A DNA stretch of 63,074 nt, the filler included, from Candidatus Nezhaarchaeota archaeon WYZ-LMO8 (GTDB taxonomy: Archaea > Thermoproteota > Methanomethylicia > Nezhaarchaeales > WYZ-LMO8), in the NCBI GenBank assembly GCA_004347965.1. It is 4 parts of 4 records of this genome, joined end to end, with 100 filler letters (N's around TTAATTAATTAA, not from the genome) between each part and the next. Parts side by side here need not be neighbours in the genome. Positions count along the whole stretch, not along the records: positions 1 to 17,232 come from QNVF01000026.1; 3 more parts are not named here. One strand, written 5' to 3'. The position numbers and the translations under genes are program-made. How positions within the stretch are numbered: the first letter of the stretch is position 1; each line of letters begins with the position of its first letter. Below, piece after piece: positions 1-63,074 of the stretch. The notes beneath the pieces are model-generated. The model searched no databases. It was not told the origin of the DNA and saw only the letters and a program-made list of their open reading frames with translations.

Positions 1-289
1 CCGCTGTGGGTATGATAAAGACCGCTATAAATGCTGAGCTCCACTTCGATGTGAGGCGCGAGCTTCTGAGCAAGAAGCCGTAGATTCTAAAACTTCTCCT
101 GGGCAAGACTATGGCAAGTAGGGCTATGAGCATCATAAATGCTGGGAAGCCAAAATGCCAGAACATACCACACTTCAAGTAGGCTAAATAAGTCTCGCGG
201 AGCCACCCAACAAAAGTCAGAAGTAGAGAGACTAGGCAGACCTCAAATAAAGCCGCATACCGCTTACCTAAGGAGGTCATACTAACCAT
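1..289 (-). CDS. Partial membrane protein, possibly CPBP/CAAX-type intramembrane protease N-terminus (runs off window start)
   Basis: Manually translated open frame from ATG at 289: MVSMTSLGKRYAALFEVCLVSLLLTFVGW...LPRRSFRIYGF...; several hydrophobic segments. Confidence 0.5.
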   Translation of the reverse strand, partial: MVSMTSLGKRYAALFEVCLVSLLLTFVGWLRETYLAYLKCGMFWHFGFPAFMMLIALLAIVLPRRSFRIYGFLLRSSRLTSKWSSAFIAVFIIPTA

Positions 290-383
290 GTTCTACAATT
301 GAGATAATAAATCTTAGCAGCCTTGTGGTCATTAAAGCCTTAAAGAGAAACTACGTGTAAGGCTCCAGAACTAGGAGTATTGA

Positions 384-456
384 AGCCCCGGGCGGGATTC
401 GAACCCGCGACCTGCGGCTTACAAGGCCGCCGCCATAACCGCTAGGCAACCGGGGC
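384..456 (-). tRNA. tRNA-Thr(TGT)
   Basis: Cloverleaf on minus strand: acceptor GCCCCGG/CCGGGGC, anticodon arm GCGGC-CTTGTAA-GCCGC, GTTCGAATC T-loop. Confidence 0.95.
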
Positions 457-580
457 TCAGAGTATCAGCATTTGAAGGGCCATAAAAATGTTGAGCTGCT
501 TAGAGTGCTTAAGCTCTTCTTGAATAAGCTTTTATTTGAGAACTGCTTCTTTTTAGTCGATAGTTAATTATTAGAGGAGA

Positions 581-668
581 GCCGGGTTCGCCTAGATTGG
601 TAGGGCGCGGGCTTGCTAAGCCCGTTCCCCTCTGGGGAGCGGGGGTTCGAGTCCCCCACCCGGCGCCA
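581..668 (+). tRNA. tRNA-Ser(GCT)
   Basis: Anticodon arm CGGGC-TTGCTAA-GCCCG, long variable arm, GTTCGAGTC T-loop, encoded CCA. Confidence 0.95.
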
Positions 669-839
669 CATCTTATAAAATCCAGCTTCTAATGTAAGCA
701 CGAGGTTAGGTTCATTTCAAGCTATTAAAGACTAACTTGAAGTTGACTGCAAGTATTCCGCTTCAAATTAGTGTAGTAAGTTTCTTATTAGGTTTAGGAA
801 GTTTTAAGTGCTTGCCACAACATACATAGTTTGGTAAGA

Positions 840-1439
840 ATGAGTATGAGTTTAGCAGGTGCATCGTCACCTTCTTATAATGTTGTAGAGGCCTACAATT
901 CCATGAAGAGGGGCATCCTCTACATCATAATTGGATGGCTGCTCATCGGAGTAGGGTTAATGACTTTGCTTGGAATCTTCGCCATTACTCCAATAGGTGT
1001 AAGGTCGTTTGGACTCGTAATGGCGATTACCGTGATAGCTCTCATAGTAATTGGGGCAATTATAGGTCTTGTAGGGCTATATGCTCACTTTATACCTGGA
1101 ACAACTAAGCTTGCTTCGATCGACCCGCGTTACTCAACAGCAGCTACTCTGACCAAGATAGGGTACGTGTGGGGATTAGTACTGCTTATCATCGGGGTGC
1201 CATTAATCTTTGCGTTCTTCATCGGTTTACCCGTAATGATCGTTGGTTACATACTCTTAATACTAGGCTACGTTGGCGTAATAATATTATGCTTTAAACT
1301 CAACGAGGTAGAGCAGAACACCCTCTATTTGGTAGCTGGAATCATGTTCATAATAGCGATTTTCATATCCGTAGTTGGGTTTGTAGCTTGGATTCTCCTG
1401 TACGTGGCTTTAGGAGATAGCATAAGAAAACACGCCTAA
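840..1439 (+). CDS. Multi-pass membrane protein, DUF973-like
   Basis: About 6 TM segments; motif LYLVAGIMFIIA...GFVAWILLYVALG resembles crenarchaeal DUF973; ATG at 840 preferred to TTG at 831. Confidence 0.65.
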   Translation: MSMSLAGASSPSYNVVEAYNSMKRGILYIIIGWLLIGVGLMTLLGIFAITPIGVRSFGLVMAITVIALIVIGAIIGLVGLYAHFIPGTTKLASIDPRYSTAATLTKIGYVWGLVLLIIGVPLIFAFFIGLPVMIVGYILLILGYVGVIILCFKLNEVEQNTLYLVAGIMFIIAIFISVVGFVAWILLYVALGDSIRKHA

Positions 1440-1635
1440 TTGTCTTAAGCATAAGCATTAGTACGACAGCTTCTTCTTGATGTTATAATTGATGAACTTA
1501 GCATCGTAATTCCACCTTTCATTCTCTAACATACTACGATGTGTTTACTTAGCTACTAGTCTTCTAACAGGGACCTATCGGTCAATCAAGCTTATAGTGC
1601 TCCTTGTACGATAAGTGTCTTGAGGTGAAGAGTTT

Positions 1636-2040
1636 CTGATAGTATATGACGTTGGATATGGAGCCTTTAAGTGCATTGGAAATTTCTTGAGTTTTTTAAA
1701 GGCTAAGAACATTGAAGTGGTTGTTGACGTGAGGGCCTTTCCTAGATCTAGAATCAAAGGTTTTAGTCGTGATGAGCTGAAAAGAGAGCTTGAGAAGAAT
1801 GGTTTAGAATATGTATGGCTTGGAGATAAACTTGGGGGATTTAGGAGGGGAGGTTATGAGGGCTACACGAAGGAGGAGGGCTTTAAGAGGGGGTTAGAAA
1901 TCCTTTCGATAATTGCACGTGATAAGAGGGTATGTTTGATGTGTCTTGAGAGGGACAGGAGGTTTTGCCATAGAAGGTTTATTGTAGAGAAGTTGAAGAG
2001 TGTGGGTTTTGAGGTTAAAGATCTGGTGAGGGGTGATTAA
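1636..2040 (+). CDS. DUF488 family protein (probable CTG start)
   Basis: VVDVRAFPRS, LGGFR, CLMCLERD...CHR motifs; family-type N-terminus IVYDVGY is in frame upstream of the track start, beginning at CTG 1636 after SD GAGGTGA. Confidence 0.85.
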   Translation: MIVYDVGYGAFKCIGNFLSFLKAKNIEVVVDVRAFPRSRIKGFSRDELKRELEKNGLEYVWLGDKLGGFRRGGYEGYTKEEGFKRGLEILSIIARDKRVCLMCLERDRRFCHRRFIVEKLKSVGFEVKDLVRGD

Positions 2041-2996
2041 TGTACAAAGTCTTAGACTTGTTCTGTGGGGCTGGTGGTTTCTCTCTCGGCTTTGTCATGG
2101 AGGGATTTAAGGTGCTGCTGGGAATTGATGTGGACTGGACGGTGGCGGAGACTTACAGCGAGAATCTTAAGGTAGATGTTTTATGTGAAGATATAAGAGA
2201 TATTCATTCTATCGACATAAAAGAGGTGATGAGTGATGACGCCGATGTCGTAATAGCAAGCCCTCCCTGTGAGCCATTTACGGGTGCTAATCCTCGAAGA
2301 GAGGTCAACGTGCTTGATAGACTCTATGGTGATGAAGTGGGAAGGCTTTTCCTCCACGCTATAAGAATCATAGGTGATCTAAAACCAAGACTATTCATAA
2401 TTGAGAACGTCCCTTCAATACTTGAAGGAACATTGAAAGAAGCGATTGAACACGAGCTTAGAGCTGTGGGATATAGTAAGATCTACTTCAACGTACTTTA
2501 TGCTGAGAATCATGGAACTCCATCCCATAGGAAGAGGGTCTTCATATCGAATTACAGGTTCAGGCTCAAGCCGATACGAAAGGTTATCGTTGTTGAAGAA
2601 GCTTTAGCAGGTCTTCCAAACCCAGAAGAAGTATGTGATATACCTAATCACGTGATAAAGCCCTTGCCTCCAAGGAAGCTTAAGAAGATAGCTAGACTGA
2701 AGTGGGGTGAAGAGTTAGTGCTGTATAAGGGTGCTGGAAGAAAAGTTCTACCAAATTGGATTAGGCTTCATCCATACAAATTAGCTCCAACGGTCCTTGG
2801 AAGCTCTAGGTTCATACATCCCTATGAGAATAGGCTTCTAACTGTGAGGGAGCAAGCAAGGTTGATGGGCTTCCCAGACAACTTCGTGTTTAAGGGAGGG
2901 TTTGATGCTCAATATAACATGATTGGAGAGGCTGTTCCTCCACCTATTTCAAGAGCTATAGCTAGAGAGACGCTTAGGTTATTAAGGGGTTCCTGA
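2040..2996 (+). CDS. Cytosine-C5 methyltransferase (Dcm family), orphan
   Basis: Motif I DLFCGAGG, catalytic SPPC, ENV, RKR, LTVRE.ARLMGFPD and GEAVPP. Confidence 0.9.
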   Translation: MYKVLDLFCGAGGFSLGFVMEGFKVLLGIDVDWTVAETYSENLKVDVLCEDIRDIHSIDIKEVMSDDADVVIASPPCEPFTGANPRREVNVLDRLYGDEVGRLFLHAIRIIGDLKPRLFIIENVPSILEGTLKEAIEHELRAVGYSKIYFNVLYAENHGTPSHRKRVFISNYRFRLKPIRKVIVVEEALAGLPNPEEVCDIPNHVIKPLPPRKLKKIARLKWGEELVLYKGAGRKVLPNWIRLHPYKLAPTVLGSSRFIHPYENRLLTVREQARLMGFPDNFVFKGGFDAQYNMIGEAVPPPISRAIARETLRLLRGS

Positions 2997-3017
2997 GGAA
3001 GTAGTAAACGGTTAAAG

Positions 3018-3488
3018 ATGAATGAAGTGATACCAGTACTACACAACGTGTTCAGCGTCGAGATAGTTAAGCAGTTCGCTAAGATATGCTACGGGTTAGG
3101 CTTTAAGACTCTCGTTATAAGCAAGCCTAGCGGTGCAGCAGCTCAAGCAGGGCTTCCAGAAGCACAAAAGCTTGCCCTCAAGAAGGGCAGGGCCCTCGTA
3201 GTACTTAGCGGGATAGAGGACGTGATTGAGGTCTTTAAACCACTCTTAGTGATTTTCATTACGCCTAAGAAGTATGCTAAAACTAGGTTTGATGCCGAGC
3301 ACATAATCTCTGAGCTCGAAAAAGGTCCTATAACAATAATCTTTGGCGGAAGTGAGCCAGGAATTTCAGCTAAAGAGATGGAGCTTGGAGTGCCAATGCA
3401 CATAGATGTTGAAGACGATCTAGGACCTCTTGGCTTCGCATCCATAACACTGAACATTATCTCAAATATCCTTAAGGTTAAGAAGTGA
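3018..3488 (+). CDS. DUF2122-like protein (SPOUT-like fold)
   Basis: VLHNVFS, SGAAAQAGLPEAQKLA, FGGSEPG motifs. Confidence 0.7.
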   Translation: MNEVIPVLHNVFSVEIVKQFAKICYGLGFKTLVISKPSGAAAQAGLPEAQKLALKKGRALVVLSGIEDVIEVFKPLLVIFITPKKYAKTRFDAEHIISELEKGPITIIFGGSEPGISAKEMELGVPMHIDVEDDLGPLGFASITLNIISNILKVKK

Positions 3489-3498
3489 TGGTGAGAGC

Positions 3499-4881
3499 AT
3501 GAAGATCGTGATGAAATTTGGGGGTACGTGCACATCTTCTGGAGACAACATCTTAAGGATAGTAGATGTAGTGCAAAGACGTTTGGAACGAAATGACAAG
3601 ATAGTGTTAGTTATATCTGCTATGGCTGGAGTCACCGATTCCCTCATCGATCTCATAAATGATGCTTTATCGGGAAATCTTAGTAAAGTAGACGAAGTCT
3701 TATCGAGTATTAAGGAGAAGCATGTGCAAGCATGTGCGAGAGCCATTAAGGATGAAGAGCTAAGAAGAGACATTATACAAGACATTGAAGGCTTACTTTA
3801 CGAACTTCACTTTATGCTTAGGGTAATCTCTTATCTCAAAGAAGCCTCTATGAGAACTCGAGATAGGATTTTAGCCTTTGGTGAGAAGATGGCGACTAAA
3901 ATCGTAACAGGGGCACTGATGTCTGGAGGTATTAAGGCAGAGTACCTTACAGGTGGACAGGCAGGCATAATAACTGACGAGAACTTTGGTCAAGCAAATC
4001 CAATAATGATGTTGTGCGAAGAGATGTTGAAGAAAAATTTAATACCCCTCCTAGAGCAAGGTATCGTCCCCGTTGTCACAGGTTTTATAGGGCAAACAGT
4101 AAAGGGTGTAGAAACCACATTAGGTAGAGGTGGATCCGATTACTCAGCTACAATTATAGGGGCTGCTTTAGAGTTCGATGAGGTATGGGTTTGGAAGGAC
4201 GTGGAAGGCATCATGACGGCTGATCCAAAAATAGTGCCTAACGCGAGACCTATACCTAAGATGTCTTACGACGAGACTGTCGAGCTTGCATACTTTGGAG
4301 CAAAGGTTCTACACCCTCTCGCTCTAAAACCTCTCATTGAGAAACGCATACCTCTAAGAGTAAAGAACTTCTTTAATCCAGATAGCCCGGGCACAATAGT
4401 CCATTACGAAGCTCCTAACGATAAGGTAGTCAAAGCCGTTACCATGATACCGAGAGTCGCCATAATAACGATTAGTGGAGCAGAGCTTTACGAGACCCCA
4501 CTCATAATCTCTAAGGTTTTCAAGAGCTTATATGACGTTGGAGCGAATGCAATAATGGTCTCTCAAAGCTCATCACAAACCAACATATCAATAGTAGTAT
4601 CAGGAGAAAAACTGAACTCAATACTGGAAAGGCTTAAAGAAACTTTACCTAGAAATTGTGATGTCAGCTGGGAAAGTGATGTATGTGTAATAGCGGTAGT
4701 GGGATCGGGTATGAGGGGGCGACCAGGAGTTGCCGCTAAGGTGTTCAGTACTGTGGCCAAGGAAGGGGTTAATGTTAGGATGATAGCACAGGGGGCCTCA
4801 GAACTCAACATATCCCTCGTCGTGAGACAAGAAGATGCTATCAAAGCTGTTAGAGCATTACATGAAGCATTCGTGGGGTGA
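3499..4881 (+). CDS. lysC: Aspartate kinase
   Basis: MKFGGT, TTLGRGGSDYSA, DVEGIMTADP, GAKVLHP, two C-terminal ACT domains. Confidence 0.97.
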   Translation: MKIVMKFGGTCTSSGDNILRIVDVVQRRLERNDKIVLVISAMAGVTDSLIDLINDALSGNLSKVDEVLSSIKEKHVQACARAIKDEELRRDIIQDIEGLLYELHFMLRVISYLKEASMRTRDRILAFGEKMATKIVTGALMSGGIKAEYLTGGQAGIITDENFGQANPIMMLCEEMLKKNLIPLLEQGIVPVVTGFIGQTVKGVETTLGRGGSDYSATIIGAALEFDEVWVWKDVEGIMTADPKIVPNARPIPKMSYDETVELAYFGAKVLHPLALKPLIEKRIPLRVKNFFNPDSPGTIVHYEAPNDKVVKAVTMIPRVAIITISGAELYETPLIISKVFKSLYDVGANAIMVSQSSSQTNISIVVSGEKLNSILERLKETLPRNCDVSWESDVCVIAVVGSGMRGRPGVAAKVFSTVAKEGVNVRMIAQGASELNISLVVRQEDAIKAVRALHEAFVG

Positions 4882-4887
4882 AGGAAA

Positions 4888-5952
4888 GTGGATAAGCTAA
4901 AGGTGGCATTATTAGGTGCAACAGGTCTTGTTGGGCAGAGGTTCATTAAGTTGTTAGCTGACCACCCATTCTTCGAGATCGTAGCATTAACAGCTTCGAG
5001 TAAAAGCAGTGGTAAGAGGTACTGTGAAGCTACTAAATGGATATTGAATTCGGACTTCCCCGAAGTTGTTAAAGATTTGAGGGTTCTCGAAACAAGCCCT
5101 AGCACGTTAAGAAGCTGTGGCTACAATGTAGACGTAGTATTCTCAGCTCTGCCATCGGCTGTGGCAAGAGAGCTAGAACCTTTGTTCGCTAGAGAGGGAT
5201 TCAAGGTTATTAGTAATGCTAGTGCAATGCGGTTATTCGATGATGTTCCTCTAGTGGTACCAGAGATAAATCCTGACCACGTAAACTTAATCTATGTTCA
5301 GAGGAGTAAGAGGGGCTGGAAAGGTTTTATAGTGACAAACCCTAATTGCAGCACCATAATATTAACGTTGACTTTAAAGCCCATCATGGACTGTGGAGGT
5401 ATTGAGTCAGTTCACGTAACTACAATGCAAGCAGTTTCAGGAGCTGGTTTCACAGGTGTTACCTCCATGGCTATAATAGACAACGTTATACCGTTTATAG
5501 CTAACGAAGAGGAAAAGATACAAACGGAAAGCTTAAAGATACTTGGGAGATTGACTGAGAGCTCAGTGGAGTATGCAGACATACTGATATCAGCATCATG
5601 TAATAGGGTTTGCGTTCTTGATGGACATCTTGAGAACGTATTCATTAAGTTAAAGAGACAAGTAGACCTAGAAACAATCAAGGATTCTCTAAGAAACTTT
5701 AAGGGGATTCCGCAAGAGCTTAAGCTACCATTAGCCCCACCATCACCAATAATAGTGAGGGGAGAAGAAGATAGGCCTCAGCCGAGACTTGATAGGGAGG
5801 AGTATAAGGGTATGAGTGTAGTTGTTGGAAGGCTTAGGTACGGCAAGGACGGGTGGTTGAAGTACGTAGTCCTTGGCAATAATGTTGTTAGAGGGGCTGC
5901 AGGCAACTCAATACTTATAGGTGAGCTAATGGCTAAGGAGGGGCTCTTATAG
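4888..5952 (+). CDS. asd: Aspartate-semialdehyde dehydrogenase
   Basis: GATGLVGQ, catalytic NPNCS, QAVSGAG, NVVRGAAG. Confidence 0.97.
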   Translation: MDKLKVALLGATGLVGQRFIKLLADHPFFEIVALTASSKSSGKRYCEATKWILNSDFPEVVKDLRVLETSPSTLRSCGYNVDVVFSALPSAVARELEPLFAREGFKVISNASAMRLFDDVPLVVPEINPDHVNLIYVQRSKRGWKGFIVTNPNCSTIILTLTLKPIMDCGGIESVHVTTMQAVSGAGFTGVTSMAIIDNVIPFIANEEEKIQTESLKILGRLTESSVEYADILISASCNRVCVLDGHLENVFIKLKRQVDLETIKDSLRNFKGIPQELKLPLAPPSPIIVRGEEDRPQPRLDREEYKGMSVVVGRLRYGKDGWLKYVVLGNNVVRGAAGNSILIGELMAKEGLL

Positions 5953-6075
5953 ATTGTAGAACCTTAGTCCAACATGCCCATTCGCATCATGTTAAATCTT
6001 GAGTTTAAGCGTAATTATACGATCTCTGACTCAAAACATGAGCGGATGTGGTGTGACAGTAAGATTTGAGGGGTC

Positions 6076-6303
6076 ATGATGAACGAAGAGTTAGTGATGG
6101 AGGCGTTCATGGACTGTAAACCATATTTAACATGTTGGAAAGAGATTGAAGAGACAGTTAAAACCATTTTAAAAGAGAGCTCAGATATCCAAGACTTTAT
6201 GAGAATTCTGGAGAGACTTATTGAGCGAGAAAGTAACGTTCTCTTAAGAACTGACATGAAGATACTTCTTTCAGAGCTTAGGTCTAAACTTAAGAGGAAA
6301 TAA
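6076..6303 (+). CDS. Small helical hypothetical protein
   Basis: 75-aa ORF with SD GAGGGG and charged helical composition. Confidence 0.6.
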   Translation: MMNEELVMEAFMDCKPYLTCWKEIEETVKTILKESSDIQDFMRILERLIERESNVLLRTDMKILLSELRSKLKRK

Positions 6304-6306
6304 CAG

Positions 6307-6597
6307 CTACTTAATCGAGCACCGGCAAGGATTCTCTCCGCATTTTGGACAGCTTTTCCCATACCGCTTCAACGCTACCTCTTCTATGTCCACTGAAAGC
6401 GCGTTTGCAACTGACACCAGCCAGGCAAGAGCATCAGCTAGCTCTTCTTCTATTAGCTTTCTATCGCCCTTAATTATCGCACTACCCAACTCACCTATTT
6501 CCTCAACAAGATACATGAAGTTAGCCTCGGGAGAGCGGCGTGAGTCTTTGTGCCAGTACATCTCCTTTATGTGATTTTGGAACTCTCTTATGTGCAT
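6307..6597 (-). CDS. MazG-like nucleotide pyrophosphohydrolase
   Basis: LVEEIGEL...EEELADALAWL and C-terminal CPKCGENPCRC. Confidence 0.9.
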   Translation of the reverse strand: MHIREFQNHIKEMYWHKDSRRSPEANFMYLVEEIGELGSAIIKGDRKLIEEELADALAWLVSVANALSVDIEEVALKRYGKSCPKCGENPCRCSIK

Positions 6598-6616
6598 GAA
6601 GAAGCACCGGTCACAT

Positions 6617-6829
6617 TCATAGCGGCAAGAAGGCTGGAAGCAGTAGCACTACTACTACCAATGCTACTGCCACAATGACCGCTATGTAAGGGGGTATGGA
6701 GAGGCCTTCAACCTCCTCCTTGAAGAAACGTATTAGGCCAGCTCCAGCCATAGGAGCGAACTCCGACCTTCCTCTACCCTTGTGAGGTCTTTTTGTTCTT
6801 GTAGATTTAGACTTAACCTTTCCCGGCAT
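6617..6829 (-). CDS. secG: Protein translocase Sec61beta subunit
   Basis: Basic N-terminus, AGLIRFFKEE..ISIPP-like motif (GLSIPP), single C-terminal TM helix. Confidence 0.9.
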   Translation of the reverse strand: MPGKVKSKSTRTKRPHKGRGRSEFAPMAGAGLIRFFKEEVEGLSIPPYIAVIVAVALVVVVLLLPAFLPL

Positions 6830-6832
6830 GGC

Positions 6833-7399
6833 TCAGCCCTCAATAATTAGAGGCTCCTTTATTATCTTTGTGGTCTGCCCATATTTAGGTACTACAGTAC
6901 TTAATCCACTTGGATCTTCTATTATGAAAGTGAACTTCAGTCTTCCGTTTATAGCAGCAACCAATTTATTGAGGATCTCCGAGCACCTTTGCATTTGCTC
7001 ATTACTTAGTTCACTTGATGCCAAGAACTCTACTATTTCCTTAGCTCTATGAAGGAAGCCCTCTATAGTAGTTATTACTCCTTGCGCGTAAGGACCTGGT
7101 GTTATTGTCACTCCTAATTCTGGTATTCTCACAGTAGCATGGCTTGAACGCACGACTATGTGGCTTATGTCATCTGGCTCCTCAACTTTGACTGTTATCC
7201 TTGATGGCTCATGGTGTGGATTTATCTCCATTACGTCTGTATGCTTGAAACCACAGTGCTCGCAAAATATGGATAAAAGGTAGACATTACCAAAGTTTGG
7301 GAACTCATAGCATATCTCGCTTACTTTTAGGTAATGCTTACCGCATGTGGGGCAGTAAGTCTTGAACCGATTTACGTAGCCTGGTTCAACGTTGACCAG
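6833..7399 (-). CDS. ZPR1 zinc-finger protein (probable CTG start)
   Basis: VVRSSHATVRIPELG, TTIEGFL, IEDPSGLS; zinc finger CPTCG...CEHCG is in frame upstream of track ATG 7231; no ATG/GTG/TTG before it, CTG at 7399 follows SD AGGTGA. Confidence 0.88.
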   Translation of the reverse strand: MVNVEPGYVNRFKTYCPTCGKHYLKVSEICYEFPNFGNVYLLSIFCEHCGFKHTDVMEINPHHEPSRITVKVEEPDDISHIVVRSSHATVRIPELGVTITPGPYAQGVITTIEGFLHRAKEIVEFLASSELSNEQMQRCSEILNKLVAAINGRLKFTFIIEDPSGLSTVVPKYGQTTKIIKEPLIIEG

Positions 7400-7405
7400 T
7401 TGACG

Positions 7406-7897
7406 TCACCTTTTGTACCCTATCTTTCTTAAGAACTCTTTTCTCTCCTTCTCCTTTTCTTCGTTTTCTACTCCTACGGCTGAGTAGCCATCCACAACTC
7501 CTATGACCCCTCTGCCCTGATCTGTCTCTACGACAACGACTTGCAACGGATTTGCAGTTGCACAGAAGATCCTGCAGACTTCAGGTACCATTTTTATGGC
7601 GTTTAAGACATTTATTGGATAGGCATTCCTTATGAAGATCACGAAAACGTGTCCTGCTCCTATACTGAGAGCTGTTTTAACGGCTACCTCAACGAGTTCG
7701 GGGTCGTTGCCATCTTTCCTGACAAGTTTAGGTCCCGAAGCCTCATTGAAAGCTAATCCAAACTTTATGTGTGGAGAGGAGTTTATTAATGCTTCATACA
7801 AATCCTCAACTGTCTTTATGAAGTGTGCTTGACCTATTATCACGTTTGATCCTTTAGGCATCTCTACGGGTACGACCCTTATCTTGGGTTCGCTCAT
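7406..7897 (-). CDS. Adenosine-specific kinase family (DUF355)
   Basis: [38 protein letters not shown]. Confidence 0.9.
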
Positions 7898-7923
7898 ACA
7901 TTTTCTTCTTGCTTTCCTCCTAC

Positions 7924-10269
7924 TTAAGCCTTGAGACGGCAGTAGCCAACGATTACTTGTCCTACTGAGAGGCCTCCATCACCTGGAGGTAGGGCTCTAT
8001 GTCTTAGTAGCTTTAAGTTATACTTTGAAGCTACGTTCTCAATCGTTTCAAGCATTATTTCGTTAACAGCAGCACCCCCTGAGATCCCTATGATTTTTAT
8101 TCCCTCTTCCTGCGCTTTTGAACAAGCTATCTCAGCAAGCCCCTTAGCTATAGCTACTTGTGCTATGCGAGCTATCAAGCTTGGCGGAGTATTCTTCATA
8201 AGTGACACTAAGTGTGACGTTATGTGAGAAGCATCAACTATACTTGTCCTACCTCTATCGATTATGGGGATCTCGATCTCAATGTTGGCAGATGGATTGC
8301 TCATACGGGCAAGGGCTTCAAGCTTCATTGCTGGCTCACCCTCATAAGACCTGTAAGTGCATACTCCCAGCATGGCTGATATAGAATCTAGGATCCGCCC
8401 CGTACTCGATGAATGTATAACGTTAAAGCCTGAACTTAGCTGCTTTATAACCACGGGCACTTCACGAGGTCCATATTTAAAGGCTTTTGAAAATTTCTCA
8501 AGTAGAAGGCTTTCGAGCTCCTTGAGGCTCATGACTTGACTGAGCAAACCAGCTAAAGCCCTAATTGGATAGTATGCGCATATATCTCCTCCAGGCAAGG
8601 GATAGGGCTTTATGTGCCCCACTCTCTCATATCCCTCACACGTAGCCAATAGAACTTCCCCACCCCACGCAGTACCATCATCACCTAGCCCCACTCCATC
8701 CATTGTAATGTACACTGCTTCTTCATCAAGTCCAAGTCCTCCCTCAGCTGCAAGTGATGCAGCATGTGCATGGTGATGTTGAACCCTTATAAGGGGTATG
8801 CCCAATTCGCTGCTAAGTTCTTCAGCATATCGAGTTGAAGGGAAAGTACGATTCAAATCGCATGCGATAGCGTCTATCTTCCCTATTTTGAGGGCCTTCT
8901 TTAAGAAGTTGTAAGCTTGCTTTAGGAAGTTCAATGAATCTGGATTGTCAAGATCTCCTATGTGCTGGCTTACGTAGCAATTATCGTTTTTCAGGAGGGA
9001 GATGGTGACGTTAAAGTCGCCTCCAAATGCCACTATACACTTACCTTTATTGCGAAGTTTCGGAATCATTATCGGCAGGGGCGCATAACCTCTAGATCGA
9101 CGTAAGAAGGTTGGAACTCCATGAGATACCCTTATTACTGAGTCATCGCATCTATTCACTATCTCTCTGTTATGAGTTAAGTAGTAGTCAACTATCATTG
9201 AGAGTTTCTTTAAAGCATCTTCTGTTGACGTCACCATGGGCTCTCCAGGGTAGTTAGCACTCGTCATTATGATTGCTGGCTCATTGATGTGCATTAATAA
9301 GAGCAAATGTATGCCTGAGTAAGGTAACATGACCCCTACGCTGTCGAGGCCTGGAGAGACCAAAGGGGATATGGGGTTATTTGGCTTAGCTCTCAGTACA
9401 ACTATGGGGCGTTCTTTGGACAGAAGCAGGTCTCTCTCGATTTGATTGAGATAGGCAAAGCTTTCTACGTGATCAACTGATGGCGACATAACTGCGAACG
9501 GCTGTTGAGGTCTTCTACGTCTCTCTCTTAGTTTTAAGACTACATCATCGTCAGTGGCTAGGCATGCTATGTGAAAACCTCCTATACCCTTCACTGCGAC
9601 TATAAAGCCCTCTTTAATCAGTTTAGCTGCTTCCTTAATGGGATCTTCACAGGAAATTTTTAATCCATCGCGGTCTAGTAGCTCATTTTTAGGACCACAT
9701 AATCTGCAGCAAATCCCCTCAGCATGATATCTCCTGTTAGCTGGATCTTCATAATCCCTCTGACAAAATTTACATAGAGGAAATTTGGCCATGCTCGTGT
9801 GTTCGCGATCGTAAGGAATGTCAAGAATCATCGTGAACCTAGGTCCGCAGACAGCACAGCAAGTAAAGGGATAGTTTGACCATCGAGGGTCTTTACCCAT
9901 AATGTCGTTGATGCAATCATGACATATTGCTATGTCTGGTGGGATTGAGGAGCCACATTGCCTTACTCTTGAATCACTTGGCAGTATCTGAAATGCCCCG
10001 AATTCACCAGTGTATTCAAGCCATTCCACTGAAATGTTGTCGACGCGTGCAGGAGCAGGTTTCTCCAGCTTAAGCTTCTCGATAAATTGTTCAATGGAAC
10101 TTCTCTTACCCTCAACCACCACCTCTACTCCTGCATCTCCAAGATTAACCACGTAACCCTTGAGATCTAGTGATACAGCTAAGCGATAAACGAATGGTCT
10201 AAACCCCACTCCTTGAACTACTCCGCTAACATGGATGATGGCTTTCACTAGACTGCTCATTGCTTCCAA
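7924..10269 (-). CDS. hypF: Hydrogenase maturation carbamoyltransferase HypF
   Basis: Acylphosphatase [11 protein letters not shown], two CxxC zinc fingers, [22 protein letters not shown]. Confidence 0.97.
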
Positions 10270-10308
10270 TGACTGACAGCAAGATTCGTATTAAATTCTA
10301 CGCGTAAA

Positions 10309-10722
10309 TTAGAATCTTTTAACCTCCACTTTCTTGATAAGACGGTACACCCTATTCTTTCTTTCACCACGTCTCTCTAACATGCCATTATTGTAGAGCC
10401 TTAAGAGGTATGTGGAGACAGTAGATGGCTTTAAATCTTCATTGTAAGTTCTTCTATAAGCATCTAGAACGTCTTTGCTACTAAACCAGGAACCATCATT
10501 GAAGTTCCCTTCTATAACTTGCTTAAACCTTTCCATGAGAGTCTGTTCTTGTGTTTCGTTCTGAGTATTTGAGGCCTCAGCTGATGAGACTATATCTATT
10601 AGATCCTTAACCATCTGTATGCGCTTCCATGGTACGTTCTTACCCTGAAATATTATAATCATCTTAGAACCATCTGGAAATGACACTGTAAACCTGAAGT
10701 CGTTGTAAGCCATAATAATCAC
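10309..10722 (-). CDS. Winged helix-turn-helix protein adjacent to putative origin
   Basis: C-terminal WFSSKDVLDAY...STVSTYLLRLYNNGMLERRG...YRL is a wHTH pattern; small beta-rich N-terminal domain. Confidence 0.8.
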   Translation of the reverse strand: MIIMAYNDFRFTVSFPDGSKMIIIFQGKNVPWKRIQMVKDLIDIVSSAEASNTQNETQEQTLMERFKQVIEGNFNDGSWFSSKDVLDAYRRTYNEDLKPSTVSTYLLRLYNNGMLERRGERKNRVYRLIKKVEVKRF

Positions 10723-11103
10723 AGTAACTACACTCTACAGCTCACAACTTAATTTTCACAATTCACAGTTTTTTAAGCTTATCGTTGTAAGATCTTTATA
10801 TGAGAAAAAGAAGGATTCTATAGGGGAGCGTAAGAAAGCTTCATCCTGGTCTGAAAGGATATTCACTTTATGTCGAAAATGTAGAAGAATCTTCTTTCTG
10901 TAAAATTGCGCTTTTCATAAGAAATAAAGAAAAGAAAAGAAATTTTCACAAATAATTTAAAAACAGATAAGTTAAAATTCATGTGAAATTGTTAAAAATT
11001 ATCGAAAAGTTATAAGAATAAAATTCTACGAAAGATTTCTTCTCCTTTATGAAATACGTAGAAAAGTAAGATTCATTAAGTAGAGGTAGATCAATCTCCT
11101 AGA

Positions 11104-11123
11104 CCCCTACACTTCCAGTGGAG
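11104..11123 (-). promoter_or_regulatory. Origin recognition box (ORB), left
   Basis: Minus strand CTCCACTGGAAGTGTAGGGG matches the archaeal ORB pattern TCCA.TGGAA plus G-string. Confidence 0.8.
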
Positions 11124-11250
11124 GAATAGTAGAAAACTTTAGGATGAGGTGTAATAATAATACATTATTACTAAATCGATGAAGTTCCATAGTCTTATTC
11201 TCTTAAGATTTTTCACTATCAATAAAATTACTAAGTAGGTTGAGAGTGTT

Positions 11251-11270
11251 TTCCACTGGAAGTATGGGGG
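11251..11270 (+). promoter_or_regulatory. Origin recognition box (ORB), right
   Basis: TTCCACTGGAAGTATGGGGG; inverted relative to the left ORB, 17/20 identical. Confidence 0.8.
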
Positions 11271-11438
11271 TTAACGAGATCACTTGAGGAAATCTCTTAG
11301 TTGTTTTCCTATGTTCGTTTAAACATAGCCTTCAAGTAATCTTAATTTTTGAAGAAAAGTTTTTGTGAACCCTTATCTAGTACGCTATCTGGGTTCTAAG
11401 AACAAATCGTAAGGCGGAGTGCGCCATCTAGGTCGTAA

Positions 11439-11516
11439 AGCGGGGTGGGGAAGTCAGGTTATCCCGCGGGGCTCATAACCCCGAGATCGGTGGTTCAAAT
11501 CCACCCCCCGCTACCA
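11439..11516 (+). tRNA. Initiator tRNA-Met(CAT)
   Basis: A1:T72 pair, consecutive G-C pairs in the anticodon stem CGGGG-CTCATAA-CCCCG, TTCAAAT T-loop, encoded CCA. Confidence 0.95.
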
Positions 11517-11962
11517 CCATTTTCTTCAACTAAGAGTCTCTATTGCAATAGATTTGTTACAGTAGAGAAGCAAGAAGCAATAAAATAGTGTGGTTATTTT
11601 CTGCTAGATTATTTCCGAGAGGATCTTTCTCTTTTATTATTGACTTTGGTATGATGTTTGCGCGTTAAAGGCCGTTGTTCCAACCTCATCAGTGACGTTT
11701 GCTATGAGGGGTCGATGAGTGACCTAAGTTGAGGATTAAAGGTTGGTAATAGTAATGAATAACGATCTTAATCTTCGATTAAGTTCTCTCGGCTTAATCC
11801 ATGATGTAGAATGTAAACGTTGTCCGACAACCAAAAAAGCCTACCTCCTTTATGGTAAATCAAAATCCCTTGAAACTTCAAAAACTCTGCAGTTCCTAAA
11901 CTCATCCTTTTGTTCCCTACACATCCTTTTGGCTGTTCCACAAAACGCCGATCTAACATTAG

Positions 11963-12152
11963 CATGGTTAATTATGCTAGCTATCGATTGTGCTGCTTCT
12001 CCATAAATAAGTGCTAGTGGAATTATGAAGTGTAGGAGGAGTAGTGGAGTAAGCCTGGTGTTAACGACTAAATGAGAACATTGCCAGTGCAGATTGCTGC
12101 TAAGCCTAGAGCTGCTGGATTTCTAGCTTTCTCTGATACTCTTAATAACCAT
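11963..12152 (-). pseudogene. Degraded acetate uptake transporter (GPR1/FUN34/YaaH, SatP-like) remnant
   Basis: Fragments in different frames: EKARNPAALGLAA and FIIPLALIYGEAAQSIASII resemble the family motifs NPAPLGL and YGG.AQ.IAG. Confidence 0.5.
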
Positions 12153-12350
12153 TATTTCAGTATCGGTTAAGCTCTTGAGAAAAGACTTCCGTAAGAGAAG
12201 TTGGCATCTTTAAGGAAGTAGGAGACTTAAGGTGTTTTTCATAGCGAACTTATAATGACACGTTAACCTTAAGTAAGCATCTTCATCATGCTTGGTCATA
12301 CTTAACTGACTTGAGCAAAAATGATATTCAAGTTTGACAAAAAGTAACTT

Positions 12351-12947
12351 GTGAGGTCAAGGAAAGCTAGAATTCGCCGCTTATATGACTTTACCTCAGA
12401 GTTCTATGATGGGCTTTACGGTTACGAACAAGAAAAGAAGTTTACATCCATTTTCAACCTCCTTAGGAACTCGAAATTTAATGTGATGCTCGATGCCGGT
12501 TGCGGAACTGGATTAATCACTAAGAAACTTCAGGGTAAAGGAAACTTCATTGTGGGCGTTGACTTCTCTAAGGGGATGCTCCAGAGAGCTAAAGAAAAGC
12601 TTGGTAAGGTAATAAAGATGGATTTCGTGCTAGGTGATATCGAGTACTTACCCTTTCGCTCTAAATCCTTTGATTTAGTTTTAAGCATAACAGTTTTACA
12701 AAACTGTAACCCTCTAAGAGCACTTAAATCGCTCTTACGAGTATTATCTAATAGCGGTGTACTGGTTCTCAGCTATCTCAAGAGATCGAAGGAAGTAAAG
12801 GAGTTTGAAGCTAAGCTAAAAGATTACGTTTTAAAGGACTTGGACTTAATTGACAACGTAGTAATTTTAAGTGGACAGCAGGCTATGAACCTAGTCGGCA
12901 AAAGAAGCTGGAAGATTGAAGTGAAAGCTCATGGTATCGCGCATTAG
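12351..12947 (+). CDS. Class I SAM-dependent methyltransferase
   Basis: MLDAGCGTG, GVDFSKGML, LPFRSKSFDLV. Confidence 0.9.
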   Translation: MRSRKARIRRLYDFTSEFYDGLYGYEQEKKFTSIFNLLRNSKFNVMLDAGCGTGLITKKLQGKGNFIVGVDFSKGMLQRAKEKLGKVIKMDFVLGDIEYLPFRSKSFDLVLSITVLQNCNPLRALKSLLRVLSNSGVLVLSYLKRSKEVKEFEAKLKDYVLKDLDLIDNVVILSGQQAMNLVGKRSWKIEVKAHGIAH

Positions 12948-13188
12948 AGAACTGCTAAATAAGATAAGGTGGCATAATAAGTTGAACCCTGAAGATTTTG
13001 AAGTCCATATACTACATAGAGGCGTGCCGAACGATATCAAAGTAATACCTGCCGCTAGCATAACCGAGGTTCTTAAGGACTGTTTTAAGTTTAGGGACCT
13101 GAATGGCGATGAAAAGGTCATTCCATACCACAGGGTCTTGCTCATACGAGATAGAGTTCGTGGTCATGTATTATACAAGAGAAAGTAG
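12931..13188 (+). CDS. DUF504 family protein
   Basis: IRELLNKIRW, HRG, IPYHRV motifs. Confidence 0.8.
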   Translation: MVSRIRELLNKIRWHNKLNPEDFEVHILHRGVPNDIKVIPAASITEVLKDCFKFRDLNGDEKVIPYHRVLLIRDRVRGHVLYKRK

Positions 13189-13193
13189 AGTAA

Positions 13194-14366
13194 TTACCTA
13201 CAGTCTTTCACGAGGACCGCGTAGAAGAAGCCTGGAGTGTCATGAATATGTGGATGAAATCTAACAACTTTATCTGCATACTTCGAATACGTGACTATAC
13301 CCATATCTCCTATTTGGCGTGGAACTTCGAGTAGTTGCATTCCGAGCTTTTCAATAGCATAATTAATATTGTTCTCGCATTCCTCTATACTGACGGTACA
13401 TACAGAGTATAGCATTCTACCGCCTTTCTTAAGCAAGTTAAAACCAGCTCTTATGAACTGCCTTTGATATTCACTTAAATTCCTAATAGTTTTCTCCGTC
13501 AGCTCATCGTAAAGCTTAGGCCTTATACCTAGCGCAGAGCATGGAGGATCGACCATTACGGCATCGACCTTGCCCTTGAGATCCTTCAGCTCCAGGTCAG
13601 CATACCTTGAATCTAGACATAAGATCTTAGCGTTCCTCACTCCAAGCCTTTGAACATTCTCATTTAATGTTTCCACCTTATTTGGTGAACGATCTATCCC
13701 TATAATCAATCCCCTGTTGTTCATAAGTTGGCTGGCATACGTTAACTTACCACCAGGAGATGCGGTTAAATCAATTATGAGCTCGTTGCTCCTCGGATTA
13801 AGAGCTTTCACGGCTAAAATGGATGGCAGTGATTGAGGAAATATTTCCCCCTTTAAGTATAGATCAAGGCTTCTTATAGATGGCAACTTATAAATGGAAA
13901 CTAGGGTTTCAGCAACCAACCCTTTTCTTAAGAACTTCAAATCTTTTGAGTCAATTACAGCCCTCGCAATTGCTACAGACCTTCCTTTAGGGTCCGTAAC
14001 GGTTACGTTGTCACCTTTCTGAACGCCTTCCATGTTAATTACTCCCGGCGCGTAGACGTTAGCTCCCATCATGACCGATTCGGCTGTCAGCTTGTCAACT
14101 ACGATCTTTTTACTAAGCTCAGGCACGTCGAACGGTCCTAGGACCTTAATTAACACGACATCGAGCTCAGCAATTGCTTTAACTTCAAATTCTAGACATC
14201 TAAAGTACTTCTCAACTTTATCGATTGAACTCTTTAAAGTATTCACGCGAACTGTGTACCATGAGCCAGGCGACGAGAGTGCCTCTATCACGCGATCAAC
14301 GGCTTCTCCGTAGACCATGCTTAAAACGCACATAGCGGCTCTTGAAGGTTGGTAACGAGGTATCAC
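13194..14366 (-). CDS. RsmB/NOP2 family RNA m5C methyltransferase with PUA domain
   Basis: PUA-like [38 protein letters not shown]. Confidence 0.92.
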
Positions 14367-14887
14367 AGTTCTTCATACCCCGCTACCTCTCTCCTTAGCC
14401 TATGACCGCAAACGCGGCATTCTTCCAAGTACTTGCTGTATTCCTCGCCGCATGCTGTACATAGATAACGCCACCTTATTCTCCTCTTTATGGCATCAAT
14501 CTTCACATTGCGCCACCTTAAATTGAGGCGTGAAGCTAAATTTTGTACAGTGTAATCATCAGTCATGAGCAAGGGATCAAGTCCTTGTTCATGAAGTTGA
14601 AGAGCTAGAGCTAGCACCTTTAAGTCTGTCCTAGAAAGAGACGATATATCACCACTTCTCCTTGCGATTTCAAGCACTTTATCTATGAAACTTCTATCAG
14701 GATTTATGACGTTTAGCACCTTAAGATCTAGTAAGACTTCAACGCAAACTTTGTGTCTTATCGTTTTGATCTCGTCTATGACCTCAGGTATCGTGAAGCA
14801 TCGATATTTTTGCAAGTACTGCACTACATTATCCATCAATAAGACGTTTGCATCCACAACGACGTTCTCTCTACTTTTTCCCTCCAC
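14363..14887 (-). CDS. nob1: Nob1 family PIN endonuclease
   Basis: [26 protein letters not shown]-terminal CTACG...CRVCG zinc ribbon. Confidence 0.92.
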
Positions 14888-15737
14888 GAATACGTACCTC
14901 GTAAAACTTCTTGTAGAAAGAGTCTCTATAGTCTCTTATTCTAATGAAGTCTACATAAGAGGGTGACTTGCTTACTTTCACAGCACCTCCTCGATCAACT
15001 TTACCAATGGACATTCCATCAGAGAATACAACGGCTCCCCTTAAGCTTTGAGGGGGAATTAAAATCTCGACTTCACTACTTGACGGGAGAATGAAGGGTC
15101 TTACCCCTAACATCAATGGATTAAGTATTACCGTTATCATGCATTCAACGTAGGGGTCCACCAGGGGACCACCTAATGAAAGCACGTAAGCAGTACAACC
15201 AATAGTCGATGACACTAAAACTCCATCAGCTCTATTACTAAAGATCTCAACTCCATCACTTCTCACTACGAGATCTAGGATCTTGGCTTGCTCTGAGGCG
15301 AGGACAAGAACATCATTAAGTGCTAAGTCTTTTTCTGCACCGTCTATCTTTACTGACAATAAGTTCGCTCTTTGTATTTGATACTCTCCTGAAAGCACTT
15401 TATCTATGGCTTTGCTCACCTCTTTAGGTTCTACCTCACATAAGAAGCCCATGCGACCCATATTCACACCTAAGATTCTGAGGGGCGGCTTGAGTCTCTT
15501 TATTGCTTGCAGTATTGTTCCATCACCTCCAAACGTCATAATTACGTCAGCACTCTTCAACATCTCAACTGATGATGCAGCTCTCCTTACATCGGGGTGC
15601 GTAGAGGAACTAGCTATCTCTTGGTCAACAAGTACCTCCACTCCCTTAGCTTTCAAGTAAAAGAAAACGTCCTCTATTATTTCTAAAGCCTCTTTTGGGT
15701 CCTGTTTTGAGATTATGCCTATGCAACGAATTTCTAA
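14871..15737 (-). CDS. nadK: NAD kinase (true start upstream of track TTG; non-canonical or frameshifted)
   Basis: GGDGT, GVNMGRMGFL, ALNDV, ADGVLVSSTIGCTAY; family-type N-terminus CIGIISKQD..EALEII continues in frame to a TGA at 15741-15743. Confidence 0.9.
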   Translation of the reverse strand, partial: LEIRCIGIISKQDPKEALEIIEDVFFYLKAKGVEVLVDQEIASSSTHPDVRRAASSVEMLKSADVIMTFGGDGTILQAIKRLKPPLRILGVNMGRMGFLCEVEPKEVSKAIDKVLSGEYQIQRANLLSVKIDGAEKDLALNDVLVLASEQAKILDLVVRSDGVEIFSNRADGVLVSSTIGCTAYVLSLGGPLVDPYVECMITVILNPLMLGVRPFILPSSSEVEILIPPQSLRGAVVFSDGMSIGKVDRGGAVKVSKSPSYVDFIRIRDYRDSFYKKFYEVRIRGGKK

Positions 15738-15776
15738 TGTTCATCACCCTGACTTATTTAGTTAAACAATCACTAG

Positions 15777-16175
15777 TCACCGGCTGCGCATTATCTTCTT
15801 CTTACCGAGTATTTCCCAAACCTCTACCTCACTACCTACAGTTATTTTGTTAATGATCTCAGGCTCTACAGTCTCTTTGGATACTTCGTAGACCTCATAA
15901 CTTGAAAGGTCCATTAATTGAAAGGTCGTTGAGGTTACCGATATCACTTGAGATACCTTCTTCTCAATTATGGGTACCTCGACCTTCTGATCTACCGGAA
16001 CAACCATGCTTCTCTTAACGCCATCGAAAATTCCTATAGCGGTTATCCTGACTTTAGCTGATCCATGCTTTCCAGGCTTTGACCTCTCCACTTCAACTAT
16101 TCTACATGGCTCCTCGTCTATTACTACGAAGGATCCCTCTTTAAGTGACCCGGCATCTACGGGCTTTCGAGTCAA
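15777..16175 (-). CDS. eif5a: Translation factor aIF-5A
   Basis: Hypusination motif SKPGKHGSAK. Confidence 0.97.
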   Translation of the reverse strand: MTRKPVDAGSLKEGSFVVIDEEPCRIVEVERSKPGKHGSAKVRITAIGIFDGVKRSMVVPVDQKVEVPIIEKKVSQVISVTSTTFQLMDLSSYEVYEVSKETVEPEIINKITVGSEVEVWEILGKKKIMRSR

Positions 16176-16214
16176 TATCAGACCTCCCCTTTCTTGTCAA
16201 AGTGCATTACCCTT

Positions 16215-16790
16215 TCATGTTTTTAAATGTTTACCCTTCTCTATCAAGTAGCGAGCCAATTTCTCCAGTGCTTTTCTTCTATGAGATACCTTATTTTTGA
16301 CCTCAAGAGGTAATTGAGCATATGTTAACCCCTTCAACCCTTCGGGCTCAAATATGGGATCGAAGCCCCACGAGTACCCTCGAGGTTCGAGTGATATCCT
16401 ACCCTTCACGTAACCAATAAATGTGCGGACCTTCTTCCCATCATGAAATGCTACCACCGATTTAAAGGTAGCGCTCCTCCTTCTCACCCCCTTCATTAGC
16501 CTCAGCACTCCATTAATTCCTATGGTCTTAAAAACATATGAGGAGTAAGGGCCTGGAAAGCCGTTAAGAGCATCAATAAATAATCCAGCATCCTCTACTA
16601 TAACTGGTCTTCTTAATTGACGATAAGCCTCTTTAGCTCTAAACCTGGCTACCTCCGAAATATCATCAGACTGAATTTCAAGAATTTTAGCTTGTACAAC
16701 TTCAACTTCTATATTCATTTCTCTCAATATGAAGACACTTTCACGTGCCTTATTCGGGTTATTAGTTACATAAGCTATTCGTAGGCTCAT
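16215..16790 (-). CDS. rdgB: HAM1/RdgB non-canonical purine NTP pyrophosphatase
   Basis: VTNNPNK, VEDAGL, GFPGPYS, WGFDPIF, SHRRKA. Confidence 0.95.
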   Translation of the reverse strand: MSLRIAYVTNNPNKARESVFILREMNIEVEVVQAKILEIQSDDISEVARFRAKEAYRQLRRPVIVEDAGLFIDALNGFPGPYSSYVFKTIGINGVLRLMKGVRRRSATFKSVVAFHDGKKVRTFIGYVKGRISLEPRGYSWGFDPIFEPEGLKGLTYAQLPLEVKNKVSHRRKALEKLARYLIEKGKHLKT

Positions 16791-16860
16791 AGAAGTTTGT
16801 TTAATTACACGCAATATTTATGTGTACCCACATAAGATTAACTGAAAAGGTGGCGTTAGA

Positions 16861-17232
16861 TTGAGGAGAAGCGCAGAGAAAGGGAAGTCCCATTCGACCA
16901 GGCCCATAACAAGCGATGTTGCATCAAAGCTGAAGATATCTGAAGAGGAAGTCGTCTCTCTAATAGTTGACTATGCTAAGAAAGGTTATCCACCATCGAT
17001 GATAGGAGTACTTCTAAGAGATCAGCATGGAATAGCTCTTGCGAGAGACTTTATAGGCAAGAAAATAACTAAAGTACTTGCTGAAAAAGGATTAGCTCCT
17101 CAAATTCCTGAGGACCTTGCCAACCTAATGAGGAGGGCTGCTAAAGTAAGGCGACACTTAGAAGAGCATCCGAAAGACTACTTCTCATTAAGAGGACTTC
17201 AACTCATAGAATCTAAAATTCACAGACTCGTA
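16861..17232 (+). CDS. rps15: 30S ribosomal protein S15 (uS15), truncated at contig end
   Basis: [33 protein letters not shown]. Confidence 0.95.
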
Positions 17233-17332
17233 NNNNNNNNNNNNNNNNNNNNNNNNNNNNNNNNNNNNNNNNNNNNTTAATTAATTAANNNNNNNNNNNN
17301 NNNNNNNNNNNNNNNNNNNNNNNNNNNNNNNN
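17233..17332. other. Artificial contig spacer
   Basis: N-run, TTAATTAATTAA (stops in all six frames), N-run; 100 bp. Confidence 0.98.
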
Positions 17333-17564
17333 CCCTTGCAATCTTAGAACACTTAAGTGCAGTATCTATGCTCGGCTCAGGCTCTACATCACTGAAAACC
17401 TCTATAATCTCTGCCTTAATGCTACTCCTAACCATATCAACAAAACCAAGTTTCACCATGTTTTCATCTGCAACTATCAGTACCCTGCTTGCTTTCTCAC
17501 TCTCTAAGAACGTTAAAGCATCTTCTCCAAAGACTACTGTTCGTGGAGAGACGAAGGTCCACAT
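17333..17564 (-). CDS. Iron-containing alcohol dehydrogenase, N-terminal fragment
   Basis: FVSPRTVVFGEDAL...VFSDVEPEPS typical of Fe-ADH; cut by contig end. Confidence 0.85.
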
Positions 17565-17569
17565 AGCTG

Positions 17570-18190
17570 TTAACCCGTATCTATTGGTATTGAAGACATG
17601 AGCTGACCATACCTAGTAACAGCAGCTACGTTCCTCATTAAGTACCCTAGATCGCCCTTCAACTTCAGTTTTCCTCTTACTATCTGAGTTGTCGTGTCAA
17701 CTCTGCCCATTACGAGCTCTTTGAAAGCTGCATAGGGGCCGCTTAGAACAAATCTAGGAGTTGGAATTTCTCCAGGAGCAACCGGCTTGGCGTTCCTCAA
17801 CTCTCCATGCCAGAAGTCAAGCCATATGTACGTTGAGGCTCCTTTAACTTCGTCGAGTTTTATCTCCCCGACCTTCTTAGCAAGCTCTTCAAAGTTTAAC
17901 TTCGAGAGGTCAATATCTTGATCTAAGGCTAGCCCAAGCTTTTGAGCAAACCTTTCGATAGGAGTACCTTTGTAAGCAACCCTCTTTTCTGTAGGGATTG
18001 CAGCCAATAGTGATATGAGACCGCGTAGAATCTTTGGCTTTTGAAGGTCTTTCAGAGCCTCTTCATCTAGTTCAACTATGCATAAAAAGTCTCCTTCCCA
18101 CCTTGCAGCCACCCTCTTATACGTCTCATCGCTATTAACTCTCTTTTGAAGCTCCTCTAACCATTCCTTAGATGGATATACTACTGCCAT
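17570..18190 (-). CDS. SCP2 lipid-binding domain protein with internal insertion
   Basis: YPSKEW...NSD..Y...A.RWEGDF, WLDFWHG, GKLKLKGDL motifs. Confidence 0.75.
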   Translation of the reverse strand: MAVVYPSKEWLEELQKRVNSDETYKRVAARWEGDFLCIVELDEEALKDLQKPKILRGLISLLAAIPTEKRVAYKGTPIERFAQKLGLALDQDIDLSKLNFEELAKKVGEIKLDEVKGASTYIWLDFWHGELRNAKPVAPGEIPTPRFVLSGPYAAFKELVMGRVDTTTQIVRGKLKLKGDLGYLMRNVAAVTRYGQLMSSIPIDTG

Positions 18191-18644
18191 ATAATATCAT
18201 GGATAAAAGATGCTTAAATAGTTTTCAACGTGTTCATCATATTAATTGCAGATAAGGTTGTAAGCCCCATTTATGCTTTAGCACTCATGTTCTTAGATGG
18301 CCCAACAATCTTTCCAACGTTATTCCTACTGATTATGTGGAGAGTCCTATAACCTTCTCATTCCACTTCTAGCTATGTTCCTTGAAGCCGCTAACATAAG
18401 CAAGCCCTCTTTTCCCTTATTAAGTCTTAGGTTCTTAGTCAATAGAGAGATCGCTACGTATAATCTCTGCCCATTTTGTTTATTTCACTACTTCTCAGCT
18501 TTAGAGAAGGAGAAAAGTGCTAAGAAGAATATTGATAGTACTGTTAGAGACGTAAACCTGTAACGTTGAAAAAGCATGTAGTGATGCATGAAAGATCAGA
18601 ACTCTAGGCTAAATACATTGAAGTTACTAAGAAAGGAGGTTTTC

Positions 18645-19157
18645 TTACCTTGTTATTGGAGGTCTATCGAAGTATATGTTCTTTGATGTAGCGCTCAATG
18701 GGATCGCTAACACCACGTCAGCGTCTATCAACTTTAAAGTTTGAGCCGCCAAGCCTGCAGTATACATAACTCTGTTATCTACGTTGTGGAGAGAAGCAGT
18801 CTTAACCGCTGAACCTATAGCTATGCCTAGGTTTATTAGGTTCAGTACCAAGTTTATGTCGTATTGATGGGATCGAGGGGCTTTGACACCTATATCCTTC
18901 ACCTTGCAACCTATGAGGACTACAACATTCGATCTCCTTATGTTATCAGCATCTCTCCTAAAGTATTCACCTAGTTCTTCAGCCATTTTCTCCATAACTT
19001 CAGCAAGTCTCTCTATGTCGGTTCTATCCTGAATTATCCCAACAACTACGTTATCTACTCCTCTAGCCTTGGGGGCTGTTATCGCGCTTAGAGCCATGAG
19101 CCTAGCCACATTAATTAAAGACTCCTCAACTATCTTCTCTCTACTCTCCACAACCAT
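18645..19157 (-). CDS. DUF2148 family protein (nitroreductase-like fold)
   Basis: SAITAPKARGVD, NLGIAIGSAVKTA, VDNRVMY, KNIYFDR. Confidence 0.8.
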   Translation of the reverse strand: MVVESREKIVEESLINVARLMALSAITAPKARGVDNVVVGIIQDRTDIERLAEVMEKMAEELGEYFRRDADNIRRSNVVVLIGCKVKDIGVKAPRSHQYDINLVLNLINLGIAIGSAVKTASLHNVDNRVMYTAGLAAQTLKLIDADVVLAIPLSATSKNIYFDRPPITR

Positions 19158-19750
19158 AATCTTCGCCCCAAGAATACTTCGTGATAAAGGGTAAAAGCCT
19201 TTCGTTAAAGCATCTACGAAACATTAAGATGTAAGCCATTTCATCGATCTCTTCAATACATAGCACTTAACCATAGTTAGGAGACAACAAAATCAATGCG
19301 ATCGACCTTTACCTACTCCACATGAACCGCTTTAAACTCTTTATACCAAGTAATTACTTAACGTCAAGACAGGCCTTAGAAGAAGGCTCAAAGATTATTT
19401 CTAGCTTTCTATGTAGACTAAGGGCGTCATAGCCTCGATGTTACTTTCTTTGCATGATGGCTAGTATCGCTTTGAATATGGATATCAATGCTAACACTAC
19501 TATCAAACAGAAAAATGAGAGAGTCGATCATACACCATACCTCTCATCGGAAATCGCAAAGGTTACTTACATATATAAACCTTAATGGTTAAGGACTAGT
19601 CGTTATAGTAAAGACTTTTGCTGGAGTTTATGACTTAGTAAAAAGCTGTTGCTAGAGGAGTTTAAGAGGCAGTACATAGCTTGAGGATTTAGTTTCTTTC
19701 ATTCCCGACCAAATGCTAGAAATTTTTAAGATAACGCTTTGGAGGTTATC

Positions 19751-20488
19751 TTGGTGCGACAGTTGATTTATGGCTTAAACCTATCTTCCCAAGTCGTATC
19801 TAAGTTGAGGGAGGAGGGCATTACGCTCAAATTGGAGAATCAAGGCTCCTTTGTGCTATATCAAAGAGAGGGCGGCTTTCCTGTAAGCTCTGTAAGGAAA
19901 GTAGTTACCACAACCAGGTGTAGAGAAGAGGACTTCTTAGCGTATCCAGTTCATTCAACTCAGCCAGAGATTTCAACAAACCTTTTGTTAAGGCTTTCTA
20001 GGCCCATTATCGTTGCGCCACACTCTACGATCAGTATATACGTTAAGGTACCAATTAGTGTTGGAATATACCTCTTTAATGAGGAGACTCAAATGTTGAT
20101 AGACTCCTTTAGCCGCCATACGTACAAGTATGCACTTTACGGTTCTACCGCAAGTGGCATGATATGTCGTTTTCATAGAACTGACGTCTACCTTCAAGTT
20201 CCAGAGAAAGAGCTGTGGAATGCCATCACCAAGGTTATCATCGAGAACGACTCAGAAGATTACTGCGAAGTTAAGAACATAGTTTTCCCGGTCTTGAACA
20301 CGATGACATACGTAGATGAGCAGGGAGCAGCTTACATTGAGACCATTCGCTTACACATCTCAAGAGGTGGTTTGGGATTTACATCTCTAGAGAATGCGCC
20401 CCCACTTGATGGATTGAAGGAGGGACCCCGACAATTCGGTAAATCACAGGAAAGGGTTGTTAAGTTCTTACTGGAGTTCGGTTTTTGA
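19751..20488 (+). CDS. DUF432 family protein
   Basis: IYVKVPISVG, KYALYG...G.ICRF; lies upstream of an MscS gene; TTG after SD GGAGG. Confidence 0.75.
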   Translation: MVRQLIYGLNLSSQVVSKLREEGITLKLENQGSFVLYQREGGFPVSSVRKVVTTTRCREEDFLAYPVHSTQPEISTNLLLRLSRPIIVAPHSTISIYVKVPISVGIYLFNEETQMLIDSFSRHTYKYALYGSTASGMICRFHRTDVYLQVPEKELWNAITKVIIENDSEDYCEVKNIVFPVLNTMTYVDEQGAAYIETIRLHISRGGLGFTSLENAPPLDGLKEGPRQFGKSQERVVKFLLEFGF

Positions 20489-20497
20489 GGTGGTTTA

Positions 20498-21310
20498 ATG
20501 GACATGCTTCAATGGCTTCAAGCTCACTGGCTTGACTTGTTATACGCTATTATAGTCATAGTAGTTGCGCTCTTCATCAGTACAATTCTTGAAAGAGCTG
20601 CGAAAAGAGCACTTCTGACTAGAGTTTCAAAGAGCACAGCAGATAACGTGGCGAAGCTTATTAGGTACAGCATCTTGGTCGTAGCCGTCCTCATAGCATT
20701 AACTTCAATAGGTGTGGACGTAACAGGAGCACTTATAGCCGGTGGATTTCTGGGTATTGTAATAGGCTTTGCTGCTCAAGCTTCAATATCCAACTTCATA
20801 TCCGGGCTCTTACTATTATTGGAGAGACCATTCAAGATAGGAGACTTCATACATGTAGGGGATACCATTGGGATGGTAGTGGAGATAGGCATCTTATCAA
20901 CGACGATAGTAACGTGGGATGGAGTGAAAGTACGCATACCGAGCTCTCAACTGTTTAATAGTAGCTTCAGGAACTATACGGCGTCAAGAGCCAGGCTTGT
21001 TAGTGTTGAGGTTCAGATACCGTACTCAGCCAGCATAGAGAAAGCTGTGGAAGCTATAGAATCTAAGTTGCGAGAGCAATGGTATGTCCTTGAAGAACCT
21101 AGGCCAATGGTTTTCGCGAAGTCATTTGGTGGTGATGGTGTAGTTTTGGAAGTTAGAGCCTGGACCCCTGGATCTACGTGGCTCATGCTTTATAGCAGCT
21201 TACCGAGGTTGGTGAAAAGTGCGCTCGACGAAGTAGGAATTGAGATTCCATTCCCACAAAGAGTTGTATGGTTTGCTTCTCCACTTAAAACGGAAGGAGG
21301 TGCTAAGTGA
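20498..21310 (+). CDS. Small-conductance mechanosensitive channel (MscS family)
   Basis: GIVIGFAAQASISNFISG, ERPFKIGD, IEIPFPQRV. Confidence 0.95.
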   Translation: MDMLQWLQAHWLDLLYAIIVIVVALFISTILERAAKRALLTRVSKSTADNVAKLIRYSILVVAVLIALTSIGVDVTGALIAGGFLGIVIGFAAQASISNFISGLLLLLERPFKIGDFIHVGDTIGMVVEIGILSTTIVTWDGVKVRIPSSQLFNSSFRNYTASRARLVSVEVQIPYSASIEKAVEAIESKLREQWYVLEEPRPMVFAKSFGGDGVVLEVRAWTPGSTWLMLYSSLPRLVKSALDEVGIEIPFPQRVVWFASPLKTEGGAK

Positions 21311-21315
21311 GAGCT

Positions 21316-21465
21316 TTACGATGATTTAGTACGCCAGTGCTTGCTAGCGCAATGATCTATGTACTCATTGTAACTATTAAATACTAGTCCACACACTTTA
21401 CAGCAAGGTTTGAACCATAGCTTTGGATCCTTTTCCACTTCATCCATAGTGACTTTTCGTACTAA
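21316..21465 (-). CDS. Small C2H2 zinc-finger protein (start uncertain)
   Basis: CKVCGLVF....EYIDHCASKH; SD GGAGGTG at 21470-21476, first in-frame ATG below it at 21447. Confidence 0.6.
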   Translation of the reverse strand, partial: LVRKVTMDEVEKDPKLWFKPCCKVCGLVFNSYNEYIDHCASKHWRTKSS

Positions 21466-21608
21466 GAAACACCTCCAGCAACAATAGAAGATTACATTTC
21501 TCCATACCATGGATTTCATTTTAAGAGCCTAATAAGCATACCATAAGAGGGTTAATGCAGCAACTTGAACTAGGTTCTCAATCTGCTTAGTACTGGAAAA
21601 CTTTTAGA

Positions 21609-22631
21609 TCAGTTAACTATGTTCGACCATAACTTACTTATCTCGTCACGAACATATCTTGATATCTCTTCAATCTCGCCGTTAACTCTATGAAGTAGTA
21701 CTCTCGGTACGCCACGATCCACGACTTCACCTATTATTGAGAAGCTTACACCGATATTCTTTAATGAGTTTAAGGCTACATCAATTAAGTCTGGCTTTAT
21801 GGTTGCTATTAGAGCTCCACTACTTATTAGCTTGAGGGGATCGAGATCTAAAGATTCACATATGATCTTTGTTGAGGCTCTTATTGGTACCTTGTCTTCA
21901 TAAATCGTCATTACGCAGCCAGATGCCATGGCCACTTCTAGAAGACCGTTGAGCAGCCCCCCTTCCGTCGGGTCATGCATCGACGTTGGAGTCCTAGTCT
22001 TCGCTAACGTTAATGCTTCTCTCACCACGCTTACATCGTTAAAGCATCGTACTGCTTCCTCTATTATGCTCTGTGAAACTCCCAGTTCTAGGAGCTTTAC
22101 TCTAAAGTCGCTTGCTATTATCGCTGTTCCTTCTAACCCTGTAGCTTTAGTCATGAGTACTAGGTCTCCTGGTCTTGCTCCTCTCGTCAAGATCAGTTCG
22201 TCTTTCAATCCTATTCCCAAAGCAGTCATTACCACTATGGGCTTCTCGATTCCCGGAGATATTTCTGTGTGCCCACCAATTATCATGCCACCTACTTCCC
22301 TAAGTGCAGCATCCATCTGCTTTGTTATCGAGTCGAGAGCTTCGACGTCCCTTGAAGGAAGCAGTATCGTTGATAAGAACCAGCTCGGCTTAACTCCTCT
22401 AACGGCTACGTCATTACTTGCCACATGAACACTTAGCCAACCTATTCTCTCTACAGCCTCTGTTATAGGGTCTACATGTATGGCTAGGATCCTGTTGTTT
22501 CCTAAATCTATTATAGCGGCATCCTCACCTATGCTAGGACCGACAAGAACCCTATCATCGGTTACTCCAAGTCTCGAGAAGACAAGGCTCTCAAGCACGG
22601 CAGGAGGTAATTTTCCTAGGTTAGCCTTCAT
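21609..22631 (-). CDS. AIR synthase-related / HypE-like protein
   Basis: GKLPP, GEDAA, NDVAVRG, GGHTE, MHDPTEGG. Confidence 0.88.
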   Translation of the reverse strand: MKANLGKLPPAVLESLVFSRLGVTDDRVLVGPSIGEDAAIIDLGNNRILAIHVDPITEAVERIGWLSVHVASNDVAVRGVKPSWFLSTILLPSRDVEALDSITKQMDAALREVGGMIIGGHTEISPGIEKPIVVMTALGIGLKDELILTRGARPGDLVLMTKATGLEGTAIIASDFRVKLLELGVSQSIIEEAVRCFNDVSVVREALTLAKTRTPTSMHDPTEGGLLNGLLEVAMASGCVMTIYEDKVPIRASTKIICESLDLDPLKLISSGALIATIKPDLIDVALNSLKNIGVSFSIIGEVVDRGVPRVLLHRVNGEIEEISRYVRDEISKLWSNIVN

Positions 22632-22680
22632 TCTACAAACACCCAGTTTTACAAGTTGTTAAAGAAGTTAACTGAGAAAA

Positions 22681-22733
22681 ATTCAGCGAGATCGGTGCTC
22701 ATCATCTCTATCAGATCATTAGCTCATCACGCC
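22681..22733 (-). ncRNA. Box C/D guide sRNA
   Basis: GTGATGA-GCTAATGAT-CTGA-TAGAG-ATGATGA-GCACCGATCTCG-CTGA; all four boxes match consensus. Confidence 0.88.
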
Positions 22734-22932
22734 ATTTGCTCTTCCATCCTTCCCTCCTATTTTTAAGAGACTCACTAATAAAGGCTGATAGCAGCATCTT
22801 CAATGCCATGCTTTAGGGTCAAGGCCTTAAGCTTTAAGTGACTTCACATTCCTTAGCTTGACGTTGTTGATCAAACTTCAACCTTTAACTGCTATAAGTC
22901 TGTGAGAGTTTAATTCCTAGTTGGGGATTTGT

Positions 22933-23223
22933 TTGCCGAGAGTTAGCAACGTCCTATACTCCCACTGTGGAATAATCTGCAGCTTCTGCAAGGCTTTTGT
23001 ACAAGGTGATTGCCGTGGCTGCGATGCCCATATTGATGCTTGCGACTACATAAAGTGTTGCTTGAAGAGAAGGCTTAAGTGCTGTTTTGACTGCATAGAG
23101 TTTCCATGCAAGCTTCATGAAGAAGGTTTCACATGGGAGACCGAGGAATATGGCCCCTTGAAGTGGAAAGTCTACAGTGATGTGTTTCTGAGGATATTTC
23201 GAGCAGATAAGAAGACAACTTAA
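22933..23223 (+). CDS. Cys-rich DUF3795-like protein
   Basis: CGIICSFC..., CRGC, CCFDCIEFPC pattern. Confidence 0.75.
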   Translation: MPRVSNVLYSHCGIICSFCKAFVQGDCRGCDAHIDACDYIKCCLKRRLKCCFDCIEFPCKLHEEGFTWETEEYGPLKWKVYSDVFLRIFRADKKTT

Positions 23224-23407
23224 TGACCTTATAGCGAGAGTCGAGGTGTCAGATAGCTGAAGGGTAGCTTAGTACAACTTAGATATGTAAAGACATTGCA
23301 AGATAGAAGCAGCTACGAAAGTCGAACATCATCGCCCCTTCTTTCATCACCTACAATTTTTATTAGCTAGCATCCCCATCATTAATCAGAGAGCTAATAG
23401 AAGGTTT

Positions 23408-23716
23408 TTACTTGCCCTTTTCTAGCACAACAATCTTACCGTTGCTTCCAACGTTTAGCTCAACCTCTCCTCTAAACTCCCTTGTGAAGGCATTTTCCAC
23501 TCTTATCTTGGCACCTACATTAACTAAGTCGATTTGGTTTCTCCATAAGTTTAGCTTTATCTGGCCAGTACCATCGTCTATTATTGCGTATGCTAACTGT
23601 GCGGGGCCATAGCGAGTTTGAACTGTTTTAGGTTTGCTCTTTTCTACAACAACACCTTCAACTACTAGATCTCTCATTTCACCCTCTATTTCAGATATCT
23701 GAACCTTTCTCATCAC
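23408..23716 (-). CDS. Single OB-fold ssDNA-binding protein (crenarchaeal SSB-like)
   Basis: DDGTGQIKLNLW, ENAFTREFRGEVELNVG. Confidence 0.88.
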   Translation of the reverse strand: MMRKVQISEIEGEMRDLVVEGVVVEKSKPKTVQTRYGPAQLAYAIIDDGTGQIKLNLWRNQIDLVNVGAKIRVENAFTREFRGEVELNVGSNGKIVVLEKGK

Positions 23717-23850
23717 AAAGCCTCCTGAGGAGAGAGGAGGAATAGAATTTATAAAAATTAACTGCTTTCATGGTTAGCCGCAACGTATTCAATAGATTGT
23801 TTAATCGAGTCTATTAGTGTTGAAGCCGAGAAATCATTGTTGGTGATTAC

Positions 23851-24837
23851 ATGGTTAGAGAATTAGTAATCGGAGTTGATATAGGAGCAACTAAGACTAG
23901 GATATGCCTTGGAGATTTCGATGGAAACATTTACGAGAAGTACGTATACTTGACATCACAGGCCTCACCGAATATCGTGAAGTTCATAATTTCAGAAGTT
24001 GAGAAGAACTTCTCACATAGTATGAAGGATGTTGTTGGTATAGGAGTTGCTTCTATAGGACCCCTAGATCTGAGAAGAGGGACTATACTATCTCCTCCAA
24101 ATGCACCCTTCAGAAACGTTGAAGTAGTCACTAACTTAGAGGGGGCGTTTGGCATCAAGACCTTCTTGATCAATGACGCTGTAGCTGCTGTCTGGGCAGA
24201 GAAAGTCTATGGTTTGGGAAGGATCTATCGAAACCTAGCGTACATAACCCTAAGCACCGGCATAGGTGCGGGAGTTATAGTTGACGATAACCTGCTAATA
24301 GGTAAAGATGGAAATGCTCACGAAGTCGGCCACATAGTCATTGATAGCTCGGGAGAAATGAGGTGTAGATGTGGAGGTTATGGTCACTGGGAGGCATACT
24401 GCTCCGGTATAAACATTCCAATATTCGTTGAAAAACTATTGCGTGAGAAGTATGCAAGTGAATCTAGAGGGAGCTCACTATTCAATGAACACTGTAAAGG
24501 AGGTTTAACAACTGAAGTAATTTTCAAACATGCTAAGCTTGGCGATAAGTTAGCTCTCAAGATCATTGAGGACGAAGTAGGTAAGCTAAATGCTGCTGGT
24601 GTAGCATCTGTAGTGAACTGCTATGACCCAGAAATTGTTCTGCTAGGAGGAGCCATAACTCTGAACAATAAGGAGCTGGTGATAAATCCCATAGTGAGAC
24701 ACATAGATAGGTACTTGACTAACAGAAAGCCTATCATAACGTCAACGGACCTTGGAGAGGATGTAGTCCTGAAAGGAGCTATAGCCTTAGTTGCTCAACC
24801 ACCACAAACGCTTATCGAATATTACAGAAGGTCATAA
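23851..24837 (+). CDS. ROK family sugar kinase
   Basis: GVDIGATK, INDA, STGIGAG, HEVGH, CRCGGYGHWEAY. Confidence 0.93.
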   Translation: MVRELVIGVDIGATKTRICLGDFDGNIYEKYVYLTSQASPNIVKFIISEVEKNFSHSMKDVVGIGVASIGPLDLRRGTILSPPNAPFRNVEVVTNLEGAFGIKTFLINDAVAAVWAEKVYGLGRIYRNLAYITLSTGIGAGVIVDDNLLIGKDGNAHEVGHIVIDSSGEMRCRCGGYGHWEAYCSGINIPIFVEKLLREKYASESRGSSLFNEHCKGGLTTEVIFKHAKLGDKLALKIIEDEVGKLNAAGVASVVNCYDPEIVLLGGAITLNNKELVINPIVRHIDRYLTNRKPIITSTDLGEDVVLKGAIALVAQPPQTLIEYYRRS

Positions 24838-24933
24838 GCGTGACGGTATGAGGTGGCAAGGTAATGCACAAGTCCTTAGCAAGACAATTAATAAAAGCCT
24901 CGGAGTACATGTGTTCAGGGGGTTGCGAAGTAC

Positions 24934-25665
24934 TTGAGCGAAGACTTAGTAAATGTTAAATTATCCTTACCGAGAAAAGCTTACAAGTGGTTTACGATAG
25001 TAGCTAAGAGGGATGGCACAAACGTAGAGAAAGTTCTCGAAGACGTACTTCTCGAACTTTACCTATTTAAAGATGATCTAAGAAACGTTAAGAAGTTTTA
25101 CGATATAGTCGGTCCTCTTGACGGATTAACTAGCTTAGGTCACGCATTGAACTATACTTTAAACTTAGGTTCAGCACTTCACCACATAGTGGAGCACTTA
25201 TTAAATGAACTTGAAGGTGGTAAAGACTTCGTTCTAAGCGATATTAAGCTGGTTCAAGACTCGCCTGGCGCGTATAAAGGCATATGCTTCGAGTTCGTGG
25301 CGAGAGATGTGCCCGGCGTTGTGATCGACTACTTTACGTTACAAATTCAGCATGACGGTCTATATCTAGATGCTACTTCAGTGCTGGGTTTTGACTCAGT
25401 GAAGATAGCCGCCGAAGCTCTTAGAAGACTGAGAAGGTCAGCGCTGAAAATCGTTGAGATGAATGATGTGAAAGAGTTGGAGGAGAAATTGAAAGAAAGA
25501 GGAGGTCTACTGAACATTGACATCAGCAAGGAGAGGAACGTCGTTTACTTAACGTTCATGGCTTATGCTCGTGAGGTACACGTTATCCCAAGGTTGCATA
25601 AAATTAGTGGTGTACTAAAGAAAATATGTGAAGATGCAGGTATTGAGAGGGAGCATAGCCACTAA
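24934..25665 (+). CDS. Hypothetical protein with possible N-terminal ribbon-helix-helix
   Basis: 243-aa ORF; VNVKLSLPRKAYKWF..VAKRDG.NVEKVL pattern. Confidence 0.65.
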   Translation: MSEDLVNVKLSLPRKAYKWFTIVAKRDGTNVEKVLEDVLLELYLFKDDLRNVKKFYDIVGPLDGLTSLGHALNYTLNLGSALHHIVEHLLNELEGGKDFVLSDIKLVQDSPGAYKGICFEFVARDVPGVVIDYFTLQIQHDGLYLDATSVLGFDSVKIAAEALRRLRRSALKIVEMNDVKELEEKLKERGGLLNIDISKERNVVYLTFMAYAREVHVIPRLHKISGVLKKICEDAGIEREHSH

Positions 25666-25681
25666 TTTCTTGAACTTTTTG

Positions 25682-25736
25682 GCTCAGAGTGAGATGGTTA
25701 GATCATCTAGTCACATGGATTGGTACTCGTCATCGC
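25682..25736 (-). ncRNA. Box C/D guide sRNA
   Basis: ATGACGA-GTACCAATCCAT-GTGA-CTAG-ATGATCT-AACCATCTCACT-CTGA; two 12-nt guides, intergenic. Confidence 0.7.
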
Positions 25737-25844
25737 CTCAGGAAGATGATAAGTAGAGGAGGGGAATTAACCTTTTCTTAAGAGACTCCTTCAACTTGAA
25801 ATGAGGAGACGTTCTGAACAATTGAAGATGCAAGGTGAGATGAT

Positions 25845-26768
25845 GTGGAGGTTGTTGGAGATGTTGAAGATTTAAAACTAGAGTTTAGCGTTAAAGCGCT
25901 AGTTAAAGGCATGGCTAAGACGGCCTTCAATGCTAGAAGGCTTGGAGAAGCATTAAACATCTTAGAGAAGATAACGATTCAATGCAACCTGAGGGTTTTG
26001 ACCCTAGCAGGAGCTGTAGTACCTGCTGGATTAAGAGGAATCTTATGTGACGTCTTAGCTAGAGATTTATTTGACGTTGTTGTGACTACGGGAGCTAACG
26101 TCACTCATGACTTGTTAATGGCTTTTGGGGGCAAGCACTATAGGCTTAAGCTAATCGATGTTAATGAAGAACGGTTAAAAATGAAGGGGTTTTGCAGGAT
26201 CTACGATGTTGCGGTACGTGTTCAGGACTTCGAGGTCATGGAGAAAGGGCTACGAAGAATATTAGAGCAAATGGAGGATCGCGTCTATTCAACAAAAGAG
26301 TTTCTAAGAGAGGTGGGTCTTAGGTTGGAGGATGAAAGTAGCTTCGTACATACTGCAGCTTTAAAGAACTGTAGTATCATCGTACCCGCATTTTACGATT
26401 CAATACTTGGCGTACAAGTGTGGAGCATGACACAAACACGAAAGCTAATGGTTCTTGAGGCTCTAGACCTTAGCTACTTAGTTGATCTACAGTTTGAAGC
26501 TAAAAAGCGAGGAGGTAAAACCGGCGTACTCATTGTTGGAGGAGGAGCTCCAAAGAACTTCGCGTTGCAGTCAGCTCTAATTGCTAATAAGCCCTTCGAC
26601 TATGCTGTTCAAATAACTATCGACCCGCCTTACTATGGTGGGCTATCTGGAGCTACGTTAGGAGAAGCTGTGAGCTGGGATAAGGTTTTTGAGAAGGCTG
26701 AGTATTGTACCGTGTACTGCGACTTTACGATAGCTCTCCCACTACTATTCTCCGCTTTACTATGTTAG
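25845..26768 (+). CDS. dys: Deoxyhypusine synthase
   Basis: TTGANVTHD, GGGAPKNF active-site Lys, GGLSGAT..EAVSW. Confidence 0.92.
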   Translation: MEVVGDVEDLKLEFSVKALVKGMAKTAFNARRLGEALNILEKITIQCNLRVLTLAGAVVPAGLRGILCDVLARDLFDVVVTTGANVTHDLLMAFGGKHYRLKLIDVNEERLKMKGFCRIYDVAVRVQDFEVMEKGLRRILEQMEDRVYSTKEFLREVGLRLEDESSFVHTAALKNCSIIVPAFYDSILGVQVWSMTQTRKLMVLEALDLSYLVDLQFEAKKRGGKTGVLIVGGGAPKNFALQSALIANKPFDYAVQITIDPPYYGGLSGATLGEAVSWDKVFEKAEYCTVYCDFTIALPLLFSALLC

Positions 26769-26827
26769 GGGCTCCGATCTGGTGTCAGCTTTCATCAATC
26801 AACAATACCTGCCGTCGTCATTGCCCC
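26768..26827 (-). ncRNA. Box C/D guide sRNA, 16S rRNA helix 18 targets predicted
   Basis: GGGGC/GCCCC terminal stem; ATGACGA-CGGCAGGTATTG-TTGA-TTGATGA-AAGCTGACACCAGAT-CGGA. Confidence 0.8.
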
Positions 26828-26882
26828 GTTAGTACTAAAAATGAGGGTAACTTATTTGTTTACCGCAAGAGAGGTTTGAGGT

Positions 26883-27635
26883 GTGAGCAAGGGCTTCGTT
26901 GAAGCGATAACTCGTGCTGCAAATCAAAATCATAGTAGAGTAGTGTTGGCTCTCGACGTAAAGGGACCTAACACCATTGAGAAAGCTAAAAAGATACTTG
27001 AAGAGACTTCAGGCTACATATGTTGCGTCAAGATAAACAAGCACTTGATATTGTCAGTAGGTCTCGAAGGTTTAAGAGAGCTGGTTGAGAGAGCACATTC
27101 TCTTGGTCTTCCAGTAATAGTTGATTGTAAAATGTGCGATATCGGTCCAACCAACTTAGTGGAGACCTCGTATTACTTTGATTCTGGATTTGATGCTGTG
27201 ACGGTTATGCCTCTGCCTGGTTGGATTGACGGTTTAAGCGATGTGTTTCACGTAGCTAAGGAGAGAGACAAAGGAGTTTTAGTGGTGGTTCTGATGAGCC
27301 ATAAAGGAGCTTCAGAATTCTTCGAGACAATAGCCTTCGATGAGGAGTATGGAGTTTTCGATAAGCTGTATAGGATTTTTGCTAGAAGAGCTGTGAAGTG
27401 GCGTGCTGACGGGGTGATAGTTGGTGCCACTAGACCTGATGCAATAAGACAAGTTAAGAGTATAGTGGGGGAAGTACCCATATTCTCGCCGGGTATTGTG
27501 GTTCAAGGTGGGGTTGTCGAGGAGACTCTTAAAGCAGGCGCTTCCTACGTGATTGCTGGTAGAGCTATATGCGAGAGCATTAATCCTGCAGATAAAGCGA
27601 GAGAACTAAGAGATATTACTAGACGGTTCTCGTAA
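26883..27635 (+). CDS. pyrF: Orotidine-5-phosphate decarboxylase
   Basis: LALD, DCKMCDIGPT, MSH, VGATRP, SPG..QGG, GRAI. Confidence 0.95.
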   Translation: MSKGFVEAITRAANQNHSRVVLALDVKGPNTIEKAKKILEETSGYICCVKINKHLILSVGLEGLRELVERAHSLGLPVIVDCKMCDIGPTNLVETSYYFDSGFDAVTVMPLPGWIDGLSDVFHVAKERDKGVLVVVLMSHKGASEFFETIAFDEEYGVFDKLYRIFARRAVKWRADGVIVGATRPDAIRQVKSIVGEVPIFSPGIVVQGGVVEETLKAGASYVIAGRAICESINPADKARELRDITRRFS

Positions 27636-27799
27636 TGAGTTAGAAGCTATCAGCTTTATTTATTACTAAGAAAACCACTGCCCTTTGATGCGGTCTTGGA
27701 GAGACCCCCTCCGATCGCTATAATTGAGCCGCTTAATACGCTTTAACTCTTCTACGATTAAGATGTTTAATCTCAAGAAGACGTAAGTCCATGATGCTT

Positions 27800-28594
27800 C
27801 TATGCCTGATGCTTGAGAGCTTTTCTAGCAAACGTTATGTAGCCAGTGTGACCAATCATTAATGTTTCGGGTCTTACTGCCCCCTCTTCAACCTTCATCT
27901 CTCTGAGGAGGAGCTCGTAGACCTTGATGTCGATGAAGCCGTACCTCCTTAGCTCTAAAACCGTCTTCTCTACTTGATTTACTGTTGGGCTAAAGCTTAC
28001 AAAATGACCTGCTCCCTTGAGGGCTTTGTGAGCGTGAGGTACAACTAGCCATGGAGTAGCCATATCGAGAACTACTGCGTCAATATCTTCTTCGTCTATT
28101 CCTTCAGTAATGTCCTTCGTCTTCAACACTACGTAGTCGAGTAGACCTGCACGCTCCAAGTTCTTTCTTGCTACTTCTTGGAATTGTGGATCTATATCGT
28201 AACTGTAAACAACTCCAGGTCTTACGAAGAATGCTAGAGCACACGTTAAAGCACCACTTCCAGTCCCAGCTTCAACAATCCTCATTCCGGGTCTTAGTCC
28301 TAGCTTAAAGATCATTAAGGCCATGTCCTTTGGATATATTATCTGAGTTCTTCTCGCAACCTTCAAAACGTAATCCCAAGGCGTTGGTCGTAGAGCTACA
28401 AAGTCAGCTCCTATATTTGATTTCACTCGAGATCCGTATTTTAGGCCTATTAACGAGTCCATCACCACATATCCTTTATGTGTATGAAAAACACGTTCCT
28501 TCTCAACTTTAGTTAAGTACTTGCGCTTTCCATCGAGATACAACAATACGTAGGAACCTTCACTTATTACGTCTTCTTGACCACTTAAGGCCAT
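27800..28594 (-). CDS. trmI: tRNA m1A57/58 methyltransferase
   Basis: TQIIYPKD, EAGTGSG, LDMATPW, GHTGYI. Confidence 0.95.
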   Translation of the reverse strand: MALSGQEDVISEGSYVLLYLDGKRKYLTKVEKERVFHTHKGYVVMDSLIGLKYGSRVKSNIGADFVALRPTPWDYVLKVARRTQIIYPKDMALMIFKLGLRPGMRIVEAGTGSGALTCALAFFVRPGVVYSYDIDPQFQEVARKNLERAGLLDYVVLKTKDITEGIDEEDIDAVVLDMATPWLVVPHAHKALKGAGHFVSFSPTVNQVEKTVLELRRYGFIDIKVYELLLREMKVEEGAVRPETLMIGHTGYITFARKALKHQA

Positions 28595-28603
28595 AGAGGA
28601 CCC

Positions 28604-28789
28604 TTATACTATACCCAGTTTTTCTTCGATTCTTCGAAGCCTTGACTTTAACTCCTCTAAGTCCTTCTTTATAGAGACCAATAGTGGTATTAAGTCGTTT
28701 ATTATTATCGACTCTGGAGGTGATGGTAGGGTCCGCTCTCTTAAAGCCAGTAATTCACTCAACCTTCTATCTTCCACTAACGTCACCAA
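28604..28789 (-). CDS. Small coiled-coil hypothetical protein
   Basis: Short ORF directly upstream of trmI with SD GGTGA; heptad-like IKKDLEELKSRLRRIEEKL. Confidence 0.55.
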   Translation of the reverse strand: MVTLVEDRRLSELLALRERTLPSPPESIIINDLIPLLVSIKKDLEELKSRLRRIEEKLGIV

Positions 28790-28848
28790 TAGTTCTATTA
28801 GGAGGACCTAAACAAAAACTGTGTGGAATAACAAGAGGGTTAGAGAGC

Positions 28849-29358
28849 TTGTCTTTGAAGCGTGAAGTGACAAGGTACCTAGTTGCAATACTAGTAGTGG
28901 TCGCTTTCTTTGAAGTACTGAAAGTAGCTTCAGGTACTGACGTACCCCTAGCAATAGTGGAGGGGACTAGCATGGTTCCTGTACTTCATAGCGGAGATAT
29001 AGTGCTACTCGTTGGTGCTAAACCGTCAGATCTCAAGGTGGGCGACATTATTGTTTACAAGTATGGAGGCAAATTCATAATTCACAAGATAATACACATA
29101 GAAGTGAAGGATGGCAAGTACTTCTTTGTAACACAAGGAGAGAACAACAAAGCACCTGACCCATACCTTGTATCTGAAGACCAGGTGGTTGGACGTGTTT
29201 TTTGCGTATTGATTCCAAGAGTTGGAATCATCCTACAAGAACCATTTAAGTACGTGGTTATTGGCCTACTTCTGCTTACCTTCATAGCGCTAATAATCAA
29301 GCCCCTTAAGAAGAGAGAAGAAGATCACGCTAAGGTGGGGAAGGGCTTTAGCGGTTAA
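28849..29358 (+). CDS. sec11: Signal peptidase I (Sec11-type)
   Basis: VEGTSMVP catalytic Ser, GDIIVY, IIHKI, TQGENN..PDP. Confidence 0.9.
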   Translation: MSLKREVTRYLVAILVVVAFFEVLKVASGTDVPLAIVEGTSMVPVLHSGDIVLLVGAKPSDLKVGDIIVYKYGGKFIIHKIIHIEVKDGKYFFVTQGENNKAPDPYLVSEDQVVGRVFCVLIPRVGIILQEPFKYVVIGLLLLTFIALIIKPLKKREEDHAKVGKGFSG

Positions 29359-29422
29359 GTTTAAAAGGAGCTTTAAATAGCTCTTAACGTGTTAAAAGAG
29401 AAAAGTTTTTAGGTGATAGTTC

Positions 29423-29980
29423 TTGACGAAGCCGAGGTATAAGATAGAGAACGTTGTGGCTTCTGTGACCCTCAATCAAACCATAGATCTCAATGCCATA
29501 GCAGGGGCGATATTCAAAGCTGAATACAACCCTGATCAGTTTCCCGGACTTGTTTATAGGCTTGATAGACCTAAGACTGCAACTCTAATTTTTAGCTCTG
29601 GAAAAATGGTTTGTACTGGAGGCAAATCCGAGAAGGATGTTTATAGGACTGTTAGGAAGATCATTCAGGAGCTTAAAGCTCACAAGATAGTTATAATTGG
29701 AGAACCCAAGATACAGATACAGAACATAGTTGCTTCAGCTAATCTCGGTGCCGAGATAAACTTAGAGAAAGCTGCATACTTACTTGAGAACGCCATGTAT
29801 GAGCCTGAGCAGTTTCCAGGCTTGATATATCGCATGGAGGATGAGGGGGTCGTAATACTTCTCTTTAGCTCGGGCAAGATGGTTATAACTGGAGCTAAAA
29901 AGGAGGATGATGTGAAGAGGGCAGTCAATAAAATTTACGAGAAGCTTAAGGAACTAGGTGTGTTATACGTTAAAGAATAG
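29423..29980 (+). CDS. tbp: TATA-box binding protein
   Basis: Two repeats of NVVAS...[12 protein letters not shown]...LIFSSGKMV. Confidence 0.98.
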
Positions 29981-30655
29981 TTTCTTTGAACCGTAGACGT
30001 CGTAGTACTCCTTTACCTTCTTGAGTATTGAAGAGTCTATTCCCAGCTCTATTCTCCTAGCCCAAATAACTTGGAAGAGCTCTACAGCATCTATCACTGA
30101 GTGGAACTTTAAGCCATGCATCTTAATGACCCCTGATGCTGGAGTATTTTCCTCTAGCTCATTCCTATCCATTAGCACGACGACGCCTACAACCCTAAAG
30201 CCCAAGTTCTCTAAGCGTTCTTTAACCTTCAACTTCGTTAAGCCAGTCGTCAGTACGTCATCGACTATTATCAATCGAGAACCTACATCTGCAGAGCCTA
30301 CTATCACTTCGTCCCCCTTAGCTCCATAATCTTTGACCTCCTTTCTATCATAGAGTATCAGCTTTTCTTCTCCATAGAGCTGTCTCACCTTAAAGCTCGC
30401 TGCTACTGCGAGGGGTATGCCTTTATACGATGGACCGAAGATGCAGTTGAACTCTTTTAAGCCTATGAAATTAGCTATGATCTTAGCGTAAGCTTCGCCT
30501 ATGAGTTCAAGACTACGCGGATTAAACATCTTAGCTACATTAAAGAAGTAAGGGGAAGTCCTCCCGCTTTTTAATCTAACATCATCGAATATCAACGCTC
30601 CACAGCGTATTATCTCTTCAATCACTTTGAGCTTTAGCGAATCTAGTTCTGACAC
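29963..30655 (-). CDS. pyrE: Orotate phosphoribosyltransferase
   Basis: [37 protein letters not shown]. Confidence 0.95.
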
Positions 30656-30656
30656 C

Positions 30657-31751
30657 TTAGAACACCACGAAGCTTATTGAAGTGAAGCATAAACCACACA
30701 TTAATGGTAGGGTTAGAAAAAGTATTTTTCTTGTTCGTGAGAGAGACGATACGTCATCTAAAGGACCTGGATGTCCCCTCAGAAATATTAGTAGTGCTAG
30801 AATGGCCATCGCTACAAAGCCCGTTACGATCATGATTGCTATGGCTAGTAGAGATGCTGTAGCGTGCCCCTTCCGACCAAAGAAGGCTCTTGCAACGTGA
30901 CCACCATCTAGCTGCCCCACTGGCAACGTGTTTAAGAAAGTCACGAGCATGCCAACCCATCCTGCGAAAGCTATGGGGTGTATTAGCACCACATAATTTG
31001 GCTGTACTTGTAACGATGATAGAAGCCCCATTCTTATGAGTGTGAACAATAGTGGTTCTAGAGGTAACTCAGCTACCGCACCCTGTTCTTTTAGTATGTT
31101 AGCCAGTTCCTCAGGAATTATGTATGAAAGCGATAACCCTGAGAGCGTTATGATTATTGAGGCTGCAAAACCCGATAGTGGACCAAACAGTCCTAGGTCA
31201 AAGAGTTGATCTCTATTAAGGATGGGAGTCTGTTGTATCATTAGGGCTCCAAAAGAGCCTCCTATTGTTGGCGGTCCTGGGATGAAGTATGGTGGCGTAG
31301 ACTTTAGATTGTGTCTCACGCATGCTATCTTGTGACCTAATTCGTGAATACCTAGTACGAAGAATATTGAGAGAACATATGCTAGTAGATGAAGAACCCT
31401 ATATTTACTAAATACTGGATCAACAATCTCGTAGACGCTCGAAGTCGTGAATAGGTATCCAGCGAAGGTCACGGTGGCTATAGTGGCTATGAGTAGAACT
31501 AAGTTCCATAGTAGGTTGTGTTTAGGAATTTCTCGTCTCTTCAAGATCCTGAGAATCTTCTTTCCATCTTCGCTTTTCAATGTAGGCACGTAGCCTTTCT
31601 CGTAGAGCTCGGAGTATAGCTTTAAGAAGCGATCTTTAGTGTCCTCGTCCTTAACTATGTAGGTTAAAACTCCGTATTGGACCTTCCACTCAGATATTGT
31701 GAAGTGCCTTCTTACAATTTCATTTACTTCAATTATAAATGACTCCATCAA
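30657..31751 (-). CDS. Site-2 protease (M50) membrane metalloprotease
   Basis: HELGH and NTLPVGQLDGGH motifs. Confidence 0.93.
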   Translation of the reverse strand: MMESFIIEVNEIVRRHFTISEWKVQYGVLTYIVKDEDTKDRFLKLYSELYEKGYVPTLKSEDGKKILRILKRREIPKHNLLWNLVLLIATIATVTFAGYLFTTSSVYEIVDPVFSKYRVLHLLAYVLSIFFVLGIHELGHKIACVRHNLKSTPPYFIPGPPTIGGSFGALMIQQTPILNRDQLFDLGLFGPLSGFAASIIITLSGLSLSYIIPEELANILKEQGAVAELPLEPLLFTLIRMGLLSSLQVQPNYVVLIHPIAFAGWVGMLVTFLNTLPVGQLDGGHVARAFFGRKGHATASLLAIAIMIVTGFVAMAILALLIFLRGHPGPLDDVSSLSRTRKILFLTLPLMCGLCFTSISFVVF

Positions 31752-31896
31752 TTAGCAGTTGAAGTTAGATGCCTATAGCCTTTTCACTGCTTAAAAAGCT
31801 TAAACATAACTAGGCGCTTTCACTTTACTGCATGTTAAAAGTAGACTTTTAAGTATCTCAGAGAAAACACATATCAATCCTTCAGGAAAGTCCAGC

Positions 31897-32403
31897 GTGG
31901 GAGGAACGTTGGAGCAAAATAAGCAACAAGAGTACATTGTCAGGGAGTTCAGACTTGAGGATCTGCAAAGTGTTATTTACATAAACAGAGTTTGTCTCCC
32001 TGAAAATTACACTCCTGAATTCTTTGTCTATCACTTCAGAGAGTTTCCTGAAGGCTTTTTGGTTGCAGAGATGAACGGCTATATTGTTGGATACGTAATG
32101 ACTAGGGTGGATATGGGATTCGACTACTATTCATCTCACAAGGCTCTTACCGAAAAGGGGCACGTAATATCGATAGCTGTACTGCCCCATGCTAGGCAAA
32201 GAGGAATTGGAAAAGCGCTTCTCTCAAGAGCTATTGAAGCCGTTAAGAGGAGGGGTGTAAGAGAGGTATATTTAGAGGTTAGAGTTTCAAATGCTCCAGC
32301 TATAAACCTCTACCATAAATTAGGGTTTAAGATCATGAGGAGAGTAGCTAGGTACTATGCTGATGGAGAAGATGCCTACGTCATGTCATTACAGCTAGAG
32401 TAA
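31897..32403 (+). CDS. N-terminal acetyltransferase (Ard1/RimI GNAT)
   Basis: LPENY, GHVISIAV, RQRGIG, YLEVRVSN..AI.LY, YYADGEDAY. Confidence 0.93.
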   Translation: MGGTLEQNKQQEYIVREFRLEDLQSVIYINRVCLPENYTPEFFVYHFREFPEGFLVAEMNGYIVGYVMTRVDMGFDYYSSHKALTEKGHVISIAVLPHARQRGIGKALLSRAIEAVKRRGVREVYLEVRVSNAPAINLYHKLGFKIMRRVARYYADGEDAYVMSLQLE

Positions 32404-32423
32404 ACTCGCAGTCTTCTTTTATG

Positions 32424-32438
32424 GATAAGTTTATATAG
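32424..32438 (+). promoter_or_regulatory. BRE/TATA promoter of thermosome gene
   Basis: GATAAG-TTTATATA about 50 bp upstream of the ATG; SD AGGTGA follows. Confidence 0.65.
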
Positions 32439-32484
32439 AAGCTCTTTTTTCTTAACTCAGAAAATCTGATTATCAGGTGATAAT

Positions 32485-34079
32485 ATGTCAGTAGCACTAC
32501 CTGTTCTGGTTCTCAAAGAAGGCACTACGAGAACAGTAGGTAGAGAAGCTCTGAGAGCTAACATAATGGCTGCAAAGATCGTTGCGGAGACTGTCAAGAC
32601 GTCTCTAGGTCCTAGGGGCATGGACAAGATGTTGGTGAGCAGCTTCGGGGACGTTACGATAACTAATGATGGGGCAACGATACTTAAGGAGATGGACATT
32701 CAACATCCAGCAGCTAAAATGATGGTTGAAGTAGCGAAGGCACAAGACTCCGAAGTAGGTGATGGTACGACCACAGCTGTCGTCTTGGCTGGAGAGCTGC
32801 TTAAGAGCGCTGAGGAGCTACTTGAACAGGATATTCACCCAACCATTATAATTGATGGGTACAGAAAGGCTCTAGATAAAGCGTTAGAAGTTCTTGATAG
32901 CTTAGCGATACCGGTAAGTTCAACTGATAAGGACGTGCTAACTAAAATAGCTTTAACCTCATTGAGCGGTAAGGCGTCTATTGCTGGGTCAAAAGAGCTC
33001 TTAGCCAAGTACGCAGTTGAATCAGTGCTTAAAGTGGCTCAACAGAAAGATGAAAAGTGGATCGTGGACATAGACGACGTGAAGGTCGAGAAGAAGCGTG
33101 GCGAATCCTTAAATGAGACAATACTAGTGGACGGCCTGGTTATAGACAAGGAAGTAGTCCATCCCGGCATGCCGAAGCTTGTTCGCAACGCGAAGATAGC
33201 AGTCTTAGAAGCCCCCCTAGAAATAGAGAAGACCGAGATTACCGCTAAAATCAATATAACAAGCCCAGAGCAGATGAAAGCATTTCTAGACGAAGAAGTC
33301 AACGTTCTGAAGAAGATGGTTGAAAAGATAGCTTCAGCTGGCGCTAACGTGGTCTTTTGCGAGAAGGGGATAGACGACGTTGCCCAACACTTCCTAGCTA
33401 AGAAAGGGGTAATGGCTATTCGAAGAGTTAAGAGGTCCGATATCGAGAAGATAGCTAAGGCAACTGGTGCAAGGATAGTAACCAGTATTGAGGATCTGAG
33501 TGAGAACGACTTAGGTTACGCGGAGGTCGTTGAGGAGGTCAAAGTAGCTGATGAGAAGATGGTGTTCATTAGAGGTTGCAAGAACCCTAGAGCGGTCTCT
33601 ATACTTATTAGAGGAAGTAGCGATATGAGCATAAAGGAGGCAGAGAGATCAGTTCACGATGCACTTTGTGTTGTCAGGAACGTGGTTCAAGAGCCTAAGA
33701 TACTTCCTGGAGGCGGCGCTCCTGAGATAGCTATGGCTCTAGCGCTAAGAGAGTGGGCAAGAACTCTTCCAGGTAGAGAACAGCTAGCTGCCATGAAGTT
33801 TGCCGATGCCCTTGAAGTTATTCCGTCAATACTTGCTGAGACAGCCGGTCTAGATCCTCTCGACGTAGTGGTTAAGCTAAGGGCTTATCACGAGAAGGGC
33901 ATGAAGACCTATGGAGTCGATGTGCTTAAAGGCGAGGTAGCAGACATGCTGCAGTTAAACGTACTCGAACCCCTCTCAGTTAAGAAGCAAGCGCTTAAGT
34001 CAGCTACTGAAGCTGCGACAATGATAATGAAGATAGACGACGTCATAGCTGCCTCACCTCCAAAGAAGGAAAAGGAAAA
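32485..34079 (+). CDS. ths: Thermosome (group II chaperonin) subunit, last codons cut by contig end
   Basis: [30 protein letters not shown]. Confidence 0.97.
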
Positions 34080-34179
34080 NNNNNNNNNNNNNNNNNNNNN
34101 NNNNNNNNNNNNNNNNNNNNNNNTTAATTAATTAANNNNNNNNNNNNNNNNNNNNNNNNNNNNNNNNNNNNNNNNNNNN
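34080..34179. other. Artificial contig spacer
   Basis: N-run, TTAATTAATTAA, N-run. Confidence 0.98.
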
Positions 34180-35626
34180 CACTTATAACTTTGCGCCTCC
34201 CCCTCCATAACTTAGGGGTAAAAAGCAAGAATACTGGTATTAACTCAAGCCTTCCAACCCACATCGATATTATCAGGATTATCTTAGAAGCTGGGCTTAA
34301 GGTTAACGGGGATGCAAAGAAAGGACCAACAGTCGCCATGGCTGAGAAGACACCGGATAGACATTCTAGGAAGTCTCCTTCAAAGAGCATCATTACAATG
34401 GTGGCGGTGAGCGCGAAGAAAATATACATGAAGAAGAAGGATGCTATTCTTACAACCTCGCTATCCTCTAAGATCCTTCCATTAAACCTTAACCTTCTAA
34501 GAGCCTCAGGTGGTAAGAGGAGACTTTCAACTTCATGTCTTGCCACCTTTAGTAGTATCACCAACCTCCAAACCTTTATCCCTCCAGCTGTTGAGTTTAA
34601 GCACCCTCCAATTATCATAAGCATTAAGAAGATGGCCTTACTCAAAGGGGGGTAGTGAAAGGAGGATAAGTCCTTGATCGTAAAGCCAGTCGTCGTACAT
34701 ATTGAGATGCCATGAAAGAAGCCTACGCGAAATGTTTCATAGAGGTTTAAGCTTAATCTAGATGCAAGATCAAGCGAAATTACTAACGATGAGATCATGA
34801 TTATCAGCATGAACGTCCTAAACTCAATATCCCTCACAAAACCCTTAACGTCGCCAGCAAAAAGCCTATGGTGTAGCGAAAACCTAGTGGCAGCCAGGAT
34901 CATGAAAATCATTAACACTATTTCAACCGCTGTGTTATTGAAAGCACCTATGTTCTCCGTCCTCGTGGAAAAGCCACCACTTGATACACATGTAAGCGCG
35001 TGACACATGGCATCAAAGGGCTCTAATCCAACGAACATTAAGATGATAGCGCAGAGGACCGTGTAGAAGACATATATTAACCATATGTTCCTTATAGTTT
35101 CTCTAACTGTTGGAGCCAGTCTTTCCTCTCTAGCTTCAGACACGTAAAGTCTCCATGCTATTACACCCTCACGACTAAGCAGTAAGAGTGTTGTAAGCAA
35201 GATAATGCCAGCACCACCAATCCATTCCCCTAGAGCTCTCCAGAATAGAATGGACCTTGGGACGCCTTCAAGTACTGGTATGACCGTCATTCCGGTAGTT
35301 GTTAGACTAGAGAAAGCTTCGAAATAGGCGTCTAAAGGGCTCATGCCTAACACAGTGACATAAGGGATGGAGCTAAAAGCAGCAGCCAAAAGCCATCCTA
35401 TACTCGATATAACCATTGCCTCAGCTATTGTAAGTTTAGTGAGAGGACCTATCTTCCTATGGACGATGAAGCCCGTAAACGTAGCAATAACCATAGGGAT
35501 CGAGAAGCCCAATAGCGCGTCGTCCTCCATGTATATTAGGGCCACCACCATCGGCAGGGCCAGGATCAAGCCTATCGATAAAATTATTGCTGATACTCCT
35601 CCCACTAGGCTCTTTATGTCGATCAA
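34180..35626 (-). CDS. trkH: Trk potassium uptake membrane subunit (C-terminus at contig end)
   Basis: SLTTTGMT, SSGGFS, TTTGF, GGCLNSTAGGIK, MWVGRLE pore motifs. Confidence 0.95.
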
Positions 35627-35709
35627 TCCCCACTTCGCCTCAACTCTTAATGTTTATATGTATCCTAAAAACAACTTTCTCCTCAGATACCATTTGGGGG
35701 AACAATTCT

Positions 35710-36372
35710 TTGCGAATCATAGTCGTAGGTGGGGGGAAAGTTGGTAGCTTACTGTCTAAGAAGCTTATAGATGCTGGTCATGAGGTCATAATAATTGAGA
35801 TCGATGAAAGTAAGTGCAGAAGGCTCTCTGAGGAGCTTGATGCTACAGTAATTAAAGGTGATGCAACTAATGTCGAATTCCTCGAAAAAGCAGGTCTTGA
35901 AGAAGCTGATGCCTTAGCTGCTGTTACAGGTCGCGATGAAGCTAACATACTGGTTGGGTTAATAGCTAAGGAGTACGGTGTCCCGAACATAGTTATAAGA
36001 GTTAGCGACAAAAAGCTAGCTAGGATGGCTGAGAGACTTGGTATAGCAAAGGCAGTGGCACCTGAAGAGATAACCGCAGAACACATGGCATCACTTCTAC
36101 TTCGAGAAACACTTTTATCGGAGTTCACTAAGGTGACGACGCCTAGCGGCTCCTTCTCACTTTTAGAGTTCACAGTCACATCAAACTCTCTAGTTGTCGA
36201 TAGGAGGGTAAGCGAGATACCTAACAGTGATGACTGGCTCATAGTTGCCCTCATAAAGGATAACTCCTTAAAAAGACCTGATCCTAACTTAGAGATTAAA
36301 GAAGGAGATAGGGTCTTAGTCCTTGCAAGAACAGAGGTGGTAGATGATATTAAGAGAATCTTTACAGGGTGA
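35710..36372 (+). CDS. trkA: TrkA potassium uptake regulatory subunit
   Basis: IIVVGGGKVG Rossmann motif, GDAT, TrkA-C domain; divergent from trkH. Confidence 0.93.
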   Translation: MRIIVVGGGKVGSLLSKKLIDAGHEVIIIEIDESKCRRLSEELDATVIKGDATNVEFLEKAGLEEADALAAVTGRDEANILVGLIAKEYGVPNIVIRVSDKKLARMAERLGIAKAVAPEEITAEHMASLLLRETLLSEFTKVTTPSGSFSLLEFTVTSNSLVVDRRVSEIPNSDDWLIVALIKDNSLKRPDPNLEIKEGDRVLVLARTEVVDDIKRIFTG

Positions 36373-36376
36373 AGGT

Positions 36377-37150
36377 TTAGTAGCTTCTCAAACCATACCA
36401 GGTCAAATTATGGACTTGCTCATAGTGCTAGCAATATTCGCGTTCGCCTACGTTGTGTATCGATTAATTATCGCAAAGCTCATAGACAAGATAGCCAAGA
36501 TGTCAGGGATAGAATCCGGCGTAGCCTCTTTTTGGAAGTACATCGTATTAGCAGTAATCATGTTGGTAGCCGGAGCCTTAGCTGCACCTTTTGTTGGAAA
36601 CTTTTCAAGTGTAGTGTATTTTGTAATAGGCTTAATATTGGGCGTTGTGGTTCTAATGTTGATTTTGGGATCAAAGGACGTTCTAGTTAATGCTCTTTCT
36701 GGTTATGCATTAATGGTTTATAAGCCCTTTAAAAGAGGGGATGTGGTGGTGGTTAATGGTGAACTTGGCTACGTGAGAGACATAACTGCCGTCTATACCG
36801 AAATAGTTAGAGAAGATGGCGTATGCTACGTGCCGAACTCGGAGCTTATGAAAAAATCTTTTCTTGTAAGGCCTATGGACTCTCTATCAAGACTATCAAT
36901 ATCTCTTAAGGTTAAGAGCGATGTGGACATAGACATCGTTGAACAACTGATTAAGGATGTCATTAAACAGTGCAAGGAGATATCAACGACGCCAGAGCCT
37001 GAAGTTTACGTAACGGACGTAAATGGTCAATTCTCATCATTTCAGATAGTAATTAAAACAGTGAATCCGCGAAGAGCACTTCATGTGAAGTCTCAACTAT
37101 TGAAAATGATAAAGCAATCATTTGAGAATGCTGGAATAAAGTTATTCTAA
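36377..37150 (+). CDS. MscS family mechanosensitive channel (start uncertain)
   Basis: TM segments, then KPFKRGD, YVPNSEL, PEPEVYV. Confidence 0.85.
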   Translation, partial: LVASQTIPGQIMDLLIVLAIFAFAYVVYRLIIAKLIDKIAKMSGIESGVASFWKYIVLAVIMLVAGALAAPFVGNFSSVVYFVIGLILGVVVLMLILGSKDVLVNALSGYALMVYKPFKRGDVVVVNGELGYVRDITAVYTEIVREDGVCYVPNSELMKKSFLVRPMDSLSRLSISLKVKSDVDIDIVEQLIKDVIKQCKEISTTPEPEVYVTDVNGQFSSFQIVIKTVNPRRALHVKSQLLKMIKQSFENAGIKLF

Positions 37151-37371
37151 TTCTAAAGATTTAACGATAGCTTTAAGATATGATCTTTTGAATTAAAAGA
37201 TCTACGACGGGGCTACGACTACTATTCGAAGATGCATGATGTCAAGATTGCTTATAATCCCTAAGAATTAAGTTAGTGCTTAAACAAACTTGTAGTTAAG
37301 CTGAAAAGAAGAACCTGCCGATAAACCTAACAGTCTCAAAATCCATTTAGAAACTCGGTGAATCTCGATTT

Positions 37372-39468
37372 ATGAGCTTCATCATCGAGAAAGTAAGGAA
37401 GAGGGATGGGAGACTTGAGGACTTCAATTCTCAAAAAATAACGAACGCAATATACAAAGCACTAAGAGAGACAAGTGAAGGGAATTATGAGTTAGCTAAG
37501 AAGCTCAGCAGCGAAGTTGTCGCTTTTTTAAATCAAAAATTCTCTGGAAAAATACCATCGGTTGAAGAGATACAAGACGTAGTGGAGGAGGTGCTAATAA
37601 AGCATGGCCTAGTCAACACAGCTAAAGCATACATTCTCTACAGGAGGTGGAGAACCAATATAAGAGAGACTAAAAGGCTCCTAGGTGTAGAGGATGACTT
37701 GAAGCTAACAATAAACGCTGTCAGGATCTTAGCGAGAAGGTACCTATTAAGGAACGAGAAGGGCGTGATAATCGAGACCCCAGGACAAATGTTTAGTAGA
37801 GTGGCAAAGGCTATAGCAAGAGCTGAGTTGTTTTACGGTTTGGACCCAGAGAGAGCCGAGAAGTGTTTCTTTCAGGTCATGAGGAACCTTGAGTTCTTGC
37901 CCAATAGCCCAACACTGATGAATGCTGGAACCGAGATGGGTCAGTTAGCAGCATGCTTCGTATTGCCGGTTGAAGACTCCATAGAGGGCATATTTGACGC
38001 TCTAAAGTACATGGCGATAATTCATAAGTCAGGTGGCGGAACAGGTTTCTCGTTCTCCAGGTTAAGACCTAAGGGGGATATAGTCAAGTCGACCATGGGT
38101 ATCGCATCCGGCCCCATTTCCTTTATGAAGATATTTGATGTTGCGACTGAGGTCATTAAGCAGGGAGGCAAAAGGAGGGGGGCTAACATGGGGGTTCTAA
38201 GGGTAGATCACCCAGACATAAGAGAGTTCATAACGTCAAAGAGTGATGGCGTTAGCCTTAGGAACTTCAACATTTCAGTTGCCGTAACAGATAGATTCAT
38301 GAGTGCTGTGGAGAGTGAAGGCTCGATAGACCTCATAAATCCGCGAACCAAGGAGCCTGTCAAGACCGTCAGCGCTCGAGACCTCCTCGAGTTGATGGTT
38401 GATATGGCATGGAGAACTGGAGATCCAGGTTTACTCTTCATAGACGAAATTAATAGGAAGAACCCTACACCTAAGCTTGGCGAGATAGAAGCTACGAATC
38501 CCTGTGGAGAGGTTCCTCTACTACCATTTGAAGCTTGCAACTTAGGCTCAATAAACCTTTCAAAAGTCGTTAAGAATGGTGATATAGATTGGGACAGGCT
38601 TCGAGAGCTCGTTTGGATAGGAGTCCACTTCTTGGATAACGTCATAGACGTCAATAAGTATCCGTTACCACAAATAGAGCGTATGGTTAAGCTGAATAGG
38701 AAGATTGGCCTTGGAGTCATGGGCTTTGCTGATATGCTTCTTAAGCTGGGTATACCTTACGACTCCAAGGAAGCTCTAGATGTTGCAGACAAGGTTATGG
38801 GCTTCATAGCATTAGAGGGTAAGAAAGCATCCAGAGAGTTGGCACTTGAGAGAGGAGTTTTCCCGACATTCAATGAAAGTCGCTGGAAAGCTGAAGGATA
38901 CGATGCTCTAAGGAATGCTACAGTCACAGCTATAGCACCTACAGGCACTATAAGCATCATAGCTGGGACGTCAAGCAGCATAGAACCAATATTCGCTCCA
39001 GTTTATGTGAGGAGAGCACTTGGAGGAGTAAACCTCATAGAGATAAACCCAATGTTCGAGAAGATCTTGAGAGATAAAGGTCTCTACAGTCGGGACCTCA
39101 TAATCAAGGTCGCTAAATCTGGATCAGTGAGGGAAGTACCAGGTATCCCTGAGGAGTTGAAGAGGTTAATGGCTACGGCTTTGGACATAGATCCTGAGTG
39201 GCACGTAAAAATGCAGGCAACTTTCCAGAAGTACGTTGATAATGCTGTGGCGAAAACCGTGAATCTAAAACACGAAGCAAGCCTAGATGTTGTTAGGAGA
39301 GTATTCATGTTAGCTTACAAGTTAAAGTGTAAAGGCATAACTGTATACAGGTATGGAAGCAAGCCTGAGCAAGTGCTGTACATCGGCCTTGAACCAGGAG
39401 AGGAAGCATCGATATCATTAAGTATGGAGTATCTAGAACAATGCCCCAAAGGGATATGTTTCCTCTAG
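37372..39468 (+). CDS. nrdJ: Class II (adenosylcobalamin-dependent) ribonucleotide reductase with ATP cone
   Basis: ATP cone VRKRDG; PNSPTLMNAG, ACF, TNPCGE, CNLGSIN, IAPTGT; C-terminal Cys pair CPKGIC. Confidence 0.95.
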   Translation: MSFIIEKVRKRDGRLEDFNSQKITNAIYKALRETSEGNYELAKKLSSEVVAFLNQKFSGKIPSVEEIQDVVEEVLIKHGLVNTAKAYILYRRWRTNIRETKRLLGVEDDLKLTINAVRILARRYLLRNEKGVIIETPGQMFSRVAKAIARAELFYGLDPERAEKCFFQVMRNLEFLPNSPTLMNAGTEMGQLAACFVLPVEDSIEGIFDALKYMAIIHKSGGGTGFSFSRLRPKGDIVKSTMGIASGPISFMKIFDVATEVIKQGGKRRGANMGVLRVDHPDIREFITSKSDGVSLRNFNISVAVTDRFMSAVESEGSIDLINPRTKEPVKTVSARDLLELMVDMAWRTGDPGLLFIDEINRKNPTPKLGEIEATNPCGEVPLLPFEACNLGSINLSKVVKNGDIDWDRLRELVWIGVHFLDNVIDVNKYPLPQIERMVKLNRKIGLGVMGFADMLLKLGIPYDSKEALDVADKVMGFIALEGKKASRELALERGVFPTFNESRWKAEGYDALRNATVTAIAPTGTISIIAGTSSSIEPIFAPVYVRRALGGVNLIEINPMFEKILRDKGLYSRDLIIKVAKSGSVREVPGIPEELKRLMATALDIDPEWHVKMQATFQKYVDNAVAKTVNLKHEASLDVVRRVFMLAYKLKCKGITVYRYGSKPEQVLYIGLEPGEEASISLSMEYLEQCPKGICFL

Positions 39469-39472
39469 CTAC

Positions 39473-40006
39473 TTGGCGATGTACATGGCGAGAGGCCACA
39501 TTCACGTATATACCGGTGATGGAGAGGGTAAGACGCTAACAGCCTTTGGCTTAGCACTGAGAGCTGTTGGGCATGGATTCAAGGTCATAATAGTACAGTT
39601 CATGAAAGGGAGAAAAGACGTAGGAGAATACAAGGTAAAGGATAGGTTACAACCCGAGTATGAAATATATCAATTTGGAAGGGAGGAGTTCGTAGACTTA
39701 AATAATCCTCAGCCAATTGACTATGAGCTTGCAAAGAAAGCCTTGGAGTTCGCTGAGAAAGTTCTAGAGAAGAAGCCCAGAATCCTTGTGCTCGATGAGA
39801 TAAATTTAGCAGCTGCTATTGGTCTAGTAAAGGTTGAAGATGTGTTAAAGCTGCTAGAGAAAGTACCTGAAGAAACCGTCGTGGTGCTCACAGGTCGTAG
39901 AGCACCTAAAGAATTCATTGAAGTAGCTGACCTCGTTACAGAAATGAGGGAGATAAAGCACCCCTATAAACTTGGAGTTGGCGCTAGAAGAGGGATAGAA
40001 TACTAG
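39473..40006 (+). CDS. cobO: Cob(I)alamin adenosyltransferase CobO/BtuR
   Basis: HVYTGDGEGKT, QFMKG, LDEI, LTGR, KHPY..G..ARRGIEY. Confidence 0.93.
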   Translation: MAMYMARGHIHVYTGDGEGKTLTAFGLALRAVGHGFKVIIVQFMKGRKDVGEYKVKDRLQPEYEIYQFGREEFVDLNNPQPIDYELAKKALEFAEKVLEKKPRILVLDEINLAAAIGLVKVEDVLKLLEKVPEETVVVLTGRRAPKEFIEVADLVTEMREIKHPYKLGVGARRGIEY

Positions 40007-40217
40007 TGAAGCACACAATATCAAGGGAACCTTCATGGAGCACTCGACAACTCACAACTCTCCGTCTTAGCAATGAGCTTAATGTGCAATCACTTAGAAG
40101 TGGAGAAACAACTGCTTATCGAAGCCACGAACGCTTCGTCTTTCTATCTAACAACCTCATACTTATCTCTCCAACCCTTCTGTTATTTTAGAGGGAGTAT
40201 GTTGTGGGTGTTATAAT

Positions 40218-40775
40218 ATGGTTGAAGTACTATACGAGGTTAATATTGAAGAGAAGAAAATCAAGTTAGCTAAGGGTGACATAACAGACTTGGAAGTAGA
40301 TGCAATAGTGAACGCAGCAAATGAGAGGTTAAAATTGGGGGGAGGTGTTGCTGGAGCTATTCTAAGGAAGGGAGGATGGGAGATCCAAGAGGAATGCGAT
40401 AGAATAGGTTACTGCCCCGTGGGAGAGGCTGTTGTAACGAGAGCTGGAAGGTTAAAGGCAAAATACGTCATACATGCTGTGGGACCGAGATATGGTGAAG
40501 GGGATGAGGACACGAAGCTGAGAAATGCTACGCTAAACAGCTTGAAGAGAGCTGAGGAGAATAACGTTAAGTCGATAGCCTTTCCAGCAATTTCAACCGG
40601 TGTATTCGGATTTCCAAAGAATAGATGTGCTGACATAATGCTCAAATCAATAATAGAGTACCTTAAAGGCGATACACGCTTAAGGGAAGTTATAGTTTGT
40701 CTCTACGACGATGAGACCTACAGGATATTTGAGGATAAGCTAAAATCGTTATCAAAAAACTTCATTCAACACTAG
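40218..40775 (+). CDS. Macro domain protein (ADP-ribose binding/hydrolase)
   Basis: GDIT, AIVNAAN..L..GGGVAGAI, IHAVGP, PAISTGVFGFP. Confidence 0.95.
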   Translation: MVEVLYEVNIEEKKIKLAKGDITDLEVDAIVNAANERLKLGGGVAGAILRKGGWEIQEECDRIGYCPVGEAVVTRAGRLKAKYVIHAVGPRYGEGDEDTKLRNATLNSLKRAEENNVKSIAFPAISTGVFGFPKNRCADIMLKSIIEYLKGDTRLREVIVCLYDDETYRIFEDKLKSLSKNFIQH

Positions 40776-41727
40776 ATGCTAAGGAACCATAACCCCTCTC
40801 AATTAAAAACTCCTTCACTTCACTTAATGTTGGTAGACCAGTTTGAGCACCAAGCTTGGTACACTTAATTGCAGCTACAGCATTTCCAAAAATCGCGGCA
40901 CTCCTTAAGTCAAGACCCCTAAGCATTGCGTATATAAAGCCAGCCTCGAATGCATCGCCTGCACCAGTAGTATCAACAACATTAACCTTAAAAGTGCTCA
41001 CTTCGGTTAGACCTTCGTTGCTAGCAACTATGCAACCTTTTTTACCTAAGGTCATTACTGCAACTTTAACACCGCATTGGAACATCTTCTCTAGAACTTC
41101 TACGTTATTGAGACCTGGGAACATCCTTCTCGCATTGTCCTCAGATATAAAAGCTACATCACAAAACTTAAGAACATCTTGGATCCACGAACCCTTCATC
41201 TTTTGAAATACATGCTCGGCTAGAGCTCCAACATCAACGCTGGTCATGGCGTTGCTTTGCTTAGACTCTTTGAGCAAAATACTGGCAAGCCTTATATCTA
41301 GACAATCCGTATGAAAGACCTTACACTTACCTACGTATTCTCGAACCTTCTCAGGTAATTTAACATGAGCCTGGACACCGGGGTCAACTATAAACGTTCT
41401 CTCACCTCTACAGTCAACTATGCAAACTACCTTAGCTGATGAACCTTTGGGGTCAATAACGAGCATTGACGTATCGATACCGTGCTTTAAGAAACAATCA
41501 GATATCATCTTGCCGTAGTAGTCCATACCAATAACACCGATGACCCCACACCTCAAACCAAGCCTAGAACACGCTACTAAGAAATTTCCTATGATACCAC
41601 CGCAGCTAATCATGGTGGTTGTTGAAAGATTCGTCGAGCCCCTCCTTGGGTACCTGTTAACTTTAAATATGAGGTCCACACAGATGGATCCAAAACCTAT
41701 AACATCAAGGAGTCTCGTGATAACCAC
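40762..41727 (-). CDS. PfkB/ribokinase family kinase
   Basis: GGIIGN, TLGKKG, VDTTGAGDAF. Confidence 0.93.
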   Translation of the reverse strand: MVITRLLDVIGFGSICVDLIFKVNRYPRRGSTNLSTTTMISCGGIIGNFLVACSRLGLRCGVIGVIGMDYYGKMISDCFLKHGIDTSMLVIDPKGSSAKVVCIVDCRGERTFIVDPGVQAHVKLPEKVREYVGKCKVFHTDCLDIRLASILLKESKQSNAMTSVDVGALAEHVFQKMKGSWIQDVLKFCDVAFISEDNARRMFPGLNNVEVLEKMFQCGVKVAVMTLGKKGCIVASNEGLTEVSTFKVNVVDTTGAGDAFEAGFIYAMLRGLDLRSAAIFGNAVAAIKCTKLGAQTGLPTLSEVKEFLIERGYGSLASSVE

Positions 41728-41843
41728 CTATGTTAGCCACAGAACTCTTTCCTTAACAGTTTAAACAACTTTCCTAGAAAGGTTATCCCACGAGATCACC
41801 TCATTAAGATTGAGTATGAGGGATTATGTTAAGATGCGTAAAA

Positions 41844-41899
41844 GGCTTATGCGGGTAAGTTGTCATCATTCCTCGGTAAGGCCGGAAGTAATCATTGCC
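41844..41899 (-). ncRNA. Box C/D guide sRNA with degenerate D box
   Basis: GGC stem-ATGATTA-CTTCCGGCCTTA-CCGA-GGA-ATGATGA-CAACTTACCCGC-ATAA-GCC; two 12-nt guides. Confidence 0.65.
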
Positions 41900-41972
41900 A
41901 ATACGAATAGTTGATAGTAAGGAAATTAAATTTTCTCATTAATTTACATTTCGAGTCTCTTGACTTAAAGCC

Positions 41973-42494
41973 CTAGTACAATGTGAACTCTATTTTCTCG
42001 TAACCACCAACAAGATCACCTTTCCTAGCCCACACGTACAACGTTCTACCAGCTATTATTTGACTTTCAGTCGATATCTCTGCCCTTACTATCTTACTCC
42101 TAATAGGAAATTGCCAGAGAATCTCGAAATCGTACTCCGCTACTTCGCGCTCACTAGTGTTCTCGAACACATTAAGTCCTCTCTTCAACTTACCTTTGAA
42201 CGTTATGATCCAAGCCACGTAAGGAGAGTCCATGAAGCCCCTATGGCTAAGATAGGCAGTCACAACTTTAGGATAAACCCTCATTCCATTAACTCTAACC
42301 TCTTCTTGATCTAAGAAGTATTGCATGTTCGTACAGAGCCTTCTTAGCTCCTCTTTACACCTCCTTGCATTATTAAGGAGCTTGGCATAGTACCCATTAG
42401 GATCGTAGTAGTCGTAAATCAAGAACTGGTGAAATTCACCTGTCCTTGATATGCTGAAGTAGCATGAAGCCGATGTAGGAACTACTTTATCCAT
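41973..42494 (-). CDS. Hypothetical protein
   Basis: 173-aa ORF with plausible SD and composition; no family recognised. Confidence 0.7.
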   Translation of the reverse strand: MDKVVPTSASCYFSISRTGEFHQFLIYDYYDPNGYYAKLLNNARRCKEELRRLCTNMQYFLDQEEVRVNGMRVYPKVVTAYLSHRGFMDSPYVAWIITFKGKLKRGLNVFENTSEREVAEYDFEILWQFPIRSKIVRAEISTESQIIAGRTLYVWARKGDLVGGYEKIEFTLY

Positions 42495-42567
42495 TCTTTA
42501 CACCACGCACAATCTCTATTTCAAATTAAAGAGACTTACGGCGTTATAAGTTCGAACAACTTAAAGA

Positions 42568-42643
42568 TGGTAGCCCGGGGGAGATTCGAACTCCCGTCGA
42601 CGGGGCCAGAGCCCGCCATGCTTGGCCGCTACACCACCGGGCT
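42568..42643 (-). tRNA. tRNA-Gln(CTG)
   Basis: A1:T72 acceptor AGCCCGG/CCGGGCT, anticodon loop CTCTGGC, GTTCGAATC, encoded CCA. Confidence 0.95.
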
Positions 42644-42768
42644 CTGAATATAAGCACATCCGAGATGAAACTTAAACTTAATCATCATAAAAACGTTGTA
42701 TTAAAATATGACCCCTCTCAATTCATCATTTAGACCCCTCTTAAAATCATGTTAAAGGAAAAGCTTAA

Positions 42769-43395
42769 TTGAAAAAAGTAGACTATTATATTTTGAATTA
42801 TTGTTCTAAGTTTAAGGGATCCCCCTTGCTTAAGGAATTAAGCGTAGATGACATTGTCTTACTGAAAACTATGAGTGAATGGAATAGAATTGCTACACGA
42901 GAACTTATGTCTGCTGTCAACTTTAAGAGAACTAAGTTCTATAATTGCATAAATAGGTTGATGAAACTTGGCCTTGTAGTTAGAGTATTAACAGGGGAAT
43001 ATCGGTTGACAGATCAAGGTAGGCTGTTAGCAGAGAAGCTTGTAGATCCTCGTGATGCCGCTAGAATACTTGATGGAAGTGGTGAACCTTTGAAGCTTAA
43101 GAAGAGCAACTCTGAGGTGGAAGTAAGGAACCTCAACGATCTTAAGAATTTTGTAAGCGAAGTTGAGAGTGAAGACCTCTACTGGCACGTTAGAACTAGT
43201 AACTTTTCTCGGTGGCTGTACATGATAGGCGATAGGTACCTTTCACGTGAGCTCAGTAAGTTCGGGGCTACAATCACTAAAAATAACGTTAAAGATAAGA
43301 TGAAAAAACTCGTAGAGGAAAGAGTGAACTTCCTTAAGGAGTTATTAAACCTGGCAGCAACTCCTCGAAGAGGTAGAGCTGCAAGACAAAGATAA
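42769..43395 (+). CDS. wHTH transcription regulator fused to DUF5752-like domain
   Basis: N-terminal HTH (INRLMKLGLV..YRLTDQG); C-terminal VRNLNDL...LYWH...NFSRWL..IGD..L. Confidence 0.7.
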   Translation: MKKVDYYILNYCSKFKGSPLLKELSVDDIVLLKTMSEWNRIATRELMSAVNFKRTKFYNCINRLMKLGLVVRVLTGEYRLTDQGRLLAEKLVDPRDAARILDGSGEPLKLKKSNSEVEVRNLNDLKNFVSEVESEDLYWHVRTSNFSRWLYMIGDRYLSRELSKFGATITKNNVKDKMKKLVEERVNFLKELLNLAATPRRGRAARQR

Positions 43396-43579
43396 CTCAC
43401 TTATCAACATTACATATGATTATTGAACTTCAGTCTCAAGACGTTACGACCATTACGTTAAAAACTCGGCTTCTACGTTTAGTACGTTCTTAACCTGCGG
43501 CTTCATTGTAGTGATCGAAAACAACTTTAGAGAGCACTTATTCCAGATTAAGGCATGCACTGAAAGTGGAGGTTTTTGG

Positions 43580-44980
43580 ATGGAGGACTATTATAAGGAT
43601 CTCTCTGAAAAGTTTCTTGATATGCTTCTCAGTTTAGGTGTTAATTTTGCAGATCTTAGAGTTGTAGAGCTTAAGGGCCTTAGGATAGAGGTAGCTGATG
43701 GAAGGCTAAAGGAGCTTAGGTTCATAAATGAGAAAGGCCTAGCCGTAAGATGCCTTATGGCGGGTCAGTGGGGCTTTACATCCACCTCTATCCTCACGCC
43801 AATGGAAGTTGAGAAAGCATGTAAGCAAGCATATGAGCTAGCTAAAAGCGCAAGCAGGAGAGGTAAAGAAAGCTTTCAACCTTCATGCAAGCCAGCTAAG
43901 CTCTCAAGTAGAGTAATTCCAATTATTGACCCCTCATTAATTGATGTAGAAGAGAAGTTTAAAATATGTAATGAAATGGAGAGGGTCATGAGGGGCATTA
44001 GTAATAGCATCAAGAGCACGAATTCAACCTACTTTGAACTTGAAGAAAACATTTACTTAGTCAATAGTCTCGGTCTTCAGGCAGAGTGTTCCATCCCATC
44101 GCTCATTGTATCAGCCACCGCATATGCAAGTGAGGCAGGAGTTATTCAACGAGGGCATGATAGTCACGGTGGTACTGGAGGGTTTGAATTATTGAAAGTA
44201 CGCAATCCAGAGGACGTGGCTCAGAAAGCTTCTCGAGATGCAGTTGAGCTTCTAAGTGCTAAAGGTCCGCCAGCTGGAAAACACACATGCGTTCTTGATT
44301 CGGAACTTGCCGGCGTATTCATTCATGAAGCATTTGGGCATGCTTGCGAAGCAGACATAGTCCTGCATGGAGGCTCAATACTTGAAGAAATGTTGGGGAA
44401 GAAAGTTGGCTCAGAGAAAGTCACCGTTAAGGACGATCCAACCATTAAGGGTCTTTACGGCTATTTACCAATAGACTGTGAAGGTATTAGCGGAAGCGGA
44501 ACCATTATAGTTGATAAAGGTCTCTTAAGGTCCTACTTACACAATCTTGAGACCTCAGCTCTGATGGGTACGACCTCCACTGGGAACGCGAGAGCTCAAG
44601 GTTATAGTTCAACTCCAATAGTCAGAATGACTAATACCTTCATAGAGAAAGGAGATTGGAAAGTTGATGAGTTGCTCCAAGACCTTAAGAAAGGAGTCTA
44701 TGCTCAAGGCAGCCAATACGGTTATGTGGACACGGCAGAAGGCGAGTTTGTCTTCAAGTGCGTTAAGTTGTATGTTGTAGAGAACGGTGAGCAAAAGCAG
44801 TTATGTAGAGACGCAGCCCTCTCAGGGTATACACTGAATGTGCTAATGAACGTGGAAGCAGTTGCGAATGACCTCTCATTTAAGCCAGGTATATGTGGCA
44901 AGGATGGCCAGCTCGTTAGGGTAACGACTGGAGCTCCACACGTAAGGGTAAGGGACGTGATAATAGGGGGGTTAGCATAA
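43580..44980 (+). CDS. tldD: TldD metalloprotease
   Basis: HEAFGHACEAD, GNAR, VRMTNT, CGKDGQ. Confidence 0.95.
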   Translation: MEDYYKDLSEKFLDMLLSLGVNFADLRVVELKGLRIEVADGRLKELRFINEKGLAVRCLMAGQWGFTSTSILTPMEVEKACKQAYELAKSASRRGKESFQPSCKPAKLSSRVIPIIDPSLIDVEEKFKICNEMERVMRGISNSIKSTNSTYFELEENIYLVNSLGLQAECSIPSLIVSATAYASEAGVIQRGHDSHGGTGGFELLKVRNPEDVAQKASRDAVELLSAKGPPAGKHTCVLDSELAGVFIHEAFGHACEADIVLHGGSILEEMLGKKVGSEKVTVKDDPTIKGLYGYLPIDCEGISGSGTIIVDKGLLRSYLHNLETSALMGTTSTGNARAQGYSSTPIVRMTNTFIEKGDWKVDELLQDLKKGVYAQGSQYGYVDTAEGEFVFKCVKLYVVENGEQKQLCRDAALSGYTLNVLMNVEAVANDLSFKPGICGKDGQLVRVTTGAPHVRVRDVIIGGLA

Positions 44981-46324
44981 GTGGGGCTTCTTGATCACTG
45001 CAAGAAGGCTATTGATGAAGCTCTAAGACTGGGGGCCGAAGCAGTTGACGTGTACGGAGTGGATGTTGAAGCGATAAGAGTTGAAGTCAGAAAAAACAAT
45101 ATAGAGGTCTCTAAGGCAACCCATGACGTCGGTTTAGGATTGAGAGCCATAGTTAGAGGATCAATGGGTTACTCTTACGCTTCAGGTCTAGGCGTCAATA
45201 TGAGCGACGTGGTGCGCAAAGCTGTTAAGGCAGCTAAGGTAGGTTATCCAGATCCAGACTTTAAAGACCTTCCAAAACCATCCAGTTATCCATCTCCTCA
45301 GGGGACTTACGACGACGAAATAGCTTCACTCACACCCGAAGAGCTAACTGATCTCGCTACATCGTTGATTAAGAAGGTTAAAATGAACAACATCTACTCA
45401 GTAAACATTGTTATTGAAAGTTCGAAGTTCAAGTGTTTTATAGTAAACTCAAATGGAGTGGAGGGAGCCGATGAAGGGACTTACCTAAGCTTCTTGGTTT
45501 ACATCACAGCGCGCGATGGCGTAAACATGTCGTCTAGCTATGATGGAGACGTAGTCAGGACTATGAAGGATATAGACATGGAGTCCATGATAACAAGAAC
45601 GGCACAGGAGGCTGTAAGAGGTCTTAAAGCTAGACCATATAGAACAACTAAAGTTCCAGTTATACTTTCTGGAAAGGTCCTCTTAGCAGTAATAGTTGAA
45701 GGAATAGCATCAGCTTTAAACGCGGATTTAGTTCAAAGAGGCAGAAGCTACATGGCTACACGGCTAAATGAGAAGATAAGTGTTGAAGCCCTCACGATCA
45801 TAGACGACGGTCTCGTAAATGGAGGCCCCTTAACTAGAAGATTTGATGTCGAAGGTACCCCTAGACAGAGAACAGTACTGATAGAAGGTGGATTCGTGAG
45901 GTCCCTCTTGCATAACTCTTACACTTCCGGCAAAGCGAGGACGAAGAGCACTGGGAACGCTTCAAGAAGTGGAGGTCCTTTGGACTTTAGAGGTCAAGTC
46001 ACGATAGCCCCCTCAAATGTAGTAGTCGAACCAGGTGATTGGAGCTTGGAAGAGATGCTCGAAGAGGTTAAATATGGATTGTTGATATTGGACACTCACG
46101 ATGCTCCCAACATAGCTACTGGAGAGCTATCAGCCATGATAACTCACGGCTATATAGTAGAGGGTGGTGAAGTGAAAGATCCAGTCAAGCAAACTCTATT
46201 TGCCTTCAATATCATCGATTTCGCTAAGAAGATAAAGGCTATAGGGAGGGAGAGAAGTAAGCACTTTAACTTATACTCACCTCCCATACTTGCATTAGAA
46301 GTGCAAGTGTCAAGTAAGGCTTGA
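44981..46324 (+). CDS. pmbA: TldE/PmbA partner protein
   Basis: FDVEGTP, STGNASR; lacks HExxxH; directly follows tldD. Confidence 0.92.
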   Translation: MGLLDHCKKAIDEALRLGAEAVDVYGVDVEAIRVEVRKNNIEVSKATHDVGLGLRAIVRGSMGYSYASGLGVNMSDVVRKAVKAAKVGYPDPDFKDLPKPSSYPSPQGTYDDEIASLTPEELTDLATSLIKKVKMNNIYSVNIVIESSKFKCFIVNSNGVEGADEGTYLSFLVYITARDGVNMSSSYDGDVVRTMKDIDMESMITRTAQEAVRGLKARPYRTTKVPVILSGKVLLAVIVEGIASALNADLVQRGRSYMATRLNEKISVEALTIIDDGLVNGGPLTRRFDVEGTPRQRTVLIEGGFVRSLLHNSYTSGKARTKSTGNASRSGGPLDFRGQVTIAPSNVVVEPGDWSLEEMLEEVKYGLLILDTHDAPNIATGELSAMITHGYIVEGGEVKDPVKQTLFAFNIIDFAKKIKAIGRERSKHFNLYSPPILALEVQVSSKA

Positions 46325-46340
46325 ACGCTTAAAGCTCCCA

Positions 46341-49217
46341 TTGGTGAGTAAGATCATGGAGATCGATTGGAGAAGCATAGAGGAGAAGTGGAAGGAGAAG
46401 TGGCTGAGAGAGAAGGTTTTTGAAGTAGATCCTCAACGAGGTAAACCAAAGGTCTTCATCACATTTCCATTTCCCTACGTGAACGGTAGGCTCCACGTTG
46501 GACATGGCTTCTCAGCAGTAAGACTAGACGTTTACGCAAGGTTTAAGAGAATGCAGGGCTATAACGTCCTTTTTCCATTTGCATGGCATTGGACTGGAGA
46601 ACCAATAGTTGGTGCAGCCGAGAGGATAATGAAAGGAGATGAAAAGCTCATTAGGAGCCTTAAGACCATAGACAAGATCCCTGAGGAAGAGATTAAGAGA
46701 TTTACGGATCCAGTATACATGGCCTCGTACTACATGAATGAGAACAGGAAGACCGTTATAGACATAGGCTTATCGGTGGACTGGAGAAGAGAGTTTCACA
46801 CATCAAGCTATCATTCAGCCTTCTCTAGGTTCGTAACCTGGCAGTTCAATAGGCTTAAGAAGATGGGCTATATAGTAAGGGGAACTCATCCAGTAGTTTG
46901 GTGTCCACACTGTCAAAGCCCAACTGGAGATCACGATAGGCTTGAGGGTGAAGGGGTTTCGCCAGAGGTATACGTCTTAGTGAAGTTCAGGTGTGGAGAC
47001 ACTTACCTACCTGCAGCTACGTTTAGACCAGAGACCATATTTGGAGCAACAAACTTGTGGATCAATCCTGAAGCGATGTACGTTGAAGCAGTGGTTAACG
47101 GCGAGAAGTGGATAATAAGTGAACTTGCTGCGTTAAAACTTAAAGAGCAGCTTAAGAAGGTTGAAGTTCTAAGAAAATTTGAAGGAAGAGAGCTGCTTGG
47201 ACTCTACTGTAGGGCTCCCATAACCGATCGAGAGCTTCCAATACTACCAGCAAACTTCGTGGACCCTGATAATGGTACTGGCATAGTCTTCAGCGTGCCG
47301 GCTCATGCACCATATGATTGGTTAGCCCTACGAGACTTAATGATAGACCCTCAACCCCTCAAGAAATACGGTTTAGATCCTAAGGTGATTGAGGGACTTA
47401 AACCCATTTCCATAATAAAGGTAGAGGGCTTCGGGGATTACCCAGCGCTTGAGCTTGTGAATAAACTGAACATCAAGAATCAACTGGATGCTAAAGCAGA
47501 TGAGGCCACCAAGATCATCTACAAGAAGGAGTACCACATGGGCGTGATGAAGGAGAATTGCTTAAACTACTCCAATCTTAAGGTTTCAGAGGCTAAGGAG
47601 AAAGTATTTGAGGACATGAAGAGTGTAGGACTAGCAGATCAAATGTATGAGTTGCCTGAAAAGGTTGTTTGCAGGTGTACAACCAGGTGCATAGTTAAGA
47701 TCTTAACCGATCAGTGGTTCCTCAAGTACTCAGACCCCAAGTGGAAGTCTAAGACAAGAAAGTTAGTGAGTAAAATCAAGATCCACCCTGAAGAGGCTAG
47801 GAACTACTTCTTTGAGGTCATAGATTGGCTTAGGGATTGGGCATGCGCTAGAAGAACGGGATTAGGAACCCCCCTCCCTTGGGATCCATCTTGGATCGTT
47901 GAAACTCTCAGCGACTCAACGATATACATGGCATTCTACATAATAGCAAAGTACGTCAACAAAGGCCAATTAAGGCCTGAGAACTTAACGGAAGAATTCT
48001 TTGACTACGTCTTTCTCGGTGAAGGAACCCTTGAACATGCTTCGAATGTTAGTGACCTTAAACCAGAGCTTTTAGAAGAGATTAGAAGAGAGTTCCTGTA
48101 TTGGTATCCTGTAGACCTAAGAGGTTCTGGTAAGGACCTAGTTCCAAATCACTTAACGTTCTTCCTCTTCCATCATACAGCAATATTTCCAGAGGAGCTA
48201 TGGCCCCAAGGCATTACGGTCAACGGGATAGTGATGGTTGAAGGAGAGAAGATGTCCAAGTCTAAAGGGAACTTTGTTACCTTAAACGATGCGATAGCAA
48301 GCTATGGAGCAGATGCCGTCAGATGTACCCTCATGATAGCTGCTGAGGGCATGGATGATCCAAACTGGAGATTTGATGCTTGCAGAGACATGAGAGATAA
48401 GCTGAATCAGGTTTTCAAGTTAATTAATGATATAATGGCACTTCCAGGCTCAAGCGCTAAAGGGTCTCTTGAGAGGTGGTTAGTAAGTAGGTTGCAGAGA
48501 AGGATTAGAGCTATTACGGAAGCCCTTGAGTCGATGAAGAACAGAACTGCCTTGGAAATAGCTCTCTTTGAACTTTGGAACGATATCAGGTGGTATCTTA
48601 GAAGAACTCAGAAGCCTTGTAAGGAAGTTCTTTTAGAGGTAGCCAAGACTTGGGTAAGGTTATTAGCTCCATTCGCTCCATTCATGTGCGAAGAGCTATG
48701 GAGCATGTTGGGCGGTGAGGGCTTTGTCTGTAAAGCTCCTTGGCCTCTACCTGATGTCTCTAAGATAGACTACACTGCAGAAGCCTCTGAGTTACTAATA
48801 GAGCAGGTAATGGAGGACTTGAGGGAGGTTATGAGGGCAACTGGTAAAACTCCATCAACAGCGCATATTTATGTGGCCTCTAAGTGGAAGTGGGAAGTGT
48901 ACCTGAAAGCACTTGAAGCTTCATCTCCTAAAGAGGTGATTAAGGTGGCTCACCAAGTAGCGAGAGACCTTCAAGTAAAAGATTCCAGGGTAATACAGAG
49001 GATTGCTAAGGAAGCCTCATCCGTAGGTGGAGAGCAAAGAGAGATTAAGCTAAAAGCTGGCATAGTGGATGAGTACGAAGTTCTTACATCAGCCAAAGAG
49101 TTCCTAGAACGAGAACTTAAATTTGAAGTCAAAGTATGGAAGGAGGAGGCGGCCTATGACCCTAAAGATCGTCGTTTCAATGCAATACCGTACAGGCCAG
49201 CACTATACTTAGAGTAA
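46341..49217 (+). CDS. leuS: Leucine--tRNA ligase (archaeal type)
   Basis: PYVNGRLHVGH, ATFRPET, VPAHAPYD, KMSKSKGN. Confidence 0.97.
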   Translation: MVSKIMEIDWRSIEEKWKEKWLREKVFEVDPQRGKPKVFITFPFPYVNGRLHVGHGFSAVRLDVYARFKRMQGYNVLFPFAWHWTGEPIVGAAERIMKGDEKLIRSLKTIDKIPEEEIKRFTDPVYMASYYMNENRKTVIDIGLSVDWRREFHTSSYHSAFSRFVTWQFNRLKKMGYIVRGTHPVVWCPHCQSPTGDHDRLEGEGVSPEVYVLVKFRCGDTYLPAATFRPETIFGATNLWINPEAMYVEAVVNGEKWIISELAALKLKEQLKKVEVLRKFEGRELLGLYCRAPITDRELPILPANFVDPDNGTGIVFSVPAHAPYDWLALRDLMIDPQPLKKYGLDPKVIEGLKPISIIKVEGFGDYPALELVNKLNIKNQLDAKADEATKIIYKKEYHMGVMKENCLNYSNLKVSEAKEKVFEDMKSVGLADQMYELPEKVVCRCTTRCIVKILTDQWFLKYSDPKWKSKTRKLVSKIKIHPEEARNYFFEVIDWLRDWACARRTGLGTPLPWDPSWIVETLSDSTIYMAFYIIAKYVNKGQLRPENLTEEFFDYVFLGEGTLEHASNVSDLKPELLEEIRREFLYWYPVDLRGSGKDLVPNHLTFFLFHHTAIFPEELWPQGITVNGIVMVEGEKMSKSKGNFVTLNDAIASYGADAVRCTLMIAAEGMDDPNWRFDACRDMRDKLNQVFKLINDIMALPGSSAKGSLERWLVSRLQRRIRAITEALESMKNRTALEIALFELWNDIRWYLRRTQKPCKEVLLEVAKTWVRLLAPFAPFMCEELWSMLGGEGFVCKAPWPLPDVSKIDYTAEASELLIEQVMEDLREVMRATGKTPSTAHIYVASKWKWEVYLKALEASSPKEVIKVAHQVARDLQVKDSRVIQRIAKEASSVGGEQREIKLKAGIVDEYEVLTSAKEFLERELKFEVKVWKEEAAYDPKDRRFNAIPYRPALYLE

Positions 49218-50279
49218 CCACTTACCAGAAGCTTTTCTCTCAGCTACCTTCTTTAGTGCAGCAATTCCCTCCCCAATATCCTTGACCTCCAAGTAACCTT
49301 CTCTTACAGCACTCTCGAACAACTCAGCTCCTCGATCAGTCCTTATTATGACAGTTGACCATCCACGTTGAGATCCTATGGCTCCAACAGATATATCTGC
49401 ATAAAGTGCTGTAAGATCTCTACACACATAGCAGAATTCGTTAACGCAATCCTTCAAATCCTTCACAGGGACGCATAGAACCTCAGCATTGTCTGCGTAG
49501 GCCTTAAACTTACCATCTTTAATATCGAACTTAGATACTCTTTGCATGTCAATACCGCGAGTTGTCAAGTACTCTAACAATCTTTTGTGGTTAAACGTCT
49601 CTACGCAGAAAAGCCCGATGATAAACTCTATCTTATCTCCAATTTTTCTTGCAGCTTTTGGCTGAACCTTAACATTTCGTGCTGCAGTAACTTGGCAAGG
49701 TACTCCAACTACACAGACTTTGTCAAGATTATAACAGAATAGAGCATCCCCCAATGCCACTAGGTTTGGACAATTGGAGTACTTTGCCCCAGCAGCATTC
49801 AAGACGTCCTCTACAGTTAGTGCTAGTTTAGGCATTGGTTTCCAAGGATCCTGATGACCCTTCGATGCAACTACAGCCCCGTCTATCATCTTATTCTTAA
49901 TTGCGTATATCAAAAGAGTTGTGACAACGCCACCATCTTGCCCTCTCGCCCTTATCTCATCAGATGTGGTTCTTGCACTAATTATCTTGACATATCTTCC
50001 TAGGACGTCATCTCTATTCCCACTAGTTAGAGAGGTTTCGAGTAGCTCACCTGAAAAAGCTTGACTTCTAGGGCAACCATAGTAGCATGCCTCACACTGT
50101 TTGCATGGACTAATAAGTTTGGGACCCTCTTCAGTCATCATAATTGAGTTTACTGGGCAAGATGAAACACAAAGACCACATTTGCAGCATATCTTTTTAG
50201 CTATAACTTCACCTATTAAGTTGCCGAATATCTTGGGTCTAGGAACCATACCGTGCGACTCTTCTTTTTTACTTACCAA
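49209..50279 (-). CDS. FrhB/FdhB family F420-binding subunit with N-terminal ferredoxin
   Basis: CxxCxxCxxxCP clusters, GQDGGVVT, AAGAKY, VGVPCQ, IGLFC, ADISVG. Confidence 0.9.
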   Translation of the reverse strand: MVSKKEESHGMVPRPKIFGNLIGEVIAKKICCKCGLCVSSCPVNSIMMTEEGPKLISPCKQCEACYYGCPRSQAFSGELLETSLTSGNRDDVLGRYVKIISARTTSDEIRARGQDGGVVTTLLIYAIKNKMIDGAVVASKGHQDPWKPMPKLALTVEDVLNAAGAKYSNCPNLVALGDALFCYNLDKVCVVGVPCQVTAARNVKVQPKAARKIGDKIEFIIGLFCVETFNHKRLLEYLTTRGIDMQRVSKFDIKDGKFKAYADNAEVLCVPVKDLKDCVNEFCYVCRDLTALYADISVGAIGSQRGWSTVIIRTDRGAELFESAVREGYLEVKDIGEGIAALKKVAERKASGKWLL

Positions 50280-50578
50280 GCTTAAATCACCTTTAAGCGT
50301 TTAATGGACTCACTATCCGCTATCATTATAGGTTATAGTTTCATAATTTTTATGCTTTAAATTCTTTACTGTTATTTTTATACCGAATGACGTCGCAATA
50401 GGCATATAGCCGACATTGCAAGCAAAACTTAATGATGATTGCTAAAAGTATAGACGATCTTCATTAAAAACTTCAAGATTCGTAAAGTCATGAAATATGG
50501 ACTGAATGCTCAAATCAGTAATTGACATTGTAATGAAGAATAAAATTGCTTTGACAACAAAGCTATAATAAAATGAGC

Positions 50579-50885
50579 TTGAACGCCCCTCTTGTAGGGG
50601 CTGTTTTCTTTTTTTTATTTCACTTGGATTGTTTATATGCTTTGTAACTATTCACGGTCTTCTCGTCCTGAAGATATCTGAATGCTATTAGGTACGCTGA
50701 TGCTGTGTGCCTATCTAAACCATGCTTCTTCATTACAGCGCCGTGTATGGGTGAGTTCGTGTTTCCTCGTGGATCGACTAGTGCGGGTTTTAACCCGTAT
50801 CTCAGGCTCATGACTACTGCGTGAGTTAGTAGTTGTTTCTTTGCGAATCTGGCTATCTTCCTGTTGGCTGTGGGTGAACTGGTGA
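50579..50885 (-). mobile_element. IS200/IS605-family element right end with TnpB-like C-terminus
   Basis: Hairpin GCCCCT-ACAAG-AGGGGC then TTCAA downstream of the tnpB-like stop; element truncated by contig break. Confidence 0.75.
50620..50885 (-). CDS. tnpB: TnpB-related protein, C-terminal fragment
   Basis: ...ANRKIARFAKKQLL...VDPRGNTNS...KKHGLDRHTASAYLIA; open to the contig end. Confidence 0.75.
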
Positions 50886-50985
50886 NNNNNNNNNNNNNNN
50901 NNNNNNNNNNNNNNNNNNNNNNNNNNNNNTTAATTAATTAANNNNNNNNNNNNNNNNNNNNNNNNNNNNNNNNNNNNNNNNNNNN
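50886..50985. other. Artificial contig spacer
   Basis: N-run, TTAATTAATTAA, N-run. Confidence 0.98.
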
Positions 50986-51131
50986 AATGTTGCCAGGCCC
51001 TTGTCAAAACTAATAAATAGAGGGATGTGATAATTCCTTAAGTCTATGCGACTACTTCAACACATAGAAGTTAAAGAGTTAGTCAAAGCCCCCTATATAA
51101 TGCTTCACTTACGTCTGGAGAGGAGATACAG

Positions 51132-52496
51132 ATGTCCAGTACACCTTCGTTAATCTCAAGGCTTGAATTATTACCTTTTACTTCTTGGCACGTTAGGGTA
51201 ACTATTGTTTGCTTTCTAGGCTTATTGTTCTTTGGATTTAACAACTACATGATTTCAGCGTCAATGCCTCAAATCGTTAGTGACTTTGGTCTAGGAGATG
51301 TAGAGACTGGGCTATTGCTTGGAGCAAGCTTCTTAGGCATGTTCTTCGGTGCTTTACTATTCGGCGAGGTTGCTGATAGGATAGGTAGACGGCTTACTTT
51401 CCAATATACAATTTTAATCTATGCACTTTCCACAGCACTAATCGCTGCATCTCCAAACTGGATTTTTATGTTTCTACTTCGCTTCATGGTTGGCCTTGGA
51501 TTAGGAGGACTTATTCCAGTAACTTTAGCGTATTTGAGTGAATATTTACCTGCAAGAGTTAGAGGACGCATTATGGCTTGGTCTATTTCAATGTTCTCAC
51601 TGGGAATTGCTTTATCGTACGCTCTAACCCTATTCATTGGGCTAAATTATGGGTGGAGATGGATCTTCGTTTCTGGCATCACACCGATCGTAGTAGCCTT
51701 GTTAGCGAGAATAATTTTACCTGAATCTGTAAGGTACCTCCTTAAGAAAGGTGAGATAAAGAAGGCCTTAGAGATAGTTGAAGAGATAGAGAGGAGGACA
51801 GTTGGTATAAGAGTTTTAACCCAAGAAGCCACCAGGATGGAGCAGGCTCAAGATGTAGTCGAGCTAGGAATTAAGTCTCTATTCGCGCATGGAACACTGA
51901 GAATAACTATAACCTTCTCACTGATATGGACTGCTGTATGCTTTGTATGCTATGCTATATCCCCTTGGCTCCTAATATTCATCCAAAGGGAATTAAAGTA
52001 TCCAGTTACGACAGGACTGCTGTACTTGACCGCCACGGCCCTCATAGGCATGATAGGTACATTCACATCCGGATTCCTCTGCGACTACCTAGGTAGGAGG
52101 ATCACGCTATCTTACTCAATCATCATATCGGTTGCCTTCCTCTACATGCTCTTCGTATTGGGAGGAAATCCCTCACTGGATCTGCTATTTCTAAGTCTTC
52201 AATCGATTTTCCTAGCCTCTACTTGGGGTGCTGTCTATGCGTTCACACCGGAGTCCTTCCCCACCGAAGTAAGAGCAGCTGCTGTAGGCTTCTGTAGTAG
52301 CATAGGGCGCTTAGTCTCGTTCATTGGTCCAACAATCGTAGGTCTCCTGTACACCATGGGAGGCATTTTCCCGGTTCTCACCGTTAATATGATCATGGCG
52401 ATAATTGCGATGGTCGCAGCATTAGCTGCGAAGGAGACCAAGGGGCTGATGTTAGAAGAAATAACCAAAGCTACTAGATTACATCAAAGATATTAA
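51132..52496 (+). CDS. MFS transporter (aromatic acid/sugar porter-like)
   Basis: ADRIGRR, SEYLPARVRG, PESVRYL, PESFPTEVRA, KETKG; about 12 TM. Confidence 0.93.
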   Translation: MSSTPSLISRLELLPFTSWHVRVTIVCFLGLLFFGFNNYMISASMPQIVSDFGLGDVETGLLLGASFLGMFFGALLFGEVADRIGRRLTFQYTILIYALSTALIAASPNWIFMFLLRFMVGLGLGGLIPVTLAYLSEYLPARVRGRIMAWSISMFSLGIALSYALTLFIGLNYGWRWIFVSGITPIVVALLARIILPESVRYLLKKGEIKKALEIVEEIERRTVGIRVLTQEATRMEQAQDVVELGIKSLFAHGTLRITITFSLIWTAVCFVCYAISPWLLIFIQRELKYPVTTGLLYLTATALIGMIGTFTSGFLCDYLGRRITLSYSIIISVAFLYMLFVLGGNPSLDLLFLSLQSIFLASTWGAVYAFTPESFPTEVRAAAVGFCSSIGRLVSFIGPTIVGLLYTMGGIFPVLTVNMIMAIIAMVAALAAKETKGLMLEEITKATRLHQRY

Positions 52497-52538
52497 CCAA
52501 GATATGACCGCATTTGATCTTGTTAGCGGAATCCTCAC

Positions 52539-52757
52539 TTACTTTCTCTCTTCCTGAATTAGCTTCTTAAGCTCCTCTATTCGCTTACTTACTCCTTCTA
52601 GCTCTGAGGCCAATAGAGCCTTTAAGCCCTCTAGCACTCTTAGCTCCTCACGTGGATCAGTTAAGTAAGCCCAAGGAGGCGGTGAAGGCCGTCGAGCCCA
52701 AGCTGGAGGCCATGGATGCCTAGGACACCACCACATATGCCAGTACCATCCACACAT
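52539..52757 (-). CDS. DUF5320-like small protein
   Basis: Pro/Trp-rich N-terminus and EELRVLE...L..EL..V.KRIEEL coiled coil. Confidence 0.65.
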   Translation of the reverse strand: MCGWYWHMWWCPRHPWPPAWARRPSPPPWAYLTDPREELRVLEGLKALLASELEGVSKRIEELKKLIQEERK

Positions 52758-53593
52758 TCAACATTCCCGTTAATATGCTAACCTGACGAGGCACTTAAGT
52801 TTTACGACTTGTTACATTTATCCCGTAAAACCATCATGCAATAAAACTGGGAAACTGCATGGAAGAAGGTGTGTTCAGATTCTTTTAGAGAGTACATTAA
52901 TCAAGGAGTTGCTAGGATCTACTTTAATACCGAGATATCCTCGAAGCCATTGATAGATTATCAGTAATACTCCATAGAGACCTTGAGTACAATGAATGGG
53001 AGGAGCGCTCGAGGAAGTTTAATTCGATCATAATGCTTAAGAGGTAGCATTTAATTCATGTAGTTAAAAGAGACTTAGAGCCATAGAGTCATGCTACTCT
53101 TTTACTGCATGATCAATAAGTTGCGTACAGGCAACATAGTTTAAAGGCCTCCAATAAACGTTGCTAAGTAAGGTAAGGATTAGCCTTTAAGCTTGGCAGT
53201 AAACGAACCTAACATCTCTCCCCCTGCCCACATAATTCTCAAGTAGCTTTTCATGTGTTTTAATGGAAGCTAATGCCTCGCTTCAATGTTATGCCAAAGT
53301 GCCTCCTTACTAAGCCTAAATTGTCTAACATCTCCTTAGATTTCTCTTGTACTGGATACACAATTGATGAGGTCTTTGTCCCACAGAATCTCCAGCTCGT
53401 TCATCAGGTAATAAACCATTTAACTCAAGGTGCATGACGTTCCAATGATTTAACGGTTCACGTAGCCCTAAAGAAGGAGGACTACGTATACATGATAAGG
53501 CTTAGCTCCTCTATGCACCTGAAATACTCTTGTATAGTTAATACCAAACTTTAAATTTTTAGTCTCTGAAATGTTATCAGTTAAGTGATTTGA

Positions 53594-53938
53594 ATGTCAG
53601 AGTCGGGTATTGGACAGGATGAGGCAACTTGGGGGTTAATAGCCTGGATAGTACCTTTAGTGGGAGCCATACTAGCTTTAGTTCTAAAGCCAGGGTACAG
53701 ATACGCTAGGTATTGGGCCTACCTAAACCTATCCTTCTTCATAGTGATTGTCATTGGCGGCATTATAGCGAGCATACTAGCTCTCATACCATTCATCGGC
53801 TGGCTCATAGGCATACTCATATGGGTTGCTCTGCTCATAGTGTGGGTTGTAGGCATAGTAAAGTCAGTTAGCAAAGTCTACTGGAAGCCACCAATCATAT
53901 ACGACTTAGCTAAAGCTTTAGGCATTGAAAAAGCATGA
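53594..53938 (+). CDS. DUF4870-like small membrane protein
   Basis: Three TM segments, LIPFIGWL, W.VGI.K....YWKPP. Confidence 0.75.
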   Translation: MSESGIGQDEATWGLIAWIVPLVGAILALVLKPGYRYARYWAYLNLSFFIVIVIGGIIASILALIPFIGWLIGILIWVALLIVWVVGIVKSVSKVYWKPPIIYDLAKALGIEKA

Positions 53939-54353
53939 CGATAGTATAGCTTAGGATAATAGCACTTAATAACAACTCTTCACCTTTTATTTCATATTGT
54001 TTTTGTTTTGTAGCATATAGTACTGTAATCGGTATGGGAAGGGCCAATAATTAAATGAGGAAGGGCGTCTCGCAAATGTCTAGATCTCACTAATTCCATT
54101 AAAACACTAGGTTAGTGAGAGACTTCACTGTACACTAGTCACATATGCAAAGTAATGGAATGGAACGATAAACGTACGGATTCCACACGATAAGAATGAA
54201 TTATTTTCGGGAAGCAAAATGTAGTTGAGTTAAGATATGGAAGAATATGCACCATAATTTATCGGCAATGACACATAAATTTAATCACCGAGAAGCTCAT
54301 CCTTACAGAATACTCTTTGATATTTTCGCAATCAAATATTGAACGTATTACCT

Positions 54354-54737
54354 CTAACCCGATGCATGTGCTGTTACAAACATGGACATCATGACTATCA
54401 GCATGATTATTGAGCTATACAAATAGAGCTTTGCTTGACTGCGAAGTGCTGCTCGTTTTCTTGTCATTACGTAACTCATTGGGAGGACAAGTATTGAGGA
54501 GAGCAGTAGCAAGGAATGCAGGTCTCCAGAGTATAGGAGACTGCTATCTATTGCCTTCTCACTTACGAGTGGATTCTTAAGCCCAGTGATTGAGAGTATA
54601 GTAACGAGGAGGAAGATCGACTGAGACGTCAACACGATAAGCACAGCTGCACCTATGATATGGATTGTTGCACTTATAGCAAGAACAACTTTCCTGCTCC
54701 CATAAAGCTCCTTCATGAAACTTTCTTCCACTTCCAT
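54354..54737 (-). CDS. Small membrane protein (127 aa)
   Basis: ATG 54737 preceded by a TTTAAG TATA-like box; about 4 hydrophobic segments. Confidence 0.55.
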   Translation of the reverse strand: MEVEESFMKELYGSRKVVLAISATIHIIGAAVLIVLTSQSIFLLVTILSITGLKNPLVSEKAIDSSLLYSGDLHSLLLLSSILVLPMSYVMTRKRAALRSQAKLYLYSSIIMLIVMMSMFVTAHASG

Positions 54738-54811
54738 AGAATAAGGGGTTAATAAGCTTAAACAAATGTATAAACCGATTATTCGATAATAAAATGTTTC
54801 GATCTTACCAT

Positions 54812-55195
54812 CTACGTCGTAGACGTGACACGGTACATTGATGCTATAACAGCAATAGTCGATGCTATTGAGGATGCAAGCCCCAAGAACATTAAGGGAT
54901 CCATAGTTATGGCTGTGACTGCTATTAGCAAAACTATCTGAGTTATAGTTGTGCTGATGATGAGCTGCTTGGAGAGCTTCCTTCCAGTAATTATAGCATA
55001 GCCCGTGAAAGCGTATAGTGCATTTATGCACAGGAGCACGATAATGGCAGTTCCTAGAGTCCAGCCATAGTAAGCGTAGGTCTCCGCGCCTACACCGTAC
55101 AAGTGGCTGATGCGCACTACTGTCCCACTAACTATCGTAACGTTCACTAGAAGAGCTACTAAAGGGAAGGTGCTTGTACCAAAATTGTAGCTCAC
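54812..55195 (-). CDS. Small membrane protein (127 aa)
   Basis: About 4 hydrophobic segments; SD GGGTTG upstream. Confidence 0.55.
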   Translation of the reverse strand: MSYNFGTSTFPLVALLVNVTIVSGTVVRISHLYGVGAETYAYYGWTLGTAIIVLLCINALYAFTGYAIITGRKLSKQLIISTTITQIVLLIAVTAITMDPLMFLGLASSIASTIAVIASMYRVTSTT

Positions 55196-55604
55196 TACAA
55201 CCCACTTATAATGAACAACCTACTTCACACCTTATAAGGCTTCTTAGCGCACCAAAACCAGCACCATGAGGTGGCATTCCAAAGATTTTCAGTATGCTTA
55301 AAAGTTCTAAACCCTTTACATCACCCTCTTGTAGAGGGTAATAACGTACACCACTTTTCTTAGTCTCTCAAACGACTAACTCTTCGTGACTCCATTTATG
55401 AGAATAAAAGAGAGACCTTGCAACTTTGCCTTGGCTCTTCAACAGCTTATCAAGCTCATTGGTCATCAACTCGTCTACTGTCTCTCACTTGGCGCCAGTA
55501 CTTTTAAGTCAGCGTTTCTTCCTCTTCGCCTTGGCCCTCCTCTCTTACTCTAAGGTTGCATTAGGCAATATCGGATAGGTCTCTCCATCCATTATAGTTG
55601 GATA

Positions 55605-58600
55605 TTAATGGCTCAGCGCTCCTCCTCTACGCGTTAACATTATTACAAGCGTTATGGTGATTGCTATTAGAACTCCAATTATTATGTTGATAAGTAATTC
55701 CGTTGAGATGGCTAGTCCCTCAACTGTCCATTTAGCTTTTAGTGTTGTGGGAAATTGCACCTTGAATACGTATGTAGGCGATGCGCTCACTAAAGTTCCG
55801 TTCTCCTCCCACCCCTTGAACTTGTAGGTCTTGGAGTCCTCTTCGAACTTTATTGGGGAGATTGTTATTCTCGCCTCATCACCCTCATCGTACCAGCCGA
55901 TACCCTCTACAACCCCATAATCGGAAGTAGCGGAGATGTAGTACTGTCTACCCCAGTTTAGCGTTACTTCATTCTTTGAAGTGTACTCATAGCTTTTCAA
56001 GATCAAGCGGGTTCTATTACCTAGATCGATTAGATAACCTATTGGTACCTCAAGACCCCTTCCCATCTCGATGAGCTTCACTCCACTGAAGATGTCTAGT
56101 GGATCGCGTATCCATAGTAGCTGCATGGATGGTAGGGTTTTAGTGGAATAGTAGACTTGGGTGGGCGTAGCTTTACCAGAGCTTAGACGAACCACGTAGT
56201 CTCCGCAGTAGCTTGCATAGACCCCCTTAACTCTCTCATGCGTGATGTAGCCGTGGCTATAAGCTGTGGGAATAGGGATCAACTCTCCGTTAATGTTGAC
56301 GAGCAGCTTTAAGTTGGCGTCAATCCTCTCAACCACGGTCTTCGGCTTCACTCCAGATGGTCCAGCTAATACTAACTCCAAGTCGCTTAAGGGGTATGTC
56401 GTTGGATCAACCTTAAAGCAAGCAGTGTTAGGGTTAACGTGGAGAAGAACAGCATCGTAGAGCTCTACGGGCTCATTAGCAATTGACTTGCCAAACTCCA
56501 ATCTTACTGTGCCATCCTCCATCTTTACTGATAAGTGAAGAAGGATCGTTAAAGGGTAGCTATAATCCATCCACCTTTCAACAATGTAGAAGTAGTAGTC
56601 GCCAGCCCTCATCTCTTTAGCTATGCTACCATTACCCTTAACCAGCTGCCTGTTCAACATCGAGATGGGATACGTGGTGGCATTCCACAAATTGTTCAAT
56701 AACCTTAGCCGCTTGGTCTCAGTATCTAAGATAACTATGTTTTGAACCCAGTAGACCTGCCAACCGCTTTTGGCCTTTACGTGTAAGAAGGCGTTTAGCT
56801 GAAGTGTGAGACAATGCTTCATCTCGTCATCGTCGAAGGGTCTGGTCGCGTATAACTCACGTATCTCAGCTAGACCCCAAGTCTCTACATACTCGTAGCT
56901 GTATCCAATCCTCCCCTCGGGCAATGATGTAACGCCGTAGTCGACTATCCCTATAGGCAGGTAGACTCTCGCTTCCTCGAATGATGGTAGGGAGCTCTCG
57001 TAAGCCTTAATGAAGTAGCTTACCTCTGCTTGCTCTGTTGAGCGTAAGACAAGGAAGTACGTTCCTGGATCCAGTTGAACGCTAACGTTAATCTCCTTGC
57101 CAGTCCACGTGAGCTTGGAGCCTATAGACCTTGTTCTAGTAAACTCTTTGAGCTCACTCTCAGTCATGAGAGTGAGCTGTATGGGTGCAGAGGAGCTCAG
57201 CGTAGCTTCCAAGAAGGCGTAGGCAGTCTCATTGCTTACCGTGAATCCTGGAGAGCACAGGTATTGAGGTGGAATTATGGTTGTGCTTCCGTTCATGTAC
57301 AGGAGGGTCTTGTTAATGTATGCTAAGTTGAACTTATCGTAGGGCACTGGAAGTTTTAGAAGCATCTTCTTGGGCTCAGATATTAAGGGGATCTTCTTGA
57401 TTAGTAAACCTCCATCTCCTCCAATCGTTATCGTACCATTCTCAACTGATACTGAGAAGGCAGCGGATCCCATACAGTAACTCCACATTAAGTCACCGGT
57501 TTCATTAAATAGAAGAACTAGCCCAAGCCAGTCCCCAGCAACGAGGCAGTTACCCATCCAGCTGAGGCAGTACACGTATTGTGGGTAGGGCTTCGTGTAG
57601 TATTCCTTCGGCTTAACGGACTCGGGTGGTGTGTATGACCACTCTAACTCGCCATCTTCGTCAAGCACGTAAATTCCCATAGCTCCACCGAAAGCCACGA
57701 AGTCCTTTCCAGGTGCTATCACAGTCCCATAGATCTCCCTAGACCACAAGACATCTCCTTGCTTATCGAGAGCATATGTCTTGTCGGTAACAACTATGAG
57801 TGCGTCTCTCCACCATGAAGCCGATACGCGCCAAGGTATCGTGGCATTTCTCTCAGTGCTCTTAAAGAACCACTTTAAGCCTCCATGCTCGTCGAACACG
57901 AAGACGCCCTCGCCAGCAACACCAACGGCTAAGAGGGGGCCAGACCACGAGAGAGAGATGACCCAGTCAGGGACTCTGTAGCCCCAAAGTAGGGTTCCGT
58001 CCTTAGTGAACACACAAAGCCCGTTGCTGAGACCCACAGCCAAGAGGCCACTACTACTCCACGAGAGGGAGCGGACCTTGCCTAAACTAAAGCTCCACTT
58101 TAAACTACCCTCCTCATCGAAGACGTATAGGTCGCTATAGCCCCCGACCGCTAGGAGGTCTTCATACCAAGCGAGGTGAGCAACCCATCCAGTCTCACTA
58201 CTCCACTTCACGTTCCCCTCTAAGTCTAGCACGAAAACATTGGAGTCCCAGCCGCCAACAGCCACTAGGCCTCGATGCAAAGCGACTGCCTCCACGTGGA
58301 AGCCCAACTTCCTTTTCCATAGCAGAGTACCACTCCCATCCAGTACGTGGACGTAGCCGTCGCTGCTAGCGATTGCTATCTTGTCACTATAGAACTTAAT
58401 GGCCCAAACGTAGCCGCAGGTCCAATAGCTCCATAGCATATTTCCCCGAGAATCGAGTAGCGTGAAGTTCCCGCTATCCAATCCAACTCCTAAGAGGAAG
58501 TCTCCGTATGAAGATATGGCTTGTACACAGTATTCGAGCTCGTACTTCCATGCAACTTCACCTCTTTCATCGAGGACCACAACGCCGCCTCTACCTCCTA

Positions 58601-59363
58601 CAGCTAGCAGATCGCCCAGCCACATTAGAGAAGATGGTTCTACTTCCTTCACGTACTTCGACCACTTCAAGCTTCCATAATGATCAAAGACGTACACCAC
58701 TCCATCAGAAGTTTCGAGAATCGCTAAGTCCCCCTTACTGCTCCACGAAATTTTGTCTAAGAAGCCGTGGAGACCCCACAATACGCTGCCTTCCTTGTCG
58801 AATACGTAGACGCCCCACGTACCCTCTGGACCTCCTAAACACATAATCGCTGCAAGATGATAGCCGCACCAGGACACAGCTAAGGTGTCGCCGCCCTTAC
58901 TCCATAGTAGCTTCCCGCTCTTGTCGAAGACCATTAGGCTATCTGCTCCAACAGCAAGCATATCTCCGCTCCACGCTACTGAGTTTGCTTGATGCTCAGA
59001 CTCCATGCTCCAGAGCAAAGCGCCGTCATGATTAAAGACATAGAGGACACCCGGAGGTCCAAGGCTTACAACTGCTAATTCACCACTATCACTCCACGAT
59101 ACGTCCCATGTGCTAGTATAGTTTAACCTTCGCTCCCACCTTAAGGAGCCATGATGGTCATATACGAGTAGGTGACCTGTACTCGTCCCAACAGCCAACC
59201 CGTAATCACTCCAGTCTAGGACCCTCGGAACTCCGAAAGACCAGAAGGACTTCTCAGATCCATCCGAGTAAGACTCTTGAGAAGTGATGGCATAGCTTGA
59301 GCCATGAAGGAACGTAATGAGATATAAGGCTAAAATGGCAAGCATGGTCTTCTTAAAAACCAC
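55605..59363 (-). CDS. Secreted, membrane-anchored beta-propeller / thermopsin-like protein
   Basis: Signal peptide; about 15 PQQ/WD-like repeats (VFD..G.L.WS); thermopsin-like PIGIVDYG, LQLNA, YWVQN, DLELVLAGP; GWYDEG repeat; C-terminal TM. Confidence 0.8.
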   Translation of the reverse strand: MVFKKTMLAILALYLITFLHGSSYAITSQESYSDGSEKSFWSFGVPRVLDWSDYGLAVGTSTGHLLVYDHHGSLRWERRLNYTSTWDVSWSDSGELAVVSLGPPGVLYVFNHDGALLWSMESEHQANSVAWSGDMLAVGADSLMVFDKSGKLLWSKGGDTLAVSWCGYHLAAIMCLGGPEGTWGVYVFDKEGSVLWGLHGFLDKISWSSKGDLAILETSDGVVYVFDHYGSLKWSKYVKEVEPSSLMWLGDLLAVGGRGGVVVLDERGEVAWKYELEYCVQAISSYGDFLLGVGLDSGNFTLLDSRGNMLWSYWTCGYVWAIKFYSDKIAIASSDGYVHVLDGSGTLLWKRKLGFHVEAVALHRGLVAVGGWDSNVFVLDLEGNVKWSSETGWVAHLAWYEDLLAVGGYSDLYVFDEEGSLKWSFSLGKVRSLSWSSSGLLAVGLSNGLCVFTKDGTLLWGYRVPDWVISLSWSGPLLAVGVAGEGVFVFDEHGGLKWFFKSTERNATIPWRVSASWWRDALIVVTDKTYALDKQGDVLWSREIYGTVIAPGKDFVAFGGAMGIYVLDEDGELEWSYTPPESVKPKEYYTKPYPQYVYCLSWMGNCLVAGDWLGLVLLFNETGDLMWSYCMGSAAFSVSVENGTITIGGDGGLLIKKIPLISEPKKMLLKLPVPYDKFNLAYINKTLLYMNGSTTIIPPQYLCSPGFTVSNETAYAFLEATLSSSAPIQLTLMTESELKEFTRTRSIGSKLTWTGKEINVSVQLDPGTYFLVLRSTEQAEVSYFIKAYESSLPSFEEARVYLPIGIVDYGVTSLPEGRIGYSYEYVETWGLAEIRELYATRPFDDDEMKHCLTLQLNAFLHVKAKSGWQVYWVQNIVILDTETKRLRLLNNLWNATTYPISMLNRQLVKGNGSIAKEMRAGDYYFYIVERWMDYSYPLTILLHLSVKMEDGTVRLEFGKSIANEPVELYDAVLLHVNPNTACFKVDPTTYPLSDLELVLAGPSGVKPKTVVERIDANLKLLVNINGELIPIPTAYSHGYITHERVKGVYASYCGDYVVRLSSGKATPTQVYYSTKTLPSMQLLWIRDPLDIFSGVKLIEMGRGLEVPIGYLIDLGNRTRLILKSYEYTSKNEVTLNWGRQYYISATSDYGVVEGIGWYDEGDEARITISPIKFEEDSKTYKFKGWEENGTLVSASPTYVFKVQFPTTLKAKWTVEGLAISTELLINIIIGVLIAITITLVIMLTRRGGALSH

Positions 59364-59671
59364 TAGTTATCACCGGAGAAACCGCTAGTAGTTCTAATAA
59401 ACCTCTCTCCAGCCATTACCAGAGATAATCTTGCTAACTCTTCAAGGATCTTACATGTTGGAAATGCTTAAAGCATTAATTGGGGTAAGCAAACCGAGAC
59501 CTTGCCTATAACCTTGAACTCGAGGATCGAGAAAACTTGAAAACTATGAGTTCTAAAACTTGAAATGGCGATGCTCAATGCTGCAAATCGCTTGACTTTG
59601 AAGCTTAACCAGGTAGACACAACATTACTCACGGCTAAGTCAACAGCTTTAGCTCTAATGACAATAATGTG

Positions 59672-60193
59672 TTACCTTATTCCCGTAACAGCCCTAAGCT
59701 CATTTACAACTTCTTGAACAGTCTCCTTAAGCTTGGCAGAGTCTCTGATAGTGGCATCCCTAATGTTTGCGCATAGCATGGGCTTGGCTCCGCAGAGCTT
59801 CTCAACAATTCTCTCGATTTTCGCTGTCTCCATGCTTCGAACACTTGTTGCGATGACCACCACAGACCTCATGGTAGCGTGTCTCTTCAGAAACTCTTGT
59901 ATTGGTGAAGATAACGTGCCGATCCATATGGGTGAGGCTACAACCACGAGATCGTAGTCACCAAGCTTAGGCTTGCTAGGCTCAAACTTGATGCTCGTCC
60001 CCTTCTTAAAGATGGTATCGTATATAAGCCTGAAGTTCACGTGAAGGGGCTTGGAGTACTCCCTCATCGGGAGGACCACGTAGACGTCTACTGTAAAGTC
60101 CTCACTTGCAAGGACTTGCTTCAGCACATTGACCACACGCTTTGTATATCCAGTCCTAGAGTAATATACCACGGCTACCTTCATGAAGACCAC
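59672..60193 (-). CDS. Flavodoxin family protein
   Basis: VVYYSRTGYT, YDLVVVASPIW. Confidence 0.88.
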   Translation of the reverse strand: MVFMKVAVVYYSRTGYTKRVVNVLKQVLASEDFTVDVYVVLPMREYSKPLHVNFRLIYDTIFKKGTSIKFEPSKPKLGDYDLVVVASPIWIGTLSSPIQEFLKRHATMRSVVVIATSVRSMETAKIERIVEKLCGAKPMLCANIRDATIRDSAKLKETVQEVVNELRAVTGIR

Positions 60194-60659
60194 GACTCAC
60201 AAAAATTATGGTTAGTGATCCTAAATTAATTTGCATGGACTAACTCTGTAAAAATTGAAAATCATTGTCAGTACGTAGGGGTTTGTCCTCCACTTCTCCT
60301 CTTAGAGGTTTTATTGAGCACTTTGATCTTCCTGCCATATTCACTAACTCTCATTCCAAGCCCATTTCTTCGAACACTTCAAAGCCCTAATGTCTCACTT
60401 GGATCTAGGTAGAGATAAATCGTGCCCTACCTGAGACCATGGAGGACCTACTTCAAGAAAAGTCTTCATTGGAAGTTAGGGGTCACTAATTGACTGTTAG
60501 AACTTTATGTAGCTTATCTGCTTAATGCGTTACGGTAAGCTAAATGATTACAATTCCTTAAGTGAATATGAAGACGTGAGTATCCATCCTTGTACGCATT
60601 GTTGAAGGCTTGCAATGTCTCTTTAAGTGGCGTGAGACGTTAAATAGCTTTACTGCAGA

Positions 60660-60905
60660 TAGCTTAGCTAAAGCTCCTTCGCTAAGCTGACAACTATAAA
60701 TTCTTTAATCCTATGATAGAGCTTAACGAGGTCGTAACCTCAAGGGTGCTAACCTAAGACGTATGGTACTAAAGTTTCAAAGTTTTCTTGACTACTTACT
60801 AGGCCGCGAAGCAAGCCTGGTTGTAATCGCCTATGTTAATGCTCGCTTCAGCATAATGAGTACCATTCTAGCTTTCGTCAACAAGTTTGAGACCTCATCC
60901 CTAAT
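60660..60905 (-). pseudogene. Degraded HEPN-domain gene
   Basis: GDYNQACFAA**VVKKTLK (family W.CF.AQQA.EK.LKA) and P*GYDLVKLY (family P..HDL..L), with stops and frameshifts. Confidence 0.7.
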
Positions 60906-61336
60906 TAGTGTAGCTCATCATGCTCTTTCAAGTAGGTATTGACTGACCATAAAATAACTTCCCAATTAACGCTGGAAAATAAGCAGGTGAAATCTTATGT
61001 AAATCGGTAATTGATATCAGAAAATATATATTTTAAGCTAATTGAGCGTACCAATGACATCGGTAAGCTCCCTAGAGCGTATCCTTTGGCAAAAGCTCTT
61101 AGTTGTAACTGAAGAGCTTGCCAATAATCCACATAGAAACAGCTTATCTGAACTTAAAGGTTTTGAGCTACTTAATCGGTGATCCCTGAGTTTGCTTCTC
61201 TCAACTTCATTAAGGTAGAATGAATATGAAGAATATCAGTAAACTGTGTTTTGGATGGTCCCTCAATCCATGGATGGAAGGGAGTAAGAATTAAATCGTC
61301 TTCATATGAAAGTAGTGCACATAGGAGTGAGAAATT

Positions 61337-62407
61337 GTGGTTTGGAGACCCAAACTTCCAATTACGAATGTGTACCAACTTTTGGATGCAGACATATGCT
61401 CAGTATGTGGAGCATGCGTCGCCGCTTGCCATTGGAAAGCCATCTACTTTGATAATCGAATGCCGAGCCGGATATCTAAAGAGATTAAGCTGTGCGTTGA
61501 CTGCTCGCGATGTTTAATAGTATGCCCCCAAGTGACTCTTTGGGCCAAGAAAGACCTCTACTCAGATGATGTTAAGATTGTTGATGCATATCATGTGAGA
61601 AGCAGAGACAAGAAAGTATTATCTATTGCACAAGATGGTGGAGCTGTTACCACCATAGCTATGAAGGCTCTTGAAAGGAAGCTTGTGGACGCTGTTGTCC
61701 TCGCTGGAACTGAGGACAAATTAATTCCAAAACCTGTTCTAGCCTTTACACCCGAGGACGTCATGAAGTGTGCTAAGTCCAAGTACTTTTACATACCGTC
61801 ACTCATAGAGCTTGGCAGGTTCGATAAAGTAAGAAGCGTGATGGTTGTGGGCCTCCCATGCCAGATCAGAGTTATAGAGAGACTAGCAGAGTTTGATGTC
61901 GGCATCTCAAGAAAAGTAGCATATAAAGTTGGATTGTTCTGTAGACACAACCTCGACTATGCCTCTCTGATTGAGAAGCTTTTGCCAAAGGTTGGAGTCA
62001 CAGTAGAAAGTTTAGCTAAGATGGATGTAAAGGGTAAGGTCATAGTTTACGATAAGGTAGGCAAATCCTACGAACTACCACTCTCAGAGTATGAAAACCT
62101 TGCAAGACCATCATGCCTACAGTGCCCTGAGTTTGTGTCTAGATGTGCAGATATTAATGTAGGGTCTACTGGTGCCCCTGATGGATGGAACATGGTTCTA
62201 GTGATGAACAGAAGAGGCGAAGAACTTCTTGACGCCTTAATAGACGCTCTTGAGACGAAGAAACCTACTAGTGACGAATTAAACAGAGTGTATAGGATGG
62301 ATAGGGGGAAGCGTGGGGAAGCTAGCAAATTCTTTAAAGAATTCTATGGCGTGGAAGTTGGAGAAAGATTTCTTGACAGGGATACTTGGAGAGTAATTTC
62401 AAGGTGA
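61337..62407 (+). CDS. FrhB/FdhB family F420-binding subunit with N-terminal ferredoxin
   Basis: CSVCGACVAAC, AQDGGAVT, VGLPCQ, VGLFC, ADINVG; SD GGAGTGA. Confidence 0.9.
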   Translation: MVWRPKLPITNVYQLLDADICSVCGACVAACHWKAIYFDNRMPSRISKEIKLCVDCSRCLIVCPQVTLWAKKDLYSDDVKIVDAYHVRSRDKKVLSIAQDGGAVTTIAMKALERKLVDAVVLAGTEDKLIPKPVLAFTPEDVMKCAKSKYFYIPSLIELGRFDKVRSVMVVGLPCQIRVIERLAEFDVGISRKVAYKVGLFCRHNLDYASLIEKLLPKVGVTVESLAKMDVKGKVIVYDKVGKSYELPLSEYENLARPSCLQCPEFVSRCADINVGSTGAPDGWNMVLVMNRRGEELLDALIDALETKKPTSDELNRVYRMDRGKRGEASKFFKEFYGVEVGERFLDRDTWRVISR

Positions 62408-62763
62408 CAGACATTAAAAGAATCCTTTTTATTTCTTCACATCCAATTGTGCGTAAAGAGCTGTAACAATAAATGGTCGAAGAAGTTTAATTGCACCTTA
62501 CATAATAGAGGAAACGACGAAACTTGATGTATTTGTGGAAGAACTTCGAGGAGCTTTAAGGTGACATTTAGCTTAGTATGTTATTCTGAAGCTAGGCAGG
62601 TAATATTGTTATGTCATCGTCCATAAATTTACATGTATATTTTTATCTAAGTTATTTTGATGGTGGGGTTACGGTTGTATGCTTAAGCAAGTTCGAAGTA
62701 GGACGTCGCAATACTTTAAAGTAATTAATGGACCTTAATTAAGGGAGGAGGAAGCTAAGAGCC

Positions 62764-63074
62764 TTGAGTTTCACAACTAGACCTGTAGAGGATCTCGATG
62801 AGGTTTGTCTTAAAATTCGAATTCTCTTGGAAGGAGCTGTGGAGAGGAACTTGTGTGAAGGAATACTTCTCTCTGGAGGATTAGACACGAGCATCTTAGC
62901 CGTCCTAGCATCTAAATTCACTTTAATTAAAGCCTTCACCGTTGGATTCAGCAAGGCTTCAGCACCAGACGTTGAATATGCGAGACTTCTATCCTCTAGA
63001 TTAAGGCTCGATCACATCGTGTACTTCTTCGAAGAAAACGAGCTCTGCAAAGCTTTGAGGGAGGTCATCAGGGT
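62764..63074 (+). CDS. Asparagine synthase C-terminal-domain protein (partial)
   Basis: Manually translated: ...EGILLSGGLDTSILA...APDVEYAR; runs off window end. Confidence 0.85.
   Translation, partial: MSFTTRPVEDLDEVCLKIRILLEGAVERNLCEGILLSGGLDTSILAVLASKFTLIKAFTVGFSKASAPDVEYARLLSSRLRLDHIVYFFEENELCKALREVIR

Follow-up and report, generated by a model that had tools for sequence, protein, structure and literature searches.

Archaeal origins of replication are usually sought as replicator-initiator pairs, in which an orc1 gene lies beside the ORBs. The locus studied here, from a hot-spring archaeon of the Nezhaarchaeales, departs from this arrangement, as its two ORB boxes lie between a small winged-helix (wH) gene and an initiator tRNA gene. 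This raises the question of whether it is a chromosomal origin at all, and if so, what role its wH neighbour has. An initial annotation had read it as a hybrid origin, with the wH gene standing instead of orc1/cdc6 and with possible capture from a mobile element at the tRNA. We analysed the window, a stretch of 63,074 bp consisting of four contigs joined by N runs, with the locus in the first contig (1-17232). Every genome-wide statement below rests on the genomes of relatives, from which the Orc1-1 of the source organism is also assumed. The literature searched contained nothing on replication origins of Nezhaarchaeota, Verstraetearchaeota or Bathyarchaeota, and a search for sequencing runs returned only DNA contigs from hot-spring metagenomes and no RNA data. 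Judged from its sequence and that of related loci, this archaeon very likely uses the locus as its main origin of chromosome replication. Its features are given below; the orientation of the ORBs, the third ORB and the tRNA pairings were read from the sequence, and A2 denotes an alignment of five Nezhaarchaeales sequences across the wH-ORB-tRNA locus.

10309..10713, minus strand: wH gene, 134 aa, start set by homologues; uncharacterised family
10723..10790, minus strand: conserved block upstream of the wH start, near-invariant in the five sequences of A2
10860..11090, no strand: second AT-rich tract, between the ORB relic region and the left ORB
10911..10935, plus strand: decayed proximal (third) ORB, with A-rich sequence in place of the G-string
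10944..10988, no strand: inverted repeat I2, TTTCACA...TGTGAAA, within the second AT-rich tract and adjoining the ORB relic
11094..11123, minus strand: left ORB, dyad TTCCAGTGGAA toward the spacer, outward G-string appearing as CCCC on the plus strand
11124..11250, no strand: spacer between the inverted ORBs, 127 bp; probable duplex-unwinding element
11251..11280, plus strand: right ORB, TTCCACTGGAAGTATGGGGGT, with outward G-string
11355..11372, plus strand: conserved block AAAAGTTTTTGTGAACC, 67-84 bp upstream of the tRNA, with ten invariant A2 columns
11439..11516, plus strand: tRNA-Met(CAT), initiator-type, with encoded CCA end

Both ORB boxes (11104-11122 on the minus strand and 11252-11270 on the plus strand) match TCCASTGGAANNNNNGGGG without mismatches, each with a dyad mini-ORB core (TTCC...GAA) and, after it, a G-string. 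In both, the dyad is turned toward the spacer between them and the G-string points outward. The boxes are part of an inverted repeat (I1) whose 29-nt arms, at 11094-11122 and 11252-11280, are 83% complementary and 129 nt apart, which agrees with the extended similarity of about 30 bp noted in the initial annotation. The exact 12-mer TCCACTGGAAGT occurs in the 63,074 bp only at 11111-11122 (minus strand) and 11252-11263 (plus strand). Allowing up to two mismatches, TCCASTGGAANNNNNGGGG has two matches across the window, both of them these ORBs; the mean for shuffled sequences was 0.38, with 4 of 100 of them attaining two. The A+T content is 0.577 for the contig, 0.684 for the 716-bp spacer between the flanking genes, 0.732 for the 127 bp between the ORBs (11124-11250) and 0.766 for the tract at 10860-11090, so both AT-rich stretches were correctly described at the outset. 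In 32 related loci, ORB pairs in the same minus-plus arrangement enclose spacers with a median length of 162 bp and an A+T content of 0.756, versus 0.642 in the surrounding 1.5 kb. The segment 11124..11250 is probably a duplex-unwinding element, and the locus has the oriC1-like plan of at least two inverted ORBs flanking such an AT-rich element. In A2, the ORBs, their G-strings and the tRNA are invariant in all five sequences, and the spacers have diverged.

This anatomy resembles that of Sulfolobus oriC1, which is described as having three ORBs, with ORB2 and ORB3 inverted around an AT-rich duplex-unwinding element of ~130 bp, and every ORB binding Orc1-1 with a set polarity (PMC12141716). 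The window pair is 127 bp apart, and the third ORB is a relic here and intact in relatives. The relic aligns in A2 with an intact ORB at -218 in the G003 genome (locus L005), and in 38 of 55 loci the nearest ORB starts between -194 and -235 relative to the wH start, a spacing of ~215 bp. The inverted repeat adjoining the relic, I2, has 17-nt arms that are 76% complementary and 11 nt apart, with a TGTGAA hexamer in each direction (10945-10950 on the minus strand and 10982-10987 on the plus strand), making it a candidate site for a dimeric factor. The dyad core is also identical over 11 bases to the P. abyssi mini-ORB, printed as TTCCAGTGGAACT in a study of the Pyrococcus oriC where the motifs 'TTCC' and 'GAA' show perfect conservation (PMC1904270). 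In both cases the ORB cluster is nearly the sole one in the genome. Unlike here, cdc6/orc1 and dp1 adjoin the Pyrococcus origin, and no wH neighbour is reported in that account.

On the other flank, the gene annotated as tRNA-iMet is recovered as a tRNA-Met(CAT) (Rfam tRNA, 66 bits), and it was the only Rfam family found over 10200-12500. Initiator tRNA-Met is recognised by a CAT anticodon, an A1:U72 end pair and an anticodon stem whose base is formed by three G:C pairs. The gene at 11439..11516 has all three, the last as GGG/CCC. It occupies the side of the origin that carries orc1 in other lineages. A tRNA-Met neighbour is also found in three further aligned loci (L001, L004 and L005) and partly in a fourth (L003), and 15 of 20 class loci have a tRNA with a CAT anticodon 0.6-5.4 kb upstream (12 clean calls and three irregular ones). 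The conserved block at 11355..11372 contains a TGTGAA hexamer (11364-11369, plus strand) and could act as promoter of the tRNA or as one more TGTGAA site. A bacterial promoter and terminator scan, which is not applicable to archaea, gave nothing above shuffles.

We then looked for the missing initiator gene. Pfam scans for Orc1/Cdc6 and integrase families covered 52 window ORFs, 17 of them from contig 1. None belonged to the Orc1/Cdc6 family, and a tblastn search of the window with two Orc1 proteins from a relative had a best E-value of 0.78, bearing out the absence of orc1/cdc6 in the initial annotation. Relatives do encode the protein: TIGR02928 scored above its cut-off in five of five relatives' genomes, and 60 of 61 class genomes also have such a match. 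In the Nezhaarchaeales relatives, orc1 genes lie 145-522 kb from the wH locus where they share its contig. Fourteen class genomes have both genes on one contig, and in 13 of them the distance to the nearest orc1 is 42-322 kb. The exception, G006, has an orc1 gene 2.7 kb from the wH gene, with its own ORB pair. Four orc1 genes in G003, G051 and G014 had no ORBs within ~8 kb. Because the orc1 genes of relatives are far from the locus, Orc1 would have to act in trans at the window origin, as had been suggested.

By contrast with orc1, the wH gene stays with the ORBs. The order of ORB pair, wH gene and tRNA-iMet, whose conservation the initial annotation had proposed as a check, is retained in the Nezhaarchaeales relatives. 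ORBs were present in 27 of 30 class loci, with fewer than 200 bp of upstream flank in the three misses, and in 19 of 20 wider class loci. We fetched another 40 wH loci from outside the class. Of these, 31 had ORBs, and 28 of the 31 also had a divergently oriented orc1-1-like ORF (49-56% identity), with two to four ORBs between it and the wH gene. Across the 40 loci, 84 ORBs fell in the 39.3 kb upstream of the wH genes versus five in 587.5 kb elsewhere, and a reversed-pattern control had no upstream matches. In the remaining nine loci, the wH gene was away from any ORB; a search for repeats ahead of the gene in five loci without ORBs revealed no ORB-like family. Because 28 of the 40 outside loci carry both genes, the class of the window can be said to have a canonical oriC1 that kept its wH flank and lost its orc1 flank. 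The adjacent orc1/cdc6 gene of oriC1-like origins is absent from the window and present in these 28 outgroup loci; such adjacency is typical of ORB origins, not obligatory. The placing of the wH gene 'instead of' orc1 is not supported, as the same family faces an orc1-1-like gene in these loci, and the outgroup synteny contradicts a hybrid origin. Five of the genomes lacking a match to the wH family were checked; one of them (G064) has an orc1 gene with an ORB pair, and each of the remaining four has a divergent single orc1 but no ORB by this pattern. Synteny may persist for a long time without shared function.

To see how specific the ORBs are to this locus, we searched five relatives' genomes with up to one mismatch. 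In G001, G002, G003 and G005, all nine matches were at the wH locus, while in G004 two of four were; the reversed pattern had five matches in the same five genomes. The ORB cluster is rare in the genomes of four relatives, and the scattering of ORB-like pairs that the initial annotation had named as a sign against an origin was not seen there. Replication-associated skews were less informative. On the 1.02-Mb contig of G003 (G003:C1), the cumulative GC skew and the gene-orientation bias have their minima at 727 kb and the RY disparity at 773 kb. The wH-ORB locus is at 667 kb, within a broad flat trough of the skew curves, and GC skew, RY/MK disparity, gene-orientation bias and third-position skew showed no sharp switch at the locus. 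Because of this position in a flat trough, the skew measures neither confirm nor exclude an origin.

We next turned to the wH protein itself. The ORF was listed as 10309-10722 on the minus strand, but homologues begin at the ATG at 10713, so the divergent gene stands at 134 aa and not at the 137 aa first given. The predicted fold consists of an N-terminal β-hairpin, a helix, a low-confidence linker and a C-terminal winged helix, the only wH domain. A model with a deeper 111-row alignment had a pLDDT of 71.5 versus 73.7 without it, with the N-terminal domain at low confidence. At E ≤ 1, the only Pfam matches were Penicillinase_R and WGG. Penicillinase_R scored 20.7 bits, below its 22.6-bit cut-off; among 38 relatives scanned it reached E ≤ 1e-3 in four and exceeded the cut-off in three. 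NCBIfam searches with 17 family members had weak MecI/CopY matches (MecI in 10 of 17) and no initiator family, and a PDB MecI entry matched the wH domain over ~50 residues with an E-value of 3.9e-4. The nearest sequence family of the domain is BlaI/MecI/CopY. BlaI and MecI carry their wH domain at the N-terminus, and the aligned ranges here agree with this, whereas the models place it at the C-terminus of the window protein, after the hairpin-helix domain. Structural searches were less specific. Foldseek had a best E-value of 9e-3 against PDB and no match at E ≤ 1e-3, while structure comparison ranked wH domains of Fur, cullin and PadR at Z 8-10.2 (Fur at 10.2), tied with human OCCM and OC1M and Drosophila ORC-Cdc6 chains (Z 8.0-9.1). 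In an hhalign comparison with Orc1-1, the wH regions align with a probability of 0.2%. A kinship to WhiP, Cdt1 or the Orc1 winged helix, which the initial annotation had proposed to check, found no support in this value, in the generic fold matches or in the Pfam search, where no CDT1-family match appeared. The protein is a generic winged helix without a named family.

The family is nevertheless common. A profile search recovered 414 clusters, and in a survey of 400 sampled genomes of the phylum the gene was single-copy in 256 and had no match at E ≤ 1e-8 in 144. No paper on the family was found within the literature searched.

What the protein might bind is suggested by the sequences upstream of its gene. 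The block at 10723..10790 has a TATA-like TTAAAAAA followed by a tandem TGTGAA (10755-10760 and 10762-10767) and TGTGAG/TGTAGA repeats, and is probably the promoter and operator of the wH gene. In 61 non-redundant loci, sense-strand TGTGAA peaks near -50, -150, -250 and -320, with 25-bp bins containing 26 (-50), 26 (-150), 11 (-250), 9 (-300) and 19 (-325) hexamers over a background of 0.55. TGTGAA ranked first among hexamers in 28 of 30 outside loci (23-fold) and all six Nezhaarchaeales loci (27-fold), and was at background level on the orc1 side. Nine of 19 tandem TGTGAA-N-TGTGAA sites in six genomes are at the wH-ORB locus, and five of the 39 TGTGAA hexamers in the window fall within the 716-bp spacer. 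No enrichment upstream of the wH gene was found in 17 class loci from outside the Nezhaarchaeales or in the nine outside loci without ORBs. Since the recognition-helix motif STxSTYLxRL is conserved in all these loci, their lack of enrichment weakens the link between protein and repeat. It is further weakened by the generic nature of the winged helix, by the low hhalign probability against Orc1-1, and by the 144 genomes without a family match, one of which (G064) has an orc1-ORB pair.

Among described systems, Sulfolobus oriC1 differs from the locus in that orc1-1 is immediately adjacent to it; in the window and throughout its class orc1 is not adjacent, and the wH gene adjoins the origin, with a phased TGTGAA array on the wH side. 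The oriC3 of Sulfolobus lies beside whiP, whose product is related to Cdt1, and has been proposed to originate from extrachromosomal capture (PMC4010727). Like oriC3, the window origin is next to a winged-helix gene and is not defined by a neighbouring orc1. In contrast to WhiP, an initiator, the protein here has no CDT1-family or initiator match by family profiles and a single wH domain, and unlike oriC3 the locus has canonical ORBs and its module adjoins orc1-1 in outgroups. The only comparable origin accessory factor found within the literature searched is UBP of the Sulfolobales, a non-initiator that binds the short conserved ucm motif in the origin and is required for origin activity (PMC12141716). 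UBP, a nucleoid protein with a saddle-shaped, beta-rich structure, has more than 300 sites; that account does not describe its gene as linked to an origin, whereas the wH protein is encoded at the origin.

We propose that the 716-bp spacer is an Orc1-1-type chromosomal origin, homologous to oriC1, at which Orc1-1 monomers would bind the two inverted ORBs flanking the AT-rich unwinding element. The third, wH-proximal ORB would have decayed in the species of the window. In the ancestor of its class, orc1-1 would have parted from the origin, leaving the initiator to act in trans; tRNA-iMet now sits on the orc1 side. The wH gene would be the original second neighbour of oriC1 across much of the phylum. 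The wH product is most likely a sequence-specific DNA binder that may oligomerise via its N-terminal hairpin and helix. It would bind the sense-oriented TGTGAA repeats, and those just downstream of its own TATA box could mediate autoregulation. The further sites, bracketing the proximal ORB at ~100-bp intervals, could couple wH expression to the origin, perhaps together with helicase loading or Orc1 occupancy on the wH side. The protein may be a co-initiator or regulator. Taken jointly, a canonical oriC1 with orc1-1 in trans, an ancestral wH flank and a TGTGAA-binding wH protein seems to us reasonably probable.

Other readings should be considered. The ORBs could mainly be Orc1-dependent transcriptional operators of the wH gene and the tRNA, with replication starting elsewhere. 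The skew minima that do not coincide with the locus would fit this, as would the regulatory, non-initiator Orc1 paralogue that has been described (PMC9738581). We consider it improbable, as the inverted pair, AT-rich spacer and third ORB follow the oriC1 plan (PMC12141716), the cluster is the sole one in each of four relatives' genomes, and the array adjoins orc1-1 in outgroups. A hybrid or captured origin at the tRNA, with the small wH protein as a WhiP-like initiator beside a trans-acting Orc1, would account for the adjoining tRNA and the absent orc1 neighbour, and has a precedent in oriC3-whiP (PMC4010727). Because the same gene and ORB array lie beside orc1-1 in 28 of 40 outgroup loci, this reading is already largely refuted. 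The single-copy core gene of 256 of 400 genomes, the single modelled wH domain and the lack of a CDT1-family or initiator match also make it highly improbable. As for mobile-element capture, the 17 contig-1 ORFs include no integrase, and the tRNA 3' end has no second copy, its last 25 nt occurring once at up to three mismatches. Integrase or mobile genes among these ORFs, an att-like repeat and a patchy distribution, the signs of a captured origin, were all absent, and the module is inherited across the class and phylum.

The origin may also be real and the wH protein simply a transcription factor of the BlaI/CopY or ArsR kind that regulates its own gene and has no part in replication. It would then stay at the origin because its long regulatory spacer is hard to disrupt. 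Its sole family resemblances are indeed to repressors (Penicillinase_R and MecI/CopY), and the strongest TGTGAA site is just downstream of the TATA-like box, a classic repressor position. Moreover, as the wH gene is away from ORBs in nine of the 40 outside loci, it can function off an ORB origin. However, the wH-ORB linkage outlived the orc1-origin linkage across the whole class, the ~215 bp between ORB and start is fixed in 38 of 55 loci, and TGTGAA also flanks the ORB on both sides, near -150, -250 and -320, at a good distance upstream of any promoter. We regard an ordinary repressor as possible but doubtful.

Returning to the oriC1 reading, its furthest extension is that the wH family is an unrecognised oriC1 accessory factor in much of the Thermoproteota, binding phased, sense-oriented TGTGAA around the proximal ORB and coupled in cis with the origin. 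We put this forward tentatively. If true, cis coupling would explain why orc1-1 became detached class-wide while the wH gene stayed, and the minimal replicator would be the ORBs with the wH module, not the ORBs with orc1. A whole class appears to keep a canonical ORB origin with its initiator gene tens to hundreds of kilobases away, and origin finders anchored on orc1 would miss such origins. The comparison points to a widespread, unnamed small wH gene that holds to oriC1 more closely than orc1 does, alongside phased repeats and an ORB at a fixed position. The possibility of a dedicated accessory DNA-binding factor at archaeal origins outside the Sulfolobales is now open to a cheap biochemical test.

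The candidate origin lies within contig 1 (1-17232) of the four contigs that are joined by N runs, and is bounded by the winged-helix gene and a tRNA:

10309-10722, minus strand: winged-helix ORF as listed; ATG at 10713 according to homologue starts
11439-11516, plus strand: tRNA-Met(CAT)
17233-17332, 34080-34179 and 50886-50985: contig joins (paired N runs); genes across a join are not neighbours

The ORF and the tRNA are separated by a non-coding spacer of 716 bp. A repeat search identified an inverted repeat whose 29-nt arms (11094-11122 and 11252-11280) are 83% complementary and 129 nt apart, and exact copies of the 12-mer TCCACTGGAAGT were found in the window only at 11111-11122 (minus) and 11252-11263 (plus). 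When up to two mismatches were allowed, the origin recognition box (ORB) pattern TCCASTGGAANNNNNGGGG matched just two sites in 63 kb, both without mismatches, against a shuffle mean of 0.38. Read from the sequence, the ORB dyads point inward and the G-strings outward. Compared to an A+T fraction of 0.577 for the contig, the DNA between the boxes reaches 0.732 and the tract at 10860-11090 reaches 0.766. The initial annotation had thus described the ORB pair, AT-rich tracts, outward G-strings and flanks correctly on every point that could be checked. The box core matches the mini-ORB of Pyrococcus abyssi, 'TTCCAGTGGAACT', including the 'TTCC' and 'GAA' motifs (PMC1904270). The window's origin also shares its plan with Sulfolobus oriC1, where an AT-rich element lies between inverted ORBs (PMC12141716).

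The initial annotation had recognised no orc1/cdc6 gene on contig 1. Pfam searches detected no Orc1/Cdc6 among 52 scanned ORFs of the window, and when two Orc1 proteins from a relative served as tblastn queries, the best E-value in the window was 0.78. The origin belongs to the known ORB/oriC1 kind, as a variant in which the orc1 neighbour is missing.

Ordinary genes outside the origin finding are also present on contig 1. A full-length HypF carbamoyltransferase gene (7924-10269, minus) is located directly downstream of the winged-helix gene, and at 2040-3488 (plus) a C5 cytosine DNA methylase gene is followed by a DUF2122 RecB-family nuclease gene. Between the tRNA and a methyltransferase gene, 11560-12130 (minus) contains a decayed GPR1/FUN34/YaaH-family membrane protein gene, whose frame reads ...NPAALGLAA... 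before many stops and which explains an 830-bp stretch without a long ORF. At the same place, a relative's locus has an intact 184-aa gene of this family (L001, 8553-9107; Pfam PF01184, E-value 3.5e-42).

Homologues of the 134-aa winged-helix protein with 74-100% identity are labelled Candidatus Nezhaarchaeales, and six loci were taken from species-representative genomes. The synteny that the initial annotation had proposed to check is conserved: TCCASTGGAA occurs upstream of the winged-helix gene in five of the six loci, the remaining one having just 171 bp of flank, and tRNA-Met comes next in L001, L004 and L005, while the L003 sequence stops inside it. In a five-way alignment, conservation covers the tRNA, the two ORBs including their G-strings, a tRNA-proximal block and ~45 bp immediately upstream of the winged-helix start; the sequence outside these blocks diverges. 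Equivalent boxes might have been scattered genome-wide, but in genomes G001, G002, G003 and G005 all nine matches with at most one mismatch fell at the winged-helix locus, as did two of four in the more distant G004 (a reversed-pattern control gave five matches in total). The ORB origin is conserved and unique in the relatives' genomes, and the initiator genes are unlinked from it. Orc1 scored above the TIGR02928 cut-off in 5/5 of these genomes. The 1.02-Mb contig of G003 has the winged-helix gene at 667 kb and orc1 genes at 989 kb and 145 kb, neither of which has an ORB within ~8 kb.

The same separation extends through the class of G003. There, 41 of 61 genomes contain the winged-helix family, one copy each, and Orc1 was detected in 60/61; one member cluster of this class is labelled Ca. 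Methanomethylicia. ORBs are located upstream of the winged-helix gene in 27 of 30 loci (the three misses have <200 bp of flank). In a wider set of 20 loci, ORBs occur no more than 1 kb upstream in 19, and a tRNA with a CAT anticodon is found 0.6-5.4 kb upstream in 15 (12 clean calls, three irregular). The nearest orc1 is 42-322 kb from the winged-helix gene in 13 of the 14 genomes with both on one contig; the exception is G006, at 2.7 kb. Its locus (L047, contig C34, 2672-6996) reads orc1, an ORB pair separated by 120 bp, a 367-aa ORF on the same strand as orc1, one lone ORB and the winged-helix gene. This order resembles an intermediate stage of orc1 becoming separated from the origin.

Beyond the class, the family profile matched 414 clusters at 50% identity with E≤1e-3 (302 with E≤1e-10) and 3533 clusters at 90% identity with E≤1e-6, mostly Bathyarchaeia 'hypothetical protein'. 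Further labels include Nitrosopumilus sp. and Ca. Ranarchaeia. At E≤1e-8, the family was found in 256 of 400 sampled phylum genomes, nearly always as a single copy, and had no match in the other 144. We sampled 40 loci from outside the class. In 28, an orc1-1-like ORF, 49-56% identical to the best Orc1 of G003, is divergent from the winged-helix gene with two to four ORBs between them. Three loci have ORBs and no orc1 in view, two of these ending at a contig end, and nine have neither. ORB matches numbered 84 in 39.3 kb upstream versus five in the other 587.5 kb. A canonical orc1-oriC1 module thus has the winged-helix gene as its second flank, and it was the orc1 flank that the window's class lost rather than the reverse. 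The initial annotation had suggested that this may be a hybrid origin, and had cited capture from mobile elements for tRNA-adjacent origins; a gene that already flanks the orc1-oriC1 module removes the reading of a hybrid or captured origin. In the same direction, the 17 contig-1 ORFs within the 52-ORF scan included no member of an integrase family, the 3' end of the tRNA is not repeated, and the winged-helix-ORB module is inherited vertically.

The nine outside loci with neither element within ~8 kb (L172, L177-L179, L181-L184 and L191) have tRNA-Pro ~1-3.3 kb away in six cases, and other hexamers, e.g., TGGCCA, are enriched upstream. They probably form a separate class, with the gene having moved away from the origin or the ORBs having diverged beyond the pattern used. 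In a genome lacking the family (G064), an ORB pair adjoins orc1-1 (L194, contig C5, 8413-9611). Two further small ORFs flank this pair and contain helix-turn-helix-like segments. One of them, 220 aa long, has an N-terminal hydrophobic stretch and a C-terminal winged-helix-like motif; non-homologous replacement of the winged-helix gene may have occurred here.

Two AlphaFold models of the winged-helix protein (pLDDT 73.7 and 71.5) have the same predicted architecture: a β-hairpin and a helix, then a low-confidence linker that leads into a winged helix of four helices (pLDDT ~85). No curated family claims the protein. A Pfam Penicillinase_R match was below cut-off, NCBIfam matches to MecI and CopY were weak, and a PDB sequence search returned MecI with an E-value of 3.9e-4. 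The initial annotation had proposed a comparison with WhiP, Cdt1 and the Orc1 winged helix. Fold searches returned generic winged helices only, with Fur at Z 10.2. Human OCCM chains (9.1), the Sulfolobus MCM C-terminal winged helix (8.2) and Drosophila ORC-Cdc6 (8.0) were tied with cullin and PadR domains, and hhalign of the family against Orc1-1 was not significant. Nothing specific ties the protein to WhiP, Cdt1 or the Orc1 winged helix.

Counting from start codons anchored on the family profile, the winged-helix gene is locked to the origin at a fixed spacing. The nearest ORB lies on the other strand, its G-string end pointing away from the gene, and its start falls between -194 and -235 in 38 of 55 loci having any ORB. 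In the window this proximal ORB is a relic only (~10911-10935, G-string lost); G003 has an intact box at -218. The repeat array on the winged-helix side is phased. Across 61 non-redundant loci, TGTGAA on the gene sense strand peaks in the 25-bp bins starting at -50 (26), -150 (26), -250 (11), and -325 and -300 (19 + 9), where ~0.55 is expected per bin. It is the most enriched hexamer in 28/30 outgroup and 6/6 Nezhaarchaeales loci. On the orc1 side it occurs at background level, and a genome without the winged-helix gene has none near its ORB pair. The tandem TGTGAA-N-TGTGAA is rare genome-wide, with 9 of 19 sites in six genomes at the winged-helix-ORB locus. Five of the window's 39 TGTGAA sites are in the 716-bp spacer, including a tandem at -47 and -54 directly downstream of the TATA-like TTAAAAAA and one at -237 beside the ORB relic. 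In many non-Nezhaarchaeales loci of the class (L104-L119), the proximal ORB is GGAGTGGAAGTGAAGGGGTGAA, with GTGAA in the ORB spacer and again right after the G-string; free TGTGAA is not enriched there. Such boxes might combine ORB and repeat in one fused element.

Orc1-1 would bind the two ORBs in trans and load MCM at the AT-rich element. The winged-helix protein may bind the TGTGAA sites: at ~-50 it would repress its own promoter, and it would also occupy the sites that bracket the proximal ORB. Its level, and perhaps Orc1/MCM behaviour on its side, would thereby be tied to the origin. Both the binding and the coupling are weakened because TGTGAA is not enriched in 17 other class loci or the nine ORB-less loci, despite a conserved recognition helix. 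They are further weakened because the locus does not stand out in skew analyses and because the family is missing, at the E-value threshold applied, from those 144 genomes.

Within the literature library searched, neither this protein family nor the origins of these lineages were the subject of any listed paper. In Sulfolobales, UBP and its ucm motif show that an archaeal origin can depend on an accessory DNA-binding protein; UBP differs in fold from the winged-helix protein, and no linkage of its gene to an origin is described (PMC12141716). What gives the finding its value is not so much the window itself as the phylum-wide winged-helix-oriC1 module that it exposed.

Follow-up and report, generated by a model that had tools for sequence, protein, structure and literature searches.

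A box C/D sRNA from a hot-spring lineage of Thermoproteota, with a D guide predicted to direct 2'-O-methylation of initiator tRNA nucleotide 46

The DNA analysed here, referred to as the window, is the whole stretch of 63,074 nucleotides, filler included; sequencing runs that contain window DNA are labelled as hot-spring metagenomes. On its minus strand, just upstream of an AIR-synthase-related (AIRS-family) gene, lies a short element with the four boxes of a box C/D sRNA. In the direction of the minus strand, the features of the locus are as follows.

22758..22766, minus strand: TTAAAAATA, a TATA-like box and putative promoter element 27 nt upstream of the C box
22681..22733, minus strand: box C/D sRNA gene, whose boxes span 22683-22730 and whose ends are predicted
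22724..22730, minus strand: C box GTGATGA, found by pattern match; its TGA.G core is invariant in the homologue alignment
22715..22723, minus strand: D' guide GCTAATGAT, 9 nt, orphan, not conserved among homologues
22711..22714, minus strand: D' box CTGA, invariant in the five aligned copies and read as CTGA in 8/8 homologues parsed
Between the D' box and the C' box, minus strand: loop TAGAG
22699..22705, minus strand: C' box ATGATGA, with TGATGA invariant in 8/8 homologues
22687..22698, minus strand: D guide GCACCGATCTCG, 12 nt, of which positions 2-11, counted from box D, are CACCGATCTC
22683..22686, minus strand: D box CTGA, invariant among homologues
22677..22681, minus strand: T5 run, 1 base past box D, possibly an archaeal termination signal
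21609..22631, minus strand: AIR-synthase-related gene, whose ATG follows box D by 51 nt; it has no role in the mechanism proposed below

The AIR-synthase-related protein scores below the NCBIfam cut-offs for HypE, ThiL and SelD, and a search with it returned distant Thermoproteota relatives only. Elsewhere in the window, 7924-10269 (minus strand) encodes a HypF carbamoyltransferase and 55605-59363 (minus strand) a 1,252-aa thermopsin-domain protein with beta-propeller repeats.

The C and D boxes of the element have the 5' RUGAUGA and 3' CUGA sequences of archaeal box C/D sRNAs, and the internal D' (CUGA) and C' (UGAUGA) boxes are separated by a short loop. An earlier reading made from the sequence alone had called consensus C, D', C' and D boxes at 22681..22733; the call stands, with the element on the minus strand. 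One match to a fairly loose four-box pattern was obtained in the 63-kb window, and none in 300 first-order Markov random windows. The spacer between C' and D has the canonical length of 12 nt, as it does in all eight homologues described below. The C-to-D' spacer, for which about 12 nt is usual, is 9 nt long in the window and in two homologues (G197 and G162). In the others it is longer: 10 nt (G190), 11 nt (G344), 12 nt (G372 and G264) and 14 nt (G429). A short C-to-D' spacer can reportedly lower the activity of the particle, as found in work on M. jannaschii sR8. Since the Pyrobaculum sRNA sequence table, the portion of the PMC6009581 supplement used here, includes spacers down to 10 nt, the 9-nt spacer stands at the edge of the known range.

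At gathering level, Rfam reports four tRNAs in the window and no C/D family. When thresholds are removed, several archaeal C/D families align over the full length of the sRNA region, the highest sub-threshold scores (bits, relative to the gathering value) being 18.5/45 for snoPyro_CD, 17.8/37 for sR7 and 16.0/39 for sR28. The sRNA has the form of the C/D class and is a member of no curated Rfam C/D family. An A/T-rich box at a similar distance upstream can be read from the alignment in all six syntenic homologues, the window included; the T5 run after box D occurs in the window and in G197 and is absent from the other four. We regard the element as almost certainly a real box C/D sRNA.

The D guide is complementary to part of an initiator tRNA gene that lies 11 kb from the sRNA gene in the window; the sRNA is not intron-encoded.

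11439..11516, plus strand: initiator tRNA-Met(CAT) gene (tRNA-iMet) with encoded CCA, identified by ARAGORN and Rfam
11483..11492, plus strand: predicted target duplex, tRNA-iMet G43-G52, paired with D guide positions 2-11
11486, plus strand: A46, the 2'-O-methylation site predicted by the N+5 rule and counted from the tRNA sequence

The tRNA has a CAU anticodon, an A1:U72 pair and three consecutive G:C pairs (GGG/CCC) closing the anticodon stem, and the latter two features are what we take to be the marks of an archaeal initiator tRNA. The elongator tRNA-Met of relatives differs from it (CTCATAACCGGGTGGTCG...). About 1.7 kb from the tRNA-iMet gene, 13194-14366 (minus strand) encodes a PUA-domain RNA methyltransferase of the RsmB/F type.

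Compared with 11482-11493, the complement of the D guide matches at 11 of 12 positions, and the single mismatch is the 12th pair, a G:G at the 5'-most guide base. Over 11482-11492 (tRNA positions 42-52) the match is 11/11, as the sequence-only reading had noted. The same reading had placed the modification at A46, and counting along the tRNA gives the same result: under the N+5 rule, in the form given in the part of PMC6009581 used here, the fifth guide base upstream of box D, a U, stands opposite window position 11486. A46 is the third of the five variable-loop bases (A44 G45 A46 U47 C48). Guide positions 2-11 form 10/10 pairs with G43-G52, with a Watson-Crick U5:A46 pair at N+5. The target duplex comprises the last anticodon-stem base, the variable loop and the 5' strand of the T stem; because one anticodon-stem base and four T-stem bases are included, the tRNA must be unfolded for the pairing to occur. 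If up to two mismatches are allowed, the 12-mer has five matches in the window for 1.97 expected, which is near expectation, and besides the sRNA gene itself the tRNA is the only near-perfect one.

Homologues were sought by BLAST, by patterns and with a sequence-only covariance model built from five copies. Eight distinct copies were obtained: that of the window (identical in L017 and L018) and those of G197, G162, G372, G190, G264, G344 and G429. The two identical copies came from a 22-nt exact scan of metagenome contigs, which also returned L019, a copy from another organism of higher G+C content, namely G429. The relationship of genomes of the close clade to the window was gauged by thermosome identity among 400 sampled genomes of the phylum, which is 94% for G197, 91% for G312, G264 and G372, 89% for G162 and G234, and 85-86% for G190, G378 and G366. 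The distribution of the sRNA is patchy (6/400 sampled genomes of the phylum). Outside the window's class the D half was found in G344, which is among the 400, and in G429, whose copy emerged from a search of 120 genomes of G344's class. In that class we also observed a second conserved C/D D half, TGATGA-N-T[GA]CCGAGTTC-N-CTGA, which is present in 8/120 genomes (G344, G440, G441, G445, G448, G449, G450 and G458; loci L139 and L141-L147).

In six of the eight homologues (window, G197, G162, G372, G190 and G264) the sRNA is closely followed by the AIRS-family gene. This gene was found in 5/9 close-clade genomes, and all five have the sRNA; no sRNA was found upstream of it in L001-L006 or in five members of the order that are less closely related. 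The G344 copy is upstream of a GNAT acetyltransferase gene, and the G429 copy adjoins neither a GNAT nor an AIRS-family gene. All four boxes are kept in the eight copies, and positions 2-11 of the D guide are CACCGATCTC in five of them. The three remaining guides differ as follows: in G197 A10 is replaced by G, with pairing to U51 retained; in G264 C2 is replaced by U, with pairing to G43 retained, and U5 by C; in G344 U5 is replaced by C. The edges of the guide vary, with G, A or T at position 1 and G or A at position 12. The D' guides, 9 to 14 nt in length, cannot be aligned with one another, and the loops and flanks have diverged, with a mean column identity of 54% in the syntenic regions. 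Besides the boxes, conservation of the sRNA is confined to a 10-nt guide block that starts one base from box D. It is this 10-nt block that forms the guide-target helix in the solved structures of archaeal C/D RNPs.

In six genomes about 50 nt separate the element from the AIRS-family gene that follows it. This location, together with a D' half that is short and has no target, would also suit a promoter or leader element, or a decaying and non-functional C/D-like sequence whose complementarity to the tRNA is a matter of chance or a relic. Such an origin is hard to square with the retention of boxes and guide positions 2-11 while flanks, loop and D' guide diverge. The guide half is also found in two other genomic contexts, and since the block is kept in three contexts in all, its conservation is not accounted for by constraint on a local promoter or leader. 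Moreover, the distance from box D to the ATG ranges from about 30 to 51 nt across the syntenic homologues, and a perfect site in stable RNAs is expected by chance in only 1.5% of cases (see below). We consider a decayed or leader element highly improbable. The variable distance to the ATG leaves two ways in which a functional sRNA may be produced, namely from its own transcript or by cutting from the leader of the AIRS-family mRNA.

Among the relatives, tRNA-iMet is identical over positions 27-53 in G197, G162, G372, G190 and G234. The target block in G344 differs from that of the window at one base (GAGGTCGGTG, with G46 for A46). As the G344 guide has C5, the N+5 pair is changed on both sides, from U5:A46 to C5:G46, and guide positions 2-11 make 10/10 pairs with the tRNA-iMet of the same genome. 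The sequence-only reading had pointed to covariation of guide and tRNA among relatives as a means of judging the target, and G344 supplies it, as one compensatory event. Both partners are known in six genomes (window, G197, G162, G372, G190 and G344); positions 2-11 are fully paired in 6/6, and the N+5 pair is Watson-Crick in every one.

Pattern, BLAST and tRNA family model searches did not find tRNA-iMet in the G264, G312 and G429 assemblies. A pattern match in G429 proved to be coding DNA, and two BLAST matches were tRNA-Arg and tRNA-Gln. Given its C5 guide, G264 is predicted to have G46 in its tRNA-iMet; A46 would mean a mismatch at N+5. One of the three assemblies in question still has 41 tRNAs, and the tRNA-iMet gene of G372 is split over two contig ends (L043 at the end of G372:C30 and L044 at the end of G372:C2). 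Assemblies seem prone to break at the tRNA-iMet locus, perhaps because a repeat or an integration site is present there.

It might be argued that the D guide does bind tRNA-iMet and that the pairing itself is what is useful, as a chaperone for folding of the pre-tRNA or as a means of holding back the initiator, rather than methyl transfer. Precedent exists in Pyrobaculum, where conserved guide-target pairs with a mismatch at N+5 are read as having a pairing function; in the same source, a Watson-Crick pair at N+5 is essential for methylation (PMC6009581, in the part used here). G264, with C at N+5, would join these pairs were its tRNA to have A46, and the non-canonical 9-nt D' spacer counts in the same direction. 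What argues for methylation is that the N+5 pair is Watson-Crick wherever both partners are in hand and that the guide changed along with nucleotide 46 in G344. A U.G wobble would have kept the helix, so the co-change fits selection on methylation and not on mere binding. The methyltransferase is also available in the relatives, since fibrillarin (PF01269) scores above cut-off in all five related sRNA-bearing genomes that were searched. On balance, a role limited to pairing appears quite unlikely.

Competing targets for the D guide were sought in G197, the closest near-complete genome. Its assembly is about 1.5 Mb, and the largest contig (1.32 Mb; 1,322,957 nt) was scanned; the 44 ARAGORN tRNAs together with the 16S and 23S rRNAs amount to 8,658 nt. 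In this set the only 10/10 site for the window D guide is tRNA-iMet. The runners-up, tRNA-Ile(GAU) and tRNA-Arg(UCG), reach 9/10, each with a G.U pair at N+5 and one mismatch. Ribosomal RNA was considered as a target and rejected, the best sites in G197, G162 and G190 being 9/10 with G.U pairs or an N+5 mismatch. In the rRNA of relatives, for instance, the D guide forms seven Watson-Crick and two G.U pairs near LSU position 1463, and eight Watson-Crick pairs and one G.U pair at LSU 335, where N+5 is mismatched. The sequence-only reading had named a better, conserved site in rRNA or in another tRNA as something that would overturn its assignment, and none emerged from the G197 tRNAs or from the rRNAs of G197, G162 and G190. 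As no other tRNA or rRNA segment gives full pairing in the relatives scanned, targeting appears specific to the initiator tRNA.

While examining the rRNA genes we noticed that the 23S rRNA gene of G197 (L115, G197:C1:689379-692751) is 3,373 nt long, compared with 3,147 nt in G190 and 3,145 nt in G162 (loci compared: L114 and L116). The extra ~226 nt may be an rRNA intron or an insertion.

The strength of the single match was assessed with shuffled guides. A perfect 10-nt site was obtained in the stable RNAs of G197 in 2,930 out of 200,000 trials (1.5%), and in its tRNAs alone in 1,050 out of 200,000. The D-guide match taken alone is only mildly significant, and the weight of the case lies in conservation and covariation. 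The 10-mer GAGATCGGYG occurs at 23 places in five related genomes, about as frequently as a reversed control, and none of the 17 places situated away from the sRNA and tRNA-iMet genes overlaps an Rfam RNA.

These scans also bear on the proposal that the D guide serves mainly some other RNA (an rRNA of the organism itself, a tRNA that is split or has an intron, or an mRNA), so that the match to the initiator tRNA would be secondary. There is some room for this, since the scans covered relatives and, in G197, the largest contig (1.32 of ~1.5 Mb), and since the 10-mer is found in protein-coding DNA as well, at about the chance rate. It is countered by the ranking of the sites, with 9/10 for the best rRNA sites in three relatives against 10/10 for the tRNA, by the 17 extra 10-mer places that coincide with no Rfam RNA, and by the compensatory change, which follows the tRNA. 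We hold another principal target to be very unlikely and retain tRNA-iMet as the target of the D guide.

For the D' guide of the window, the sequence-only reading had found no target, and the present searches agree with it: apart from the sRNA gene itself, the window has no exact complement of the guide, and there is no good site in the tRNAs or the 16S and 23S rRNAs of G197. Orphan second guides are common, being present in about 80% of the tRNA-targeting sRNAs of Pyrobaculum (PMC6009581, in the part used here). The window D' guide is an orphan of this sort and probably serves only to build the second half-particle.

The D' guide of G429 (L019) behaves differently from that of the window. It makes 10 contiguous pairs (nine Watson-Crick and one G.U) with the anticodon arm of tRNA-iMet, which puts N+5 on G29, the first of the three initiator G:C pairs. 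The shuffled-guide probability of this match is 0.0024, and none of the 43 other G197 tRNAs is as good; tRNA-Cys comes near, with 10 pairs of which eight are Watson-Crick. The comparison was run on the tRNAs of G197, not on those of G429. We also considered whether all D' guides could be worn second guides for tRNA-iMet, and rejected the idea, the other seven being at chance (p = 0.07 to 0.84). The G190 D' guide ATTAGCCCTC (L071 1502-1551) pairs at 9/9 positions, eight Watson-Crick and one G.U, with nucleotides 148-156 of the 16S rRNA of the same genome (L117), and judging from this complementarity the second guide may have gained an rRNA target in the G190 lineage.

The G429 match raises the speculative and, in our estimation, unlikely prospect of an sRNA family dedicated to the initiator tRNA, with both guides directed at tRNA-iMet (G29 and 46) in some lineages. 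If this were true, positions of initiator identity and of the tertiary core would be singled out for ribose methylation, which could tune initiator recognition or the lifetime of the initiator at high temperature, and the window lineage would have lost the second (G29) site.

Metatranscriptome contigs of X14, the one RNA library with part of the region, cover 22405-22631 only; assembled contigs are no means of detecting small RNAs, which libraries of this type usually lose. One X14 contig, which differs at four of 227 nt, has its end precisely on the A of the AIRS-family ATG; this is a weak hint of a leaderless AIRS-family mRNA, contigs being unable to prove a transcript start.

We propose the following mechanism. 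Like other members of its family, the sRNA would assemble with L7Ae, Nop5 and fibrillarin. Positions 2-11 of the D guide would then pair over 10 bp with G43-G52 of unfolded or nascent tRNA-iMet, and this pairing would place fibrillarin on the ribose of nucleotide 46 (A46 here, G46 in a relative). The predicted outcome is Nm46 in the variable loop of tRNA-iMet. A likely benefit in a hot-spring organism would be rigidity and resistance to hydrolysis in the region of the variable-loop/D-stem triple. Expression of the sRNA, assembly of the particle, methyl transfer and its benefit are features that we infer by analogy with known C/D systems.

Taken together, the uniqueness of the target, the conservation of the guide in eight homologues and the covariation support the assignment of the D guide to position 46 of tRNA-iMet that had been made from the sequence alone. 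The D guide has very likely been selected to target tRNA-iMet, with nucleotide 46 as the predicted methylation site; we put the probability of this reading at roughly 0.75. It leads to the specific prediction that tRNA-iMet carries Am46 in this hot-spring lineage of Thermoproteota and Gm46 in a related genome. It adds a case in which guide and tRNA target have changed together, and would extend the catalogue of tRNA-body sites attributed to guide RNPs and provide a ready assignment of one site to one guide for the mapping of modifications in archaeal tRNAs. A further suggestion, that the sRNA might be linked to non-canonical or unusual start codons, found no support. The view of how C/D sRNAs work is unchanged, and no new principle is involved.

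The G197 contig offers a local measure of how common such guides are. Three of its six strict C/D candidates have tRNA-matching D guides, and the matches are to three tRNA-Leu isoacceptors, to tRNA-Leu(CAA) near the anticodon, and to tRNA-iMet. The five further candidates in G197:C1 are located at 100420-100467, 732924-732978, 783201-783249, 893310-893359 and 1148569-1148617, and the strict pattern has no match in a random genome of the length of the G197 contig. Their perfect 9-nt sites are in 16S rRNA (one), 23S rRNA (two), the three tRNA-Leu isoacceptors (one) and tRNA-Leu(CAA) near the anticodon (one).

Ribose methylation at structural positions of the tRNA body has more than one known origin. 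In Pyrobaculum, a C/D guide for Cm56 takes the place of a protein enzyme and acts on many tRNAs, and in yeast Trm44 is a protein-only enzyme that forms Um44 in the variable region. The predicted Nm46 resembles both in being a ribose methylation at a structural tRNA-body position, and differs from both in the position modified.

The closest parallels come from the Pyrobaculum sRNAs, 32 of whose 110 families are predicted to act on 23 tRNA positions, including G51 in the T stem (PMC6009581, in the part used here). Considered with the G197 candidates, these families make an sRNA of the present kind ordinary for the phylum. The sequence-only reading implied a more unusual modification than is warranted, because C/D-guided methylation of the tRNA body, the variable-loop nucleotide G45 included, had already been predicted in Pyrobaculum (PMC6009581). 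What does appear to be new is the site. The terms 'tRNA A46', 'tRNA G46' and 'iMet' have no occurrence in the PMC6009581 supplement as searched by terms, and a look-up of the tRNA modification survey PMC7668247 by the term 'Am46' likewise gave no entry. Term look-ups of the open literature, including the searchable text of PMC6313347 and PMC7994747, turned up neither a C/D guide directed at an initiator tRNA nor Nm46. The target site, position 46 of the initiator tRNA, has apparently not yet been described, and the kind of guide is already known.

Guides directed at single, specific tRNAs are also known from work on the anticodon. Pyrococcus sRNAs are predicted for position 34 of tRNA-Leu, tRNA-Met and tRNA-Trp, and the guide in the tRNA-Trp intron for Cm34 and Um39 is proven in vitro (PMC7994747, in the part used here). 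The window sRNA shares with these anticodon-directed guides the methylation of ribose by a C/D RNP, here predicted, in single specific tRNAs. Those guides act on the anticodon loop and concern decoding, whereas the window sRNA is aimed at the body of the initiator tRNA and is unlinked to the tRNA gene. In being aimed at the tRNA body, its nearest counterpart is Pyrobaculum sR62, whose D guide is predicted to act on the variable-loop nucleotide G45 of tRNA-Arg, tRNA-Thr and tRNA-Lys (PMC6009581, supplementary table S4, Lui et al. 2018). As far as the entries used here go, sR62 and the window sRNA are both Thermoproteota C/D sRNAs with a D guide to a variable-loop nucleotide, an orphan D' guide and no rRNA target. 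The likeness observed here is one of features rather than sequence, and the window sRNA is distinguished from sR62 by its choice of nucleotide 46 and of the initiator tRNA only.
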